NCBI GenBank assembly: GCA_041649675.1
Contig: JBAZMQ010000003.1
Coordinates: forward strand, 5,335 to 69,334
From: Patescibacteria group bacterium
GTDB lineage: Bacteria > Patescibacteriota > Patescibacteriia > Buchananbacterales > UBA6539
Length of the DNA stretch: 64,000 nucleotides
Reading direction: 5' to 3'
Under the pieces are notes generated by a model, which worked only from the letters and a program-made list of their open reading frames with translations, searched no databases and had not been told where the DNA came from. Numbering within the stretch: the stretch's first letter is position 1; each line of letters begins with the position of its first letter. This document shows, one piece after another, positions 1-64,000 of the stretch. Both the position numbers and the translations under genes were made by a program.

Positions 1-14
1 GTGCCTTAAATTTT

Positions 15-89
15 GCCGAGTTAGCTCAGTGGTAGAGCGAAGGACTGAAAATCCTTGCGTCCCCAGTTCAATTCTGGGACTCGGCACCA
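15..89 (+). tRNA. tRNA-Phe (anticodon GAA), CCA encoded
   Basis: Cloverleaf read by eye: acceptor gccgagt/actcggc, D-arm tagctcagtggtagagc, anticodon loop ctGAAaa, T-arm cccag-ttcaatt-ctggg, 3' acca. Confidence 0.85.
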
Positions 90-206
90 GAAGTTTCGGG
101 ATAAACTCCGGACTGCCCCGAAGGGATTCTTTCGGGAAAAATTCTGGAGCCTGTCCCGACGAATGTCGGGGTCCCCAGCCTGCCCGCCGAAACGAAGTGT
201 AGGTGG

Positions 207-230
207 GTTCAATTCTGGGACTCGGCACCA
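207..230 (+). repeat. 24-nt direct repeat of the tRNA-Phe 3' end (gttcaattctgggactcggcacca), 116 nt downstream of the intact gene
   Basis: Exact match to positions 66-89. The 5' part of a tRNA is absent, so this is a fragment and not a second gene. Confidence 0.8.
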
Positions 231-305
231 TTACATATCAAAAAACCCAAATCTGAAAACCCAAAATTTTTGGGATTTGGGATTTGGGTTTTAAACTTAG
301 CTTCG

Positions 306-436
306 GGCTGTGGCTCAGTTTGCGCCAGAGGCACATCCGCCTTTGGCGGAGGCTACCTACCAAAACGACTGTTATATTTTTTAGAATCGTTCAGTCGGGC
401 CGGGAGTGCCTGCTTTGGCCCGTCCGCCTTGACTGT
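306..436 (+). pseudogene. tRNA-Pro-like fragments interrupted by a palindromic element
   Basis: cgggctgtggctcagtt matches the 5' end of the downstream tRNA-Pro (cggggtatggctcagtt). It then diverges into gccagaggcacatccgcctttggcgg. Later gcctgctttggccc resembles the Pro anticodon arm. No complete cloverleaf can be drawn. Confidence 0.4.
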
Positions 437-524
437 TAAATATAAAATAATTGATTAATGGGTTGTTAAGGATTTTTACTCCTTTTTGAACTTTCTAAAC
501 TGGATTTATAATTTTTCAATTTGG

Positions 525-602
525 TCGGGGTATGGCTCAGTTGGCTAGAGCGCCTGCTTTGGGAGCAGGAGGCCGCCGGTTCAAGTCCGGCTACCCCGAC
601 CA
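525..602 (+). tRNA. tRNA-Pro (anticodon TGG)
   Basis: Acceptor cggggta/taccccg, D-arm ggctcagttggctagagc, anticodon stem cctgc/gcagg with loop ttTGGga, T-arm gccgg-ttcaagt-ccggc, then acca. Confidence 0.85.
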
Positions 603-682
603 AGTTGAAAAAAATGAAAGGTGTAGGATTACCTCGACCAAATAATTTTGTCACTGATGCGGGCTTGCCCGCCGAAGCGTAG

Positions 683-757
683 GCGGGTATAGTATAACGG
701 CTATTATGTGAGTTTTCCAAACTCAAGATAGGGGTTCGACTCCCCTTACCCGCTCCA
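683..757 (+). tRNA. tRNA-Gly (anticodon TCC)
   Basis: Acceptor gcgggta/tacccgc, D-arm tagtataacggctatta, anticodon stem tgagt/actca with loop ttTCCaa, T-arm agggg-ttcgact-cccct, then tcca. Confidence 0.8.
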
Positions 758-1034
758 AATTATTGTTTATGTTTTATGTTTATATACTTAAAAGTTTAAC
801 CGATAATAAGCTTTATATTGGTTATAGTAATAATTTGCAAAGGAGACTGAAAGAACATAACTCAGGAAAAAACCTTTCAACAGAATATAGACGGCCTTTA
901 AATTAATATACTATGAGGCTTATTTGTCAATATATGATGCCAAGGCAAGAGAGAAATTTTTTAAAACCGGTTGGGGTAGAAATTACATTAAAAAAAATTT
1001 AAAAAATACTATAAAAATTTAAACAATAATTTGG

Positions 1035-1051
1035 GCGGGTTACCCGCTCCA
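1035..1051 (+). repeat. tRNA-Gly acceptor-stem minihelix copy (gcgggt-tacccgc-tcca), 278 nt downstream of tRNA-Gly
   Basis: The 5' acceptor half is joined directly to the 3' acceptor half plus tcca. It repeats the 3' terminal about 13 nt of the tRNA-Gly gene. Confidence 0.6.
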
Positions 1052-1163
1052 GAATAACAATTAACTTTTGACAATTTACTTTTAACATTAAGATCGCCAA
1101 GTAGCGCGATTTTTTTGGTAAATATAGAGCCTTAATATAATAGTTTTAATATTTTTCTGTTTA

Positions 1164-1192
1164 TTGACAAATTTATATGAATATGCTATAGT
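1164..1192 (+). promoter_or_regulatory. sigma70-like promoter (TTGACA, 17 nt spacer, TATAGT)
   Basis: Consensus -35 and -10 hexamers with a 17-nt spacer, about 165 nt upstream of the small CDS at 1358. Confidence 0.45.
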
Positions 1193-1357
1193 ATATTATT
1201 AGCTCATTTAAACCAAAGGTGCCAATTTATGCAACAAGCCCTAGCCAAAAGACATTGATTTTTTTTGGATGTTTTCTGGCTATGGCGGCACTGTAGCAGT
1301 CATTGGCAAACTCAACAGTTGACGGAAAACCCCTACAAAAAGAAAGGGAGGAAGGTC

Positions 1358-1549
1358 ATGAACCAGAGAAAGACCAAAAAAGGTCTACGCAAGAAAGTCA
1401 GGAATCTTAAGAATCACTTCTATCTTGATTTCCGGGTTGCCCGAAAGACCTTCAGGCGAATCTGCAATTCGATCGCCAGAGGGTTGGCTACCTGGAATGA
1501 GATTCATACGAGCCGACAGGAGCTCGAGGCGATCATCAAAAACTGGTGA
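1358..1549 (+). CDS. small basic hypothetical protein (63 aa), GC-rich relative to its flanks
   Basis: An internal Met is preceded by RBS agggaggaaggtc. The upstream part of the 94-aa ORF lacks an RBS. No recognisable family. Confidence 0.4.
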   Translation: MNQRKTKKGLRKKVRNLKNHFYLDFRVARKTFRRICNSIARGLATWNEIHTSRQELEAIIKNW

Positions 1550-1570
1550 TTTGACAAGCCAACGATACTG

Positions 1571-1626
1571 ACCACCCGCAAGAGAATCACCCTCGTGACA
1601 TCTCTTCGTTGGGTGGTTTTCTTTTA
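1571..1626 (+). terminator. rho-independent terminator (long imperfect hairpin accaccc...gggtggt followed by a T-run)
   Basis: Inverted repeat followed by ttttctttt, immediately after the stop of the small CDS. Confidence 0.55.
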
Positions 1627-1833
1627 TATTAACTTCATTATTATCTCAAACCGAAACGTAATTTTTTCTCTTTCCAATTTTAATATTGTATACGTCATGC
1701 CAGTAGTTCCCATTGATTGGTGATATTAATAAAAATCTCAGTTCTAAGGTCGTCCCCGCCAGAGGCGGGCAGGCAATAAGGTGCTCCAAGAAAAAATCGC
1801 CAAACAGGCGATTTTTTGGTATACTGAAAAGAT

Positions 1834-2346
1834 ATGAATGAAAAACTACACTTTATAATTACTGGGGGAACCATAGATTCTTACTATGACCCAATAAAAG
1901 AAACAGCTGTTCCAAGTGACCATTCTTATATTCCAAAATTTATCCCAATTCTTAAGTTATATGAAACATGTATCTTTACTGAACTTTTCATGAAAGATAG
2001 TAGAAATATAAATAGTTTGGATCGAAAAATGATTCTCAGTACAGTGGCAAAGAGTAAGGCAGATAGGATAATTATTACTCATGGCAGTTACACCGTCGCC
2101 GATACAGCTAAATATCTTTCTAAATATTTAAAGCAAACCAACAAAACTATTATATTTGTATGTTCAATGATTCCGCTAATGGGGTTTGCTCCTTCTGATG
2201 CTGGCTTCAATCTAGGTTATGCAGTAGCAAAATCGCAGGAGTTAGAGCCGGGGGTATATGTATGTATAAATGGTAGAGTTTTTTCTCCCGAAGAAGTTGT
2301 TAAAATTTTGGCTGAAGGTAGGTTTGGTTCTGTTTATACTAAGTAA
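1834..2346 (+). CDS. short L-asparaginase/GatD-like N-terminal domain protein
   Basis: IITGGTIDS matches the asparaginase threonine motif (TGGTIAG). ITHGSYT sits at the HGTDT position. Preceded by a tatact -10 box. Only 170 aa. Confidence 0.55.
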   Translation: MNEKLHFIITGGTIDSYYDPIKETAVPSDHSYIPKFIPILKLYETCIFTELFMKDSRNINSLDRKMILSTVAKSKADRIIITHGSYTVADTAKYLSKYLKQTNKTIIFVCSMIPLMGFAPSDAGFNLGYAVAKSQELEPGVYVCINGRVFSPEEVVKILAEGRFGSVYTK

Positions 2347-2409
2347 TAGTAGTGGTTTAAGCTATTATCTATGTTTTTAATATTAATTTATTAATAAAAA
2401 TTAATTGCT

Positions 2410-3465
2410 ATGAAAAATTTTGAATTTTTAAAAAAAATGGATTTAAAGCCAATAACGATTCTAAAAATTGCCGGTGTCATTTTGCTGGTAATTATTTTAT
2501 TGGCAGCTACCTTTCGCTTATTGGGTTCGTCGTTTAATTCGTTAATTGGCAGAAGTGATATTAAAGGGATATCGGTTTTTGATAGTTCAAAAGATTATGC
2601 CCTGGAACAAATTGCCGAAAGCAAACCGGCCGCTTATGGCACAAGCGGTGGAGTTAATTTGTCTGTCAGAAACGTTGTTGCTTCACCAAAGATGGTTGTT
2701 GGGCAACCAACGGTCGGTGACGAAGCCGAAGAGTTTGAAGTGACTGAATATAATAGTTTAATTAAAACCCGTCAATTAAAAAAAGATTGTGCCGTGTTTA
2801 TTGATTTAAAGGCCAAAGACTACGTTATCTTTGAAAACGCCACTCAGTCCGAAAAAAATTGTTATTATACCTTCAAAGTTAAAAATGTCCAGGCCGAAGA
2901 AATTTTAGGCGTTATTAAATCTTTAAATCCTAAAGACTTATCCCAAAATACTTACACGATTAAAAAGTTAGTTGACGATTATACGGGTCAGCTAGAAATT
3001 TTGGAAAAGAAAAAACAATCAATCAATGAAACTTTGGATAGCGCTATTAAGTCTTACGATGAAATCACGGCTTTAGCCACTAGAACTCAGGATGCGGCCA
3101 GCTTGGCAAAAATTATTGATAGCAAGATAAACATTATTGAGCGCTTAACGCAGGAACGGATTAATGTTAACGAGCAGATTGATTTATTAAGTCGTTCCAA
3201 ATCCGAGCAGCTTGATCGGTTGGAATACACTTATTTTTATGTCAGTCTTATTGAAGATAAATATGTTGACCTGATTAGCTTAAAGGAATCATGGCAAGCA
3301 GCAATTAAAGAATTTGTTAGGGATATCAATCGTGTGGCTCAAGATATAACTGTTAATCTTGTTGTTGTGTTGTTTTACTTGCTCCAATATGCGATTTATT
3401 TTTTCATCGCACTAATTGTGGTTAAATATGGTTGGCAGTTGGCAAAGTATATCTGGAAAAAATAG
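2410..3465 (+). CDS. hypothetical membrane-anchored coiled-coil protein
   Basis: N-terminal transmembrane segment, long predicted coiled-coil middle, C-terminal hydrophobic segment. No family recognised. Confidence 0.55.
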   Translation: MKNFEFLKKMDLKPITILKIAGVILLVIILLAATFRLLGSSFNSLIGRSDIKGISVFDSSKDYALEQIAESKPAAYGTSGGVNLSVRNVVASPKMVVGQPTVGDEAEEFEVTEYNSLIKTRQLKKDCAVFIDLKAKDYVIFENATQSEKNCYYTFKVKNVQAEEILGVIKSLNPKDLSQNTYTIKKLVDDYTGQLEILEKKKQSINETLDSAIKSYDEITALATRTQDAASLAKIIDSKINIIERLTQERINVNEQIDLLSRSKSEQLDRLEYTYFYVSLIEDKYVDLISLKESWQAAIKEFVRDINRVAQDITVNLVVVLFYLLQYAIYFFIALIVVKYGWQLAKYIWKK

Positions 3466-3523
3466 TTAAGCTTAAATTAAAACCAGCCCCGCTTTGTGGG
3501 GCTGGTTTTTTAAATGCAGATTT

Positions 3524-3865
3524 TTATTTAATTTTTTTAAACCTGACATTAAGGATTGGCTGATATTGGTTGTTGTATTCGTCGGCAATTTGAATCGGCT
3601 CCCCTTTTATCAGGCTGTTAATCGTCAGATCACTTAACATTTCATTGTCGCTTTCAATGTCATTTTTTAATCTTTCCAGTTGGGGAAATTCTTTTTTGAA
3701 AGTTTGTTCAATGACTTTTTTCTTTTCCCTGAGTATTTTAATTTGTTCAATAATATTTTGATATTGTTCCGAACCGTCTAAATTGTCACGGTAAGCTCGT
3801 TTAAGCTCTTTTTGTTTTCTTTTTGAATCCTGAACTTTGTTAAAAATTTCTTGGAGTTTTGACAT
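3524..3865 (-). CDS. hypothetical protein (Lys/Glu-rich, coiled-coil)
   Basis: 113-aa ORF with a clean start. No motif recognised. Confidence 0.4.
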   Translation of the reverse strand: MSKLQEIFNKVQDSKRKQKELKRAYRDNLDGSEQYQNIIEQIKILREKKKVIEQTFKKEFPQLERLKNDIESDNEMLSDLTINSLIKGEPIQIADEYNNQYQPILNVRFKKIK

Positions 3866-3977
3866 TAATTTTAAATAATGAATAAAAATACATTATAGCA
3901 TTTTTTCAAAAAATAAAAATAAATTTAGCTAATTAAAAAAAGGAAACCTAAATTTGGTTTCCTTGCTGGCAATATGC

Positions 3978-4397
3978 CTATTTTTTCTTTTTTTTGCCGC
4001 CAACAGCTTTGGCCGATGATTTATTTTTGGCCAGCATCTGGAGAAGTTGTTGCAGGTTTGCCAAAAACGCGGCATTTTTGATGCCAAATTCCTTAATGGC
4101 TCTTTGGGCATCTTTGACATGAGCCTTCTTCTCGCTTACCTTTTGTTGCCATCTGCTGCTGTCTTCTCCCTTCAGGGTCTTTAAGGCAGCTACCAGTTTG
4201 GCCAAGCTCTTGGGCAACGATTCCCCTTGCTTTATGAGCAGGCTCAAAAGCTCGCGGCTATTTACCGTTAATGACTCATCGGCCAAACCGGTGTTTTTAA
4301 TTTCTATGCCCAGTGCCATCAGCAAAAGGAGTAGAAATTCCGGAATGTTTTGATCTGGATTCTTTGGATTGTCCATTTTAGACATGCTTTTAACCAC
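3978..4397 (-). CDS. hypothetical protein with a poly-Lys C-terminus
   Basis: 139-aa ORF. The true start may be the internal MSKMDNPKN. No family recognised. Confidence 0.4.
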   Translation of the reverse strand: MVKSMSKMDNPKNPDQNIPEFLLLLLMALGIEIKNTGLADESLTVNSRELLSLLIKQGESLPKSLAKLVAALKTLKGEDSSRWQQKVSEKKAHVKDAQRAIKEFGIKNAAFLANLQQLLQMLAKNKSSAKAVGGKKKKK

Positions 4398-4604
4398 CTT
4401 TCAGTTTTTAGTTATCGGTTGTTGGCGCAACTGTCCTTTTGGTTGATTTCTTCATTAAGAATATTAAGGTGCGGCGATCTCCTCCTTTTTTAACTTTTGT
4501 TAATTGATGATTATTTTAATCATAAACAGGAGATAAGTCAAGCTGATTTGACAGTAATCTATTGATATATTAAGCTAAAAACCGACAAGAATATGTAGTT
4601 AACC

Positions 4605-5696
4605 ATGGAGGCTCGAACCTTGACAACGAATAGAATAAAGACCAGAAAGCCAGACGACTGGCACGTTCACTTCCGGTGGGCGTACAATTCAGACGGAATG
4701 CTCTATCGGGTGTTTCCCTACACGGCCTGTTTTTTTGGCCGAGCTCTGCTGATGCCCAATTTAACCGATATGGGTATGGTGGTAACCGCTGAACACCTAA
4801 TCAGGTATCGGAAGTTGGTGCAAGAAGTCCAACAGCACTACCTTCGATATTGCAAAGGAACCAAGTTGTTTGGCAAGTTTTGGACCAGCCAAAGCTTCAT
4901 GCCGGAATTCAGTATTCGGCTGACACCCAAAACAACGTCGGATATGCTTTTGGCAGCCAAAGTAGCCGGAGCAATAGTTGCCAAGGTTTACCCGGACGGA
5001 GTCACCACCGGTTCGGAAGGTGGAATCTCAGACTTTAAGGCTCTGCATCCTTTGCTGCAGGCGGCCGCAGAAATAGACCTGCCGGTTTCTTGGCATCCCG
5101 AGTTGCCCGGGGCACCGCCCCTAACCGCCGAACAGCAATTCATTCCGGTTTTATCCGAGGTGGTAAGCAAGTATCCTGGCTTGAGGATAGTCATTGAGCA
5201 TCTTAGCAGTCAAATGATGGTGGATTTTGTCTGGGGTTGTCCCAAGACCGTAGCCGCTACTATCACGCCTCAGCATTTGATTCTGACTGCCAACGATGTT
5301 TTTGGCCAGCCGCACAACTTTTGCAAGCCAGTGGCTAAACTGCCAAACGACCGCGAGGCAGTAATTGCCGCAGCCATTTCCGGCGATCCCCGCTTCTTTT
5401 TTGGCAGCGATACCGCGCCTCATCCCCGTGCCAATAAAGAAGGTGCTAAGGCTGCAGCCGGAGTTTTTAGTGCCCCAGCTTTGTCAGCCGTTATCCAGGT
5501 GTTTGAAGAAAATCACGCCCTGGATAAGCTTGAAGACTTTTGGTCTCGGTTTGGCGCCGAGTTCTACGGCTTTCCCCTCAATCAAGAAACGATTGAATTT
5601 GTTCGAGAATCTTGGGAAATGCCGCTTGAATGTAGCGGCATCGTACCATTTTTGGCCGGAAAAACCCTGGACTGGCAGGTAGAATCTGTCCAATAA
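4605..5696 (+). CDS. pyrC: dihydroorotase, class II (E. coli type)
   Basis: Near-collinear with E. coli PyrC: DDWHVHFR (E. coli DDWHLHLRD), MPNL, AKVYP, ATITPQHL, FFGSDTAPH, FYGLP, VPFLAG. GC clearly above the window average. Confidence 0.85.
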   Translation: MEARTLTTNRIKTRKPDDWHVHFRWAYNSDGMLYRVFPYTACFFGRALLMPNLTDMGMVVTAEHLIRYRKLVQEVQQHYLRYCKGTKLFGKFWTSQSFMPEFSIRLTPKTTSDMLLAAKVAGAIVAKVYPDGVTTGSEGGISDFKALHPLLQAAAEIDLPVSWHPELPGAPPLTAEQQFIPVLSEVVSKYPGLRIVIEHLSSQMMVDFVWGCPKTVAATITPQHLILTANDVFGQPHNFCKPVAKLPNDREAVIAAAISGDPRFFFGSDTAPHPRANKEGAKAAAGVFSAPALSAVIQVFEENHALDKLEDFWSRFGAEFYGFPLNQETIEFVRESWEMPLECSGIVPFLAGKTLDWQVESVQ

Positions 5697-5757
5697 ACCT
5701 TAAGAAACCTCTCGCTTAATTTGTTGAGGGGTCTTTTTTTAATTTTGTTGAGTTATA

Positions 5758-5786
5758 TTGACAAAAATGACCATATGTGCTAAGAT
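5758..5786 (+). promoter_or_regulatory. sigma70-like promoter (TTGACA, 17 nt spacer, TAAGAT)
   Basis: Consensus-like hexamers about 40 nt upstream of the 3D-domain gene. Confidence 0.4.
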
Positions 5787-5827
5787 GATAAACTTTCCCA
5801 AAACTGGGAAGTTTTTATTTTAACCTT

Positions 5828-6421
5828 ATGGAACTAATCCGAACAATCAAATCAAGAAAAACTGAAATTGTTGTGCTTTTAGTGCTAGTTTTTGAGCTTA
5901 GCTTTCCTCACTTTGCGGTGGCAGTTGAGCCAGAAAATAGCTTAATTAAGCCAGATTTCACGATTAAAGCAGCTCAGGCAGCTGACCAAGAAAGTGGAAA
6001 AATTAGCTCAATGAAGCTAATTAAAGTTGATATTCCGCAAACTGAAACAAAAACTGGAGTTGAGCAAGATAATGGCTTAAATAAGCCAGAAATTGTTGTT
6101 AGTGAGTACAAAGTCATAAAAACTTATGAAAATGTACCAATAACTGCTTATTCCAGCACAGTTGATCAAACTGACAGTGACCCATGTTCAACTGCCAATG
6201 GTTATAATGTCTGTGAGCATAACCAGGAAGATGTTATTGCCGCTAATTTTTTGAAGTTTGGTACCAAAGTAAGAATTCCCGAGCAGTTTGGTAACCGAAT
6301 TTTTACCGTTCAAGACCGAATGAATGCTCGTTATTACTATCGGGCTGACGTTTGGTTAAAAACTCATGATGCGGCGGTTAAGTTTGGTATTGTTTATACC
6401 AAAATCGAAGTCATTGAATAA
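5828..6421 (+). CDS. 3D-domain (MltA/YuiC-like) cell-wall-associated protein
   Basis: N-terminal hydrophobic anchor. C-terminal region carries the conserved Asp residues typical of the 3D domain (ITAYSS...DSDPCSTANG...DVIAAN...GTKVRIPE...FTVQDR...RADVW). Confidence 0.6.
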   Translation: MELIRTIKSRKTEIVVLLVLVFELSFPHFAVAVEPENSLIKPDFTIKAAQAADQESGKISSMKLIKVDIPQTETKTGVEQDNGLNKPEIVVSEYKVIKTYENVPITAYSSTVDQTDSDPCSTANGYNVCEHNQEDVIAANFLKFGTKVRIPEQFGNRIFTVQDRMNARYYYRADVWLKTHDAAVKFGIVYTKIEVIE

Positions 6422-6453
6422 TTTTGAAAACAAAAATCAATTTTTAATAATTC

Positions 6454-6486
6454 AAAAAATGGCTTGATTTCTGAGCCATTTTTTGT
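6454..6486 (+). terminator. rho-independent terminator (aaaaaatggct...agccatttttt)
   Basis: Perfect inverted repeat plus T-run after the 3D-domain gene. Confidence 0.6.
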
Positions 6487-6548
6487 TACACTAAAGCAGT
6501 CTGATATAACAATTAACAGTTAACTGTTAACTGTTAAAGGTTTATCTT

Positions 6549-6620
6549 GGCCAGGTAGCCAAGTAGTAAGGCAGTGGTCTGCAAAACCGCTATGCATGGG
6601 TGCAATTCCCATCCTGGCCT
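6549..6620 (+). tRNA. tRNA-Cys (anticodon GCA)
   Basis: Acceptor ggccagg/cctggcc, D-arm tagccaagtagtaaggc, anticodon stem gtggt/accgc with loop ctGCAaa, T-arm atggg-tgcaatt-cccat. No encoded CCA. Confidence 0.75.
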
Positions 6621-6638
6621 TAATTAATCTATATTATT

Positions 6639-8699
6639 ATGAATGTTTCCGAATTAGCCAGAAAATTAAAGACTACAAGCAAAGAGCTGCTAGAAATTTT
6701 ACCAGCAGTCGGTTTTGATATTGGCCGGCGCGCAATTAAAATTGATGATCGCCAGGCCCAAAAAATTGTTGAACGTTGGCCGCAACTTTTAGCCGAATAT
6801 AAATTTAAGTTTAAAACTGAAGAAGAAAAAGAAGCCGAAGAAACCGTAGTCAAAAAAGTTGAAGAGAAAAAATCAGTTTCTATTGGCTCAGTCATTCGGG
6901 TTAAAGATTTTGCCGAGAAATTAAAATTGCCTTTATCAAAAGTGATGGCAGAACTAATGAAAAATGGAGTGCTTTCTTCAATGAATGAGGAAATTGATTT
7001 TGATACGGCTGCGATTGTTGGTTTTCAATTGGGCTTTGAAATAATTTCTGATACGACAACTGTAGCAGAAAACGAAAAAACCACTTCGGAAAAATTGGAA
7101 AGTTTATTAGCCGAAGATGATAAAACTAAATTGAAAGAGCGCGCGCCAGTCGTTGTGGTGATGGGGCATGTTGATCATGGTAAAACTAAATTACTGGATG
7201 CAATTAGAAAAACGGATGTGGTCGCGGGCGAAAGCGGCGGCATTACTCAACACATCGGTGCCTACCAAGTGACAGTTCCGCTAAAGGCGGAATTGTCATC
7301 CCGACCAAAGGGAGGGATCCCTCGCGCGGCTCGGGATGATTTTGCCGCCGGCAAAATCACATTTATTGATACGCCCGGCCATGAGGCTTTTACGACTATG
7401 CGGTCGCGTGGCGCTCGAGTAGCTGATATTGCTATTTTGGTGATTGCGGCCGATGACAGTATTCAGCCTCAAACTAAAGAATCAATTAAAATTATTAATT
7501 CTGTCGGTTTGCCGATGATTGTGGCCATTAATAAAATTGATAAGCCTGATGCTAATATTGAAAAAGTTAAACAAGATTTAGCGGCTTTAAATCTAGTGCC
7601 GGAAGAATGGGGCGGCAAAACCATTTGCGTGCCAATTTCAGCTAAAGCCGGTACGGGTATTGATGATTTATTGGAAATGATTTTATTGGTGGCTGAAACC
7701 GAAAAAGAAAACATTATGGCTAATCCCGATAAATTGGCTGTTGGCACAATTATTGAATCAAGGATTAACCGGGATGAAGGTCCGGTGGCAACAGTTTTGG
7801 TTCAGGCTGGAACTTTGCACCTTGGTGATTTGGTAGAAATTTCGGGCAATTTTTATGGCAAAATTAGAGCTATGAAAAATTATCGGGGTCAAGACGTTTC
7901 TAAGGCTACACCATCAATGCCGGTTAAAATTTTGGGTTTAAAAGCGGCTGCTTCGGTTGGTGATATTTTACAAGTTTCTGACGATTTAGGTAAACGAAAA
8001 AAAATAAAGAAATATCAGCTTAATCAGCAAGCGGTAGATTATTCAAAACCGTTGGAAGTTAATAGCGAAACCAATGCTGAAATGGTTTCTTTAAATTTAA
8101 TTTTACGCGCTGACGTTTTGGGTTCGTTGGAAGCAATTATTGCTTCCTTAAATAAACTTAGTAATTCAGAAGTTTCAATTAACCTTATTGTTAAAGGTTT
8201 GGGCAATATTACCGAGGGTGATATTACACGTGCTGAAGCGAGTAATGCTCTAATTTTAGGCTTTCATGTCAAAGCTACGCAAGCAGCGGAAAATATTGCC
8301 AAAGAAAAAAAAGTAGAAATTAAAACTTACGAAGTTATTTATCATTTATTGGATGAAGTAAAATCCCGTTTGGAAAAGTTATTAGTACCTGAAGTTATAA
8401 AAACTGAATTAGGCCGTCTTAAGGTCTTGGCTATTTTCCGCAAGGAGTCTAATTCAATAATTGTTGGCGGTATGGTCACTAAGGGAGTAATTTTACTAAA
8501 TAGTAAAGCTGATGTTTTGCGCGATAAACGAAAGATTGCTACCGGCCATATTACTCAATTACAAGTGAATAAAGTTGCTGTCAATGAAATGCCTCAAGGC
8601 AAAGAAGGTGGTTTAAAATTTGAAGGTAAACCAGTAGTTTTGCCAGGCGATATTTTAGAAGTTTATCAGGAAGAAGTTAAAGCCAAAAAACTTAAATAA
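6639..8699 (+). CDS. infB: translation initiation factor IF-2
   Basis: G-domain motifs GHVDHGKT, DTPGH and NKIDK are present. The C-terminal domains are collinear with IF-2. The 686-aa length is typical of a short-form IF-2. Confidence 0.95.
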   Translation: MNVSELARKLKTTSKELLEILPAVGFDIGRRAIKIDDRQAQKIVERWPQLLAEYKFKFKTEEEKEAEETVVKKVEEKKSVSIGSVIRVKDFAEKLKLPLSKVMAELMKNGVLSSMNEEIDFDTAAIVGFQLGFEIISDTTTVAENEKTTSEKLESLLAEDDKTKLKERAPVVVVMGHVDHGKTKLLDAIRKTDVVAGESGGITQHIGAYQVTVPLKAELSSRPKGGIPRAARDDFAAGKITFIDTPGHEAFTTMRSRGARVADIAILVIAADDSIQPQTKESIKIINSVGLPMIVAINKIDKPDANIEKVKQDLAALNLVPEEWGGKTICVPISAKAGTGIDDLLEMILLVAETEKENIMANPDKLAVGTIIESRINRDEGPVATVLVQAGTLHLGDLVEISGNFYGKIRAMKNYRGQDVSKATPSMPVKILGLKAAASVGDILQVSDDLGKRKKIKKYQLNQQAVDYSKPLEVNSETNAEMVSLNLILRADVLGSLEAIIASLNKLSNSEVSINLIVKGLGNITEGDITRAEASNALILGFHVKATQAAENIAKEKKVEIKTYEVIYHLLDEVKSRLEKLLVPEVIKTELGRLKVLAIFRKESNSIIVGGMVTKGVILLNSKADVLRDKRKIATGHITQLQVNKVAVNEMPQGKEGGLKFEGKPVVLPGDILEVYQEEVKAKKLK
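7272..7352 (+). repeat. GC-rich palindromic insertion in-frame within the infB G domain
   Basis: About 20 extra residues (PLKAELSSRPKGGIPRAARDDFAA) sit between IGAYQV and ITFIDTPGH, where IF-2 proteins normally have 6-8. The DNA carries ccgctaaaggcgg and a tcatcccga...tcgggatga inverted repeat, both seen in intergenic elements in this window. Confidence 0.5.
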
Positions 8700-8790
8700 G
8701 AATTAAATAAGCAAGATAAGTTTTGGGCCAGATAAGCAAGATAAGTATTTTTTATCTTGCTTACTGCTTATCTTGCCTATCTTGCTTACT
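8700..8790. repeat. direct and inverted ataagcaag/cttgcttat repeats between infB and rbfA
   Basis: gataagcaagataag-tattttttatcttgcttactgcttatcttgcctatcttgcttact. Probably a terminator-like hairpin plus tandem copies. Confidence 0.5.
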
Positions 8791-9132
8791 ATGTCTCATC
8801 GTATATTTCAAGTTAATGAATTAATCAGGCAAGAGTTAAGTAAATTATTTTTAACCGAACTTGAATTTCCCAGTGACTGTTTAGTCACAATTCTTAAAGT
8901 TGAAACCTCAAAGGATTTACGCAACGCTAAAGTTTGGTTTTCAGTTTTGCCAGTAAAGTATACCAAAAAAGTTTCAAACAAATTAAACTCCAATTCCGGT
9001 CACTTACACTTTTTGCTAAAAAAGAAACTGTCCATGAACCCATTACCCCGTTTATTTTTTGCTTTTGATGATACCGAGGCCAAAGCGGCCGACATTGAGT
9101 CGCTGCTTGACCGGATCAGAAAAGAAGAGTAA
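8791..9132 (+). CDS. rbfA: ribosome-binding factor A
   Basis: ELIRQELSKLF...VTILKVETSKDLRNAKVWFSVLP fits RbfA. The start is placed at MSHR. The longer ORF begins at 8773. Confidence 0.8.
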   Translation: MSHRIFQVNELIRQELSKLFLTELEFPSDCLVTILKVETSKDLRNAKVWFSVLPVKYTKKVSNKLNSNSGHLHFLLKKKLSMNPLPRLFFAFDDTEAKAADIESLLDRIRKEE

Positions 9133-9277
9133 GCTGCTTGGTTATGCCCCGTAGCAGAATTTTGACTAGCGCCTACGGCGCTATTTCAATAGTGATCAAC
9201 TCGGGGCTGGCTGGTGCCTATTTGTAAAATTAAGGCATGACAAGTAAATAATTAAGTCAAAGTTTCACCATGGGGTT

Positions 9278-10246
9278 ATGGAAATTTCAGAAATCAGTCA
9301 AAAAATTTATCAACAAATTAAACAAGCTCAAAATATATTATTGATTGCTCATCCGCGGCCTGATGCCGACGCGTTAGGCAGTTTAGTAGCCCTTGGAAGC
9401 TGGTTGGATTTTTTAGGTAAAACTCATACTAAGTTTTGTCTTGATCAACCGGCTAACAGTTTGTCCTGGTTGACTAGCTATCAACCAATTATTACGGATC
9501 CAAATTATTTAATTAGCCAGCAGTATGATTTAATTGTAGTTTTGGATTCAGGTGATTTGAAATACGCCGGGGTTGATAAACTTTTACCCCAATTTTCTTT
9601 TTTGCCACCGATTATCAATATTGATCATCACGCGACCAATCGAAATTTTGGCAGCCTTAACTTAGTTGATACTAAAGCCACTTCAACTACGGAAATTATT
9701 TTTCAGTTTTTTAAAAATTTGAAAGTTAAAATTACGCCCAAGCTGGCTACCGCTTTGTTAGCCGGTATTCTTAACGATACATATAATTTTACCAACCCTA
9801 ATACGAGTTACAAATCTTTAGAAACGGCCTCTAGGCTTTTGCGAGCCGGGGCAATTTTGCCGCAAGTCAGCGATTCAATTTTGAAAAATAAAACCATTGA
9901 TACTTTGCAGATTTGGGGAAAAATTTTGGTTCGTTTGAATCGTAATACTAAATTGGGAATTGTTTCAACCGTTATTACTCAGCAGGATTTGAATGATGAT
10001 TCAATTGCTTCAGAAATTACCGAAGGTATAGCAAATTTTTTAAATAATTTAACCGGAGCCAAGGCAGTGTTAATTTTAGAACAGCAGCCCGACAATATGA
10101 TTAAAGGTAGTTTTAGAACGAATGACGATTTGATTGATGTCTCTAAATTAGCTAAAATACTAGGTGGTGGTGGTCACAAGAAAGCCGCTGGGTTTAAAAT
10201 TAGTGGCAAGCTAATAAATACAGAAAGCGGCTGGCAGGTTATATAA
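9278..10246 (+). CDS. nrnA: DHH/DHHA1 phosphoesterase (NrnA-like oligoribonuclease / pAp phosphatase)
   Basis: Motifs AHPRPDADALGS, IDHH and GGGGHKKAAGF. Confidence 0.8.
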   Translation: MEISEISQKIYQQIKQAQNILLIAHPRPDADALGSLVALGSWLDFLGKTHTKFCLDQPANSLSWLTSYQPIITDPNYLISQQYDLIVVLDSGDLKYAGVDKLLPQFSFLPPIINIDHHATNRNFGSLNLVDTKATSTTEIIFQFFKNLKVKITPKLATALLAGILNDTYNFTNPNTSYKSLETASRLLRAGAILPQVSDSILKNKTIDTLQIWGKILVRLNRNTKLGIVSTVITQQDLNDDSIASEITEGIANFLNNLTGAKAVLILEQQPDNMIKGSFRTNDDLIDVSKLAKILGGGGHKKAAGFKISGKLINTESGWQVI

Positions 10247-10280
10247 ATCGAATCAGGAATCGTGAATTATGAATTATGGT

Positions 10281-10316
10281 TTTATTTCCTTAATTCCTAA
10301 TTCCTAATTCCTAATT
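10281..10316. repeat. tandem heptamer repeat (cctaatt, about 4 copies) with an upstream inverted aggaat
   Basis: ccttaattcctaattcctaattcctaattct in the clpP upstream region. Confidence 0.6.
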
Positions 10317-10323
10317 CTAAAAT

Positions 10324-10899
10324 ATGTATCTCATCCCAACTGTCATTGAAAAATCTAATTATGGCGAGCGAGCTTATGATATTTATTCTCGCTTGCTTAA
10401 AGAAAGAATTATTTTTTTGGGTTCACCCATTGATGATGCGGTAGCCAACACCGTCATTGCCCAACTTTTGTTTTTAGACAGCGAAGACACCAAAAAGGAT
10501 ATCAAGCTTTATATTAACAGTCCGGGCGGATCAGTCACGGCTGGTTTGGCAATTTATGACACCATGCAATATGTCAAAGCCGACGTGATGACAATTTGTA
10601 TTGGTATGGCTGCTTCCATGGGCGCATTGATTCTGGCTTCCGGTGCCAAGGGTAAAAGAATTGCTTTGCCTAATGCCGAAATCATGCTGCATCAAGTCAT
10701 GGGCGGCGCCGAAGGCCAAGCCACAGATATTAAAATTAGGGCCGAACATATTTTGCGAATCAAAGAACGAATGAATCAGATTTTGGCTTCTCATACCGGT
10801 CAGTCAATTAAAAAAATTGAGCAGGACACTGACCGTGATTATTTTATGAATTCGGATGAAGCCAAAAAATATGGGATTGTTGATAAGATTATCAAGTAA
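10324..10899 (+). CDS. clpP: ATP-dependent Clp protease proteolytic subunit
   Basis: [16 protein letters not shown], catalytic Ser context GMAASMGA, and MLHQ. Length 191 aa. Confidence 0.95.
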
Positions 10900-10920
10900 T
10901 CCATAGTTTCTATATTAAAA

Positions 10921-10948
10921 ATAAAAACCGGAAAACATCCGGTTTTTG
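10921..10948. terminator. rho-independent terminator (aaaaaccgg-aaaacat-ccggttttt), likely bidirectional
   Basis: Perfect hairpin flanked by A-run and T-run, between convergent clpP and the CSD-like gene. Confidence 0.65.
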
Positions 10949-11027
10949 GATTTGGTAAAAATTATTGCTAATTTTTTAAAAATAAGAAAATCCCGCAAGG
11001 TTGTCGCCTTACGGGATAGGGATAATC

Positions 11028-11810
11028 CTAATGAAACCCATTTTTGCAGTAAAAGAGATAAACCGGCCGCGGGGAGTTATCTTCGTCAACATCCAGCCAT
11101 GCTCCATTTTTTCTAAACTGGAGGTAATGAGAGACAAAGATTTCAACCCTTACTGCAGCACTGGGCGGCGGGATGGTTCTGTCTCTTAGATTCTGCCACT
11201 TGTTTGTTTTAACAAATGAAAGAAGGCTTTCAAAATTGTTACCTTGCCAGAGCACCTCGTCTTTTCCGAGATTGCTTTTTGTCCCGGCCCTGGTGTTTCT
11301 GATTATGCGCCAGTAGGTCGCCTGATTAAGCTTTTCCACCGCTATTTCCAAATTTAATAACCTCGCCCACTTTGTCACTTGAGGCAGCTTGCCTACGTCA
11401 ATCGGCGGCCTGGTGGCCAAAATGACAATTTGGTCTGCCCGTCGGGGGGAAACGAAATCTTGGAAATAAGTCGGTTGGTTGCAGGCCAAGATTTCGAGAT
11501 TTTCATTTGCCCCACCGCATTCAATTCTACGGCAGCCAGAGACATGAAAAAAGTATTGCTGGCCTTCAGCCGACACAAACCCAAAGCCTTCGCCTTGTTT
11601 AAAACGACCATCTTTTCCCGTTGCAGCTTTAAAGCTGTTAACTACAGCAATTTGCCAATCGTTTTGTTCCAATACCTTGTCTACATTTGTCTCAGCCCCT
11701 GCCATTGTTATTGCCAATGCAGTCTCCATATCGATTTCCTTCATCAGGTTAAAGATCCATATATTTTTACAACCCAAATTAAAGTAAGGGTTGACTTGCC
11801 ACCCTATCAC
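11028..11810 (-). CDS. hypothetical protein with a cold-shock-domain-like N-terminal segment, GC-rich
   Basis: GKDGRFKQGEGFGFVSAEGQQYFFHVS resembles the CSD core (KGFGFI...DVFVHFS). The C-terminal ~150 aa are unassigned. The real start may be the internal MKEIDMETALAI. GC is well above background. Confidence 0.4.
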   Translation of the reverse strand: MIGWQVNPYFNLGCKNIWIFNLMKEIDMETALAITMAGAETNVDKVLEQNDWQIAVVNSFKAATGKDGRFKQGEGFGFVSAEGQQYFFHVSGCRRIECGGANENLEILACNQPTYFQDFVSPRRADQIVILATRPPIDVGKLPQVTKWARLLNLEIAVEKLNQATYWRIIRNTRAGTKSNLGKDEVLWQGNNFESLLSFVKTNKWQNLRDRTIPPPSAAVRVEIFVSHYLQFRKNGAWLDVDEDNSPRPVYLFYCKNGFH

Positions 11811-11868
11811 ATTTAATCATTTTTGTCAATGCAAAAACGTAAATTTTGGTGGTTTTAACTTTTAGCCC

Positions 11869-11896
11869 TTGACACCTTTTTTAGATCTGCTAAGAT
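11869..11896 (+). promoter_or_regulatory. sigma70-like promoter (TTGACA, 16 nt spacer, TAAGAT)
   Basis: Consensus hexamers. Drives the transcript that begins about 11903. Confidence 0.45.
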
Positions 11897-11902
11897 ACTT
11901 AC

Positions 11903-12067
11903 ATCATTAACAACTGAGAGGTTATCAAGAGTGCTACTTGCTAAGGGTACTGGCCCAAAAGTAGCCAGCAACTCGGTTTCCTATCTGGAAGCGACAGAGT
12001 GCTAAATCCAGCCCATTAGGGGAAGATAACAAGGATTTTAAAGACTCTTGCCCAAGAGTTTTTTTGA
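11903..12067 (+). ncRNA. candidate small structured RNA or 5' leader (about 165 nt) bounded by a promoter and a terminator
   Basis: GC-rich. Internal pairings gctactt/aagtagc and ccag/ctgg; agagtgcta occurs twice. Ends in the hairpin aagactcttg-ccc-aagagttttttt. A second hairpin (gatcgaaaaaagctaa...ttagctttttttgatc) follows before the next CDS. Confidence 0.3.
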
Positions 12068-12165
12068 TCGAAAAAAGCTAATCTTTTCCCCAAGAAGGTT
12101 AGCTTTTTTTGATCTTTGTATATAGAAGTATAGGTGGATAAAAAAACCAAAAAGGAGGGTCGGAC

Positions 12166-12669
12166 ATGGGCCTTGTTATACAATTTCAACGACGAGCGAT
12201 TGAGGCTTTATTGCCTCATGTAATTGAAAAACCGATTCCGTCCAATTTAGCACTGGGTGCAGTTAACTTTTCTATCAAGGGTGGATCTCGTTTATTTGCC
12301 TTGGGTGTAAGTCCGGGATATGGCACTTGTGCCTCAATCCATGACATGAATGTCTTGGTTCTGGGAGAACAAAGACCAAAGTCTACTCCTTGGCTTCCAG
12401 CCCAACAGCCGATTTGCCATTGTGCCTATGCCGTTTTGTTACGTGACCTAACTAAAGGTGAATATGTGGAATGGTGCAGGTCCAACCTTTATCATGTTCC
12501 CAATCTTTCACAGCGGGTGATTGAAGGATTGCCAACTTCTCAAGCTATTGAAAAGTACATTAGCCGTACGGTCTGCTGTGTTGAGTTACTCCAAGTCGCC
12601 CAAGTCGCCCAAGCGGCTATTACTTGGACAATAATTGGCCATAAGGCTTTTTACGTAGTCCTGTGTTAG
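12166..12669 (+). CDS. hypothetical protein (167 aa), GC-rich
   Basis: Strong RBS aaaaaggagggtcggac before ATG. No recognisable motif. Confidence 0.5.
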   Translation: MGLVIQFQRRAIEALLPHVIEKPIPSNLALGAVNFSIKGGSRLFALGVSPGYGTCASIHDMNVLVLGEQRPKSTPWLPAQQPICHCAYAVLLRDLTKGEYVEWCRSNLYHVPNLSQRVIEGLPTSQAIEKYISRTVCCVELLQVAQVAQAAITWTIIGHKAFYVVLC

Positions 12670-12676
12670 GCATTAA

Positions 12677-12712
12677 CGGGGGAGATTTAATTGAAGTCTC
12701 CCCTCTTTTTTA
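12677..12712 (+). terminator. rho-independent terminator (gggggagat...atctcccc plus T-run)
   Basis: Hairpin followed by tctttttta. Confidence 0.65.
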
Positions 12713-13048
12713 TTTAGAAATAAAGAATTATTTATAAATTGTCAGGCTTGCCAAAAATCAATAAATATGCTAGAGTCTAGAAAGATTCATTTAATTAACA
12801 GAAAAATAGAGAATTAAGTCTAAGAAATTATTCAGGATTAAGAATCAGGCCGAAAAATTGCTTAAATTCCATCATTCTAACTAATTTATTTCGAAAGTAT
12901 ATTATCTCTACAATTCGAAAAATTAGCTTCAAATAATTAAGCTGGCTTTGCTAAGCGCAGTTTGGTTATTCATCTTAAGCCTTTTTAGGCCATCTCAATT
13001 CAAAAAATAATTGCACTTGATTCTCTATCTTTAACCAGATAGAAATTT

Positions 13049-14575
13049 ATGCAAACAATTTATTGGGCAATCGCGCTTTTTTGTGGTGTCATTGGCGGGA
13101 TTGCTTTTGGTTATCAATTGAGAAAGATCTGGGCGGTAAAGCGCAAAGATACAATTGAGACCAAAGTTGAAAATTTAATCAATGAAGCCAAGGCCAAGCA
13201 AAAAGAAATTTTATTGGCCGCCAACGACAAAGCCTTAAAGATTATTGAAGACGCCAAAGTTGAAGAGCGCCAACGCCAACAGGATTTATTACGGGCGCAG
13301 AAGCGCTTGGAAAGCCGCGAATCACTTTTTGATCAAAAGTTATTGGAATTAGAAAATAAAAAACAGGAACTTTTGGAAAAAGCCGAACGGATTGATAAGA
13401 TCAAATCTGAGATTGGTAAAATTAAAGAAGAGCAAATGGCCAAGCTGGAAAAGATTGCCGGTTTGACCCAAGAAGAGGCCAAAAAGGTTTTATTAGACAA
13501 TACCGAACGCGATATTAAAGATGATTTAGTGGTTAGAATTAAAAAATTAACCAATCAAGCCAGCGAGGAATTGGACAAAAAGGCCAAAGAAATTTTGTCC
13601 TTGGCCATTCAACGCTGTGCGGTTTCCCATGCCACTGAAAGCACCACTACGACCATTGATTTGCCTTCTGACGAAATGAAGGGCCGCATCATCGGCCGTG
13701 AAGGCAGAAATATTAGAACGGTTGAGCGCTTAACCGGTGTAGAAATTATTGTTGATGATACGCCTCAAGCCATTACTATTTCGGGTTTTTCGCCGATTAG
13801 ACGGCAAGTGGCCAAGCGAGCATTGGAAAAATTGATTTTGGATGGCCGGATTCACCCGGTAAAAATTGAAGAAGCAATTAACAATGCCAAGAAAGAAATC
13901 GCTACCGAAATTAAAGAAGCCGGTGAAAATACTTTGTATGAATTGGGTATTACTGGTGTTGATCCAAAATTAGTTCAGATTTTAGGCCGCTTAAAATACC
14001 GTACCAGTTACGGCCAAAATATTTTGCAGCACTCAATTGAAATTGCTAATCTGGCAGCGTTATTAGCCGAAGATTTAGGTGCCGATGTGGCCATTGCCAA
14101 AAAAGGTGGATTATTCCATGATATTGGTAAAGCCGTTGACCATGAAGTTCAAGGCAGCCATCCGGAAATTGGTTATGACATTTTGAAAAAATTTGGCATG
14201 CCTGAAGAAATTGCTTATATTGCCCGGGGTCATCATGAAGATAGTCCAAAGACTTTGGAAGCAATTATTGTTAAAGTGGCTGATGCCATTTCCGGTGCTC
14301 GGCCAGGCGCTAGAAAAGATACTTATGAACAATACCTCCAACGGTTGGATGAATTGGAAAAAGTGGCCACCAGTTTTGCCGGTGTGGAAAAATCTTATGC
14401 CATTCAGGCCGGTCGGGAAATTCGCGTCTTTGTTATGCCCGAAGAAATTGATGATTTAGCGGCTTTGAAATTAGCCAAAGAAATTGCTAAAAAAATTGAA
14501 GCGGAATTACGCTATCCCGGTGAAATTAAAGTCACCGTTATTAGAGAAACTCGGATAATTGAATACGCCAGATAA
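13049..14575 (+). CDS. rny: ribonuclease Y
   Basis: N-terminal TM helix, coiled coil, KH domain (GRIIGREGRNIRTVERLTGVEIIVDD), HD domain (LFHDIGKA...H). Length 508 aa. Confidence 0.9.
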   Translation: MQTIYWAIALFCGVIGGIAFGYQLRKIWAVKRKDTIETKVENLINEAKAKQKEILLAANDKALKIIEDAKVEERQRQQDLLRAQKRLESRESLFDQKLLELENKKQELLEKAERIDKIKSEIGKIKEEQMAKLEKIAGLTQEEAKKVLLDNTERDIKDDLVVRIKKLTNQASEELDKKAKEILSLAIQRCAVSHATESTTTTIDLPSDEMKGRIIGREGRNIRTVERLTGVEIIVDDTPQAITISGFSPIRRQVAKRALEKLILDGRIHPVKIEEAINNAKKEIATEIKEAGENTLYELGITGVDPKLVQILGRLKYRTSYGQNILQHSIEIANLAALLAEDLGADVAIAKKGGLFHDIGKAVDHEVQGSHPEIGYDILKKFGMPEEIAYIARGHHEDSPKTLEAIIVKVADAISGARPGARKDTYEQYLQRLDELEKVATSFAGVEKSYAIQAGREIRVFVMPEEIDDLAALKLAKEIAKKIEAELRYPGEIKVTVIRETRIIEYAR

Positions 14576-14579
14576 TTAG

Positions 14580-14612
14580 TTGGTAGCTTTTTAGCTTCTT
14601 AGCTTTTTAGGT
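14580..14612. repeat. tandem tagctt(t/c)t repeats forming the left flank of four-helix-bundle cassette 1
   Basis: tagctttttagcttcttagctttttagg. Its reverse complement recurs at 15045-15070. Confidence 0.6.
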
Positions 14613-14684
14613 AATTGTTCGAACTGTAAAATTATAAGTTTAAATATTCAACATAGCGCGCTTTAATTTTAATTAAATTGCGTT

Positions 14685-15047
14685 ATGGTAAAAATATTCA
14701 CTTATAAAGATCTAATCGTTTGGCAAAAAGCCATGGATCTGGTCGTGGCTGTTTATCAGTTAACTAAAGATTTTCCGCATCAAGAGATTTATGGCTTAGT
14801 CTCTCAAATGAGACGGTGCGTAGTCTCAATTCCGTCCAATATTGCTGAAGGGCGTCGAAGGGGTAGCCGAAAAGATTATCGTCAATTTTTATTAATTGCT
14901 TATGCTTCAGGTTCGGAGTTAGAAACCCAGCTTGAAATTATTAAAAGATTAAATTTTTGTAACAATCAAGATTCTTTAAAAGCAGATCAATTGTTAGATG
15001 AAGTAATGCGAATGCTAAACAAAATTTTAAGTATTCTAAAAAGCTAA
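14685..15047 (+). CDS. four helix bundle protein (TIGR02436 family; formerly annotated as 23S rRNA intervening-sequence protein)
   Basis: DLIVWQKAMDLVVAVYQLTKDFP...IYGLVSQMRRCVVSIPSNIAEG is the family signature. Paralog at 37678-38040. Confidence 0.8.
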   Translation: MVKIFTYKDLIVWQKAMDLVVAVYQLTKDFPHQEIYGLVSQMRRCVVSIPSNIAEGRRRGSRKDYRQFLLIAYASGSELETQLEIIKRLNFCNNQDSLKADQLLDEVMRMLNKILSILKS

Positions 15048-15070
15048 TAAAGCTACAAGCTAAGAAGCTA
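15045..15070. repeat. right-flank repeat of cassette 1 (aagctacaagctaagaagcta), reverse complement of the left-flank array
   Basis: The reverse complement gtttagcttcttagcttgtagctt matches the left flank tagcttcttagct. Confidence 0.6.
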
Positions 15071-15074
15071 AACT

Positions 15075-15869
15075 ATGAAAATATTATTCTTTGGTGATAT
15101 AATTGGTAAAATTGGCCGTAATGGACTCAAAAAAATCCTGCCGGAATTGAAAGCAGAATTTGAGCCTGATTTGACAATTGCTAATGCCGAAAATTTAGCT
15201 CATGGTTTGGGCGTTACCTCAAAGATTTTACAGGAAATGATTGAATCGGGAATTGATATTTTTACTTCTGGCAATCATGTTTTGTCCAAACCCGAAGCGG
15301 AGAAATTATTGACTGTACCTAATCCAGTTTTACTGCGGCCGGCCAATTACGTGGGCGAATTCCCGGGTGTTGGCTTTAAAGTTATTCCCGTCGGCTCCAA
15401 GTCAGTTTTAGTAATTAATTTGATGGGCCAGGTATTTATTAAAGACAATTTTGATAATCCGTTTCATAAAATTGATGAAATTTTGTATAAGTTTCAAAAG
15501 GATAACTTAGCCGCTATCATCATCGACTTTCACGCTGAAGCGACTTCGGAAAAAGTGGCTTTTGGCTGGTATGTTGACGGGCAAGTTTCGGCGGTTTTAG
15601 GCACTCATACTCATGTGCCAACCGCTGATTTGCGAATTTTGCCCCAAGGGACGGCTTATATTTCTGATGTTGGTATGGTTGGTGCAACTGACTCAGTTAT
15701 TGGTGACAAGAAAGAGCCAATCATCCAATCATTTCTAGCCGGTACTGGACCAGCCATTGAAATACCCGAGGAAGGCGAAGTCACAGTTAATGGTGTCTTT
15801 TTAGAGATTGATGCCAAGACAAAAAAAACGGTAAATTTTAGCCGGGTAGACAGAAAAGTTAAAGTGTAG
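15075..15869 (+). CDS. ymdB: YmdB-like metallophosphoesterase (2',3'-cyclic-nucleotide phosphodiesterase family)
   Basis: MKILFFGDIIGKIGR...ANAEN...GNH...FHAE...GTHTHV is collinear with the YmdB family. Position immediately downstream of rny matches Bacillus synteny. Confidence 0.8.
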   Translation: MKILFFGDIIGKIGRNGLKKILPELKAEFEPDLTIANAENLAHGLGVTSKILQEMIESGIDIFTSGNHVLSKPEAEKLLTVPNPVLLRPANYVGEFPGVGFKVIPVGSKSVLVINLMGQVFIKDNFDNPFHKIDEILYKFQKDNLAAIIIDFHAEATSEKVAFGWYVDGQVSAVLGTHTHVPTADLRILPQGTAYISDVGMVGATDSVIGDKKEPIIQSFLAGTGPAIEIPEEGEVTVNGVFLEIDAKTKKTVNFSRVDRKVKV

Positions 15870-15947
15870 TAACATAGATTTATAATTTAAAAAAATAATT
15901 GTTAACTATATGACTACCCTTGCCGGTAGTCAGGAAGGGGGTGAAAA

Positions 15948-16226
15948 ATGAACAAAGTAGAGCTCGTAGAAGTAATCAGTGAAAAAATTGGTGTTGCCAA
16001 AAAAGAAGTCGAAGATGTCGTTGACGCTTTGACCGACACCATTATCAATAAATTAAAAGAAGGTCAAGAAGTGACTTTGACTGGTTTTGGTGCCTTTTCG
16101 GCCCGAACTAGAAAAGGTCGCGTTGGTGTTAACCCTCGCAATCCTTCAGAAAAGATTGATATTCCTTCAGTGGTGGTTCCAAAATTTAAAGCTGGAAAAA
16201 ACCTTAAGGAAGCGCTAAAGAAATAA
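15948..16226 (+). CDS. hup: DNA-binding protein HU
   Basis: MNKVELVEVISEK...LTGFGAF...RKGRVGVNPRNP. Length 92 aa. Confidence 0.9.
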   Translation: MNKVELVEVISEKIGVAKKEVEDVVDALTDTIINKLKEGQEVTLTGFGAFSARTRKGRVGVNPRNPSEKIDIPSVVVPKFKAGKNLKEALKK

Positions 16227-16239
16227 TTAGCTAAAAATA

Positions 16240-16266
16240 CAAGACCCCGCTAGCGGGGTCTTTTGC
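16240..16266 (+). terminator. rho-independent terminator (agaccccgc-tag-cggggtct plus tttt)
   Basis: Perfect hairpin followed by a T-run after hup. Confidence 0.7.
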
Positions 16267-16283
16267 TATTAAGCCAAAGTTAA

Positions 16284-16688
16284 TTATTCAGTTAGCCATT
16301 TGATGGCTTCTTCTCTGTTTTGAAACGATTCAATCTGTTCTTTTTTACTTGTTAAATTTACGACAAATCTCATAATTGACTGTAACAAAGAGTTGGGAAC
16401 CAAAACCGCTACTTTTTTAATTTGTTCGTAATCTGACATTTTGGCAAAAATTTGCCTGGCTTGTGGGGAGGGATAATGAGCAGATAAACCCAGTGAAGTA
16501 AGGTCAAATATACAGTTAAATTGTTTACCGGAATTCTGGTTTAGAATTTCTTTTAGATTTTCATTAATCAATTCAGCCTGTTTAACATTAGAGGTTACAT
16601 CATTAACACCGTTAATCATTTTAATATTAATGATCTCATCTTCTAATGAGATTTTAAAAGTATTTTTTAAATTTTGGTCAGATTCCAT
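16284..16688 (-). CDS. hypothetical protein, possibly STAS-like
   Basis: 134 aa. KKVAVLVPNSLLQSIMRFV loosely resembles STAS / anti-sigma antagonist folds. Weak. Confidence 0.35.
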   Translation of the reverse strand: MESDQNLKNTFKISLEDEIINIKMINGVNDVTSNVKQAELINENLKEILNQNSGKQFNCIFDLTSLGLSAHYPSPQARQIFAKMSDYEQIKKVAVLVPNSLLQSIMRFVVNLTSKKEQIESFQNREEAIKWLTE

Positions 16689-16775
16689 ATTTTTTCTCCT
16701 TAATATTAGTATACCGCAAAAACAAAAAAACCTCTAATGCTAGAGATTTTTTCAATTCAATCCTGAACTAAATTC

Positions 16776-16823
16776 GCACCCGAAAGGATTTGAACCTTTA
16801 ACCCCTTGGTCTCCCGCGCAAAC
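16776..16823 (-). repeat. tRNA-like 3' fragment (T-arm aaagg-ttcaaat-ccttt plus acceptor-like cgggtgcga) abutting the 3' end of tRNA-Arg
   Basis: Reverse complement reads ...ggggttaaaggttcaaatcctttcgggtgcga. No matching 5' half. Confidence 0.45.
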
Positions 16824-16896
16824 CGCGCCCAGTAGGAGTCGAACCTACAACCTTCTGGTCCGAAGCCAGACGCTCTATCCATTGAGCTATAGGCGC
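16824..16896 (-). tRNA. tRNA-Arg (anticodon TCG)
   Basis: Reverse complement: gcgccta-tagctcaatggatagagc-gtctgg-cttcgga-ccagaa-ggttgtagg-ttcgact-cctac-tgggcgc. Anticodon loop ctTCGga. Confidence 0.8.
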
Positions 16897-16957
16897 GGTT
16901 TGTTCGGGATAAACTCTATCCGAGCGGAAAGTTGTTAATATGTATAGTTATTCTTAT

Positions 16958-17033
16958 TGGTGGGCGCAGCAGGACTCGAACCTGCGACCGTCTCCTTAAG
17001 AGGGAGCAGCTCTACCAACTGAGCTATGCGCCC
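16958..17033 (-). tRNA. tRNA-Lys (anticodon CTT), CCA encoded
   Basis: Reverse complement: gggcgca-tagctcagttggtagagc-tgctcc-ctcttaa-ggaga...gcagg-ttcgagt-cctgc-tgcgccc-acca. Anticodon loop ctCTTaa. The anticodon stem has one mismatch. Confidence 0.7.
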
Positions 17034-17194
17034 AAGTTACTATAATTATTTAGATTGTGCTGGATAGATCTTATTAATCAGCTTTGTCATTCTGAGGGAA
17101 TAAAGAATTATTGGAATTGTTTGACTCTCTTTTGAGGTATAGACTTAGCTAATCTTTTGTTTCTAACTTCAATAAGATATCACGAAATTAATAA

Positions 17195-17232
17195 AAAATC
17201 AACCCCAGACTTATTTAGGGGTTGATTTTTAG
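17195..17232. terminator. bidirectional rho-independent terminator (aaaaatcaaccccagacttatttaggggttgattttt)
   Basis: Inverted repeat flanked by A-run and T-run, downstream of pilT on the minus strand. Confidence 0.6.
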
Positions 17233-17233
17233 A

Positions 17234-18274
17234 CTAGTCAATTAAGTCCGGAGTAGACATGTGGGATTGAGCGGTCTCTTTATTAATTATCCCTGCATTG
17301 TAAAGATTGATTAGATTTTGATCCATGGTAATCATTCCCTCTTTGGCACTGGTTTGAATCACTGTTTTGATTTGGGCAATTTTATTTTCCCGAATCAAAT
17401 TGGCAATTGCGGGTGTGTTGATTAAAATTTCGCGGCTGGCAACCCGGCCACCTTTTTCTTTTGGAATTAATTGTTGCGAGATGATTGCCTTTAAGGTCAT
17501 TGAAACTTGCAATCTGATTTGTTGCTGTTGGTGGGAGGGAAAAATATCAATAATACGATCAATGGTTTGGGCCGCATTATGAGTGTGTAAAGTTGCTAAT
17601 ACCAAATGGCCGGTCTCGGCTAAAGTAATAGTAGCGGCAATTGTTTCCAAGTCACGCATCTCACCGACCATAATAACATTAGGATCTTGGCGCAAGACAT
17701 GAATAAGAGCGCTTTCAAAAGTAATCATATCGGTATGCAACTGTCGTTGTTTGATAATACTTTTGTCTGGCTGAAATAAAAATTCAATTGGATCTTCTAG
17801 GGTAATGATATTAGCTGAACGATTGGCATTAATATAATTAATCATAGCGGCCAAAGTAGTTGATTTACCACAGCCAGTTGGCCCAGTAGTCAGAATTAAG
17901 CCCTGATTTAAACCAAGTAACTTGTAAGCAATTTCTGGCATTTCAATATCTTTCATGGTAGGAATTTCTGCCGAAATTACCCTGGCAACCAAACCGAGGT
18001 TATCTTTTTCCCAATGCAAGTTAACGCGGAACCGCTGGCCAGTTTTTATTTCATAAGATAAATCCAATTCGCGATTATTTAAAAAAGCTTCTTTCTGTTT
18101 TTCAGTCAACATTGGATAAATTAAATCCTCGGCAATCTTGTTGGTAATTTTTCCCTGACTTTTTATTGGTTGTAATTGGCCGTCAATTCTTAAAACTGGT
18201 GGCATGCCGCAAACCAAATGTAAATCGGAAGCTTTTTGGTCAACGGCAATTTTAAATAAATCGTCAATTTTCAT
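17234..18274 (-). CDS. pilT: type IV pilus retraction ATPase
   Basis: Walker A GPTGCGKSTT, TLEDPIEF. PilT-length 346 aa. AIANLIRE near the C-terminus. Confidence 0.9.
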   Translation of the reverse strand: MKIDDLFKIAVDQKASDLHLVCGMPPVLRIDGQLQPIKSQGKITNKIAEDLIYPMLTEKQKEAFLNNRELDLSYEIKTGQRFRVNLHWEKDNLGLVARVISAEIPTMKDIEMPEIAYKLLGLNQGLILTTGPTGCGKSTTLAAMINYINANRSANIITLEDPIEFLFQPDKSIIKQRQLHTDMITFESALIHVLRQDPNVIMVGEMRDLETIAATITLAETGHLVLATLHTHNAAQTIDRIIDIFPSHQQQQIRLQVSMTLKAIISQQLIPKEKGGRVASREILINTPAIANLIRENKIAQIKTVIQTSAKEGMITMDQNLINLYNAGIINKETAQSHMSTPDLID

Positions 18275-18295
18275 ATTAAAAAATTATTAGTTAAC

Positions 18296-19204
18296 TTATT
18301 GGTTAGTTTCTTGTTTTAAAGCAAAAAGTATTCCATAGACAGTGTTAGGTGAATATTTTTGTTGAATTTCTAGAAGTTCTTCTTTAAATAGTTGAGCCAA
18401 AGGTCCTTTGTCATTTTTAAATGCTATATCACTAGATTCAATTGGCGCCATGGCGCTTTCCCTTTGGAAAACCTGGTAGCCTAATGGCGGGGTGACACCT
18501 TTAACTAAATAATCGTCTTTGTTTAAGTCATCTAATTCTTCGGCAAAAATTTTGCATTTTTCCAATTCGTCATCTGGTCCGGTTTCGGCCAATGAGCCGT
18601 TTTTATGACCGCCAAAATAAAATTTTAACCCCATTCTTTTGCAGGCTTCCGAGTAACTTTCCGCCATGGCTGGAGTGGCCGACAAGGCCCCAAAAGCATT
18701 GAAGTCTTCTTGGTTAAAATGCTGGCATACTAGTTCTTGGCAGATTCCTTTATTTCGGTGTGCTAAATCGGTATAAGCTAAAGACAGGTAGCTGACCGAA
18801 TTAAGTTTAGGTTGGTCAGGATAATTGTAAGTTTCACTGGCCAAAAAGCTGACTAGTCGGTTGTTTTGATCAGCTACGACGACAATTCTGTCAGCTCGAC
18901 CGATATCGGCGTTAATAATGTTGTCAGTTAATACTCTTGATCTTTCTTGGGGGTTATCGCCGTCATAAACATCGGGACCGGTTTTATCATCATAAATTCT
19001 GACAACAGCATCACCAAAAAAATCAAGTATTTTTTCTGCTTCTTCTTTTGACTCCCATTGTTCCCTATCTTTTATTATGATTTCAAATAATTGTAAGTCT
19101 TTTAAAACTTCTGCCTCAGAATTAAAATCAACAATATCGGCCGATTTTAAGGTTGCCCGGAGTTGTTCTTTGATTGGTTTGGGCCTATTTTCTCTTTCAA
19201 CCAT
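18296..19204 (-). CDS. hypothetical protein (possible GNAT-like fold)
   Basis: 302 aa. HRNKGICQELV resembles the acetyl-CoA binding motif A. Weak. Confidence 0.4.
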   Translation of the reverse strand: MVERENRPKPIKEQLRATLKSADIVDFNSEAEVLKDLQLFEIIIKDREQWESKEEAEKILDFFGDAVVRIYDDKTGPDVYDGDNPQERSRVLTDNIINADIGRADRIVVVADQNNRLVSFLASETYNYPDQPKLNSVSYLSLAYTDLAHRNKGICQELVCQHFNQEDFNAFGALSATPAMAESYSEACKRMGLKFYFGGHKNGSLAETGPDDELEKCKIFAEELDDLNKDDYLVKGVTPPLGYQVFQRESAMAPIESSDIAFKNDKGPLAQLFKEELLEIQQKYSPNTVYGILFALKQETNQ

Positions 19205-19224
19205 AAAGGTTATAAGAAATATTT

Positions 19225-19920
19225 TTACTTATCCCAATTTTTTTTCTTTAGTCCGACAGCAGCCGCTTTAACCTGAGCTTCTTGCTTGCTGGAGCCACTG
19301 GCCGTGGCGATTAATTCTTGGTCCAAATAAACTCCAACCTGGAATTTTTTTGCGTGATCCGGGCCACTTTCTTTTATTACGTTATAAGTTGGAGTAATAC
19401 CCAATTTTTCCTGGGCGATTTCTTGAAATTTACTTTTAGGATCTAAATAAAGTTGATTGGATAGAATATGTGGTAGTTCGGGCAGTAAGAATGTATGAAT
19501 AAATTGTTCAGCGACTTGATAGCCCTGGTCAAGATAAATTGAGCCAATAAGGGCCTCAAAAGCATTGGCTAAAATATAGTTTCTAGCCTTACTGTTTGTG
19601 TCTTTGGCTTCGCCTTTGCTTAAGTAAAGGTATGCCTCCAAATCAATTTTTTTAGCGATTTTTGAAAGCATTTGGCTATTAACCAAACTGGCTCGCCAGT
19701 TGGTTAGTTCGCCTTCTGGATTGGGATAATTTTGGTAGAGGTATTCGGTGACAACCAATTCCAAAACAGCATCACCTAGAAATTCCATTCGTTCATTATG
19801 ATTAATACCAAACCCTGGATTTTCGTTAATATAGGATCGGTGAACAAAAGCTTGCTTGAGCAAGTCGGAATTTTTAAATTTAATTTTTACTCTTTTTTCT
19901 AGTTGGGAAAAATCTTTCAT
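19225..19920 (-). CDS. rnc: ribonuclease III
   Basis: Signature ERMEFLGDAVLELVVTEYLY. C-terminal dsRBD. Length 231 aa. Confidence 0.9.
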   Translation of the reverse strand: MKDFSQLEKRVKIKFKNSDLLKQAFVHRSYINENPGFGINHNERMEFLGDAVLELVVTEYLYQNYPNPEGELTNWRASLVNSQMLSKIAKKIDLEAYLYLSKGEAKDTNSKARNYILANAFEALIGSIYLDQGYQVAEQFIHTFLLPELPHILSNQLYLDPKSKFQEIAQEKLGITPTYNVIKESGPDHAKKFQVGVYLDQELIATASGSSKQEAQVKAAAVGLKKKNWDK

Positions 19921-20012
19921 GTTAGTTAGCTTGTAGCTTGTCCCGACTCTTTAGTCGGGATTCCGAATTTACATCGGGATAGCTTGTAGCTTGTAGGTAA
20001 TGTTGTATTAAA
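19921..20012. repeat. tagcttgtagcttgt direct repeats flanking cccgac hairpins
   Basis: gttagcttgtagcttgt-cccgactctttagtcggga-ttccgaatttacatcggga-tagcttgtagcttgtagg between rnc and nusB. Confidence 0.6.
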
Positions 20013-20041
20013 CCTAAAAGCTGTAAACTAAAAACTAATAT

Positions 20042-20521
20042 TTATGAATTAGTAGTTGGTTTGGCTGGCTTAGTTTCTGCTTCTACGGCCTGGCCTTTTT
20101 CATTTAGTATTTCTTTGTAGATGGTGCCTAAAACGCCGTTAACAAATTTACCGGATGATTCACCGCCAAAAGTTTTTGCCAATTCAATTGCTTCGTTAAT
20201 AGCAACTTTTTCTGGAATGTCGGGATCAAATCTCATTTCTTGAATGCCAATCCGTAAAACATTTCGGTCAACCATGGTAATTTGTTCAATTGGCCATTCT
20301 GGTGCATATTTAGCGATAAGTTTATCAATCTCTGGCTGATTTTTTACCACGCCATTTACTAAATGTTCAATAAAGCCGTTATCGTCAAATTGCGGCGCAA
20401 ATTCTTTTAGGTTACGTTTAATACTGCCAGCCAGTTTTTGGGCATCATCATAACGATTATTAAAATCCCATTGGTAAAGAGTTTGCAGGGCAATGGTACG
20501 GGCTAAATGGCGATTAGACAT
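20042..20521 (-). CDS. nusB: transcription antitermination factor NusB
   Basis: [20 protein letters not shown]...[13 protein letters not shown] pattern. Length 159 aa. Confidence 0.85.
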
Positions 20522-20599
20522 AGTTGGTTTAAGCTCTAGGGTTTTAGGCCTCAGGTTAGTTTTTTAAAAAACTAGAGCCTAGTGCCTAATAGCTAGATA

Positions 20600-20800
20600 T
20601 TATTTTTTCTCTCTCTTCTTTTTAGTTTTAAGTTTAATAACTTCCTTGCCTTTGTAGCTGCCGCAATTTGGGCAAACTCGGTGAGGTATGGTTGGTTTTT
20701 TACATTTTGGGCATTTGACCAATTTGTTTTTAGTTAAAGCGTCATGGGCACGATTTCTTCGGCCTCTTGACCTGCTTCTTCGTTTGGCTGGTACTGGCAT
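20600..20800 (-). CDS. rpmF: 50S ribosomal protein L32 with a Lys-rich C-terminal extension
   Basis: MPVPAKRRSRSRGRRNRAH plus a C-x2-C...C-x2-C zinc ribbon. Confidence 0.85.
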   Translation of the reverse strand: MPVPAKRRSRSRGRRNRAHDALTKNKLVKCPKCKKPTIPHRVCPNCGSYKGKEVIKLKTKKKREKK

Positions 20801-20841
20801 AATATTTATATTTTACTTTATTAATTAGTTTTTATCAATTT

Positions 20842-23379
20842 TTAGACAAAAGTAGCTGAAGCGACGGAATCTTTTTCTTCTTTGAATTTCATCAATCTAA
20901 CCCCTTGAGTGGCCCGGCCTAAAATATTTACGGCCTTTAACGGCAGACGGATGACCTGACCTTTGCAAGAAATGATGATAATATCTTCTTCTAAGGCTTT
21001 TGAATTTACAATCGTGGCAGCGACAATTTGGCCGGTTTTAGGCGTAATTTTGGCAGTTTTAATGCCCGACCCGCCGCGGCCCTGGACTTTGTAGTTGGAT
21101 AGATTGCTTCTCTTGCCAAAGCCGTTGGCCATCAAAATTAATAGTTGACCGATTTTACTGATGGTTGAATCAACCACATCCAAACTGACGACTTGGTCAT
21201 TGCCTTTTAATCTAATGCCTCGGACGCCAGAAGCGGCTCGACCCATGGCCCTGACCTGACTTTCTCTAAACCTAATTGCTTGCCCGCCTGAACTGACTAA
21301 CATAATTTCATCTTTGCCCGTTGACGGTTTAACCCATTCAAGTTCATCGTTCTTTTTCAATCTAATAGCAATTAAGCCTGAGCGTCTAATGTTGTCAAAG
21401 TCAGATAGTTCAACTTTTTTTATGTTACCTTTGGCCGTTGCCATGACTAAAAATTTGTAATCGCCTAGCTCGCTTAAAGGTAAAGCTGAAGAAATTTTTT
21501 CATCCGGAGCTAATTGTAAGAAATTAACAATTGCTTGGCCTTTGGCGGTTCTTGAACCTTTAGGAATATCATAAGCTTTAAGTTGGAACACTCGGCCTTT
21601 GGTAGTGAAAAATAAAATGTCAGAATGAGTGGTAGTGGTAAAGAATTGCTCAACAATGTCTTCTTCCTTGGTGGTTAAGCCAGCCACACCTTTGCCGCCG
21701 CGGCCTTGAGTTTTGAAAGTCTCTGGCGGTAACCGTTTAATATAGCCGTCTTTGGTAATGGTAATAATTGTATCTTCGTCCGGAATCAAATCTTCAGTTG
21801 TAAAGTCTTTGGCACCGTGAGCTACAATTTGAGTTCTTCTCTCATCGCCGTATTTTTCTCTAATCTCCCCTAGCTCTTTTTTAATAATATTTAAAATTTT
21901 ACTGGCCGATTTAAGGATTGATTCCAAGTCTTTTATCAATTCCAGCTTTTCTTTTAGCTCCTGCTCAATCTTTAATCTTTCCAAGTTAGCCAATTGTTGT
22001 AATCGCATTTCCAATATTGCTACGGCCTGTCTCTCGCTTAGCTTGAACTTCTTAATCAAATTGATTTTTGCGATATCTTTATCTTTGGATTGCTTAATGG
22101 TTTTGATTATCTCATCAATTTTTGCCAAAGCCATTTTTAAACCTTCTAAAATATGAGCTCGGTCTTTAGCTTTGTTCAAATCATATTCAGTTCTGGCGCG
22201 AATGACTTTTTGTCGATGTTTTAGATACTCTTCTAAAATCATTTTCAAAGTCAAAACTCGCGGCTGAATGCCGTCAATTAAAGCCAGCATGTTGGAATGA
22301 AAAGTTGTTTGCAATTCAGTTAGTTTGAATAATGAATTCAAAACCTTTTTCGGATAAGCATCCTTTTTTAACTCAATGACAACTCTTACTCCCTCTTTTG
22401 AAGATTCGTCTCGCAAATCCTTGATGCCGTCAAGTCTTTTGTCTTTAACCAGTTCGGCAATTTTTTCCAAAAGGGTAGCTTTGTTAATTTGGTAAGGAAC
22501 TTCCGAAACGATAATTTTAAAACTATCACCTTTACCTTCAACAATTTCCGCTTTGGCGCGCAAAACTACTCCGCCCTTACCGGTAGCATACATTTGTTTA
22601 ATTGCACTATTGTCAAAAATAATGCCGCCGGTTGGAAAATCTGGTCCTTTAACAAAATTCATCAAATCATCAACATTAGCATCAGGGTGGTCAATCAAAT
22701 AAGTAGTAGCATCAATTACCTCGGTTAAATTATGGGGAGCAATATTGGTTGCCATGCCAACGGCAATACCCATGGTGCCGTTAATTAAAAGATTTGGCAG
22801 CTTAGCCGGCAGTAAATTTGGCTCCTTGTGGGAACCGTCGTAGTTAGGAATAAAATCAACCGTTTCTTTTTCAATATCTGATAAAAGTTCTTCGGAAATA
22901 TTAGCCAATTTAGCTTCAGTATAACGCATGGCTGCCGCACCATCGCCGTCCATTGAGCCGAAGTTACCTTGACCTTTAATCAAAGGATAGCGCAAAGAAA
23001 AATCTTGGGCCATTCTAACCATGGAATCATAAACGGCCGCATCACCATGCGGATGATATTTGCCTAACACTTCACCAACGACGGTAGCTGATTTTCGGAA
23101 TTTTGCTCCAGGCTTTAAACCAATATTCCACATGGCATACAAAATCCGGCGGTGAACTGGTTTTAAACCGTCACGCACATCCGGCAAAGCCCGGGCAATA
23201 ATTACAGACATGGCATAATCCAAATAAGACTCCTGCATTTCTTCAACAATTGGCCGTTTAACCAATTTGCCGATCCCTACTTTTTCGTTTGGAATCTCCA
23301 ATTGTTGTGGTTTTGCCGCTTCGGGCTTAGGCGTATTTTTTGGATTTAGTTTTTTGGCTTTCTTGTTAATTTTTGGCAT
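20842..23379 (-). CDS. gyrA: DNA gyrase subunit A
   Basis: [14 protein letters not shown] active-site region and the GyrA-box QGRGGKG are present. C-terminal beta-pinwheel repeats. Lys-rich N-terminal extension of about 40 aa. Confidence 0.93.
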
Positions 23380-23392
23380 ATCCTAAAATAGT

Positions 23393-24055
23393 TTATTTAT
23401 TGAATTTAAAGGTTTGGACCATTAAATTCGTTGAGGTATTATTAATAAAATCAAATATGACTAAAAAATAATCATCTTTTTGCCAGTAATTTTTAACTCC
23501 AGAGAGTTGGGAAAAATCGGACAGCAGGTCATATTTTTTAATCTTTACTGTTTTATCAGTTTCCGTGTTTTTAAAACTGACAATCAAATTTTTGCTATCA
23601 TTATCAGTTGGTTGGGCTATTGTTAATTCGGCCGGATATTTAATTATAAAATTGTTTTTGGTATTAGAATATATTTGCCAGTCGGCAGTTTCATTAGCTA
23701 ATAATTTATCTTTTATCGTTGTAACTTGATCAGCCGTTAGTTCCGTTGTACTGGTTGGTGCCAATTGGTTAAGCCCTTGTTTGGTTTTATCCAAAATTAG
23801 TTTGGTATTATTTGAAAAATCAGCTAGGTCTTTGGCTAATGAATTCCAATTGGCATCTGAAGCTGGTTGTTGAACAATATTTAATACGTCTTTTAAGGAA
23901 AACAACCAAATGGAAATTACGGCCAACATTAAAATAATGATTGAAACTAAAAAAATTGATTTTCTGGTTTCTTCTGGCAGATTCTCAATTTTAAATGGTT
24001 CTTTTTTTTTCACAAAGGGATTATCTAGATTTTCCAATCTCTTTTTAAAAAACAT
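23393..24055 (-). CDS. hypothetical membrane-anchored protein
   Basis: One N-terminal TM helix. No motif. Confidence 0.45.
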   Translation of the reverse strand: MFFKKRLENLDNPFVKKKEPFKIENLPEETRKSIFLVSIIILMLAVISIWLFSLKDVLNIVQQPASDANWNSLAKDLADFSNNTKLILDKTKQGLNQLAPTSTTELTADQVTTIKDKLLANETADWQIYSNTKNNFIIKYPAELTIAQPTDNDSKNLIVSFKNTETDKTVKIKKYDLLSDFSQLSGVKNYWQKDDYFLVIFDFINNTSTNLMVQTFKFNK

Positions 24056-24058
24056 ATT

Positions 24059-24712
24059 TTATGGTTGCATGATAACCACTTGCATATTATCGTTGGGCAA
24101 ATCCTTTTTGGTGATTTTTAGCTTGTTGATTTTTTCTTTAGGGCAAACACCAATTTCTTTACAAAATGAATTAACGTTATCCAACTTATTTTTAACTTTT
24201 AACTCCGGCAAATCATAATGCATCGGGATAACTAAACGTGGTTCAACCTGACTAATTATTTCCGTTGCTTTCTTCGCATTAATAGTATAAACGCCACCGA
24301 CTGGAATCATTAGTATATCTACCCCCTCTAATTTTTCCACTTGTTCGTCTGTTAAAGTATGGCCCAAATCACCCAAATGGGCCAAGCTAATGCCATCAAT
24401 TTCAATTCGATAAATAATATTTTTACCCTGATCCTTGCCCTCATTAGCATCATGATAAGAATTAATACCATAAATAAAAATATTTTTTACTTCATACTCC
24501 CCTGGTTGATCAATAATAAAAGGTTGGTCGGTGTTAAGGCCTTTGACTCCTTCTAAATTATTATGATCATAATGTTGGTGACTGATAGTTACCACATCAG
24601 TGGCTAATCGTGGCAATTTTAGGCCTAAAGTTTTATCAAACGGATCGGTAACCAAAACGCAATTTTGGCCTTCTAATTTAAAGCAAGATTGTCCAAACCA
24701 AGTAATAATCAT
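24059..24712 (-). CDS. MBL-fold metallo-hydrolase
   Basis: HQHYDHNN (HxHxDH) and the LGDLGH motif. Length 217 aa. Confidence 0.75.
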   Translation of the reverse strand: MIITWFGQSCFKLEGQNCVLVTDPFDKTLGLKLPRLATDVVTISHQHYDHNNLEGVKGLNTDQPFIIDQPGEYEVKNIFIYGINSYHDANEGKDQGKNIIYRIEIDGISLAHLGDLGHTLTDEQVEKLEGVDILMIPVGGVYTINAKKATEIISQVEPRLVIPMHYDLPELKVKNKLDNVNSFCKEIGVCPKEKINKLKITKKDLPNDNMQVVIMQP

Positions 24713-25042
24713 AAATATAATGCTAATTAATAATAATTTATATGTTTACCTGCTACTCAGGCAGGAATGCTGTTAAAAATAAACATAAAATGCGAATTTT
24801 TCAGCCATTATATTCGTATCATTCGCATCAATTCGCCCACCTGCCATAATATTTTTACCAAATTTTTAAGTCAGTAAAATCAAAATTTATCTGCAGATAA
24901 TTTAGGCAGTTATTGGCTGGTAGATGTATTCGCATTATGTTATTTTGTTACTTTTATTTTAGCAAATTATTCATAAATTGGCAAGAAAAAATGCCATAAA
25001 ATTATGGCTAATTTAAGCCAAAATTATTGGTTATTTAAGAGC

Positions 25043-25804
25043 CTAATCAAAATCAATATCTTCTAGTTGGTTTTGGGGTTTTTTTGTATTTGGAGTAAGC
25101 TTTGAAGTTTGGTTTAGTTGCTGGCTGGGTAAAGGATTTTGAGTTTTATTTTCAATCGGTCTGTTGGTTTGTTGGTCGGATTCCGAGGCAAAATCACTCT
25201 CATTTTGGCTTAATCTGGAAAGTTGCTTAAGTAATTCATCGCTAAGATCAGCTTCTTTAATCTTTGCTGCCGCTAAAATTGGATTAGAAATTTTGGTCGC
25301 ATTTTGTCCGGCCACACCGCGAATATCATCAGTAACAAAATTTACTGCCCGCTGGGTTGGACCTTTGGATTCTGGGGCTGGTTTGGCTGTATTATCACTT
25401 TTATTACCACTGATGCTGTAACTATCAACAACGGCATCAAAAACTTTTTTATCAGCGGCGGAAAAATAAACTTTTTTACCAGAAGCATCCTTGAATCCAT
25501 ATTTTTTTAAATTATAGCTATGCTCCTTAAGCCGCCGGACTTGTTTATAGCTTAAACCTTTGGAATATTTAGATAATTTAGATACGGCATCACCAACAGC
25601 TCTTCTCGTTTCACCAAGTTCTGAATCGCCAAAAAATCGCAGTCGGTGCTCCCGCCGCATTTGGCGTAAATCTTTGGTCAGCCCTGGTTTTTGGCTTACT
25701 TTATTTGGGCTACCGGAGCGAAAAAGTGCTCCAGTTCCTGATTTTGTAACTCCAGTATGACCTTGTAATCTGTTAGTTGCCATATTTTCAGATATCCATT
25801 TCAA
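25043..25804 (-). CDS. hypothetical Lys/Ser-rich low-complexity protein
   Basis: 253 aa. Overlaps the upstream ORF by 17 nt in another frame. Confidence 0.4.
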   Translation of the reverse strand: MKWISENMATNRLQGHTGVTKSGTGALFRSGSPNKVSQKPGLTKDLRQMRREHRLRFFGDSELGETRRAVGDAVSKLSKYSKGLSYKQVRRLKEHSYNLKKYGFKDASGKKVYFSAADKKVFDAVVDSYSISGNKSDNTAKPAPESKGPTQRAVNFVTDDIRGVAGQNATKISNPILAAAKIKEADLSDELLKQLSRLSQNESDFASESDQQTNRPIENKTQNPLPSQQLNQTSKLTPNTKKPQNQLEDIDFD

Positions 25805-26357
25805 TTACTTCACCCGCTCCTTCTTCCTTAAACAAATCTTCTTTTTTAGGTTGGCGCATTGGTGAAGGTGAATTAGTTGTTTGATTATCTTTATTTAATT
25901 TTTGGAGATTATTGACAGCGCTTGTTGTTTTTTGGTTGGGAGTTTTAGTCTCAATCTGACCTAGCAAGCTTCTGGGGTCATGAGCTAAAGGATCTTTGCC
26001 CTGAGCCGCTTGCCAAGCTTCGTCAGAAATTATTCGGCGGTTTTCCGCGTCTGCTCGTTTCTTTTTTCTTTTTTTCTCCTCGGCTTCATTTTCAGCTAGC
26101 TGCCAGTAAGCGGCCTTGTTGATTGTCAGGGAAGGTGCCTTGGTTTGTTTTAATTTTCCTTGGCTCTGCAGATATTTGAAGGCTTTTATGGCTTGTTGTT
26201 TACTGACCATTCTATTGGTTACTGCTCCTCGGACATAGGAATTGGGCGCTTTTAATAGTGTTCTTTTAAAATCTTTAGGAAATAAACTTTTATTAGCCGC
26301 TTTGGCAAAAGCTTTTCTGATATTGGCTTGGGTGTATTTTGATGGTAGCGTCGCCAT
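25788..26357 (-). CDS. hypothetical Lys-rich low-complexity protein
   Basis: 189 aa. N-terminus MATLPSKYTQANIRKAF. The downstream partner has an internal MATNRLQGH. Confidence 0.4.
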   Translation of the reverse strand: MATLPSKYTQANIRKAFAKAANKSLFPKDFKRTLLKAPNSYVRGAVTNRMVSKQQAIKAFKYLQSQGKLKQTKAPSLTINKAAYWQLAENEAEEKKRKKKRADAENRRIISDEAWQAAQGKDPLAHDPRSLLGQIETKTPNQKTTSAVNNLQKLNKDNQTTNSPSPMRQPKKEDLFKEEGAGEVIEMDI

Positions 26358-26676
26358 ATTAATAGGTAGTAGTTAATTTATTATATTTTACCACAAATTT
26401 TGTTAAATTATAAGGACTATTGAACTCCGCACCTTGCAAATACGGTTAATTATTTATTTCATAAATCTGGGTTATATTGATGTAAAAAATGTTTATTACT
26501 TCACGCGGTAGGTAACAAAATAACGTCCATAAGGTGTGGGGGTTGATTAATTTTTACAAATATGTTAATATAGGATATACTTTTTTAGTAATTAATAATT
26601 TAACTAATTCCACCTCATAATTATGGGTATGAGGGCTTTGGACCAATAAAATCGGCCCAAGGCTAAGCAAAAAATT

Positions 26677-27882
26677 ATGACAAAAAACGAGACTAAAGTT
26701 GATCAAAATTCACTAGATAAATCAGTCTCTACCAATCAAACCTCCCAGTTTAGAAAAATGTTAGCTGAGGGGGATTTTATTAAAATACCTAAAGTCGGTG
26801 AGATCGTAAAAGGTAAAATAATTGATATCTCCCGTTCTGAAATCCGTTTGGATATTGAAGGTTTAACCACCGGTGTAGTTCGCGGCCGAGAATTTTACGA
26901 CGAAGCCAGTGAATATTCAAATCTTAAAGTCGGTGATGAAGTAGAAGCCACTGTTATTGAATTAGAGAATGAAAACGGTGAGATGGAACTTTCCTTGCGT
27001 TTTGCCGGCCACCAAAAAGTTTGGGGCAATTTGGATGATTTGCAAAGAAGCGGCCAAATTGTTAAAGCGGTCGTTACCGATGCCAACCGCGGTGGTTTAA
27101 TGGTAAAGGTTGGAAAAATTCCTGGATTTTTACCGGTTTCTCAATTAATGCCTGAACATTATCCTCGGGTTCCTGGCGGCGAAAAAGGCCGGATACTTGA
27201 ACGGTTAAAGAGTTACGTTGGCAAAGAGTTTGAAGTTAAAGTAATTGATGTTGATGAAGGTGAAGAAAAATTAATCGTTTCCGAAAAAGCCAGCTGGGAA
27301 GAAAAGCAAAAAGAAGTCATTGCCAGCTATAAAGTCGGTGATGTAGTTTCCGGTAAAGTTACAGCGGTTACTGATTTTGGGGTCTTTGTTGAATTTGGTG
27401 ATGATAAATTGGAAGGCTTGGTTCATATTTCTGAATTAGCCTGGCAACGTATTGATAATCCGTCTGACTTTGTAAAAGTCGGTGATGTTATCAAAGCCGA
27501 AATCATAAATGTTGAAGGTTCAAAAATATTTTTGTCCATGAAAAAACTTAAAGATGATCCCTGGAAGAATGTGACGGAAAAATATAATGTTGGTCAGGTA
27601 GTCAAAGGTAAGGTTTTGAAAGTTAATCCGTTTGGTTTGTTTGTTGAGCTTGATCCAGATATTCATGGTTTGGCTCACGTCTCCGAATTATCTGACAAAT
27701 CAATTGTTGATCCAAGAGAAATTGCCAAACCCGGTGACATGGTTGATTTCAAAATTCTTTCTTTGGAAGCTGCCAATCATCGTTTAGGCTTAAGCATCAA
27801 AGCCCTTAAAGAAAAAAATATCAAACCGGCTGAAAATGTTACTGCTGCGCCTACTGATGAAAAAGGAGCTTTGACTGAATAA
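26677..27882 (+). CDS. rpsA: 30S ribosomal protein S1 (short, four S1 domains)
   Basis: Repeated S1 motifs (G.IV.G.V..V.DFG.FV....GL.HISE). Confidence 0.85.
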   Translation: MTKNETKVDQNSLDKSVSTNQTSQFRKMLAEGDFIKIPKVGEIVKGKIIDISRSEIRLDIEGLTTGVVRGREFYDEASEYSNLKVGDEVEATVIELENENGEMELSLRFAGHQKVWGNLDDLQRSGQIVKAVVTDANRGGLMVKVGKIPGFLPVSQLMPEHYPRVPGGEKGRILERLKSYVGKEFEVKVIDVDEGEEKLIVSEKASWEEKQKEVIASYKVGDVVSGKVTAVTDFGVFVEFGDDKLEGLVHISELAWQRIDNPSDFVKVGDVIKAEIINVEGSKIFLSMKKLKDDPWKNVTEKYNVGQVVKGKVLKVNPFGLFVELDPDIHGLAHVSELSDKSIVDPREIAKPGDMVDFKILSLEAANHRLGLSIKALKEKNIKPAENVTAAPTDEKGALTE

Positions 27883-27968
27883 ATAATCAATAAAAATCAA
27901 CTTGATAAGATTGTCTAAAACGGGTATAATAGTAAAAGATTTACCCGTTTTAGATTTAAATTTAAACT

Positions 27969-29819
27969 ATGAAGAATTTGACAAAAAATTTCTTAATAAT
28001 ATTTTTAGTTTTTTTGGTTGTGGCCGGTCTTTTTAGCGTTTATCTTAATCCAGAGAAGGCAAAAACTCAGCTGGATATTACGGCGATGGTTGATAAAATT
28101 AACCAAGGCCAAATTAAATCAGCGGTCGTGGTTGATAATAATATTACTTTGACTTTGGCCGACAATTCCATCGCTGAGGTGCAAAAAGAACCGACTGAGT
28201 CGTTAGGTTCATTGCTGAAAAATTACAATGTTGATCCGGAAAAATTAAAACAAGTTAAAATTACAGTTGGTCAAAATTCAAGTTTAGAATTTTGGTTAGT
28301 AACCCTGTTGCCATTTATTATCCCGTTTTTATTTGTGGCCGGTTTTATTTATTTTATGATGCGCCAAGTTCAGGGAGCAAATAGTAAGGCAATGATGTTT
28401 GGTCAAAGTAAGGCCAGAGAAGTAGTGCCTCAAGACCAAAAAAATAAAATTACTTTTCGTGATGTAGCTGGCGTTAGAGAGGCCAAAGAAGAATTGACTG
28501 AGATTGTTGAATTTTTAAAAAATCCAAAAAAGTTTCTTAATTTAGGCGCCCGAATTCCTAAAGGTGTTTTATTAGTTGGTCCTCCGGGTACCGGTAAAAC
28601 TTTGTTAGCTAGGGCTGTGGCTGGTGAGGCCAATGTGCCTTTCTTTAGTATTTCCGGTTCGGAATTTGTTGAAATGTTTGTTGGCGTTGGTGCTTCTCGA
28701 GTTCGGGATTTATTCCGGAAAGCGAAAAAAAATTCGCCTTGTATTGTTTTTATTGATGAATTGGATGCCGTTGGCCGCCAACGCGGCGCTGGTTTGGGCG
28801 GTTCTAATGATGAACGGGAGCAGACTTTGAATCAAATTTTGGTGGAAATGGACGGTTTTGATGTTACGACTAATATTATTGTGATTGCCGCAACCAATCG
28901 GCCCGATATTTTGGACCTAGCTTTATTAAGACCAGGGCGTTTTGATCGGCGGGTGGTTTTGGATGCGCCCAATATTGATGACCGCGAAGCAATTTTGCAA
29001 GTTCATGCTCGTAAAAAACCATTAGCCAAAGAAGTTAATTTGAGAACCGTTGCCGAACGAACGCCAGGTTTTACCGGGGCCGACTTGAATAATCTTTTGA
29101 ATGAAGCTGCGATTTTAGCGGCCAGACGAAATAAAACAAAAGTTGATATGTCAGAAGTTTTAGAAAGTATTGAAAAGGTAATTTTAGGTCCGGAAAGAAA
29201 AAGTCATTTATTGTCAGAAGTTGAGAAAAAAATTACGGCTTACCATGAAGCTGGTCATGCTTTAGTTGCTCACCAATTGCCTCATTCTGATCCGGTACAA
29301 AAAGTTTCAATTGTTTCTCGCGGCCGGGCCGCTGGTTATACTTTGAAGATGCCAATGACTGATAAATATTTTCAGACTAAAGCTGAATTTACCGACGAAT
29401 TAGCGGTTTTGTTGGCTGGCTTTGTGACGGAAAAAGAAATTTTTAATGATATTTCTACCGGTGCTTCAAATGATCTTAAAGAAGCAACTAAATTAGCCCG
29501 TCGTTTGATTATGGAGTTTGGTATGAGTGATGCTTTGGGACCAAGAACTTTTGGCAAGAGAGAGGAACTGATATTTTTAGGTCGGGAGATTACTGAACAG
29601 CGTGATTATAGCGAAAAAATCGCCGAATTGATTGACGGCGAAATCAATAAGTTTATTGCCAACGCCGCTAAAACCGCTTCTGATATTATCAAGTCAATGC
29701 GGCCTAAGCTAGACGAAATTGCTTTGACTCTTTTAAAGAAAGAAACTTTAGAAAAGGAAGAATTTGAGGCAATCTTTGCCGATAAAAAAGTTGAGAAGAA
29801 AGAATCTCAAACAGCTTAA
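27969..29819 (+). CDS. ftsH: ATP-dependent zinc metalloprotease FtsH
   Basis: N-terminal TM helices, AAA Walker [18 protein letters not shown] zinc site. Confidence 0.95.
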
Positions 29820-29839
29820 AAATATTTTATATAAATAAT

Positions 29840-30814
29840 ATGTACACCTATTGGCAAATTTTTAAACAAGCTTTTAAGATTGCCTGGGAAAATCCCCGAA
29901 TTTGGTTATTTGGTCTGTTTACTGCGATTTTAGGCAGCGCTGGTGGTTTGGAGCTATTAATGGGTGGTTATGGTTTTGGTGGCCAGGGAATCATTGTTTC
30001 CATAGCCCAAGGACTAATTGAAGGTGGTTTGTTCACGGTTGCTGGTTTTCATGGGTTTGTTAAAATTTTGTTTATTCATCCAATTTATCTATTTGTTGCC
30101 GTTCTTCTAGCCTTAGTATTTATTGGTATATCAATTTTTGTTTTGTGGTTTTCCTTGGTTTCTCAGTCAGCTTTAATTGGCCAGGCTGTTAGTATTAGCC
30201 GGAGCAAACCGTTAACTTGGCGCGCTAGTTTTGAATTAGGTCTAGCCAAGTTTTGGCGCGTGTTTTCCTTAAATCTTGTTGGTCAGGTGATTGTTTGGAT
30301 TCTGGTTGGCCTAGTTGGTTTAACGGTATTTTTTGATCCAAGCCGTCCAAGTTTAGTCATCGCTACTTTTTTCCTTGAGTCAGTAATTATTGCTGTGGCT
30401 TTTATCCTTTTGCTAATCTTATCGTTTATTGTTAAATTCGCCATCTGCGGAGTGGTTTTAAAAGATTGGCAATTGTCTACGGCGATTAAAGAAACATTTA
30501 AATTGTTTAAAAATAATTGGTTGCTTGGTATTGAAATTTCTACTGTCTTATTTCTCATTAATTTTATTGTCAGCGCCATAATGCTTTATTTGTTGTCCTG
30601 GCTTTTGTTTTTCTTTTTGAAGTTGTATGCTGCTTTCTACTTCGGTCTAGTTTTCATTTTTTTGGTGCTCTTGGCAATATTTTTGATCACCCAAATCATT
30701 TTAGTAATTTTTCATTGGTCAACTTGGTCAATTATCTTTGAGCTTTTGTCAACCAAAAAACCAGTCTTGCGTAGTTTTATCTCCAGAGTTTTTTCCAAGG
30801 TCTCAAGCCAATAA
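29840..30814 (+). CDS. hypothetical polytopic membrane protein
   Basis: Multiple predicted TM helices. No motif. Confidence 0.5.
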   Translation: MYTYWQIFKQAFKIAWENPRIWLFGLFTAILGSAGGLELLMGGYGFGGQGIIVSIAQGLIEGGLFTVAGFHGFVKILFIHPIYLFVAVLLALVFIGISIFVLWFSLVSQSALIGQAVSISRSKPLTWRASFELGLAKFWRVFSLNLVGQVIVWILVGLVGLTVFFDPSRPSLVIATFFLESVIIAVAFILLLILSFIVKFAICGVVLKDWQLSTAIKETFKLFKNNWLLGIEISTVLFLINFIVSAIMLYLLSWLLFFFLKLYAAFYFGLVFIFLVLLAIFLITQIILVIFHWSTWSIIFELLSTKKPVLRSFISRVFSKVSSQ

Positions 30815-30835
30815 TCGTTTAATCCCATCAATATA

Positions 30836-30868
30836 AAACCAGCTCCGCTTTTGCGGGGTTGATTTTTT
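30836..30868 (+). terminator. probable rho-independent terminator
   Basis: aaccagctccgcttttgcggggttgatttttt. Imperfect hairpin plus T-run. Confidence 0.45.
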
Positions 30869-30927
30869 ATATCTAACTTGTCAGTAAGCCCAAAAGAAAT
30901 TATAATTAAAGAGAAGGTAAACTAATT

Positions 30928-32664
30928 ATGCCAAACGACGATCAATTAATTCGAGAAATTTTAGCCAGCAAAAAGCCAAAGATTGCCACTGAAGAAGTTG
31001 CTGGCAAATTTGTTGATAAAATGAAAAGCATTGGCGCTAAAGAAAAAGAGCGCGAGGCTCAGGTTAATGCGTCAATGACTGGTTTTCAATACATTGATTT
31101 GAAAGGTTTTCCCATTAGCGCTGAAACCATCAGCCTAATTTCCGAAGAGCAATCAAAAGAGTTACAGGCAATCTGTTTTTTTGTCGGTCCAAACGATATT
31201 CGGATTGGTGCCGTTGATCCGACCAATGAAAAACTTCAAGGCATAATTGCCAAATTGGCTAAAGAATATCGGGCGGAAGTCGGAGTTTATCTTATTTCTC
31301 AAAATAGTTATAATTTTGCTTTTCAGCTTTATCGGACAATCCCTAAAATCAGACGATTTGTCGGCGGTGTTGAGATTACCGAGGATGATATCAAAAAATA
31401 TGAAAAGGAAATTTTGACTTTCAAAGATTTGGATGAAAAACTAAAAGAGATTTCAATCACTGACATGTTAACCTTGGTTATTGCCGCGGCGATTAAATCA
31501 CGTTCATCCGATATTCATATTGAAGCCGAAGAAAAAGGGATTAAAGTTAGGTTTAGAATTGATGGTATTTTGCACGATGCGGCTAATTTGGACGTTAAAG
31601 TTTGGTCACAAGTGATAGCTAGGATTAAATTAGTTTCTAAGTTGAAAATCAATATTGAAGACCGGCCGCAGGATGGTCGTTTTACTATTTTTATGGCTCA
31701 CGAAAAAATTGATGTTCGTGTTTCTTGTTTGCCCACTGCTTATGGCGAAAGTGTAGTTATGCGTTTGTTAATGTCTTCAGCTGTCGGCGTAGCCTTTGAA
31801 GATTTAGGCCTGCGGGGAAAACCTTTTGAAGCTTTAAGGTTAGAAATTGAAAAACCAAATGGTATGGTAGTAACAACCGGACCGACCGGTTCAGGTAAAA
31901 CCACTACTTTGTATGCGGTTTTAAATAAACTTAATAACCCGGGAACAAAAATTATCACTATTGAAGACCCGATTGAATACAAATTAGCCGGTATCAACCA
32001 AAGCCAGGTTGATTATAGTAAAAGTTATACTTTTGCTAATGGTTTACGGTCAATCTTACGGCAGGATCCGGATATCGTGATGGTTGGTGAAGTCCGGGAT
32101 TTAGAAACCGCCGAAATTGCGATTAATGCGGCTTTGACTGGTCATTTGGTTATTACCACTTTGCATACTAATGATGCGGCTGGCACTATCCCCCGTTTTC
32201 TGTCAATGCAAGTCAAACCCTTTTTGTTAGCGCCAGCGATTAACGCCATGATTGGCCAGCGTTTAGTTAGAAAAATTTGTCAAAATTGTAAACAAGAAAC
32301 TGAATTGGATAATAAAATAATGTCACGGGTAATGAAAATTTTATCTGAGATTCCCGAGGCGTCCGGTTTTAGAATTTCCAACGAAGAATTGAAAAAACTA
32401 AAATTTTACAAAGGTGGCGGCTGTGAACAATGTCAGGGTTTGGGCTATAAAGGCCGAATCGGTATTTTTGAAATTATGACCATGAATAAGGAAGTGGAAA
32501 AGTTGATTTTGACTAGCCAGGTTTCGGAGTATGACATGCGGGCTATTGGTATTAAAAATGGCATGATTACTATGATTCAAGACGGGCTATTGAAAGCCAT
32601 TGATGGCATTACCACTGCCGATGAAGTCTTTCGGGTGGCCAAAGACGTTAGTGCTGAATTATAA
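30928..32664 (+). CDS. pilB: type II/IV secretion system ATPase (PilB/GspE family)
   Basis: Walker A GPTGSGKTTT, IEDPIEY, tetracysteine C-terminal motif (CxxC...CEQC). Confidence 0.9.
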   Translation: MPNDDQLIREILASKKPKIATEEVAGKFVDKMKSIGAKEKEREAQVNASMTGFQYIDLKGFPISAETISLISEEQSKELQAICFFVGPNDIRIGAVDPTNEKLQGIIAKLAKEYRAEVGVYLISQNSYNFAFQLYRTIPKIRRFVGGVEITEDDIKKYEKEILTFKDLDEKLKEISITDMLTLVIAAAIKSRSSDIHIEAEEKGIKVRFRIDGILHDAANLDVKVWSQVIARIKLVSKLKINIEDRPQDGRFTIFMAHEKIDVRVSCLPTAYGESVVMRLLMSSAVGVAFEDLGLRGKPFEALRLEIEKPNGMVVTTGPTGSGKTTTLYAVLNKLNNPGTKIITIEDPIEYKLAGINQSQVDYSKSYTFANGLRSILRQDPDIVMVGEVRDLETAEIAINAALTGHLVITTLHTNDAAGTIPRFLSMQVKPFLLAPAINAMIGQRLVRKICQNCKQETELDNKIMSRVMKILSEIPEASGFRISNEELKKLKFYKGGGCEQCQGLGYKGRIGIFEIMTMNKEVEKLILTSQVSEYDMRAIGIKNGMITMIQDGLLKAIDGITTADEVFRVAKDVSAEL

Positions 32665-32673
32665 TTTTTATTA

Positions 32674-32702
32674 CAAAAAAGCCGGTTTGATCCGGTTTTT
32701 AT
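32674..32702 (+). terminator. rho-independent terminator (aaaaaagccgg-tttgat-ccggttttt)
   Basis: Perfect hairpin plus T-run after pilB. Confidence 0.7.
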
Positions 32703-32768
32703 TATTGAAAAATATTATAGCGATTTAGAACGGTTATAGTTGGTATAGACCAACAGGATTTTGTTTAG

Positions 32769-33374
32769 TTATTTTTTTTCGGTAGTTTTTTGGTAATTTT
32801 GATCGTTGTCAATTAGTCCTTCAATCAGCTCTCGTAAAAAATCAGCCTTGGAAAGTTTGGTATTTTGAGTTTTGTATTGTAAATAACGTTCAATCCTGGA
32901 ATTTATCCGCAAAGTGAATTTAATCGTTGGCGATTCTTTGCCATCACTAGTTTCAATTTTTTGCAGAAATTTAGCCAATGTTATCTCCAGGGTTTTTTCG
33001 GTGTAATATTCTAAATTCAAAAGATGAGAAGTATTTTTATCTTTTTGCAGCTGAACTAGATTTTTATTAATCAATCGGCCTTTTTGGCAAAGGTAAAGGA
33101 TTGGTTTATGATAAGCCAAGGCAATGGCAATCAAATAACCGCTTTCCGAAAGGGGTTTGGTGCCTTCAATAATTAATGCATCCATTTGGTTTAGCATTGC
33201 CTCTCCAGTTTGTTCAATTCGTTCCAAGTCCTGAGTGGAAAAGCCGGCTAAATTGGGGGCGGCTAAATTACTCATCACTAAAACGCCGGAGTCATTTAAA
33301 ATATCAATGATTCTCAAAAATGTTTTTTGTAATCTGTCTTCGGCTTGATTGTCGGCGGTAAAATATAAGCGCAT
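32769..33374 (-). CDS. nucleoside 2-deoxyribosyltransferase-like (NDT-fold) domain protein with a C-terminal extension
   Basis: MRLYFTADNQ...DALIIEGTKPLSESGYLIAIALAYHKPILYL resembles the NDT-like Rossmann fold. The C-terminal 70 aa are unassigned. Confidence 0.4.
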   Translation of the reverse strand: MRLYFTADNQAEDRLQKTFLRIIDILNDSGVLVMSNLAAPNLAGFSTQDLERIEQTGEAMLNQMDALIIEGTKPLSESGYLIAIALAYHKPILYLCQKGRLINKNLVQLQKDKNTSHLLNLEYYTEKTLEITLAKFLQKIETSDGKESPTIKFTLRINSRIERYLQYKTQNTKLSKADFLRELIEGLIDNDQNYQKTTEKK

Positions 33375-33376
33375 AG

Positions 33377-34333
33377 TTAATTTTGGTGAATAATTTCTCC
33401 AGCAATATTTTTATTCATCAATTCCTTAATCCCTTTGTTGTTTTTAGTTTGGGTCAAAACCCACAAAAATTTAGTCAGGGCTGATGGCCAAGTCATGCTA
33501 TTGATTAATAAAATATTTTTTGGCAAAAACTCTGGGTTAGAAATATTTTTACTCCAAATAACTATTGGTAATCCTGATTTACCTAAAAGTTCAATCAAAT
33601 CAGTTGGTAAATTTTGGTAAGCTTCGGCATTAACCGCTATTCCTTCACAGCCCTCAATTTGATTTGCGATTTTTTTCAGATTAATTAATGGGCCGACAGT
33701 AATAACTTCAACTTTTTCCGCTAAGCTGGTGTAAAATTTGGTTTTTTCTTTGGCCGAACCTGTTTTAGAAAAAGTCCGGATACTAAAATCAATCCGGCCC
33801 AGCAAGCTGGGGACATTAATTGGAGTAGCAAAAACATTTAGCGATCCTTCAGTGTTTGATTTGAGCGCCTGATTGGCTTTAATTAAGCGATTACCAAACA
33901 TTACCGAAACGCCAGCTATTTGGTGGTTAACTGCCTGGTAAGAATTAATTAGGTTAGCTCTGATTTCTGTTTTTTTAACACTGGGTTTGTTTGACTGAAC
34001 GCCGGTAAAAACTATTGGCTTAGTTAAATTTTGTAGCAAAAAAGACAGAGCGCAGCTGGTATAGAGTAAATTATCAACGCTATGTAAAATTACAAAACCA
34101 TCGGTTTGGTTAAACCTTTGCTGAATTTCTTTTGCTAATTTTAACCAAATTTTTGGCGTGATATCTGCCGACGGTTGGTTAAAAATCAAAACCGGTTTAA
34201 CGTCAGCCAAGATATTGAGTTCCGGCATTTGTTCCAGCCAGTCTTGCTGTTTTAGGTTAGTTGACTGGTTGCAAATCATTAAATAAATTTTTTTTCGATC
34301 ATTATCCATAATGTTTTTAAGCGCCGTCACCAA
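33377..34333 (-). CDS. L-asparaginase-like protein with degenerate catalytic motifs
   Basis: VILHSVDNLLYTSCALSFLL..KPIVFTGVQ aligns with the asparaginase VITHGTDTMEETA...KPVV.TGA region, but HGTDT is HSVDN. The N-terminal TGGT motif is replaced by CNQS. Confidence 0.55.
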   Translation of the reverse strand: MVTALKNIMDNDRKKIYLMICNQSTNLKQQDWLEQMPELNILADVKPVLIFNQPSADITPKIWLKLAKEIQQRFNQTDGFVILHSVDNLLYTSCALSFLLQNLTKPIVFTGVQSNKPSVKKTEIRANLINSYQAVNHQIAGVSVMFGNRLIKANQALKSNTEGSLNVFATPINVPSLLGRIDFSIRTFSKTGSAKEKTKFYTSLAEKVEVITVGPLINLKKIANQIEGCEGIAVNAEAYQNLPTDLIELLGKSGLPIVIWSKNISNPEFLPKNILLINSMTWPSALTKFLWVLTQTKNNKGIKELMNKNIAGEIIHQN

Positions 34334-34408
34334 GTGACAGCCGTCCCTTTTATTTTAAGCCCTTGTTAATAAAAAAACAAGTCTCCTGCCTGGGTTTGTT
34401 TGAAGCTT

Positions 34409-34642
34409 TTATTCGTTAATTTGGACTATCTGGCCAAGCATTTTTTTGCCATTGGGCAAAATCAATTCAAAACTTTCACCGGTTTGTCGGCCCAAGGTTG
34501 CTTGGCCAATTGGTGATAAATGAGAAATCTTTCCATTTTTTGGATTAGTATCGGTTGAATCAACAATTTCTAATTCTTTAATTTCACCATTAAGGTTAAT
34601 CTTAATTTTACTGCCGATACTAATTGTTTTTTGGTCATTCAT
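34409..34642 (-). CDS. GreA/GreB C-terminal-domain-only protein
   Basis: ISHLSPIGQATLGRQTGESFELILPNG..MLGQIVQI matches the FKBP-like C-terminal domain of Gre factors. 77 aa. No N-terminal coiled coil. Confidence 0.55.
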   Translation of the reverse strand: MNDQKTISIGSKIKINLNGEIKELEIVDSTDTNPKNGKISHLSPIGQATLGRQTGESFELILPNGKKMLGQIVQINE

Positions 34643-34939
34643 ATTAAAAAGAAAAACCCTTTGTTAGGGTTTTTCTTAAGATATTGGGGGGTGAAAAATA
34701 GGAGTAAAAAACTGTGCTTTTTTCAGAAAAGCGATTGGCGCTTAAGGAATTATTTTTTGCCATAAATAAGGCCATGAAATTTTTGCCCCTACTGTTCATT
34801 TTTAGCATAATTTTTTCCCAGTTTAGTGTCAATTAGTTTTAGAGGATAAGCTGTGAAAAAAATGGGGACAAGTAATTTTTTAAAGTTAAATATTAAAAAA
34901 AGGCTACCTAGGAAACATAGGTAACCGTACTACATTGTA

Positions 34940-35700
34940 CATTACTCCCCAAAGAGGAGCTTCGTTGTGACCTTTGACTGGCCAAAGGGTTTTTCGTATT
35001 CGTGCACTTCGGAAATTACCCAAATCTTTATGCATTATAATTTTGACCCTAGGCCGAAAGGTCTTGTTGCTACTGTTTCAGTAAATAAAGGGGGTGCCCA
35101 AGATGCTTGGGCAGGAACAACTACTGCTAATTTTCCTCCGTCTGCACCGTGCAGATTTTCCCTTTTGATTCACAAAGCTTTCAGAAAGTTTTTTAATGCC
35201 AAACTCCGTAGCTTGGCATACTCTCGCGTAATGGCTAGAGGGAATAAGACCGGAAATATTCCGGTGAGTCACCTGTTAAGGTAACAGCCTGCCGCCTTTG
35301 TTAGCGGCTAGATTCATACAGCCATATATTGGCCTCCTGTATGCGCCGCTTCTAGATTTCGCCTAACCTTTGTTCCTCGGGGGTTAGAAGAAGATCGAGA
35401 AAGCGGCTGTTGCTTCGTTGCCGGCGCTACCTGTTCGGGCCAGCGTCTCCGCCTTATTTCCATGGCTGCCAAAATCCGGGCTGCCGAGAATCAGGGAAAT
35501 CATCCCTGGTTGGCCACGAGTGGCCGTCATTGATCCATTCATACTGAGTTTCCTCCATGTCATGTGGCTTGGTCACATTGGCTCGCGTTTCTTAGAATCT
35601 GCTAATTTGCTTTGGACGAGGCTCTTTAAGGCGGTTGTTTCCGGATGTACCTGCCGGGCAAGTACATCACTACGGCCTGAGAGTTAGTTACTCGTTTAGA
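34940..35700. other. GC-rich non-coding island, candidate structured RNA, identity unresolved
   Basis: About 760 nt with GC far above the flanks. Only short ORFs without RBS. Many local hairpins (tgcccaag-atgc-ttgggca, ccggaaatattccgg). ccaaaatccgggctgcc loosely resembles the RNase P RNA P4 5' strand. Confidence 0.25.
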
Positions 35701-35861
35701 ATTGGGCAAATGCAAATCCTGTTCTTTTGATATTCAAGCTTTCTGCAACCTGATAATATTTATATTAGAACACTAGTTTAAATTTAGCAATATCGGGGTG
35801 TTAATAAAAAAATAGGGGCGCATTAGCGTCCCTTATAGAGAATTTTGTAAATTTTTAGAAT

Positions 35862-37601
35862 TTAGCTGGAATACATCTTTTCAATTTCTTTTTGAAAATG
35901 TTCTTCAATGGTTTTTCGTCGCAGTTTTAGAGTAGGAGTCAGCTCGTCTTTTTCTTGGCAAAATTCACTGGGCAAAATTTTAAATTTTCTAACTTTTTCC
36001 CAATCGGCCAACTGCTGATTAATTTTTTCAATTCTTTCTTTAAATAAAGCGTTTAATTTTGGCTCATTAATTAATTGGTCCGGTTCCTTGCTGGTAATAC
36101 CAATTTGGTTTAAAGCAATTGCTATTTCCTGCCAATCGGGAATAATTAAAGCCACTAAATAGCTGTGTTTATTGCCGCAAACCATTGATTGGTTAATATA
36201 ACGGTCATTATTTAAAATTAATTCAATTTGTTCTGGCCAAGCAATTTTACCGTTAGAAAAAGAAATCATTTCTTTTTTTCGGCCGATAATCATTAAAAAT
36301 CCGTCACTGCTTAAAAATCCTAAATCGCCAGTGTGCAGCCAACCTTCAGCATCAATTGCCTCTTTAGTTAGTTCCGGCTTTTGCCAATAGCCAGCCATAA
36401 CGTTTGGGCCTTTGACTAAAATTTCTTTATCTGGCGCAATTTTAATTTCCACTCCGGGTAATTGTTGGCCAACTGTTCCAAATTTAAAATTGTTTTGCCG
36501 ATTGACCGTTATTACCGGTGAAGTTTCGGTTAAGCCGTAGCCTTCGGTAATAACAATTCCGAGCCGGGCAAAAAATCTAGCGAGCTTATGGTTTAAAGTC
36601 GCGCCGCCAGAAATTGTTAATCGTAGCCTGCCGCCAAAGGTGGCTCTGATTTTATGAAAGACCAAAAAGTCGGCAACTAAATGAGAAATAGTTTTTGGCT
36701 GCTGTTTTAAAGCCCAGGTAAAAATTTTGTATTTTATTTTGCTGCCTTTTTTAGTTTTTTCCCAAATCCCGTCATGAACTCGTTCAAAAATCCGCGGAAT
36801 GGAAACTAAAACTGTCGGTTTAATTTCTTTTAAATTGAGCAGCAGCGTTTTTATGTTTTCGGCATAAGCAATACAGCTGCCGCGGCAAATCAAAGGGGCA
36901 TAATAGCCAACAGTTCGTTCCAAAACATGGGATAACGGTAAAAAAGAAAGTAAAATATCATGTTCATTAACCGGTACGGCGGTAACCGAAGCTTCGGCAT
37001 CAAATAAAAAATTGCGGTGAGTTAGCATTACGCCCTTAGGTACGGCTGTGGTGCCGGAAGTATAAATAATGCTGGCAATATCATTGGCTTCGGCCTGAAT
37101 GGTGATTGATTGATTTGAGTTTTCGCCCAATTCCATTACTGTCTGAAGGCTGACTATTTTTTTATCCAAATCGTGGTGATTATTGGGTTGGTCCAAGTCA
37201 ATAAAAATAATAGTTTTTAAATGGGGTAAATCTTTGATTATTAGCAGGAGCTTATTAAATTGTTCCTGATTGGAAACCAACAAAATCGAGCTTTGGGAGT
37301 CGTTTAAGATATGTTGAATAATTTTTGGTGATAAAGTGGTATGAACCGGTACAGTAATTGCGCCCAAAGTCATAATCGCTAAATCAGCTCTGACCCATTC
37401 GGTTCGGTTTTCGCTTAAAATGGCCACGCGATCGCCTTGATTAATCCCCAGTTCTTTCAAACCTTTAGCCATTATATTCACTCTTTTTTGCAGTTGGTCA
37501 AAAGTAATATCAATATAGGCGCCGTGGTATTTGAATTTTAAAGCCGGGCGCTTGGCAAATTTTTGTGCTGTTTCAGTAAATTTTTGGGGGATGGTCAGCA
37601 T
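35862..37601 (-). CDS. long-chain-fatty-acid--CoA ligase (AMP-binding family)
   Basis: AMP-binding motif YTSGTTAVPKGVMLTHRN, TEGYGLTE, GWLHTGD. Length 579 aa. Confidence 0.9.
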   Translation of the reverse strand: MLTIPQKFTETAQKFAKRPALKFKYHGAYIDITFDQLQKRVNIMAKGLKELGINQGDRVAILSENRTEWVRADLAIMTLGAITVPVHTTLSPKIIQHILNDSQSSILLVSNQEQFNKLLLIIKDLPHLKTIIFIDLDQPNNHHDLDKKIVSLQTVMELGENSNQSITIQAEANDIASIIYTSGTTAVPKGVMLTHRNFLFDAEASVTAVPVNEHDILLSFLPLSHVLERTVGYYAPLICRGSCIAYAENIKTLLLNLKEIKPTVLVSIPRIFERVHDGIWEKTKKGSKIKYKIFTWALKQQPKTISHLVADFLVFHKIRATFGGRLRLTISGGATLNHKLARFFARLGIVITEGYGLTETSPVITVNRQNNFKFGTVGQQLPGVEIKIAPDKEILVKGPNVMAGYWQKPELTKEAIDAEGWLHTGDLGFLSSDGFLMIIGRKKEMISFSNGKIAWPEQIELILNNDRYINQSMVCGNKHSYLVALIIPDWQEIAIALNQIGITSKEPDQLINEPKLNALFKERIEKINQQLADWEKVRKFKILPSEFCQEKDELTPTLKLRRKTIEEHFQKEIEKMYSS

Positions 37602-37603
37602 GT

Positions 37604-37660
37604 TAGGTAATTAGGTAACTAGGTAATTAGGTAACTAGGTAGTTAGGTTACCGACTTGGT
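37604..37660. repeat. tandem taggtaa(t/c) array, one flank of four-helix-bundle cassette 2
   Basis: taggtaattaggtaactaggtaattaggtaactaggtagttaggttacc. Confidence 0.7.
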
Positions 37661-37677
37661 TAGGGAGATATTTATAA

Positions 37678-38040
37678 TTAAATTTTAAGCTTGTTTATTA
37701 AAGAATTCAACATTTTCATTACTTCCAATAAAATACTGCCGACTTCCGAATAGTCAAGATATTTGCCGAAAGGCAATTGTTTTGTTATCTCTAATTGAGC
37801 TTCTAGTTCAGCTCCCGACCCAAAAGCATGTAAAAGAAAAACCCGATAGTTCTTTTGGCTGCCTCGAGCCTTGCCCTCAGCAATATTTGAGGGAATTGAA
37901 ACAGCGGCTCTTCTCATTTGAGCTGATAGACCATAAACTTCCGAAGACGGGAATTTTTCTGTTAGTTTGTATATGGCAATAACCAACTTAATTGATTTTT
38001 GCCAGACAATCAAATCTCGATAATTTGTGATTTGCGCCAT
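37678..38040 (-). CDS. four helix bundle protein (TIGR02436 family), paralog of 14685-15047
   Basis: DLIVWQKSIKLVIAIYKLTEKFP...VYGLSAQMRRAAVSIPSNIAEG. Confidence 0.8.
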   Translation of the reverse strand: MAQITNYRDLIVWQKSIKLVIAIYKLTEKFPSSEVYGLSAQMRRAAVSIPSNIAEGKARGSQKNYRVFLLHAFGSGAELEAQLEITKQLPFGKYLDYSEVGSILLEVMKMLNSLINKLKI

Positions 38041-38094
38041 ACTTTTTGGTTAATATTAAGTTTGGCGCTATGTTGATTTGTCAATTTTTTAGTC

Positions 38095-38150
38095 CCTAAT
38101 CACCTAATTTCCCAACCTAACTTCCTAATTACCTAATTACCTATTATTAC
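38095..38150. repeat. inverted copy of the taggtaat array (cctaattacctaattacct), other flank of cassette 2
   Basis: cctaatcacctaatttcccaacctaacttcctaattacctaattacctatt is the reverse complement of the 37604-37660 array. Confidence 0.7.
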
Positions 38151-38213
38151 TAAAGATCCGCTCCCCTGGCCTACCCATCGTCCGAGGGCGATAGGTAAGC
38201 CACGAAGGCGGAT

Positions 38214-39053
38214 TTAAATTTCAGAGATAAATCTATAGATTGCTTTGTAAATTAGCCAGCGTTTTTGATCTAAAGCAATATTGTGGCTGACGCCGTCAAC
38301 CCATAAAATCCGTTTATCGTTGGAAGCTAGTTTTTCGTGCAAGTATTGAGCGGAACTAGGATGGACAACGGCATCGGTATTAGAATGGATAATCAAAGTC
38401 GGGGCGGTAATATTTTTTAGGCTTGGGATGGTTGTTGTTTTTATAAATCGAAAAAGATTTTTTAAACTGGAAATGGGAATTACCGGATAGACTACTTGTT
38501 CCCCCTCGGCATAGGTAAATTTATAATTATTGCCTCTTTTTTTATAATATTTAATAAAAAAGCCGTAAGTGTATACCCGAAGTTTTGCTAATTTTTGCCA
38601 TTTGATTTTAATTGGTGTACCAATGGAAATTATTCCGGCCAAAGGATTGTTGTGTTTAGTGGCGAGATGAAAAGCTAGGTTGCCGCCAAAAGAACTGCCG
38701 ATAATAAAAATTTTTTTAGTGCTATTTTTTAAAAATAAATAGGCTTCTTCAACTGATTGTTGCCAATCTTGAATCGTGGTTTTTTCTAAATCTTGGGGGG
38801 TAGTGCCGTGGCCGGCAATTTTGGGAGCAAAAACCGTTAAGCCTTTGTCGGCCAAGTATTGGGCTAAGTCGCAGAACTCATACGGCGTACTGGTAAAGCC
38901 ATGTAATAATAAGACCCCGACTTCATTGCTGCGGGGAAAATAAATTGTTTTATCAGGATTTATAATATTTTTGAATTTAGAAAAATCAACATTTGCAAAC
39001 GGATCAGATTTGTTAGTACGTTTTTCGATGAATTCCAAAATTTCTGCAACCAT
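38214..39053 (-). CDS. alpha/beta hydrolase (esterase/lipase-like)
   Basis: GxSxG nucleophile elbow (GSSFGG) and HG oxyanion motif (LLHGF). Confidence 0.75.
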   Translation of the reverse strand: MVAEILEFIEKRTNKSDPFANVDFSKFKNIINPDKTIYFPRSNEVGVLLLHGFTSTPYEFCDLAQYLADKGLTVFAPKIAGHGTTPQDLEKTTIQDWQQSVEEAYLFLKNSTKKIFIIGSSFGGNLAFHLATKHNNPLAGIISIGTPIKIKWQKLAKLRVYTYGFFIKYYKKRGNNYKFTYAEGEQVVYPVIPISSLKNLFRFIKTTTIPSLKNITAPTLIIHSNTDAVVHPSSAQYLHEKLASNDKRILWVDGVSHNIALDQKRWLIYKAIYRFISEI

Positions 39054-39249
39054 ATTTTTTGTTTTTGTTTCTGCTTATGAAAAATACGTTAATTTAGCTA
39101 AATTGTCAAGAGGATAATAGGAGGATAAGCTGTGTTTATATCAAAAAAAATCGCAAAAAGGCCATAATTTTACCAATCTTGGGTATGGTTTCCTGTTATT
39201 TTTTATAGAAATAGGGATTATTTTAGTAGAAAGAAGGTAAAAATGAGTC

Positions 39250-40422
39250 TTAGCTTTTTTTACCTAAATCCCAGAGTAGATTGAAATAATTTAAATAGCC
39301 GCTGACTAAACTTTCATTTTTTATTTCAATAATAGCTGGTGGATTACCAAAAGTTTGTAAAATAATGGTGTCTTCCCAAATATTAAAATTAGAAGGAGTT
39401 GAATACTGTTTTGGAATTAAGCTAACCTGCAGTTGATCACCCAATCCTTTTTGGGCTTCTTTTTCTAAATTTTCAACTTTATAACTCACCCATTTCCAAA
39501 TGATTTTCTTTTTTTTAAGTAAGTTTTCATATTCCGGATAAGTATTACCCATACATTCAAACCAGCGATCACCAACGGCGCCAACCACGTAGCCGGTACT
39601 ACCCGACTTTACTCTTTTTAGTAGTCCAAGATGATAGGCTTGAAAATCCTCATACCCTTCATAAACGTTAATTTCCTGTTTTTTTTCCACCGCTCCGCTC
39701 AAAAACATTTTAGTTCTTGCCATTGTTGGCTTTTCAAAAATTTTTTCCGGCGATCCTTGTTCAGCTATTTCCCCTTTGTCTAAAAAAATAATCCGGTCCG
39801 AAATTTCTTGAGCAAATCTCATGTGATGAGTAACCACGATCATGGTTGTCCCCTCCTTGGCTAGTCGTTTTATAATTTTTAAAACTCCAGCGGCCAACTC
39901 CGGATCAAGGGCGGCAGTAATTTCATCCAATAAAATTACTTCCGGATTCATCGCTAAAGTCCGAGCAATTGCTACTCTTTGTTTTTGGCCACCGGATAAA
40001 TTTTGGGGATAGTCATTTATCTTATCTAACAGGTCAACTTTTTCTAGCCATCTTTTAGCTTCGTTGGCAGCTTGTTGTTTGGGCATTTTTTTAACCAATA
40101 TTAAGGCTTCGGTAATATTTTCCAAAGCGGTTTTGTGAGGCCATAAATTAAATTCCTGGAAAACTACCCCGATTTTTTCTCGCAGTTTATCTTTTTGTGT
40201 CTCCTTGGTTAGTTGTTCAACTTTATATTGGTCATCAATTATAATTTGGCCCTGTTCAAAAGGTTCTAGCAAAGCTAAACAGCGCAATAAAGTTGTTTTA
40301 CCGCCGCCGCTGGGACCGATGATTGAAATTATTTCTCCTTTGTTTATTTCAAAATCAATACCCTCTAAAATTAATTTTGAGTCAAATTTTTTTGATAAAT
40401 TTTTAACTTTGATTATTGACAT
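39250..40422 (-). CDS. amino-acid ABC transporter ATP-binding protein with a ~140-aa C-terminal extension
   Basis: Walker A GPSGGGKTT, signature LSGGQKQRVAIARTLA, Walker B ILLDE. The C-terminal tail ends ..YLNYFNLLWDLGKK, like the C-termini of the TrmB-like regulators in this window. Confidence 0.8.
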   Translation of the reverse strand: MSIIKVKNLSKKFDSKLILEGIDFEINKGEIISIIGPSGGGKTTLLRCLALLEPFEQGQIIIDDQYKVEQLTKETQKDKLREKIGVVFQEFNLWPHKTALENITEALILVKKMPKQQAANEAKRWLEKVDLLDKINDYPQNLSGGQKQRVAIARTLAMNPEVILLDEITAALDPELAAGVLKIIKRLAKEGTTMIVVTHHMRFAQEISDRIIFLDKGEIAEQGSPEKIFEKPTMARTKMFLSGAVEKKQEINVYEGYEDFQAYHLGLLKRVKSGSTGYVVGAVGDRWFECMGNTYPEYENLLKKKKIIWKWVSYKVENLEKEAQKGLGDQLQVSLIPKQYSTPSNFNIWEDTIILQTFGNPPAIIEIKNESLVSGYLNYFNLLWDLGKKS

Positions 40423-40426
40423 AAAA

Positions 40427-41080
40427 TTAATATTTTTTTTCCAATTTTTTCAAAACTAAAGTTAAGGGAATTATAATTATTAGATAAATGCCAGCAATGA
40501 CTGTATAAATTTCCAAGGGTCGGAAGCTAACACTGATTAAATTTTGCCCGGAGTGCAAAAGTTCATCAACCGAGATTACCGAGCTCAAGGATGTTAATTT
40601 TATTGTTTCAACATAACGCCCGGACAAAGGCGGAATAATAAGTTTAGTTGCTTGGGGGACTACAATTCTTCTGATTATTTGAAATTTTGTTAGACCCAAA
40701 GTTAAAGAAGCTTCGGTTTGACCTTTGGGTACAGATTGGATTCCAGCCCGAAAAATTTCTGCCGCAAAGCCGGCCAGGTTTAAAGAAAGACCAATTACGG
40801 CCGTTGGCAAAGCTGAGATTCGGAAGCCAGTAAAGATTGGTAAAGCGTAATAAAGCCAGACCAAAAGGACTAAAAGTGGCAAGCCAGTAAAAATTTCAAT
40901 AAAAATAATTGCTGAGTATTTTAAAAGTTTATTTTTTGAAATTTTGGCCAAGGCCAATAAGAACCCAAGAATTGTGCCAAAAATTAAGGAAAAAAAAGTC
41001 AGCTCTAAAGTCAGCATTGTTCCGTTCAGGATTGCTGTTTTGTATTCGGCAATGACATTGAAATTCCAAGTGTAATTCAT
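40427..41080 (-). CDS. amino-acid ABC transporter permease (HisM/GlnP-like)
   Basis: EAA-like loop region (EASLTLGLTKFQIIRRIVVPQA) and five TM helices. Confidence 0.8.
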   Translation of the reverse strand: MNYTWNFNVIAEYKTAILNGTMLTLELTFFSLIFGTILGFLLALAKISKNKLLKYSAIIFIEIFTGLPLLVLLVWLYYALPIFTGFRISALPTAVIGLSLNLAGFAAEIFRAGIQSVPKGQTEASLTLGLTKFQIIRRIVVPQATKLIIPPLSGRYVETIKLTSLSSVISVDELLHSGQNLISVSFRPLEIYTVIAGIYLIIIIPLTLVLKKLEKKY

Positions 41081-41145
41081 ATTAAGATTATTTTGGTAAA
41101 GAAGGCGCCTGCGTCAAAGCAGGCGCTTCTTTTATCCGAATTTTA

Positions 41146-42000
41146 TCATTGCGCTAGTAGTTGATAATTTTTCTTTTCGGTAAACCAAGTTGAATTGTAT
41201 TTTTTAGCCAAGGCATCTAATTCGCCGGTTGATTCCAGATAATTAATACCGTTGGTTAAGAAATTTAATAATTGCTGATCAGCTTGGCGCGTGGCCCAAG
41301 AGATTGGTGTGACTGAGTATGGTTCAGCAAATAATTCTCTAACTTCTAAATGGGTTTTGGCATAGCCCTTGGTTACGTCAGCCATAATTAAACCAACATC
41401 GGCCTGGCCAGCTGATACGGCTACTAGTGGTGCAGTGTTGTCAGCACTTGATTCCAAAACTAATAACTGAGCTTTGGGCAAATATTTTTTAGCGTAGGTG
41501 TCGGCGTATTCACCTTGGATAACGGCGATTTTAATGTCGGCCCGATTTAAGTCTTGAATTTTTTTGAATCGATTGTCCCCTGACTTAACCACGCCATTGT
41601 TGCCGGCAAAATAAAATGGTTGGGTAAAAGCAACCGCAGTTGAACGATTAATCATCGGATAAAATCCAGCGACTCCGGCGTCACATTTGCCAGTATTGAT
41701 GTCAGCAGCAAATCCGCCCCAACTTGATTCAACGTATGCCAGTTTTAGACTGGCATCTTCAGCAATCCTTTTTATCGCGTCAATCAGAAAGCCGGAAAGT
41801 TCGCCGGTGTTTGGATCTTTAATTACTGATGGTGGCCAAGTGGCGTAGCAAATGGTCAAGGTATTAGTTTTTAAAATCCTTGCCAAGGTATCTTCTTTTT
41901 GGCTGGAAATTGCTGCCGGTAATTTGTTTACCGACCAAAGAGCGATGATGACGGCTAATACTGACAGGACAATTGCCGCCAAACTGATTTTTTTGTTCAT
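41146..42000 (-). CDS. amino-acid ABC transporter substrate-binding protein
   Basis: Signal anchor plus family-3 solute-binding-protein pattern. Operon with the permease and ATPase. Confidence 0.75.
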   Translation of the reverse strand: MNKKISLAAIVLSVLAVIIALWSVNKLPAAISSQKEDTLARILKTNTLTICYATWPPSVIKDPNTGELSGFLIDAIKRIAEDASLKLAYVESSWGGFAADINTGKCDAGVAGFYPMINRSTAVAFTQPFYFAGNNGVVKSGDNRFKKIQDLNRADIKIAVIQGEYADTYAKKYLPKAQLLVLESSADNTAPLVAVSAGQADVGLIMADVTKGYAKTHLEVRELFAEPYSVTPISWATRQADQQLLNFLTNGINYLESTGELDALAKKYNSTWFTEKKNYQLLAQ

Positions 42001-42136
42001 ACATTCTTTAATTAATTATAAATTTAGCTATGTAAATTCTTAATATTTTTTACTCTTTTTTGAAAATGCAAGTTAGTCTTATATTTTCAAGTGGGAGGCC
42101 AAGTTTTATTCAGACTTGGCAAAACTGAGTTAGAGT

Positions 42137-42616
42137 TCATGGTTTTGATAGTAGAGTAAATCTCTTAAGACTTGCTCGACTATCACCTTTTACAAGAGAA
42201 CCACTTTTGCGGATCTCTTTAATGATCTGATTGGTAATTTCCGGTGATTTTTCCGAGGCGGCTGCTTGGGCCACAGCTTCAAACAAAGATGTTTTGGCCG
42301 TGACTTGCATTATTGCGCTTTTCCAGCCGTCAGACGCACGGACATCAGTGACCAGGTCACTGATGGAAAAAAACCTACCTTCGAGGGCAGCCACTACCTG
42401 ATCTCCCCTAATAAAAGGATTGACCAGTAAAAACTGTCCTCTAGTCGTTTCCTTAAACGTGCCTGCCTCTGGCACGAAAAGGAAGCGACTGGTTTCCGCC
42501 TTCTTCGGCCAAAAGGCTTTAATCATTTTTTCTTCTTTTTGGCCACAAAAGATAAAGGCCAGGCAGGTGACAACCACGACTGTTACTGCAATTGATAGTC
42601 CAGTGTGCTTTTTCAT
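42137..42616 (-). CDS. hypothetical secreted/lipoprotein-like protein
   Basis: N-terminal signal-like segment ending in Cys (VVTCLAFIFCGQ). Confidence 0.45.
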   Translation of the reverse strand: MKKHTGLSIAVTVVVVTCLAFIFCGQKEEKMIKAFWPKKAETSRFLFVPEAGTFKETTRGQFLLVNPFIRGDQVVAALEGRFFSISDLVTDVRASDGWKSAIMQVTAKTSLFEAVAQAAASEKSPEITNQIIKEIRKSGSLVKGDSRASLKRFTLLSKP

Positions 42617-42822
42617 GGTAACTCTCCTTGTTTTAGTTTAGGGTTCAATTGTTAAACTTTTAGCTTAACAATTCATTATACTAGATGTTTATAAATTTGT
42701 CAATTATATTGAATAAATAATTTGAAGTCATTGACAAATTTTCTAAAATAAGCTAAAATTATAATAATAAAATCGTCAAGATTATCGGCAATTTTATTAA
42801 AATAAGCTAAAATATTAATAAT

Positions 42823-43563
42823 ATGATCAAAGAATCACTACAAAAATACGGTTTATCCAACAAAGAAGCCGATGTTTATTTGGCGCTTTTGGAGCTTGGT
42901 AAGGCTAAAAGTAGAGAAATTGCCACTAAAACTAAACTGCCCCGCTCAACGGTTTATAGTGTGCTGGAATTTTTAGAAAAGAAAGGCCTGGTTTTTTCTT
43001 TTGATCAAGGTAAAATTAAAACCTACGTGGCCCAAGATCCAGTGAGGATTGTTTCGGATATTGCCAGCCAGGCTCAAGCTATTAAAACAATTTTTCCGGA
43101 ATTAAAAGATTTATATCAAGGGGCTAAAACAAAACCGCAAATAAAATATTATCAGGGCGTTTCCGAGTTAAAAGGAATGTATAATGGCATTCTAAAAATA
43201 AAAGACTTAAAAAGTTATGATATTGTGGCAGCTGAAGGTTATTGGCTCAAGTTAGATGAAAAATTTTTACAAGATTTTAAAAAACGAAGGGCAGAGGCCG
43301 GCATAAAAACCCGATTAATATTGGATAATTCTCAAGCTTCTCTTGAGCGTAAAGCCAATGAAGAAAAAACTAACTCAGAGGTAAAAATTATGCCACCGAG
43401 CATGGCTCAATTTAAAATTTCTGCTGGAACTTATATTTTTAAGGATAAAGTAATTTTTATTGCCTATAAAAAAGAATTAATTGCAGTGGAAATAATTTCC
43501 GAAGAGATTTCCTCGTTACTAAAAATGATGTTTGAATTTTGCTGGCAATTTTTAGCCAAGTAG
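42823..43563 (+). CDS. TrmB-family transcriptional regulator
   Basis: N-terminal wHTH LSNKEADVYLALLELGKAKSREIATKTKLPRSTVYSVLEFLEKKGLV. Confidence 0.75.
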   Translation: MIKESLQKYGLSNKEADVYLALLELGKAKSREIATKTKLPRSTVYSVLEFLEKKGLVFSFDQGKIKTYVAQDPVRIVSDIASQAQAIKTIFPELKDLYQGAKTKPQIKYYQGVSELKGMYNGILKIKDLKSYDIVAAEGYWLKLDEKFLQDFKKRRAEAGIKTRLILDNSQASLERKANEEKTNSEVKIMPPSMAQFKISAGTYIFKDKVIFIAYKKELIAVEIISEEISSLLKMMFEFCWQFLAK

Positions 43564-43662
43564 GCTAGAATAAAAAAGACTTTTCAATAAATAGAACCCC
43601 GTCTAAAACTCAAAATTATTTGATTTAAAAGTTTTGAGCGATGTCGGCAAGAGACTTTTATC

Positions 43663-43728
43663 CCGCCATATGCTCCTGTAGCTTCCGCCAAAGGCGGATC
43701 CGCCTTTGGCCCCTCACCATGCCTCTGA
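43663..43728. repeat. left arm of the nested inverted repeats enclosing tRNA-Arg(CCT)
   Basis: Outer IR ccgccatatgctcctg matches caggagcgtatggcgg at 43891-43906. Hairpin gccaaaggcgg-at-ccgcctttggc at 43687-43710. Inner IR cctttggcccctcaccatgcc matches ggcatggtgaggggccaaagg just 3' of the tRNA. Confidence 0.75.
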
Positions 43729-43800
43729 GCCCCTGTAGTTCAAAGGATAGAACAAGAGACTCCTAAGCTCTGGATGGAGGTTCGATTCCTCCCGGGGGCA
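43729..43800 (+). tRNA. tRNA-Arg (anticodon CCT)
   Basis: Acceptor gcccctg/cgggggc, D-arm gttc-aaaggata-gaac, anticodon loop ctCCTaa (4 bp stem plus one mismatch), T-arm ggagg-ttcgatt-cctcc. Confidence 0.7.
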
Positions 43801-43909
43801 TGGTGAGGGGCCAAAGGACATATAATAAGTTTCCCGACGTAAAATCGGGATCCCAATTCCGCTATAGGCAGACATCGGGACAACTCCTACCAGGAGCGTA
43901 TGGCGGGGT

Positions 43910-43948
43910 CTAAGCTCTGGATGGAGGTTAGATTTCCTCCTAAGGGCA
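43910..43948 (+). repeat. partial copy of tRNA-Arg(CCT), anticodon loop through T-arm (ctaagctctggatggaggttagatttcctcc)
   Basis: Near-identical to tRNA positions 33-64, with substitutions in the T-loop and the acceptor 3' strand. 110 nt downstream of the intact gene. Confidence 0.75.
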
Positions 43949-43986
43949 AGTAAACAAATATTAATGATAAACTCGCCATTACCCTT

Positions 43987-44057
43987 GGGCCTATGGTCCA
44001 GTGGTACGACGCCACATTCGCATTGTGGAGACGGCAGTTCGATTCTGCCTAGGTCCA
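43987..44057 (+). tRNA. tRNA-Ala (anticodon CGC)
   Basis: Acceptor gggccta/taggtcc with the G3:U70 Ala identity pair, anticodon stem ccaca/tgtgg with loop ttCGCat, T-arm ggcag-ttcgatt-ctgcc. Confidence 0.7.
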
Positions 44058-44096
44058 GAGGTAATGGCAGGTATAAGAAGTTTTTTATTGATTCAC

Positions 44097-44134
44097 CAAA
44101 AATAACCTTTTTTGTCCAAAAAAGGTTATTTTTG
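44097..44134 (+). terminator. rho-independent terminator (caaaaataacctttttt...aaaaaaggttatttttg)
   Basis: 17-bp inverted repeat, AT-rich, after the tRNA pair. Confidence 0.55.
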
Positions 44135-44439
44135 TATTTATAAAAAATATTTTACGACTCAATTTTTAGTTTAAATTTAGCCAAAATTTTAATTAACATT
44201 TAAATTATATATATTTTTTTGCCAAATTTAAACAAAATTTTAGAGAATTTAAACAAAATATCTAGGTACTAATATTATTCATTATATATTTATCTAATTT
44301 TAGGTAAATTTTTGAGTCGTTAAATATTTATGTTAAAATTATCAACAGCTAAACCCTTGACAATATTCTGATTATATAATAGAATAGAAAGGCTCTTTAT
44401 TGTAATAATCAGGTTTTGCCTCATCAATTTGAGTGTATG

Positions 44440-44690
44440 CCTGTTTTTTTGACCTTACTCTGGGCTGGTTTTTGTTCTGCCTCTCCAGCTCAGTGCGGGG
44501 CGGCTGTCTTCCGCATATTGTAGCACCCACATCTGGTGCTCACATTGGACCTTGCGTCTATTTTTCTGCGGCGGCAGCTCCATTGATCAGGACCCGATCA
44601 AGTCATTTCTCTTGGGCAAGCTGAATAAGCTTGTGGCATTGGAGTGATTTGATTCGGGTCCTTTGTCATATTCTCTTAATTTTGCTTGAT
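44440..44690. other. GC-rich structured non-coding segment inside an AT-rich spacer, candidate small RNA
   Basis: Local hairpins tgcgg...ccgca and agcacc-cacatct-ggtgct. Long-range IR aggacccgatcaa / ttgattcgggtcct. The 63-aa ORF here has no RBS. Confidence 0.3.
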
Positions 44691-44826
44691 TTTATTACTT
44701 TTTTGACAAGCCTTGAAGTTGATTATATAATACATTCATTATTTAAAGTTATTTAGTATTAATATGGGCTCTTAGCCTGTTCATTATAATTTGAAAATTT
44801 AAATATTACCGCATACTAACACCAAT

Positions 44827-44900
44827 GGGCCCTTAGCTCAGTTGGCTAGAGCGCTTCCATGGCATGGAAGAGGCCAAGGGTTCAAATCCCTTAGGGTCCA
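44827..44900 (+). tRNA. tRNA-Ala (anticodon GGC)
   Basis: Acceptor gggccct/agggtcc with G3:U70, D-arm agctcagttggctagagc, anticodon stem cttcc/ggaag with loop atGGCat, T-arm ggg-ttcaaat-ccc. Confidence 0.8.
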
Positions 44901-44968
44901 TTGGCGTTGGTAGGCGGTGAAGGGAGTCACCCGAACGTAATATCGGATTTGGACTCACCAAAATATCT

Positions 44969-45253
44969 ATGAGTTACTATGTTTATTTTTTGAAAAGCAT
45001 AAAGAATAATAAAATCTATACAGGATACACTAAAATAGACCCAATTTTAAGAATTAAACAACACAACCAGGGAACGGATAAATGGACTAAAGAAAATGGT
45101 CCATTTTTGTTGTTATATTATGAAAAATATTGTTGTAAAAAAGATGCTATTTTGAGAGAAAAATTTTATAAAACAGGTATTGGCAGAAGAATTCACAATG
45201 CAATAATTAGCTCAGTTTCCGCCAAAGGCGGACCCGCCTTTGGCGGGGGCTAG
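44969..45253 (+). CDS. GIY-YIG nuclease-domain protein (UPF0213 / YhbQ-like)
   Basis: YVYFLKS..NKIYTGYT....R...HN.G is the GIY-YIG signature. 94 aa. The last 11 codons (SAKGGPAFGGG) read through the ccgccaaaggcgg palindrome. Confidence 0.7.
   Translation: MSYYVYFLKSIKNNKIYTGYTKIDPILRIKQHNQGTDKWTKENGPFLLLYYEKYCCKKDAILREKFYKTGIGRRIHNAIISSVSAKGGPAFGGG
45219..45246. repeat. palindromic hairpin ccgccaaaggcgg-ac-ccgcctttggcgg
   Basis: 13-bp stem with a 2-nt loop. Same family as 43687-43710 and 337-349. Confidence 0.8.
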
Positions 45254-45332
45254 AGCGCTTCCATGGCATGGAAGAGGCCAAGGGTTCTCAGCCAGAGGCT
45301 GATGCGCCTTTGGCGCAAAATTCCTTAGGGTC
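45250..45332 (+). pseudogene. partial tRNA-Ala(GGC) copy (D-stem 3' side through 3' end) with a 30-nt insertion in the T-loop
   Basis: ctagagcgcttccatggcatggaagaggccaagggttc is identical to the intact gene, then tcagccagaggctgatgcgcctttggcgcaaaatt, then ccttagggtcca. The 5' acceptor/D segment is replaced by the palindrome. Confidence 0.75.
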
Positions 45333-45822
45333 CACCAAAAATAATGTTTCACAAGAAACATTATTTTTGTTTTGGCTATATAATTACTCCCCCTGTTTTA
45401 AATTCAGTTACTTGGGGGGGGGGCGGCTTGTAAAACAAAAAAATAGGGTAGAAGTTTTAAGCTTACTACCCCTGTCAACTAATTGTATCATCCATGATCC
45501 GTACGGGACGTTGACGCGCCCTTGAGCCGTAGCTCAACTGTTGTTTTCCTTTTTTACCGCCTTTAGCAAGCAGTGTTGATCAGAAATAGATATTGGGAAA
45601 CGGGGTCCCCGTTGAAGAGAGATAGGCACCGGCTTAACTTATAAAAAGGAGGTTGTGGGAAGTTTTCTGGGGTGAACAACAGCTATTACCGATGGTATTC
45701 TAGACAAGGATCGGGGCATCTGCCCTTGTGCTTACCACTTCCGCAGACCAGAAAACTTTTTGCAGATGCTTACGCTCCTATTTTACCAAAAAAATGAAAA
45801 ATTTAGAATATACAATTAAGTT

Positions 45823-46581
45823 TTAATTTTTTATCCTAGTCTTTGGTGAAAAATCATAGATAAATTTAAACCAGGTGCGATAGCTATTGGCCAGTTTTTC
45901 ATCGCGCAAAATAAATAAAGTAACATCATCATCAACCTTTTTTAATTCCAGCCCGGTAAAAGTAACAACATAGTCGCCAAAAATATCAATGGCTGATTCC
46001 GTACTGTATTGACTGGGGATAAAACGATATTCACCACCCAAAATTTTAACTGCATCTTGGCCTTTTTCTTTAACTATTTCGTCATAAACATGGTAAAAGG
46101 TAATTTTTTTACGCTTAGCTTCTTTGAGAAATTGATCTAAAAAAGTTTTTAAACGCGGATCAAACCAGCCAAGCTTGGCACCGATCATATAAACATCCTG
46201 GCCGGTTCTTAAAATATCACGCAAATAATTTTTAAAACCTTCAAGGCCGCGATAGATGTAAGCTTCCTGGGTGTGCTCGCGACTTTCATAGCGCTTTCTT
46301 AATTCCGGTAAACTCTGATTTAAATTAATTTCTTTTTCTTTAATTAATTCTAAAAGTTTATCCGGATCAACTGGTGAGTATAAATTTTCATTTTTACTGA
46401 CAATTGGAAAAATTAATCCTTTGTCAATTAAACGATTAATTGCGTCATAAACATTACGGCGATGAATTTCAGCTTTGGAAGAAATTTGTCCAACGCCGGC
46501 TTCTTTTAAATCCAAAAGTGCCTCGTAAATTTTTGCTTCATTAGGTGAGAGACCCAATTCTTGTAAAACTTTTATTGACAT
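45823..46581 (-). CDS. TrmB-family transcriptional regulator
   Basis: LGLSPNEAKIYEALLDLKEAGVGQISSKAEIHRRNVYDAINRLIDKGLI. Confidence 0.75.
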   Translation of the reverse strand: MSIKVLQELGLSPNEAKIYEALLDLKEAGVGQISSKAEIHRRNVYDAINRLIDKGLIFPIVSKNENLYSPVDPDKLLELIKEKEINLNQSLPELRKRYESREHTQEAYIYRGLEGFKNYLRDILRTGQDVYMIGAKLGWFDPRLKTFLDQFLKEAKRKKITFYHVYDEIVKEKGQDAVKILGGEYRFIPSQYSTESAIDIFGDYVVTFTGLELKKVDDDVTLFILRDEKLANSYRTWFKFIYDFSPKTRIKN

Positions 46582-46784
46582 AATATTAAAAATTTAATAG
46601 GGAATAAGTTGTCCCTATTTTTATTATGCCTGATTGAATGTATTTGTCAAGGTGATAAGTACCACCACATGGTCATATTGGCCACTCGTAAGGTATGTGA
46701 TACGCTATAAAGTTAAACTAAAGTAGTTTAACAATGTTCTTTACAGCAAACTAGGCGAAATGCCTAAAAATAAGGAAGAATGCT

Positions 46785-47270
46785 ATGTCTACGTATCTGA
46801 TCCTTCGTCAAATGGGAACCCTAAAAAACTACAATGAAACGAAATCGGAATTTGTTTGCATCCTTGTCATGATTGTTGCTTTTTTCTTGATCATTGCTTG
46901 TTTGATGATCTGGGATTGTTGCATAAAAACAACTGTCTCGGTTGATTATTTCATTGAGGCAACTGACGGCCAAGTACGGGAAGTCAGACATAAAACGCGG
47001 ATAATTGAAGAAAGATTGGCCAATATGCAAAGTAAAGAGAGCTTAAAGGTATTGACAAGAATATCTTGGCACTACGCTCACCAGGCCGAACTCCAGATAG
47101 TTTTGCCTGATGGCCAGACAAGAATCCAGAAGCTTAATGCGCCATCACAACCGTTAAATGAATGTTTCATTTTTTTAGCCCCGCTAGAGGGTGAATTGAA
47201 AGTTCGTTTAAAGGTAGATGGTAAAAGAAATTTTGTTACTCAATCAGTACTCAGAATTCAAGTTCAATAA
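46785..47270 (+). CDS. hypothetical membrane-anchored protein
   Basis: One TM helix (FVCILVMIVAFFLIIACLMIW). No motif. Moderately GC-rich. Confidence 0.45.
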   Translation: MSTYLILRQMGTLKNYNETKSEFVCILVMIVAFFLIIACLMIWDCCIKTTVSVDYFIEATDGQVREVRHKTRIIEERLANMQSKESLKVLTRISWHYAHQAELQIVLPDGQTRIQKLNAPSQPLNECFIFLAPLEGELKVRLKVDGKRNFVTQSVLRIQVQ

Positions 47271-47307
47271 CCGGGCCTTTGGTCCAAAAGAAAAAGGAGA
47301 GCAAGAC

Positions 47308-47556
47308 ATGAGTAGGATGAAATTGGAGCAAATGAGAAAAAAGCTTTTGTGGCGCAAACGGATCAGTTTTGTGACAGCTATGGTTACGTCAACTATCGGG
47401 ATCTTTGCCGTTGGCTATTACCTTTGGGGCGGGGAAACCATGAAAACCAAAGATGGCATTTTGATTATAGTCTGTTTGATTGTTGCAGGCATTGATCATA
47501 TGCATTATTTCTTCCACGCCCTCAAGTTGTGGCTGCTTGACTGCCTAAAAATGTAA
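47308..47556 (+). CDS. small two-TM membrane protein
   Basis: RBS aaaaaggagagcaagac before the internal ATG at 47308. The longer ORF start at 47218 overlaps the upstream gene. Confidence 0.45.
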   Translation: MSRMKLEQMRKKLLWRKRISFVTAMVTSTIGIFAVGYYLWGGETMKTKDGILIIVCLIVAGIDHMHYFFHALKLWLLDCLKM

Positions 47557-47589
47557 GGTTAAAGCAGATTTAAGCTCATTGCAAAAATT

Positions 47590-47626
47590 AAGCCGTTTAC
47601 TAAAAAAGTAAACGGCTTTTTTCTTT
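47590..47626. terminator. bidirectional rho-independent terminator (aagccgtttac-taaaaaa-gtaaacggctt plus T-run)
   Basis: Perfect 11-bp stem between convergent genes. Confidence 0.7.
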
Positions 47627-47634
47627 TGGGAATT

Positions 47635-48450
47635 TTAGATAGTTTTTAAAAAAGAGGCGGTATCTTTAGGATTAACTTTAATTTTTTTACATAGCGGCCA
47701 AACCAATTCAAATTGTGATTTGATCAATTCAGTAAAATCACGACTGGTTACGGTAAAGCCAAAACTCTCTTGGCGCGAAGAAATAAAAGCGACTTTATCG
47801 GCATAGGCCCAAAGACCCATGTTCCAACTCATGCCTTTGGGTGAGAGCCGAATCTCGCGGTGAAATTCTTTACTTACGCCCAAAAAGGGATATTGTTTGA
47901 ATTTGACGGCTTTGTCCGGCGGCCAAATCGTTCGCAAATAAATTTTTTTACGAATCCTTTTTTTATTATGTTCAGCCAGCCAGTCTTTGCCTAAAACTTC
48001 AATCATTTCCGAAATTGGCCAGATGCAAAGTGTCACAATATTTTCATACCATAAAATATCATTAATCGCGCGCCGAATTCCCTCTTGGCCGCTGAAAAAT
48101 TTTATCTTGGGCTCCAAGTAATTTATTTGTTTTGAAAGCGTGGGAATAATTTCATCCAGTTCTTTTTTTTGTTTCTGTAGATTTTCAATTCTATCTTTAA
48201 CTAGGAAGGTTAAGTTTTTAGCATCAGTCACTCGAAATAATTTTTTATTATCCTGCGACTGCTCGCTGACCAAACCCAAGCTAATTAAAATTTTTAAATT
48301 ATCATAAACTGACGGGCGGGGGATATTGAGATTTTCCGCGAGCTGGCGCGCCGATGAAGTTCCGGTTTCGAGCAAACGTAAATAAATGCGGCTGGTGGTG
48401 TCGGACAAGTTTAGATTTTTAAGAATGTCTTTAAACATACTTTTTGTCAT
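47635..48450 (-). CDS. TrmB-family transcriptional regulator
   Basis: RIYLRLLETGTSSARQLAENLNIPRPSVYDNLKILISLGLV. Confidence 0.75.
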   Translation of the reverse strand: MTKSMFKDILKNLNLSDTTSRIYLRLLETGTSSARQLAENLNIPRPSVYDNLKILISLGLVSEQSQDNKKLFRVTDAKNLTFLVKDRIENLQKQKKELDEIIPTLSKQINYLEPKIKFFSGQEGIRRAINDILWYENIVTLCIWPISEMIEVLGKDWLAEHNKKRIRKKIYLRTIWPPDKAVKFKQYPFLGVSKEFHREIRLSPKGMSWNMGLWAYADKVAFISSRQESFGFTVTSRDFTELIKSQFELVWPLCKKIKVNPKDTASFLKTI

Positions 48451-48453
48451 TCT

Positions 48454-48556
48454 GAATCCCGCGAAGCGGGATGAAGAATCTCTAATTAATTAAGTGGTTA
48501 AATGAGATTCTTCGTCCCGACGTGTCGTCGGGACTCAGAATGACATTTACATTTAG
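48454..48556. repeat. about 100-bp complex palindrome in the divergent promoter region
   Basis: Arm gtcattctgaatcccgcgaagcgggatgaagaatctc pairs with gagattcttcgtcccgacgtgtcgtcgggactcagaatgac. Each arm carries its own cccgNcg...cNcggg hairpin. A partial copy (tgtcattctgagggaataaagaat) lies at 17078-17105. Confidence 0.75.
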
Positions 48557-48695
48557 TATCAATCTAGCATAGTTGTCGGTTTTCGTCAACAGATTGACAG
48601 TTTTTGATTAAAGTGATAATTTAAAGCGTTTACCGTGGTGGTAAATATAAACGAAACAAACAAGGTCTGAACCTTGAAAATTAAGGAGAATTGCC

Positions 48696-48938
48696 GTGGA
48701 AAAGAAATCGTATTGGAAAGGTTTGTTGGTAGTAGTTTTTATCAGCTTAATGAGCTGTGTTGTGTTTTTCTTGGTGCTATCAAGTATGAAAACTGAGCCA
48801 TTATTTATCAGGCTGGTTTTAAAAATCGGTTTAGGCTTTTGTGTGACAACAACTTTGGTGGCGGTACTTGGTGGTCCGCTGCTGATTTGGTCTATGAACT
48901 CAAAATCAAGAAATTCAGGTTTAGATAAAAAAATCTGA
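48696..48938 (+). CDS. small two-TM membrane protein
   Basis: 80-aa hydrophobic ORF after an aaggag RBS. Confidence 0.45.
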   Translation: MEKKSYWKGLLVVVFISLMSCVVFFLVLSSMKTEPLFIRLVLKIGLGFCVTTTLVAVLGGPLLIWSMNSKSRNSGLDKKI

Positions 48939-48952
48939 AGAAGGGAGAAACG

Positions 48953-50005
48953 GTGATGAAATACTTGAACATGGTTGTGATTGCCGCAGTGTTGTTGGTA
49001 GTAATGCCGATTTGGGCCGCGGAAAAAATTGAGGTCAAAGACCCGGCCAAACTTATTCCGTCAATTCAAATTGGCGACAAATTGACGCTTAAGCTTTGGG
49101 GCTTTGCCCAAGCGGCGTATGTTGAAAGCGCGGTACCAGATGAATTTCAGTGGACGAATTTGCGTTTACTGGGAAATTTGGATGGCCAGCGAATTGGCCT
49201 GGGATTTGTTTTCAACTTTGCCGACTTACAGCATCCGAACGGAAATTACGTTCGTGAGTTCTATGGCAAAATTAAGCTCACGGATTCATTGGAGGCAAGG
49301 GCTGGCTGGTTGTTAACCTCGGTGGGTAACGGCGAAGCTTTCCCTGGCCCGCCCAAGATTGAAACGGTTTTGTTTCCTCGGAGTCTGGCTTATGGCCAAT
49401 ATGGTACGGGCCTTCAGCTTCGTTGGAATAAAGAACTCTGGTCAGTTGTGGCGGATGTGACCGGTGACACGTCGTTGCCGTTTAGCGATTCTGGCCGATT
49501 CAAGAATTTGGAATTTTCCGCTCGGCTTAAACGGTCATTTCGTGGCCAAGATCGGGAAGTGGGTTATTTGGGTACATCATTTCAGTATACCCAGACAGTC
49601 AACCGTTTTGGTTTTGATGGCCAGTGGCAGCCGATTAAAGAATTGACGCTGCGCGGCGGTATGTTTTATTCGGACTATGAAAGCCAAAGAAAGAGTAATC
49701 GCTTCGGCGGCTTTCTTCTGGCGGCGTATCGGCCCTTGTCTTGGTTTGAATTGCATACCATGGTTGACCAAACCTCGGATTTGTCTAAAGAGTACGAAGA
49801 AATTCAAAAGCAGAAAGACAAACAAGGCAACATCACCTACAAAAAGGTGACAATTCAAACATCGGACTTAACCAATGTCTATTGGACCAACGGGATTCGT
49901 TTTTTGGGTAAGAATGATCGTTGGTCAGCAACCCTTGATTATGAAATGAATTTGGAAGATACAAAATCAGGTTGGTTGCGGGGTCGGCTCCAAGTTCGGT
50001 TTTGA
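48953..50005 (+). CDS. putative secreted beta-rich protein (porin-like; terminal ...QVRF)
   Basis: Signal peptide (MMKYLNMVVIAAVLLVVMPIWAA), alternating amphipathic pattern, C-terminal aromatic residue. GC-rich. Family not identified. Confidence 0.4.
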   Translation: MMKYLNMVVIAAVLLVVMPIWAAEKIEVKDPAKLIPSIQIGDKLTLKLWGFAQAAYVESAVPDEFQWTNLRLLGNLDGQRIGLGFVFNFADLQHPNGNYVREFYGKIKLTDSLEARAGWLLTSVGNGEAFPGPPKIETVLFPRSLAYGQYGTGLQLRWNKELWSVVADVTGDTSLPFSDSGRFKNLEFSARLKRSFRGQDREVGYLGTSFQYTQTVNRFGFDGQWQPIKELTLRGGMFYSDYESQRKSNRFGGFLLAAYRPLSWFELHTMVDQTSDLSKEYEEIQKQKDKQGNITYKKVTIQTSDLTNVYWTNGIRFLGKNDRWSATLDYEMNLEDTKSGWLRGRLQVRF

Positions 50006-50067
50006 GGCTGTGGATCAATCAGTAAACGCAAAGAAAAGACAGGAAAGAAAAAAAGGAGCAAAACATT

Positions 50068-50823
50068 ATGGAAGAAACAGTAAAACAACGGATTAAGGAG
50101 TTGGCTTTGGGCATTATAAATGTTCTGGAGTCAAGTCCCGTGATGCTAGACGTTAAATTTCCCACCAAGGCGATCGCTAGTGCCAGAAAAGATGTTGATA
50201 AAGGAAAAGTACATCTGGTGTTAGAATCGCCGATTGAATGGATAAGCCCGACAGTGAAGCTCAAAAAAGAGATTCTGGCCTGGTTGGTTGAAAACACGGC
50301 TGAGATTACTAAACCAGACAGGCGTGAGGCAATAATGAGTCTGGCTTTAACTGAAGCGATTTCTATGTCTAATGCTTCAGACCGCCGTTTTACCCGTCGT
50401 TTTACTTTTGCCTGTGCGGCGGTCTGTTTATTGCTTTGCGTGATTGTTGGTTTTTTGACAAATTGGGCAAATCACCAAAATCAGTATCAGTGGCAGCAGC
50501 AGAAAAAAATTACCCAAGCCATGCGCGAAAAGGTTGAGGCCCAATCAGCCGGAGTGGTGGTGCGTGGATATGACACGGACGGCTGGCTGGTCAACAACAA
50601 CGACTTTGCCGTCAGGATCAAGGCGGTTGGATTAAAAAGATATTCTGGCGGCCATGAAGTATTTGCCGCTGACAGTACTTTGTCTATCAAAGTACTTCTG
50701 CCCGGTGAAATTGAAAGGCGCTGGGTTCAACCAGGCCTTAAGTTCTTTGTTCTTAATATGGCTGGCGGGGAAATCGGTTTGATTATTCCCCAAGATCCAT
50801 ATCAGTATTCACAACCAACATAA
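50068..50823 (+). CDS. hypothetical bitopic membrane protein
   Basis: N-terminal ~115-aa soluble domain, one TM helix (FACAAVCLLLCVIVGFL), C-terminal ~110-aa domain. Confidence 0.45.
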   Translation: MEETVKQRIKELALGIINVLESSPVMLDVKFPTKAIASARKDVDKGKVHLVLESPIEWISPTVKLKKEILAWLVENTAEITKPDRREAIMSLALTEAISMSNASDRRFTRRFTFACAAVCLLLCVIVGFLTNWANHQNQYQWQQQKKITQAMREKVEAQSAGVVVRGYDTDGWLVNNNDFAVRIKAVGLKRYSGGHEVFAADSTLSIKVLLPGEIERRWVQPGLKFFVLNMAGGEIGLIIPQDPYQYSQPT

Positions 50824-50960
50824 GTTGGACTGGATAAAACTAAAAGCGCTTACAGTAATGTGGGCGCTTCTTTTTATACATGAAGGATACAAACATTTGT
50901 ATTGCAATAAAAAAAGAGCTGATTAGCTTTTTTGCTTTTCAGCTCGGTGTTTTAACTTGG

Positions 50961-52031
50961 TTACAGCCTTACTATCCGGCCAGTTGAAGCCGATTTATAC
51001 ATCGCTTCAATCAATTCTACGGCTGGCCTGCCTTCACGGCCGTCAATAAGCGGGACGCGGTTGTCTATAATGGCCGCCGCGAAATCCTCAATTTGGAGCT
51101 GGTGACCTTTGGTTTTTAAGCTGGCCATTGGGTCGCTTCCGGCTGCTCCGGTTTCGGATTCTTTCTCTTCCATCAATTTTTCAACTTCGGCGTCAACTAG
51201 TTGCTTTTTTTGGAAGTTCCAGGTAACGAGTTTGCCATCTTCAATGACGGCGCGGCCACTTGAACCGTAAATTTCCAGTCTCGCTGTTCCGCCGGGCCAA
51301 AGGGCAGTACTGGCTTCAATCGTGCCGAAAGCACCGTTGGCAAACTTAAGCTGGGCCGTGATCAAATCTTCCGTTCCCAACTCCCGAAGTTTTTGATGGA
51401 CGGCGCATTGACTCTGCGCCCAGACTTGTTTTACTTGGCCCATAATCATTCCGAGCAGGTCAATGTAATGGATTCCCTGGTTCATTGCGGCTCCGCCACC
51501 ATCAAGATTTTTTGTTCCGCGCCAAGCGGCGCCGGTGTAGTATTCTTCGGGGCGATACCATTTGATGTAGGCATTGCCTAAAATGAGTTGACCAAACCGT
51601 CCTTCTTGCAGGGCTTGCCAGACAAGCTGAACAGCTTTGGTGTACCGGGTTTGAAAGATACAACCGAGCAAAACGTCAGACGCATCAGCGGCGGTAATCA
51701 TCCTGTCGATTCTGGCGGTTGTTACCTCCAGCGGTTTTTCGGCCAGAACGTGTTTACCGGCTTTGAGGCAGGTAATCGCAATGTTTTGGCGCAGGCCGGA
51801 TGGTACACAAAGGCAAACGGCCTGGACAGCAGGGTCTTTTAGCATCTTTCGGTAGTTGCTGTAGGCTTTGACGCCCGGATATGTGGCGGCTAGTTTCCGG
51901 GCTCTTTCCAGGATGACATCGGAAACAGCCACCAACTCGGCGTTAGACGATTGGTTGATGGCCGCGGCGTGAACTGGTCCGATATTTCCCACACCAATGA
52001 TTGCAAATCCAACTTTTTTTAACATAGTCAC
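50961..52031 (-). CDS. Gfo/Idh/MocA-family NAD(P)-dependent oxidoreductase
   Basis: N-terminal Rossmann motif VGFAIIGVGNIGPVHAAAI, EKP motif (AEKPLE), C-terminal alpha/beta domain. GC about 55%. Confidence 0.8.
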   Translation of the reverse strand: MTMLKKVGFAIIGVGNIGPVHAAAINQSSNAELVAVSDVILERARKLAATYPGVKAYSNYRKMLKDPAVQAVCLCVPSGLRQNIAITCLKAGKHVLAEKPLEVTTARIDRMITAADASDVLLGCIFQTRYTKAVQLVWQALQEGRFGQLILGNAYIKWYRPEEYYTGAAWRGTKNLDGGGAAMNQGIHYIDLLGMIMGQVKQVWAQSQCAVHQKLRELGTEDLITAQLKFANGAFGTIEASTALWPGGTARLEIYGSSGRAVIEDGKLVTWNFQKKQLVDAEVEKLMEEKESETGAAGSDPMASLKTKGHQLQIEDFAAAIIDNRVPLIDGREGRPAVELIEAMYKSASTGRIVRL

Positions 52032-52174
52032 TGTCCTCCTCTAAAATTGTTGCTGCGGTTGTTGGCTTTCGCTGCCTGGCAATATGTTATTAAATTATGG
52101 CCGGTTTGTCAATTTGGGTAACTAATCTTTTGTAAACAAAAAATACCTTAGCTAAGGTATTTTTTTGGCAGTTA

Positions 52175-52549
52175 TTATCTTTTTTGGTCTATTATAATGC
52201 AGGAATCGTGGATACATTCAATTTTATTTTTCTGGCAAAAGTCAATTGCTCTTTGACTTTCACTGCCCGGCTGTAACCAAACTTTTTTTATGCCTAATTT
52301 TTTTGCTTCTTCTAAAATCGTTTCGGTAATTGGCGGCGGCACAACAAAAATTGCCACATCAATTTTAACTGGTACGACAGTTAAAAGCGGATAGGCTTTA
52401 ATATTTAAAAGTTCCTTTAAACTGGGATTAATCGGAATGACTTTGAAGCCGGCTTCTTTTAAATCTTTAAAAACTTTGAAACCGTATTTTTCCTGATTGG
52501 CACTGGCGCCAATAACAGCATAAGTAAAATTTTTATCAATCATAATCAT
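52175..52549 (-). CDS. CoA-binding domain protein (YccU-like)
   Basis: YAVIGASANQEKYGFKVFKDLKEAGFKVIPINP matches the CoA-binding fold. Confidence 0.7.
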   Translation of the reverse strand: MIMIDKNFTYAVIGASANQEKYGFKVFKDLKEAGFKVIPINPSLKELLNIKAYPLLTVVPVKIDVAIFVVPPPITETILEEAKKLGIKKVWLQPGSESQRAIDFCQKNKIECIHDSCIIIDQKR

Positions 52550-52704
52550 TTAAGTTAATGATTATATTATAGTGGTTAATTTAAATTTTGACTAATTGAC
52601 AAAAATAGGTTAAGAAGTTATAGGAAGTTAATGGTGCGTAACTTTACAATTTAATAGTGTCAAGGAAACAATTAAGGCTGAATAAGAGATAGGAGGAACT
52701 TGCC

Positions 52705-54237
52705 ATGGCAATGCAAGTACAGAATGATTCAGTTACCGCCAATGGAACAAGCGCTGGTGGTAACGACCATCAGCCAATTGTTTCGTTGGCCGCTGCCAAG
52801 CCAATTAGTGCGTTGGCTCAAGCAACTATTTGGGCCGATCAAGAGGAAAAAGCTTTATTGCTTCAGCTAAAAATGGGTGAACAAACCCGTGACCAGCTCA
52901 TGGCTTGGGCCGTAAAAAGCCAAGATTTTAATCACGATCGGGCAACCTATACTGCCCTTTCTCAGCGTCTTATCAGACATCTGGGTAATTTGGTAGCAAA
53001 AGAATCAGCCGTTAAGATTAATGGTAATGTGCCGAGATGGAAAGCAGCAAGAAGTCTGCTGTTAAGCGCTCTGGTTAGTTTTAACCAACAATCGTCAGTC
53101 CTGTTACCTTCGGGTAAGGCTTGCCCAAAATCAGGGCGCGGTGGTTTGAGAGTGGCTTCAGCTTCTAAGGACAGTGAGCTTAAATTATTACTTGAAGAAA
53201 TCGTTCAGGCAGGCCAAGCTGGTATTGATACTCGAATTCTGAAGGCTAAACCCGGTCGGGAACCGCAGTTATTAATCCAAAATTTGCAGTACTTGCGGAC
53301 AAAAGGTTTGATCCGTAATATTGGCGGAATAACCAAAGCCGGGGCAATTTGGCAAGCAACGCCAGAGGGTCAAAAAAGATCTCAAAGCGATGCTCCAGTT
53401 GGATCGGCTATGCCAGAATCGGTTAGTGAGAATACCATCCCGTCAATTACCGAGCCAGGCAGCAACGGAGTATCTGACAAGGCTTCTGAAAAGGTTCCTT
53501 TTAAAATCAAGGCTCGCAAAAAGCCTCCCAGAAGACCGAGAGAAGTAAAAGAAAAAGAAGTGCTGTTTGAACCACTACGGCGGAAAAATCCGCTGCCATC
53601 AGAACCGCCAGCCCAGACTAAGTCACCAGATATAATGAGCGTGCCTGAGATTGATGAATTAGTTTTAAAGTTCCTCGAAGATTATGACTGGCAACAGACA
53701 CCAAAAGACTTGGCTGGGGCGCTAAAAACTGAAGGCCGGTTTTACGGTTTAGATGTTTCCCTTTGGGGGAAAGATATGGTTGAAAACAAAATTGTTGTGC
53801 CGGCAATACAAAGGTTGGCTGGTTCTAAGAGACTGCGCATTGCTATTGACAAAAACCACTGCCAACCGATTGATCGAGACGTAGAGATATTGCCGCGAGT
53901 ACCTTTAGTCGCCAAGAAACCGCCGTCAGTTAAATCTGAATGGGTAACAATTTCTGATAAGGAAGCCGCTGATAACCGTCGGGTGCCGGTTGACCCTGAA
54001 GAATGGTGTCTGGTGGCACTAGAATTGCTTTCAGCCGCTCCTTCTCAAGGGTTTTCAGTGACTAAGGTTGCTGAAATATTCAAGCACCAAGGCTCAACCA
54101 GCTACCGGCCAGACCCAAAACGGAATTTTGAAAAAATCTTAGGCAATTTGGCCGTGGCTTTCAGATCCCTAAAAGAGTGTAACCAAATTATGATCATTAA
54201 TCCGGATCAAGATCCCTGGCACTATCAGCTTTATTAA
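52705..54237 (+). CDS. hypothetical protein (510 aa), GC-rich, with several winged-helix-like segments
   Basis: No catalytic motif. A Pro/Lys-rich linker in the middle. GC well above background. Confidence 0.5.
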   Translation: MAMQVQNDSVTANGTSAGGNDHQPIVSLAAAKPISALAQATIWADQEEKALLLQLKMGEQTRDQLMAWAVKSQDFNHDRATYTALSQRLIRHLGNLVAKESAVKINGNVPRWKAARSLLLSALVSFNQQSSVLLPSGKACPKSGRGGLRVASASKDSELKLLLEEIVQAGQAGIDTRILKAKPGREPQLLIQNLQYLRTKGLIRNIGGITKAGAIWQATPEGQKRSQSDAPVGSAMPESVSENTIPSITEPGSNGVSDKASEKVPFKIKARKKPPRRPREVKEKEVLFEPLRRKNPLPSEPPAQTKSPDIMSVPEIDELVLKFLEDYDWQQTPKDLAGALKTEGRFYGLDVSLWGKDMVENKIVVPAIQRLAGSKRLRIAIDKNHCQPIDRDVEILPRVPLVAKKPPSVKSEWVTISDKEAADNRRVPVDPEEWCLVALELLSAAPSQGFSVTKVAEIFKHQGSTSYRPDPKRNFEKILGNLAVAFRSLKECNQIMIINPDQDPWHYQLY

Positions 54238-54271
54238 GTATTTGACACCTTCCCTAATTGTTATTTGCATC

Positions 54272-54306
54272 AGCTCACACGTAATTTAGTGTGAGCTCTT
54301 TTTTTA
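54272..54306 (+). terminator. rho-independent terminator (agctcacac-gtaatttag-gtgtgagct plus T-run)
   Basis: Perfect 9-bp stem followed by cttttttt. Confidence 0.7.
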
Positions 54307-54410
54307 TTGATTTTATTGGTATTTATTTAACTAGACAACTATTTTTTAAAGCGCTATAATAGTTTTATCGCAAATAAAATTATTAATTTTTTAGTTTAAA
54401 AATAAAAATT

Positions 54411-54737
54411 ATGGCAGAATTCACATTTACCGACCAAAACTTTGATCAGGAGGTAATCAAATCAGATGTTGCCGTGCTTGTTGATTTTTGGGCACCTTGG
54501 TGTGGCCCTTGTAAAATGCAAGGTCCGATTTTAGACGAAGTGGCTAAAGCTTATGAAGGCAAAAAAATAAAGATTGGCAAACTTAATGTTGACCAAGCGC
54601 CGCAATCAGCTTCTCGTTTTCAAATTATGAGTATTCCTACTTTAATGATTTTTAAAGATGGCAAACCAATTGATCAAATGATGGGAGTCCAAGATAAAAA
54701 TATTTTGCAACAGAAACTTGATAAGTTAATAGGGTAA
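54411..54737 (+). CDS. trxA: thioredoxin
   Basis: WAPWCGPCK active site. Length 108 aa. Confidence 0.95.
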   Translation: MAEFTFTDQNFDQEVIKSDVAVLVDFWAPWCGPCKMQGPILDEVAKAYEGKKIKIGKLNVDQAPQSASRFQIMSIPTLMIFKDGKPIDQMMGVQDKNILQQKLDKLIG

Positions 54738-54795
54738 TAATTAATAGCAAAGAGCCGCCCTTTTGGGGCGTCTTTTCGTCTCTTGGTGGGTTTTA

Positions 54796-55755
54796 ATGTC
54801 TCAGGAACAATATGACATCATTATAATTGGCGGAGGGCCAGCTGGCTTAACAGCTGGTCTTTATGCGTCTCGTCGGACGTTGAAAGTTTTGGTTTTAACC
54901 AAAGATTTAGGCGGCCAAGCGGCCATTACTTATGATGTAGAAAATTATCCCGGTCTTGATTTAATAGATGGTTTTACTTTAATGCAGCGTTTTGCCGATC
55001 AGGCCAAAAAGTTTGGTTCCGAAATTCGCTATGGTCAAGTGGAAAGTGTCAAAAAAGAAAAAGATATTTTCGTAGTTACTACTTTGGATAAAAAAACTTT
55101 TCGCAGCCGGTCTTTAATTTTAGCCTTTGGTCTTTTGCCGCGAGATTTGAATGCCCCTGGTGAACAAAAGTTTAAAGGCCGTGGTGTTTCTTATTGTGCC
55201 ACTTGTGATGGCCCGCTTTATAAAAATAAAACCGTAGCGGTGGTTGGCGGCGGTAATGCGGCTTTGGACGCAGCTGAGTACTTAGCGAAATTAGTTTCCA
55301 AACTTTATCTAATTCACCGTCGTGATCAATTCCGCGGTGAGGAATTCGTAGTTGAGCGCTTGAAAAAGGATCCAAAGATTGAAATGGTTTTAAGTTCAGA
55401 GATTTTAGAAATCAAAGGCAACCAATTTGTTGAATCAATTGTAATTAAAAATAACGGCCACGATAAAACTAAGGAGTTGAAAGTTGATGGTGTATTTGTT
55501 GAAATTGGTTACACCGCCAAAACTGAGTTTATTAAAAATTTAGTTAAAATTAATGAGCGCGGTGAAATAATTACCGATAAAGATTCAAATACTTCACAGC
55601 CTGGTGTGTTTGGCTGTGGTGATGTGACGGATTGTTCATATAAACAAATCGTAATCTCTGCCGGCGAAGGCGCCAAAGCCGCTTTGCAAGCTTATAAATA
55701 TCTTTGCCTTTGTGACGGCCAAAAGATTTTACCGGATTGGGAAAGGAAGAAATAA
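54796..55755 (+). CDS. trxB: thioredoxin-disulfide reductase
   Basis: FAD motif IIIIGGGPAG, redox CATCDG, NAD(P)H motif VVGGGNAA. Start placed at MSQEQYD. Confidence 0.9.
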   Translation: MSQEQYDIIIIGGGPAGLTAGLYASRRTLKVLVLTKDLGGQAAITYDVENYPGLDLIDGFTLMQRFADQAKKFGSEIRYGQVESVKKEKDIFVVTTLDKKTFRSRSLILAFGLLPRDLNAPGEQKFKGRGVSYCATCDGPLYKNKTVAVVGGGNAALDAAEYLAKLVSKLYLIHRRDQFRGEEFVVERLKKDPKIEMVLSSEILEIKGNQFVESIVIKNNGHDKTKELKVDGVFVEIGYTAKTEFIKNLVKINERGEIITDKDSNTSQPGVFGCGDVTDCSYKQIVISAGEGAKAALQAYKYLCLCDGQKILPDWERKK

Positions 55756-55941
55756 CACGGTCAACCGTTAATCGTTTACAGTTCACCGACAAATGTAATC
55801 CCGAAAGGGTTATTTTTATGCCCTTCTTTTTCATTTCGTAATCAGTTATAATATCTAGGTTATTAGGTCGTTAGACATTAGATCCTAAAGCCTAATAACC
55901 CTGCCTGTCGGCAGGCAGGTTAAAATCTAACAACCTAAACT

Positions 55942-57138
55942 ATGCCATTGCAAGTTTCAAAACGAGCTCAAAAAGTTATTGCTTCACCAATCCGCAAATT
56001 TTTGCCTTTGGTCAAACAGGCCGAGAAGAGAGGAATTAAAATTTTTAAGCTTAATGTTGGTGATCCTGATTTGACTCCGCCAGCTCAACTTTTGCAAACC
56101 ATTAAAAAGTATAATCAACCTAATTTGGGTTATGCACCATCGCCGGGAATTACGGAGCACACCCAGGCTTGGGTGAAATATTATAGTCACTACGGTATCA
56201 AAATAAAACCGGAAAATATTATTCCGACTGTTGGTGGCGCTGAAGCGATTTTATTGGCCATGCTGGCCGTGGCTGATGCCGGTGATGAAATTATTGTTTT
56301 TGAACCGCTTTATACCAGTTACAAAGGTTTTGCCGCTATGGCCGATATTAAATTGGTACCAGTAACTTTGAAAGTGGAAAATAATTTTCATCTGCCTTCG
56401 GAAAAAGAAATTACTAAAAAGATTACTAAAAAAACTAAAGCCATTGTTGTCATCAATCCTAACAATCCAACTGGTACGATTTTGTCTGATCAGGAAATTA
56501 AAACCATTATTAAAATTGCTAGAAAGTATCATTTGTTTATCATCTCCGATGAAACCTATCGGGAAATTGTTTTTACGTCAAAACCAAACAGTTTGCTTAA
56601 ATATCCACTCGCAAAAAATTACGCTATTATTGTTGACAGCGTCTCCAAAAGATTTTCTTGTCCGGGAGCCAGAATCGGCTGCGTGGCTAGTTATAATCAA
56701 GAAGTGGTTTGGTCAATTCTAAAGTTTGCCATGATTAGGCTTTCAGTCCCGACCTTGGAACAATATGGCCTGGTTTCATTGCTGAAAAATCCCAAACCTT
56801 ATACCAAAAAGATTACGGCTGAGTATAAAAAGCGCTGCGATGTTTTAATTTCGGCTTTGCAAAAAATGCCCGGCGTGATTTGTCAAAAACCACAGGGTGC
56901 TTTTTATTTAATTGCTAAATTACCCATTGATAATTCAGAGAATTTTATTAAATGGCTTTTGACCAAATTTAACTATCAGAAAAAATCTTTGCTTTTAACG
57001 CCAACAGCCGAGTTTTACATTACTCCGAATCAAGGTAGAAATGAAACCAGAATTGCTTATGTTTTAAATACTCAAAAGATTAAGGAGGCAATGGTAGTTT
57101 TGCAAAAAGCCTTAGAGCAATATCCGGGCAAAAAATAA
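55942..57138 (+). CDS. class I/II pyridoxal-phosphate-dependent aminotransferase (aspartate aminotransferase-like)
   Basis: PLP-lysine context DSVSKRFSCPGARIG, NPNNPTG motif. Length 398 aa. Confidence 0.8.
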   Translation: MPLQVSKRAQKVIASPIRKFLPLVKQAEKRGIKIFKLNVGDPDLTPPAQLLQTIKKYNQPNLGYAPSPGITEHTQAWVKYYSHYGIKIKPENIIPTVGGAEAILLAMLAVADAGDEIIVFEPLYTSYKGFAAMADIKLVPVTLKVENNFHLPSEKEITKKITKKTKAIVVINPNNPTGTILSDQEIKTIIKIARKYHLFIISDETYREIVFTSKPNSLLKYPLAKNYAIIVDSVSKRFSCPGARIGCVASYNQEVVWSILKFAMIRLSVPTLEQYGLVSLLKNPKPYTKKITAEYKKRCDVLISALQKMPGVICQKPQGAFYLIAKLPIDNSENFIKWLLTKFNYQKKSLLLTPTAEFYITPNQGRNETRIAYVLNTQKIKEAMVVLQKALEQYPGKK

Positions 57139-57218
57139 AAACGGCTGATGCCGTTTTGGAATATAAATAAACTTTCCCTTAAAGATTTTAAGGTTAAAGT
57201 TTTTTGTCTGCAGCCAAT

Positions 57219-57407
57219 TTAAGGCTGCAGATTTTGTTTGATTGAGCGCAGTAGCACTTCGTTTAATTCTTCCATTAGCAGTAAATCATGAATAACAGCT
57301 TTAACCTTGGGGTCTTTAGCCTTGGTTACCATTTTTCGGTAGCAGTCTTGGAGCTTTAATTCCGCCGCCAGTGCCTCTTGGGCATGAAGAGATAAAATTT
57401 CAGTCAT
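57219..57407 (-). CDS. small hypothetical protein (62 aa)
   Basis: aaaagg RBS 5 nt before the ATG on the minus strand. Followed by the hairpin tctgcagcc-aattt-aaggctgcaga at 57206-57230. Confidence 0.3.
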   Translation of the reverse strand: MTEILSLHAQEALAAELKLQDCYRKMVTKAKDPKVKAVIHDLLLMEELNEVLLRSIKQNLQP

Positions 57408-57623
57408 ACCTTTTTAATTATTAATGGGGCAAAATTTAGCGTAGCGTTAAAAAAATCATCCGTCAATAAGCCTTTTTTGGCTTATTTTATTAAAAAAAAT
57501 TGACAATAGCAAAAAAATACGTTAAATTTATATAATTATTTTGGGTTATTAACTGTTTAGTCACAGTTTTTAAAAAATTTTGCCCAGTTTTATCCCAATT
57601 TATCCAGGTAGCTAAAAAGAATT

Positions 57624-58235
57624 ATGTTTTATCCTAATTTGCGACACGAAAAGAACTTACGGAGAAAAGGTTTTTTTTATATTGCCGGGTTAGATGAAGT
57701 CGGCCGCGGTGCTTGGGCCGGACCAATTGTGGCAGCAGCAGTAATTTTAGATCCCAAATTAAAAATCAAAGGCATTAAAGATTCAAAAAAATTAAGAAGC
57801 CCCGACCGCAAAGAAATTTTTGAAAAAATTATTGGTTCGGCTGTTGCTTGGTCAGTTGGTATAGTCAGTCATGAAATTATTGATCAGATTGGAATCAACC
57901 AGGCCAATGTTTTGGCAATGCAACAGGCTTTGGAAAAAATTACGCCGCAACCAGATCATTTATTGGTTGATGCGATATCTTTTGATTATAAAAATCTGCC
58001 TTTGAAAGCAATAATCAAGGGTGATTATAAAATTACTTCAGTTGCTGCCGCTTCAATCGTGGCTAAAGTTACCCGTGATCAGATTATGGATGACTTAGAC
58101 GAAATGTATCCGCAGTACGGCTTTAAACAGCACAAAGGTTATGGTACCAATCAGCATCATCAAATGTTGATGAAATATGGCGTTTGCCAAATCCACCGCC
58201 GAACCTATCAGCCAATTAAGTATTTAATTAGTTAG
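57624..58235 (+). CDS. rnhB: ribonuclease HII
   Basis: GLDEVGRGAWAGPIVAAAVIL (DEVGRG), DSKKL. Confidence 0.9.
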   Translation: MFYPNLRHEKNLRRKGFFYIAGLDEVGRGAWAGPIVAAAVILDPKLKIKGIKDSKKLRSPDRKEIFEKIIGSAVAWSVGIVSHEIIDQIGINQANVLAMQQALEKITPQPDHLLVDAISFDYKNLPLKAIIKGDYKITSVAAASIVAKVTRDQIMDDLDEMYPQYGFKQHKGYGTNQHHQMLMKYGVCQIHRRTYQPIKYLIS

Positions 58236-58282
58236 CAAATTGGTGTATACTGGTATTAGTTTTAGTTTTTAATAATTAGCTT

Positions 58283-58834
58283 ATGGTTTATATTTCTGGC
58301 GGTCGGGAGCTTTTAGATCCTGATCAAATTTTGGCCAAAATTAATATTAAAACCGGCGATCAGATTGCGGATTTAGGTTGCGGCGGGGCTGGTCATTTTA
58401 TTGCTCCTTTGGCCCGTTTAGTTGGTGACCAAACTAAAATTTATGCCGTTGATATTATGAAAACGGTTTTAAGAGCAATTACCAGCAAAGCCCGGCTGGA
58501 AGGGATAAATAATATCCGGCCGATTTGGTCAGATCTAGAAAATGTTGGTGCGACCAATATTACACCTGACAGTTTGGATGCGGCGGTATTGGTTAATGTC
58601 TTGTCTTTATCAAAAAAAAGAGAAAATATTTTGAAAGAGGCCTTGCGTTTATTAAAAAAAGGTGGTAAATTGTTAATCGTTGATTGGAATAAAGTACCTA
58701 CGACCTTTGGTCCGCCGCTAGAGCAAAGGGTCAAAGATGAAGAAGTAAAAGAAATCGCTAGCCGCTTAAATTATAAATTCGATCAAGAGTTTGCCGCTGG
58801 TAAATATCACTTCGGTTTAATTTTAATAAAATAA
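58283..58834 (+). CDS. class I SAM-dependent methyltransferase
   Basis: Motif I IADLGCGGAGHF. Acidic-hydrophobic motif II. Confidence 0.7.
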   Translation: MVYISGGRELLDPDQILAKINIKTGDQIADLGCGGAGHFIAPLARLVGDQTKIYAVDIMKTVLRAITSKARLEGINNIRPIWSDLENVGATNITPDSLDAAVLVNVLSLSKKRENILKEALRLLKKGGKLLIVDWNKVPTTFGPPLEQRVKDEEVKEIASRLNYKFDQEFAAGKYHFGLILIK

Positions 58835-59235
58835 TGAATTATCTTAAAAGTTTTTTCAACTTAAGCCATCTATTTAATCTAAGGCCGCAAGCCATGACCA
58901 ATTCAGCGGTTATTACTTTAGCGGTCGTTTTTGGTCTTTTAATAATTTTAAGCTTGGCCGCTTGGTTGTATATCAATAAAACTAAGGATGGTTTGAAACT
59001 AAAGGGTTTGCGTCGGCTGTTTCATCTGTTTTTATCAATGGGCATTTCTGGATTTATTTATTTATTTTTTGCCTGGCAGGGAGTAGCCATTTTAGCCTCG
59101 CGGTTTTGGCTATTGATTTGGGCAATAGTTTTAGTTATTTGGTTATTGTTTATTGTTAAATATTTATTCAAGGAAGTACCAAAGTTACGTTCAGAAATTG
59201 AAGAAAAAAGAAAGTTTGCCAAATATCTTCCTTAG
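58834..59235 (+). CDS. hypothetical membrane protein
   Basis: Three to four TM helices. Start overlaps the upstream stop (ATGA). Confidence 0.45.
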   Translation: MNYLKSFFNLSHLFNLRPQAMTNSAVITLAVVFGLLIILSLAAWLYINKTKDGLKLKGLRRLFHLFLSMGISGFIYLFFAWQGVAILASRFWLLIWAIVLVIWLLFIVKYLFKEVPKLRSEIEEKRKFAKYLP

Positions 59236-59262
59236 TTAATTAAAAAAATTGAGCCAATCAAC

Positions 59263-59290
59263 TTAGCGCCTGTTTGGCGCTTTTTGTTTT
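59263..59290 (+). terminator. rho-independent terminator (agcgcc-tgtttg-ggcgct plus tttttgtttt)
   Basis: Hairpin plus T-run. Confidence 0.6.
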
Positions 59291-59518
59291 ACAGAGTCAT
59301 TTCGAGGTCGCCTTAAGTGAGATTGAGAGGCGACCGAGAAATCCCATCATAGTTAACAATATGAAACCAAAAATATTTTATATCTATATTATGATGAATA
59401 AATGGAACACTACTTCCTAATTTTAAAGATTTAGCAAAAGATTGGGTATGATGAGATTTCTCCCCCTAATAATTCAATTAATAAGCTCGGGGTCGAAATG
59501 ACAAAAAAATAAATAGTT

Positions 59519-59902
59519 ATGTTAAATCCAAATCAGCGAAAACAACTTGGTAAAATTGGCGAAGAGATTGCTGCTAAATATTTGCAGCAGAAAGGTTATA
59601 AAGTTATGGCCAGGAATTTTTCGGTTCGGGAAGGTGAAATTGATTTGATTTGTGCCAAATCGGGAGTAACGGTTTTTGTGGAAGTAAAAACGCGGACTAA
59701 CCAAAACTTTGGTTATCCGGAAGCAGCAGTAGGTAAAAGAAAAATTGAGCGGTTAATTTTAGCCGGGCAGAATTATTTTTTAGGCCAAAACCAAGCCAGT
59801 CAATGGCAAATTGATGTAATCAGCCTGTTTTTAGGCGGTCAAAACCAAATTTTGGAAATTAAGCATTTTGAAAATATTAGTATTGACAGCTATTGTTTTT
59901 AG
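59519..59902 (+). CDS. yraN: YraN-family endonuclease (UPF0102)
   Basis: GEEIAAKYLQQKGYKV.ARNF....GEIDLI......VFVEVKTR. Confidence 0.8.
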   Translation: MLNPNQRKQLGKIGEEIAAKYLQQKGYKVMARNFSVREGEIDLICAKSGVTVFVEVKTRTNQNFGYPEAAVGKRKIERLILAGQNYFLGQNQASQWQIDVISLFLGGQNQILEIKHFENISIDSYCF

Positions 59903-60007
59903 TTCTATAATTAAAGTACTTCGGATTAAGTTGGTAATGGTAGCCTATGGCTGCCACTTTTTTTTAGCCGATACTAATTAATATTTAATTATGAATATCT
60001 AAAACAT

Positions 60008-61333
60008 ATGGATCAGTCATCAATCTCAGACGCAATTAAACAAATTTGTCAGGAAAAAGGTTTGCCGGTTGAATCGGTAGTGCAAACTGTTGAAGCCGCT
60101 TTGGCGGCTGCTTTTCGCAAAGACTTTGGCGAAAAGAATCAAAATATTAAAGTTGAGTTTGACTTAAACACCGGTAAGTCAAAAGTTTTTGACGTAAAAA
60201 CAGTCGTTGAAGATATGCCCGAAGAATTGTTGGCTGAAGGTACAGAAATTATGCCGCTAGAACCAAAACCAGTTGCGGCGGCTGAAGGGGAAGTAACCGA
60301 GGAAGTTCGGCGCTTTAATCCAAAAACTGAAATTCAATTAAGTGATGCCAAAAAAATCAAAAAAGATTACGAAGTCGGTGATGAGATAAAGACCCCTTTA
60401 GAAGTGCCGGGTGAATTCGGCCGCATGGCGGCCCAAACTGCCAAACAAGTGATTATCCAAAAGCTGCGCGAAACCGAACGCGAAACTGTTTACCAAGAAT
60501 TTAAAGGCAAGGAAGGTGAAATTATCGTTGGTACCATTCAGCGCCGCGAAGGCAATTTAGTTTTAATTGATTTAGGAAAAACTACGGCTTTATTGCCGCC
60601 CGAAGAACAAATTCGCAGCGAGAACTATACTCCCGGCGGCCACCTCAAGGTTTATATTATGTCAGTTAACATTACCACCAAGGGTCCAGAAATTATTGTT
60701 TCTCGTTCTCATCCCGAAATTGTCAAAAAACTTTTTTCTTTGGAAATTCCGGAAATTGCCAACGGTGTGGTTCAAATTAAATCCATTGCTCGAGAAGCCG
60801 GTTCGCGTTCTAAAATCGCGGTTTTTACTGATCAAGAAAATATTGATCCGATTGGTTCTTGTATTGGCCAACGGGGGGCGCGCATTCAAACTATCATTAC
60901 CGAGCTTAAGGGTGAAAAGGTTGACATCATCAAATACAGCGATGATCCCAAAGAATTTATTGCCAATGCTTTGTCGCCAGCCAAAATTTTAAACATTGAT
61001 ATTAATGATGAACAAAAAACTGCCACTGCTTACGTGGCCGAAGATCAGTTATCTTTAGCCATTGGCCGCGCCGGTCAGAATGTCAGACTAGCTGCTCGTT
61101 TAACCGGCTGGAAAATTGATATAGTTTCGGAAAGTGGCAAAAAGGTTGATGAAGAAAGTGCCGCTGAATTATTAAAAGATGAAATCGAAGAAGTGACTGA
61201 AGCCAAACCGGTATCAGAAACTGCTACCGAAGAAAAGCCAAAGAAAAAATCAGTGAAGAAAGAAAAAGTTGAGAAAAAAGAAAAAAAGACTGAAAAGAAA
61301 ACTAAAGTTAAAAAAGAGAAAAAGTCGGAATAG
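60008..61333 (+). CDS. nusA: transcription termination/antitermination factor NusA, with a Lys-rich C-terminal tail
   Basis: S1 domain (GEIIVGTIQRREGNLVLIDLG), KH domains (IGSCIGQRGARIQ; AIGRAGQNVRLA). Confidence 0.9.
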   Translation: MDQSSISDAIKQICQEKGLPVESVVQTVEAALAAAFRKDFGEKNQNIKVEFDLNTGKSKVFDVKTVVEDMPEELLAEGTEIMPLEPKPVAAAEGEVTEEVRRFNPKTEIQLSDAKKIKKDYEVGDEIKTPLEVPGEFGRMAAQTAKQVIIQKLRETERETVYQEFKGKEGEIIVGTIQRREGNLVLIDLGKTTALLPPEEQIRSENYTPGGHLKVYIMSVNITTKGPEIIVSRSHPEIVKKLFSLEIPEIANGVVQIKSIAREAGSRSKIAVFTDQENIDPIGSCIGQRGARIQTIITELKGEKVDIIKYSDDPKEFIANALSPAKILNIDINDEQKTATAYVAEDQLSLAIGRAGQNVRLAARLTGWKIDIVSESGKKVDEESAAELLKDEIEEVTEAKPVSETATEEKPKKKSVKKEKVEKKEKKTEKKTKVKKEKKSE

Positions 61334-61435
61334 TTTTAGGATTCCCCTCTTAAGATAAGAGGGGTTAGGGGAGTTATGAAGTTATGCAAAAAGCCATAAC
61401 CCCCTCTAACTCCCCCTTAGCTTAAGGGGGAGGAC

Positions 61436-61453
61436 ACTAAAATTAAGCTTTTG
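61436..61453. repeat. 17-bp direct repeat, left copy (actaaaattaagcttttg) flanking the GNAT cassette
   Basis: Right copy cctaaaactaagcttttg at 62011-62028. Each copy is preceded by a GC-rich hairpin (ggggg/ccccc-rich at 61350-61435; ccctctccgttttcggagaggg at 61990-62010). Confidence 0.65.
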
Positions 61454-61461
61454 AAAAAGAT

Positions 61462-61929
61462 ATGGTTTCTATTCGAAAAGCAAAAGTCAAAGATTTGGAT
61501 TTGGTTTCTGCCATGGCGGTTAATTTGCTTAAATACCACAGCCAGTTTGATACTTATTATAGACCGGCAAAGAATGCTAAGGGTGCCTATCATAAACTCT
61601 TTAGATCAGCAATCTTTTCTCGAAGAAAGATTTTATTAGTTGCTGAAATTGACAGTGAAATAATTGGTTTTGTCATGGCTTTAGTTAGAAGAAAACCGCC
61701 GGTCTTTGCAATTAAAGACTATGGCTTTATTACCGATATATTTATTGTCAACGAGTATAGAAATCAAGGAATTGCCGGTCTTTTTCTGCAAGAATTGTTT
61801 AAATGGTTTAAAAAGAATAGAATAAAAAATATTGAGCTTTTAGCTCACGTCAAAAATGATATTGGCCAAAAGTTCTGGTCCAAATATAAATTTAAAGATT
61901 TTTTGGTCAGCAAGAGAATAAAAATTTAG
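61462..61929 (+). CDS. GNAT-family N-acetyltransferase
   Basis: Motif A RNQGIAGLFLQEL. Length 155 aa. Confidence 0.75.
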   Translation: MVSIRKAKVKDLDLVSAMAVNLLKYHSQFDTYYRPAKNAKGAYHKLFRSAIFSRRKILLVAEIDSEIIGFVMALVRRKPPVFAIKDYGFITDIFIVNEYRNQGIAGLFLQELFKWFKKNRIKNIELLAHVKNDIGQKFWSKYKFKDFLVSKRIKI

Positions 61930-62010
61930 TAATTTTATTTATGTAAGCCGTAGGTGAGATAATAAAGTCCGTAACCTCACCCCACCCTCTCCGTTTTCGG
62001 AGAGGGAGTC

Positions 62011-62028
62011 CTAAAACTAAGCTTTTGT
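62011..62028. repeat. 17-bp direct repeat, right copy
   Basis: See 61436-61453. Confidence 0.65.
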
Positions 62029-62035
62029 TTCAGCC

Positions 62036-62086
62036 CCTAATTTCCTAATTTCCTAACAACCTAACTTACTAATAACCTAATCAAAC
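62036..62086. repeat. tandem cctaa(t/c)tt-type short repeats upstream of hppA
   Basis: cccctaatttcctaatttcctaacaacctaacttactaataacctaatc. Same family as 10281-10316 and 37604-38150. Confidence 0.6.
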
Positions 62087-62089
62087 ATC

Positions 62090-64000
62090 TATGAATCAGC
62101 TCGTACTTTGGGTAATTGCCAGCGCCGTTCTCGGTTTAGCCGTAGCGGTTTGGCTTGCTTACCAAGTGACCAAAAAACCCGTGCTTAACGAAAAAGCCAA
62201 GGAAATTTCTCAATATATTCATGAGGGAGCCATGGCTTATTTGACTAAACAATATCAAGTCTTGGCAATTTTTATTATCGTGGTTGCTTTATTAATTGCG
62301 TTTGTTCCCGGCTTAAGTTGGAAAACCGCTTTGATGTTTGTTTTTGGTTCGGTTATTTCTATCGCCTCGGGTAACATCGGTATGCAAATTGCCACCCGAG
62401 CCAATGCTAGAACCGCTGAAGCGGTTAATGATGGTGTCACCAAAGGTTTGCGGATGGCATTTTTTGCCGGTAGTGTTAGCGGTTTGGCTGTTGTCAGCCT
62501 GGGTTTATTAGGTGTGACTTTTTCTTATTTATTATTTCATGATGTTGACGTCCTGTTTGGTTTTGCTTTTGGCGCTTCCTCGGTGGCTTTATTTGCCAGA
62601 GTCGGCGGTGGTATTTATACCAAAGCGGCTGACGTTGGTGCGGACTTAGTCGGTAAAGTTGAAGCCGGTATTCCTGAAGATGATCCGAGAAATCCGGCCG
62701 TCATTGCCGATAATGTTGGTGATAATGTTGGTGATACTGCTGGCATGGGTGCGGATTTATATGAAACTTATGTTGATGCCATAATTTCAGCTATGGCTTT
62801 GGGCGCGGTCAGTATTACTACTTTTGGCAGTAACGCCTTGTATGTTCCGTTGCTTTTAGCGGCCGTTGGCATTATTGGTACTTTAGTTGGTAATTTAGTT
62901 ATCAAATTTTTTAATCATCCCAAACCACATGTGATTATGAATGCGGCTATTGCCGTTGCCAATATTGCTACCACTCTTTTAGCTATCCCGATAATTTACT
63001 TTTTGCTGCCTGGCAGCTTTGGTGTTTTTTGGGCAATGTTAGCCGGGCTTTTGGCCGGAGTAATTATTTCTTTTGCCACTGATTACTTTACCTCTTATCG
63101 CTATAAACCCGTGCAAGGTATTGCTAAGTCAACTGAAACTGGTCCGGCAACTGCTATTATCAACGGTTTGGCCGTTGGTATGATTAGCACCACTGTGCCA
63201 GTTTTGGCAGTTTCAGCCGCAACTTTGATTGCTTATTATTTTGGTGGTCTATTCGGTATTGGTATGGCCGCAGTTGGCATGTTGGCTTCCTTGGGAATTA
63301 CTTTAGCCACTGATACTTATGGTCCGATTTCGGATAATGCTGCCGGTATTGCTGAAATGGCCGGTATGGGCCAAGAGACTCGTGAGCGCGCTGAGGCTTT
63401 GGATGCGATTGGCAATTCCACTGCTGCCATTGGTAAAGGTTTTTCCGTTTCAGCCGCGGCTTTAATCGCTTTAGTTTTATTAATTAGTTTTTCCCGAATT
63501 GTTGGTTTGGATAATGTTAATTTATTGGATGCCAAAGTAATTGTCGGTATGTTTATTGGTGGTTTGTTGCCGTTTGTTTTTGCCGCTTTAACCATGAAGT
63601 CAGTTGGCAAAGCCGCAATGCAAATGGTGCAGGAAGTTCGCCGCCAGTTTAAAGAAATTCCTGGCTTACTGGAAGGTACAGCCAAACCTGACCACAAACG
63701 CTGCGTGGCAATTTCCACCCAAGCCGCAATTAAAGAAATGATTTTACCCGGCGCTTTGGCAATTGTTTTACCCATTGCCGTTGGTTTTGGTTTGGGCGCA
63801 TCGGCTTTGGCAGGCTTTTTAGCTTCTTCTTTGGTGGTTGGCTTTTTAATGGCTATATTTATGGCTAATGCTGGTGGCGCTTGGGACAATGCCAAGAAAT
63901 ATATTGAAGCCGGTAACTTGGGTGGCAAAGGTTCAGCCGCTCACAAAGCGGCGGTTATTGGTGATACGGTCGGCGATCCGTTTAAAGACACTTCCGGCCC
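62090..64000 (+). CDS. hppA: membrane-bound H+/Na+-translocating pyrophosphatase (V-PPase), 3' truncated by the window edge
   Basis: Read in-frame from ATG at 62090: GGGIYTKAADVGADLVGKVE.GIPEDDPRNPAVIADNVGDNVGDTAGMGADL, then multiple TM helices to the end of the window. The listed antisense ORF 63317-63928 is spurious. Confidence 0.9.

Follow-up and report, generated by a model that had tools for sequence, protein, structure and literature searches.

The window analyzed here, a 64-kb stretch of DNA from a member of the Patescibacteria that is close to Candidatus Buchananbacteria, as judged by the sources of its best protein matches, contains a composite palindrome of ~100 bp immediately upstream of a gene for a TrmB-like regulator (Table 1). 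The palindrome is separated from the ATG of this gene by 6 nt, with the start placed at 48438 because most homologues are 267 aa long, and the divergent neighbours encode a small membrane protein and a conserved 350-aa secreted-type protein. A sequence-only reading of the window had pointed to the palindrome, which is real, although its boundaries are 48445–48545 rather than the 48454–48556 originally given. The same reading had placed a GC-rich gene island on the divergent side, whereas we found these genes to be syntenic in relatives.

Two different oriented hairpin units, arranged as an inverted dimer, make up the 100-bp element. Read on the plus strand, it consists of TGTCATTCTGA, a 17-nt hairpin (ATCCCGC-GAA-GCGGGAT), GAAGAATCTC, the spacer, GAGATTCTTC, a 21-nt hairpin (GTCCCGACG-TGT-CGTCGGGAC), and TCAGAATGACA, with perfect complementarity between the two arms in both the outer and the inner 10-mers. 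The left unit can be read as GTC, ATTCT-GA-(ATCCCGC GAA GCGGGAT)-GA-AGAAT, CTC, and the right unit, on the minus strand, as GTCATTCTGA-(GTCCCGACG ACA CGTCGGGAC)-GAAGAATCTC. In both arms, ATTCT and AGAAT form a stem that encloses a GA/GA internal loop and the variable tip, producing a fold common to both units: 5 bp, the GA/GA internal loop, and a tip of 7–9 bp closed by a loop of 3 nt. Folded as DNA, the left unit (constrained to this pairing) reached −9.4 kcal/mol with the structure (((((..(((((((...)))))))..))))), and the right unit −12.9 kcal/mol. The tips share neither sequence nor length but are both self-complementary. In RNA folding, the entire element reached −58.6 and −56.2 kcal/mol for its two strands (z ~ −10). 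Units of the form GTCAT-hairpin-ATC occurred four times in the window versus 0.05 times expected (both arms of this element, the left arm of a second element at 59296–59343, and one unit inside infB), whereas a search of the 64-kb window for further copies of GTCATTCTGA-type arms with up to 3 mismatches returned none. By its arms the element is therefore single-copy and does not form one family with the small palindromes with which it had been grouped; its true relative in the window is the element at 59296–59502, which the sequence-only reading had not listed. That reading had also suggested looking for target-site duplications, and we found neither a duplication nor a clean empty site at nucleotide resolution.

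Table 1. Coordinates of the features discussed in the text (positions in the window; a dot marks features without a strand).
Feature	Position	Strand	Description
Hairpin GTCCCGAC-GAAT-GTCGGG	155..170	+	Stretch also carries a partial tRNA-Phe 3′ copy (168–230)
30-nt double-hairpin module (family b)	321..350	+	D-loop position of a tRNA-Pro-like copy, after CAGTT
UPF0213-like GIY-YIG pseudogene	~770–1000		
Hairpin insertion in infB	7276..7358	+	~22 codons, in frame
GTCAT-hairpin unit of the infB insertion	7295–7358		
Hairpin TCCCGACT-CTTT-AGTCGGGA	19941..19960	+	Belongs to a 38-bp unit with perfect 15-bp direct repeats, TAGCTTGTAGCTTGT, on its two sides
30-nt double-hairpin module	43684..43713	+	tRNA-Arg-like 5′ fragment, after GTAGCT
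Composite TTTCCCGA..TCGGGATCCC..TCGGGACAACTCC	43832..43880	+	Downstream of tRNA-Arg
UPF0213-like GIY-YIG gene	44969–45253		
30-nt module	45218..45247	+	D-loop position of a decayed tRNA-Ala(GGC) copy, after CAGTT
30-nt module	45288..45317	+	T-loop position of the same decayed tRNA-Ala(GGC) copy, after GGTTC
TrmB-like regulator gene	47635..48438	-	PF01978; 267 aa
Composite palindrome, whole element	48445..48545	.	Inverted dimer of two GTCAT-hairpin-ATC units, GTC tags outward (TGTCAT...ATGACA)
Left unit	48446..48482	+	GTCATTCTGA-ATCCCGCGAAGCGGGAT-GAAGAATCTC
Spacer	48483..48503	.	AT-rich, 21 nt, separates both units
Right unit	48504..48544	-	Reverse complement of GTCATTCTGA-GTCCCGACGACACGTCGGGAC-GAAGAATCTC
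Promoter-like site TTGACG-17-TAGATT	48561–48589	-	Sigma-70-like, conserved
Palindrome GTCAATCTGTTGAC	48585–48598		Overlaps the promoter-like site (joint site 48561..48598, -)
Second palindrome TTTACC-N-GGTAAA	48629..48645	.	Divergent region; kept in every orthologous locus inspected
Second element of the superfamily	59296..59502	.	GTCATTTCGA...GAGAAATC subfamily
Left unit of second element	59296–59343		
ssn (GIY-YIG) remnant	59361..59451	+	N-terminal codons MKPKIFYIYIMMNKWNTTS and C-terminal PNFKDLAKDWV
Right unit of second element	59453–59502		

Because the promoter-like site lies upstream of the element, the element sits in the probable 5′ UTR of the TrmB-like gene, that is, in its transcribed leader. 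We compared this leader with those of orthologous loci whose regulators are 77–84% identical to that of the window (a metagenome scan with the TrmB protein returned 3 loci). The core formed by the promoter and GTCAATCTGTTGAC was kept in 10 of 11 orthologous loci, with one variant, and the joint site at 48561–48598 is likely to be the real, if still putative, operator and promoter of the gene. The stretch from the −10 box to the ATG, on the other hand, was highly variable: some leaders were free of inserts and 10–35 nt long (L130, L133 and L006/7), others contained unrelated AT-rich palindromic inserts that were either short or ~200 nt long (L132, L004/5, L131 and L134), and an element of the GTCAT type was found only in the window (with its duplicate, L001) and in L002/L003. 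The L002/L003 element kept the arms, its internal segments and spacer were wholly different from those of the window, and the distance between element and ATG differed between L002 and the window. Because most of the orthologous loci lack the element, we regard it as an insertion. The leader itself appears to be a permissive landing site, with the conserved regulatory DNA adjoining the element rather than lying within it.

To survey the element beyond this locus, we scanned one genome per species with an exact 30-nt arm pattern that left the internal segments free and did not include the outer right arm. Arm sequences of the GTCATTCTGA type were identical in at least 120 contigs from ~20 phylum-level groups, which is at odds with the earlier description of the element as lineage-specific; the groups listed were Acidobacteriota, Chloroflexota, Bacteroidota, Planctomycetota, Ignavibacteria, Cyanobacteria/Melainabacteria, Saccharimonadales, Omnitrophota, Nitrospirae, several proteobacterial classes, Helicobacter, Bacillota, Deinococcota, and others. 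Among the matches listed, the outer right arm was present with no more than one mismatch in 107 of 125 elements, and several other genomes contained 2–3 loci. The segment between GTCATTCTGA and GAAGAATCTC was mostly GCGAAGC in the elements listed and otherwise a longer hairpin, and the tips of these elements formed 2.04 closing pairs, compared to 0.38 in shuffled sequences. Spacers in the listed members of the family ranged from 5 to 33 nt, and neither the orientation nor the gene context of the elements was restricted. The tag was mostly TGTC and in some members CGTC (e.g., L017, L020, L032, L095 and L111).

The variation among subfamilies was informative about what defines a unit. In the GTCATTTCGA...GAGAAATC subfamily the outer stem has undergone a compensating change (ATTTC/GAAAT in place of ATTCT/AGAAT), and in other subfamilies unrelated hairpins lie between identical GTCAT and ATC. 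Taken together with the ATTCT/AGAAT pairing, these observations define the unit as GTC, followed by a palindrome with AT ends, followed by C. The structure is conserved in the family and the sequence of the tip is not.

Clustering of the genes around the 125 elements revealed no recurrent neighbour, and thus no cis-linked protein in those loci. Searching plasmid and phage collections by blastn returned no match to the element, and IMG/VR yielded 5 contigs only, which gives no indication of a phage or plasmid as the vehicle. At gathering thresholds, Rfam recognized only tRNAs in the window and no family for the element; when four members of the family were searched at E-values up to 1, the hits were sub-threshold, to RF02901 (an Aggregatibacter sRNA, weak) and to miRNA hairpin models. 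Searching the literature by sequence or peptide strings of the element returned nothing useful.

The tip of the left unit, TCCCGCG-AA-GCGGGA, is the core of the Neisseria NTS when set against its published consensus, CGTCAT-TCCCGCG-MAV-GCGGGA-ATC-YRG. NTS, together with 'Ssn-related motifs' (SRM), flank ssnA (Chenal et al. 2025, Nat Commun, PMC11893778), which encodes a single-domain GIY-YIG protein of 94 aa (Ssn, cd10448), and the NTS-ssnA-NTS layout is IS-like (PMC11893778). Binding of SsnA to the hairpin requires single-stranded DNA in the forward orientation, and the enzyme cuts a few nucleotides 5′ of GTC, a behaviour shown for four proteobacterial homologues, and in Neisseria the three bases before the palindrome are needed for cutting and the C after it for binding (PMC11893778). 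The units described here resemble NTS and SRM, which are semi-palindromes of 20–50 nt that form a hairpin, in their size (35 and 39 nt when folded), in their oriented GTC(AT) tag at the 5′ side and C at the 3′ side (both arms are GTC-ATTCT...AGAAT-C), and in the shared core of the left tip. They differ in that 5 bp and the GA/GA internal loop extend the stem, in their arrangement as a tight inverted dimer, and in their patescibacterial host, Patescibacteria being mentioned 0 times in the main text of PMC11893778. The published SRM pattern, HGTCWYN(0-2)YYVSBRHN(0-5)WNVSBRGN(0-2)RNCYNB, had no match in the window, in either arm, or in the canonical pan-bacterial arm, whereas the NTS consensus, used as a positive control, did match; the failure is due to the 6–7 nt that the longer stem places between tag and GC core. 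The pattern thereby misses a very widespread subfamily, GTCATTCTGA...GAAGAATC, which usually forms tight inverted dimers, and because this subfamily reaches Patescibacteria and ~20 other phylum-level groups, current censuses would under-count these repeats.

The units also resemble the CGTC-tagged REPs, an earlier catalogue of the class to which NTS and SRM belong, which includes Neisseria dRS3 and Rickettsia RPE-4 and RPE-6 (Di Nocera et al., BMC Genomics 2013, PMC3733652). CGTC REPs have stems that begin with complementary AT, occur mainly as dimers with variable spacers, and can fold singly or as one big stem-loop; the class was reported from 5 phyla, Patescibacteria not among them, and no dedicated enzyme was found (PMC3733652). 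Shared with our element are the stem that starts AT...AT directly after the tag, the short tail, and the dimers with variable spacers. Stems of 8–9 bp and loops of 4–5 nt in that class contrast with the 5 bp, 2×2 internal loop, 7–9 bp, and 3-nt loop found here, where the tag is moreover TGTC. REPINs and their RAYT enzymes (Bertels and Rainey 2011) are similar in being inverted REP doublets that form a long hairpin and are dispersed intergenically, and in having a single-copy enzyme gene flanked by matching units. However, the enzyme here is a GIY-YIG nuclease instead of a Y1 transposase, the GTAG tag is absent, and REPINs are species-specific, whereas the present units are near-identical across phyla. 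Based on these comparisons, the element at 48445–48545 is best classified as a previously unlisted member of the Ssn-related/CGTC-REP repeat class, inserted in what appears to be a permissive leader. The original label 'REP-like' was thus apt, in that the arms are oriented hairpins of this class arranged as an inverted dimer.

A link to the nuclease came from the second element. Its center spans ~110 nt, in which an ATG followed by MKPKIFYIYIMMNKWNTTS starts 17 nt after the left unit and the TGA that follows PNFKDLAKDWV abuts the right unit. In a search with an Ssn profile, 59361–59451 was the best non-genic match in the window, aligning to profile positions 3–17 with an E-value of 0.55 that is weak alone, and the C-terminal remnant aligned to positions 86–95 with an E-value of 34 that is likewise weak alone; the two remnants are in the correct order and on the correct strand. 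These weak matches suggest that an ssn gene was deleted from the second element with its two ends left in place.

Relatives provided intact versions of this arrangement. In L002 an intact ssn-type gene is followed by a complete dimer; in L140, from a Ca. Buchananbacteria genome, dimers lie on both sides of an ssn-type gene; and in L145 one unit lies on each side of such a gene. These repeats thus bracket a nuclease gene as NTS and SRM do, although the 48445 copy itself is gene-less. A homologue from Buchananbacteria, P0121 (96 aa, with PF01541 as its only domain), aligned over 99% of its length to the gonococcal SsnA orthologue with 46% identity (E-value of 2e-20), a further likeness to the NTS system, and the spacing of the catalytic Tyr/Tyr/Glu was identical in the two proteins. 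The gonococcal ORF encodes 94 aa with Y6, Y17 and E64 and has NTS on both sides. The repeats even extend into the coding sequence: among the best 120 of 5,838 homologues, 21 ended in D[PAS]ETSS[GAE], which is the translation of the right arm, GAT-NCTGAAACAAGTTCAGN'-ATGAC, with ATGAC supplying the stop codon, and 3 started with (L)CHPELVSGS, the translation of the left arm, TGTCATCCTGAACTTGTTTCAGGATCT. At a single position of the stem, the tails DPETSSG, DAETSSA and DSETSSE reflect C-G, G-C and T-A pairs, respectively. Sequence searches of NCBIfam and PDB did not name the Ssn family. We found no intact ssn gene in the 64-kb window, and a GIY-YIG profile search of the 8-kb loci around the at least 120 short elements detected no intact ssn either, so for these copies a dependence on the nuclease is suggested by the architecture seen elsewhere.

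The third locus with a unit of this type lies within infB. The insertion there comprises, in order, TTCCGC-TAAAG-GCGGAA, GTCAT-CCCGA...TCGGG-ATGA, and TGATTTTGCC-GCC-GGCAAAATCA, such that 34 residues separate GAYQV from ITFIDTPGH in the window, compared with 12 in 104 of 116 homologues. A relative, P0275, has a 37-residue version that starts with the same VTVP, implying that the insertion may be old and has been kept in frame. The insertion holds one GTCAT-hairpin unit, as with the Rickettsia RPEs; CGTC REPs inside genes add 20–30 amino acids in frame (PMC3733652), which the 22-codon insert resembles. The infB insertion extends the Rickettsia RPE phenomenon to a lineage with ultra-small genomes.

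We considered how the element came to lie in the TrmB-like leader, and we favor, as the probable explanation, that it is an inverted dimer of the hairpin repeats that partner with Ssn, present as a passenger insertion and not as an operator. Ssn, a single-domain GIY-YIG nuclease of ~95 aa, would be the partner of such repeats, by analogy with the Neisseria system, with repeat-ssn-repeat as the typical layout, and the arms would be substrates of the Ssn of this lineage. In the dimer, either strand has one forward unit toward its 5′ end, and the cuts that Ssn would make in the two strands, when these are single-stranded, would accordingly fall just beyond the limits of the element. Gene-less dimers would be either deletion derivatives of ssn cassettes or copies that depend on a nuclease supplied in trans, and we infer that they derive from cassettes by deletion. 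The cassettes of relatives, the cassette in the window whose gene has been gutted, and the dimer that lacks a gene form a deletion series in favor of a MITE-like origin of the dimers, an idea that PMC11893778 put forward as no more than a hypothesis. As with MITEs that arise by internal deletion of an IS, 59296–59502 retains its two ends together with no more of the enclosed gene than the first and last codons, and 48445–48545 retains the ends alone; unlike the case of such MITEs, we saw no target-site duplication and no transposase here. The copy at 48445–48545 would have landed in the AT-rich leader, between the conserved promoter/operator and the ATG, where it would be tolerated as a passenger, presumably without a dedicated function, adding at most a very stable hairpin to the 5′ UTR.

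The sequence-only reading had instead proposed that the palindrome may double as an operator, which could be autoregulatory for the TrmB-like protein or shared by the divergent promoters. The element is indeed a long inverted repeat adjoining the start of a gene for a winged-helix regulator, but we consider this role very improbable: the element is missing in most orthologous loci although the regulator is 77–82% identical there, its copies in many phyla adjoin unrelated genes, none of which recurs, and what is conserved instead are the −35 and −10 boxes and two other palindromes that adjoin it (48561–48598, the core kept in 10 of 11 loci, and 48629–48645). In annotation, the composite palindrome is thus better labeled a repeat insertion in a leader, with the operator to be sought in the neighbouring conserved palindromes. 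Its position downstream of a predicted −10 box, which makes transcription probable, its very stable fold on either strand, and the weak sub-threshold match to RF02901, which suggests that such repeats do get transcribed, might also point to a cis-acting RNA in the 5′ UTR that switches translation or stability, or to a free-standing small RNA. This possibility also seemed quite improbable, with no Rfam family at the gathering threshold, orthologous leaders that lack the element, and members in both orientations and any gene context; moreover, the target of Ssn is DNA and not RNA (PMC11893778), and any change in expression would be incidental to the insertion. A bidirectional terminator was rejected because the element lacks a T-tract and sits between promoter and ATG, and a four-way-junction tRNA-like RNA, an attC site, and IS200/IS605 ends were each considered for the element and dropped.

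Mobilization as a classical REPIN by a RAYT, a tyrosine transposase of the IS200/IS605 type, likewise seemed very improbable. The inverted doublet of imperfect palindromes with a short spacer is indeed the REPIN layout (PMC3116915), but the tag is (C/T)GTC with no GTAG, no Y1 transposase was found among the ORFs neighbouring the listed elements, the gene that is flanked encodes a GIY-YIG nuclease, and CGTC REPs have been reported not to flank RAYT genes (PMC3733652). Somewhat less remote, though still unlikely, is a domesticated role, by analogy with Neisseria, in which the repeat and Ssn limit the recombination of incoming single-stranded DNA near particular genes and the position of the repeat has been selected. 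In Neisseria, NTS and SsnA lower transformation by NTS-bearing DNA, and NTS cluster near genes for membrane proteins (PMC11893778); here the divergent neighbours include a small membrane protein and a 350-aa secreted-type protein. Arguing against such selection, the locus has a single copy and no cluster, relatives have unrelated palindromes at the same spot of the leader, as expected of a permissive site and not a selected one, and the sole ssn sequence in the window is a relic. A passenger insertion of Ssn-partner repeats thus accounts best for the element.

The small hairpins with which the element had been grouped presented a different picture. Both of their motifs are non-random: CCCGAC-N3-10-GTCGGG had 3 exact copies (155–170, 19942–19959, and 48516–48532) and CCGCCWWWGGCGG had 4 (337, 43685, 45219, and 45234), each versus 0.01 expected in the window. 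Other sites originally assigned to the two motifs required revision, several coordinates being loose and three sites being no more than similar to the motif. Of the first motif, the site given as 43838–43860 is TCCCGA/TCGGGA at 43832–43850, and that given in infB as 7298–7345 is a nested and imperfect CCCGA...TCGGG at 7300–7335 with GTCAT before it; of the second motif, 7283–7295 is TTCCGC-TAAAG-GCGGAA at 7276–7292, and 45309–45322 is TGCGCC-TTT-GGCGCA at 45303–45317. The proposed association with tRNA genes held for the small hairpins: 7 of 11 lay within 500 nt of a tRNA gene, a zone that covers ~9% of the window, and were located within partial copies of tRNA genes. The 100-bp element showed no such association.

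Palindromes of the CCGCC type proved to be halves of a 30-nt module made of two 15-nt hairpins. The second hairpin is close to a reverse-complement version of the first, and both stems are preserved through compensatory changes. Each of the four modules lies at a loop position of a partial tRNA-gene copy, and several TCCCGA(C) hairpins accompany them. The module at 45288–45317 is identical at 28 of 30 positions to a module in L134, whose tRNA-Ala-like fragment has diverged far more, and an insert at the T-loop position in L134, with TCCCGA...TCGGGA and TCCCGAC...GTCGGGA hairpins, is homologous to 43832–43880 of the window. The hairpin-bearing tRNA copies adjoin intact tRNAs and small GIY-YIG genes, the latter being of a type other than ssn, namely UPF0213-like (E-value of 4e-8 to PDB entry 1ZG2). 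We tentatively raise the possibility, which we hold to be doubtful, that the small tRNA-linked hairpins constitute a second system, hitherto undescribed and distinct from the Ssn repeats; if so, it would be either a pair of nuclease and hairpin with tRNA genes as its homing targets or a functional element that resembles a tRNA and has engineered loops.

TTTTTCCGCAGCCTGTTAAG-like sequences flank the dimer (the inverted pair of GTCAT-hairpin-ATC units) on both sides in Acidobacteriota and in certain other phyla, ~10 nt outside it and in inverted orientation, and the repeated unit is therefore larger in these lineages. The Planctomycetota MAG behind locus L070 bears both the GTCATTCTGA subfamily and a canonical Neisseria-type unit, TGTCATTCCCGCGTAGGCGGGAATCC (L070 1651–1674), the latter fitting the published degenerate pattern for Ssn repeats. 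Rfam family RF02901, which represents an Aggregatibacter sRNA, is matched below threshold (E about 1e-6) by family members at two dimer-bearing loci, L010 (6482–6635) and L011 (749–834); this sRNA may contain a repeat of the dimer's class. The TrmB leaders of relatives (L004 9850–9995, L131, L132 and L134) are filled by a different, AT-rich palindromic repeat family of aaatccaaaattacaaat / ggaatttgtaatttg types, and sequence similar to that family lies in the window at 241–290, between tRNA-Phe and a tRNA-Pro-like copy.

Beside intact tRNA genes of the window are partial copies of these neighbours (Phe, Pro, Arg, Gly and Ala), and most of the copies contain GC-rich hairpins positioned exactly at the D-loop, the T-loop or a stem/loop junction. 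The motif TGCCCGCCGAA(A)CG..TAGG(C/T)GGG occurs twice (181–209 and 665–687): once where T-stem meets T-loop in the tRNA-Phe copy, and once overlapping the intact tRNA-Gly at its 5′ end. Three intact tRNA genes (Arg-CCT, Ala-CGC and Ala-GGC) are enclosed by leader/trailer inverted repeats of 9–20 nt that lengthen the acceptor stem, as exemplified by CCTTTGGCCCCTCACCAT...ATGGTGAGGGGCCAAAGG.

The small UPF0213-type GIY-YIG genes have an intact tRNA on one side and the decayed copy of that tRNA on the other. The window gene at ~770–1000 looks frameshifted, and that of L004, an orthologous locus from a relative, carries 16-bp terminal inverted repeats (CCCTCACCTGAAAAGT) and is housed in tRNA-Ala(GGC), at the 5′ end, accompanied by a 12-nt duplication.

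Coordinates of the tRNA-associated features, dimer-flank loci and single genes
Feature	Location	Family
Partial tRNA-gene copies (Phe, Pro, Arg, Gly, Ala)	window 90–230; 301–430; 43660–43715; 43880–43945; ~1040–1060; 45196–45345	
Intact tRNA genes Arg-CCT, Ala-CGC, Ala-GGC with surrounding inverted repeats	window 43711–43818, 43969–44070, 44808–44925	
Small UPF0213-type GIY-YIG genes	window 770–1000 and 44969–45253; L004 13096–13350	
"23S rRNA intervening sequence protein" gene, four-helix-bundle	window 37678–38040	PF05635
Loci with TTTTTCCGCAGCCTGTTAAG-like dimer flanks	L010, L011, L012, L018, L028, L029, L048, L097, L117 and others	

Elsewhere in the window, at 19927–19994, a 38-bp hairpin unit (CCCGACTCTTTAGTCGGG-ATTCCGAATTTACATCGGGA) lies between perfect 15-bp direct repeats, TAGCTTGTAGCTTGT, which could have arisen either by target duplication or as a slipped tandem. 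In infB, the insertion at 7270–7345 may be common to the window and a relative, with its reading frame preserved, because in one other IF2 homologue, P0275, this position holds an insert of 37 residues that opens with VTVP, identical to the start of the window insert.
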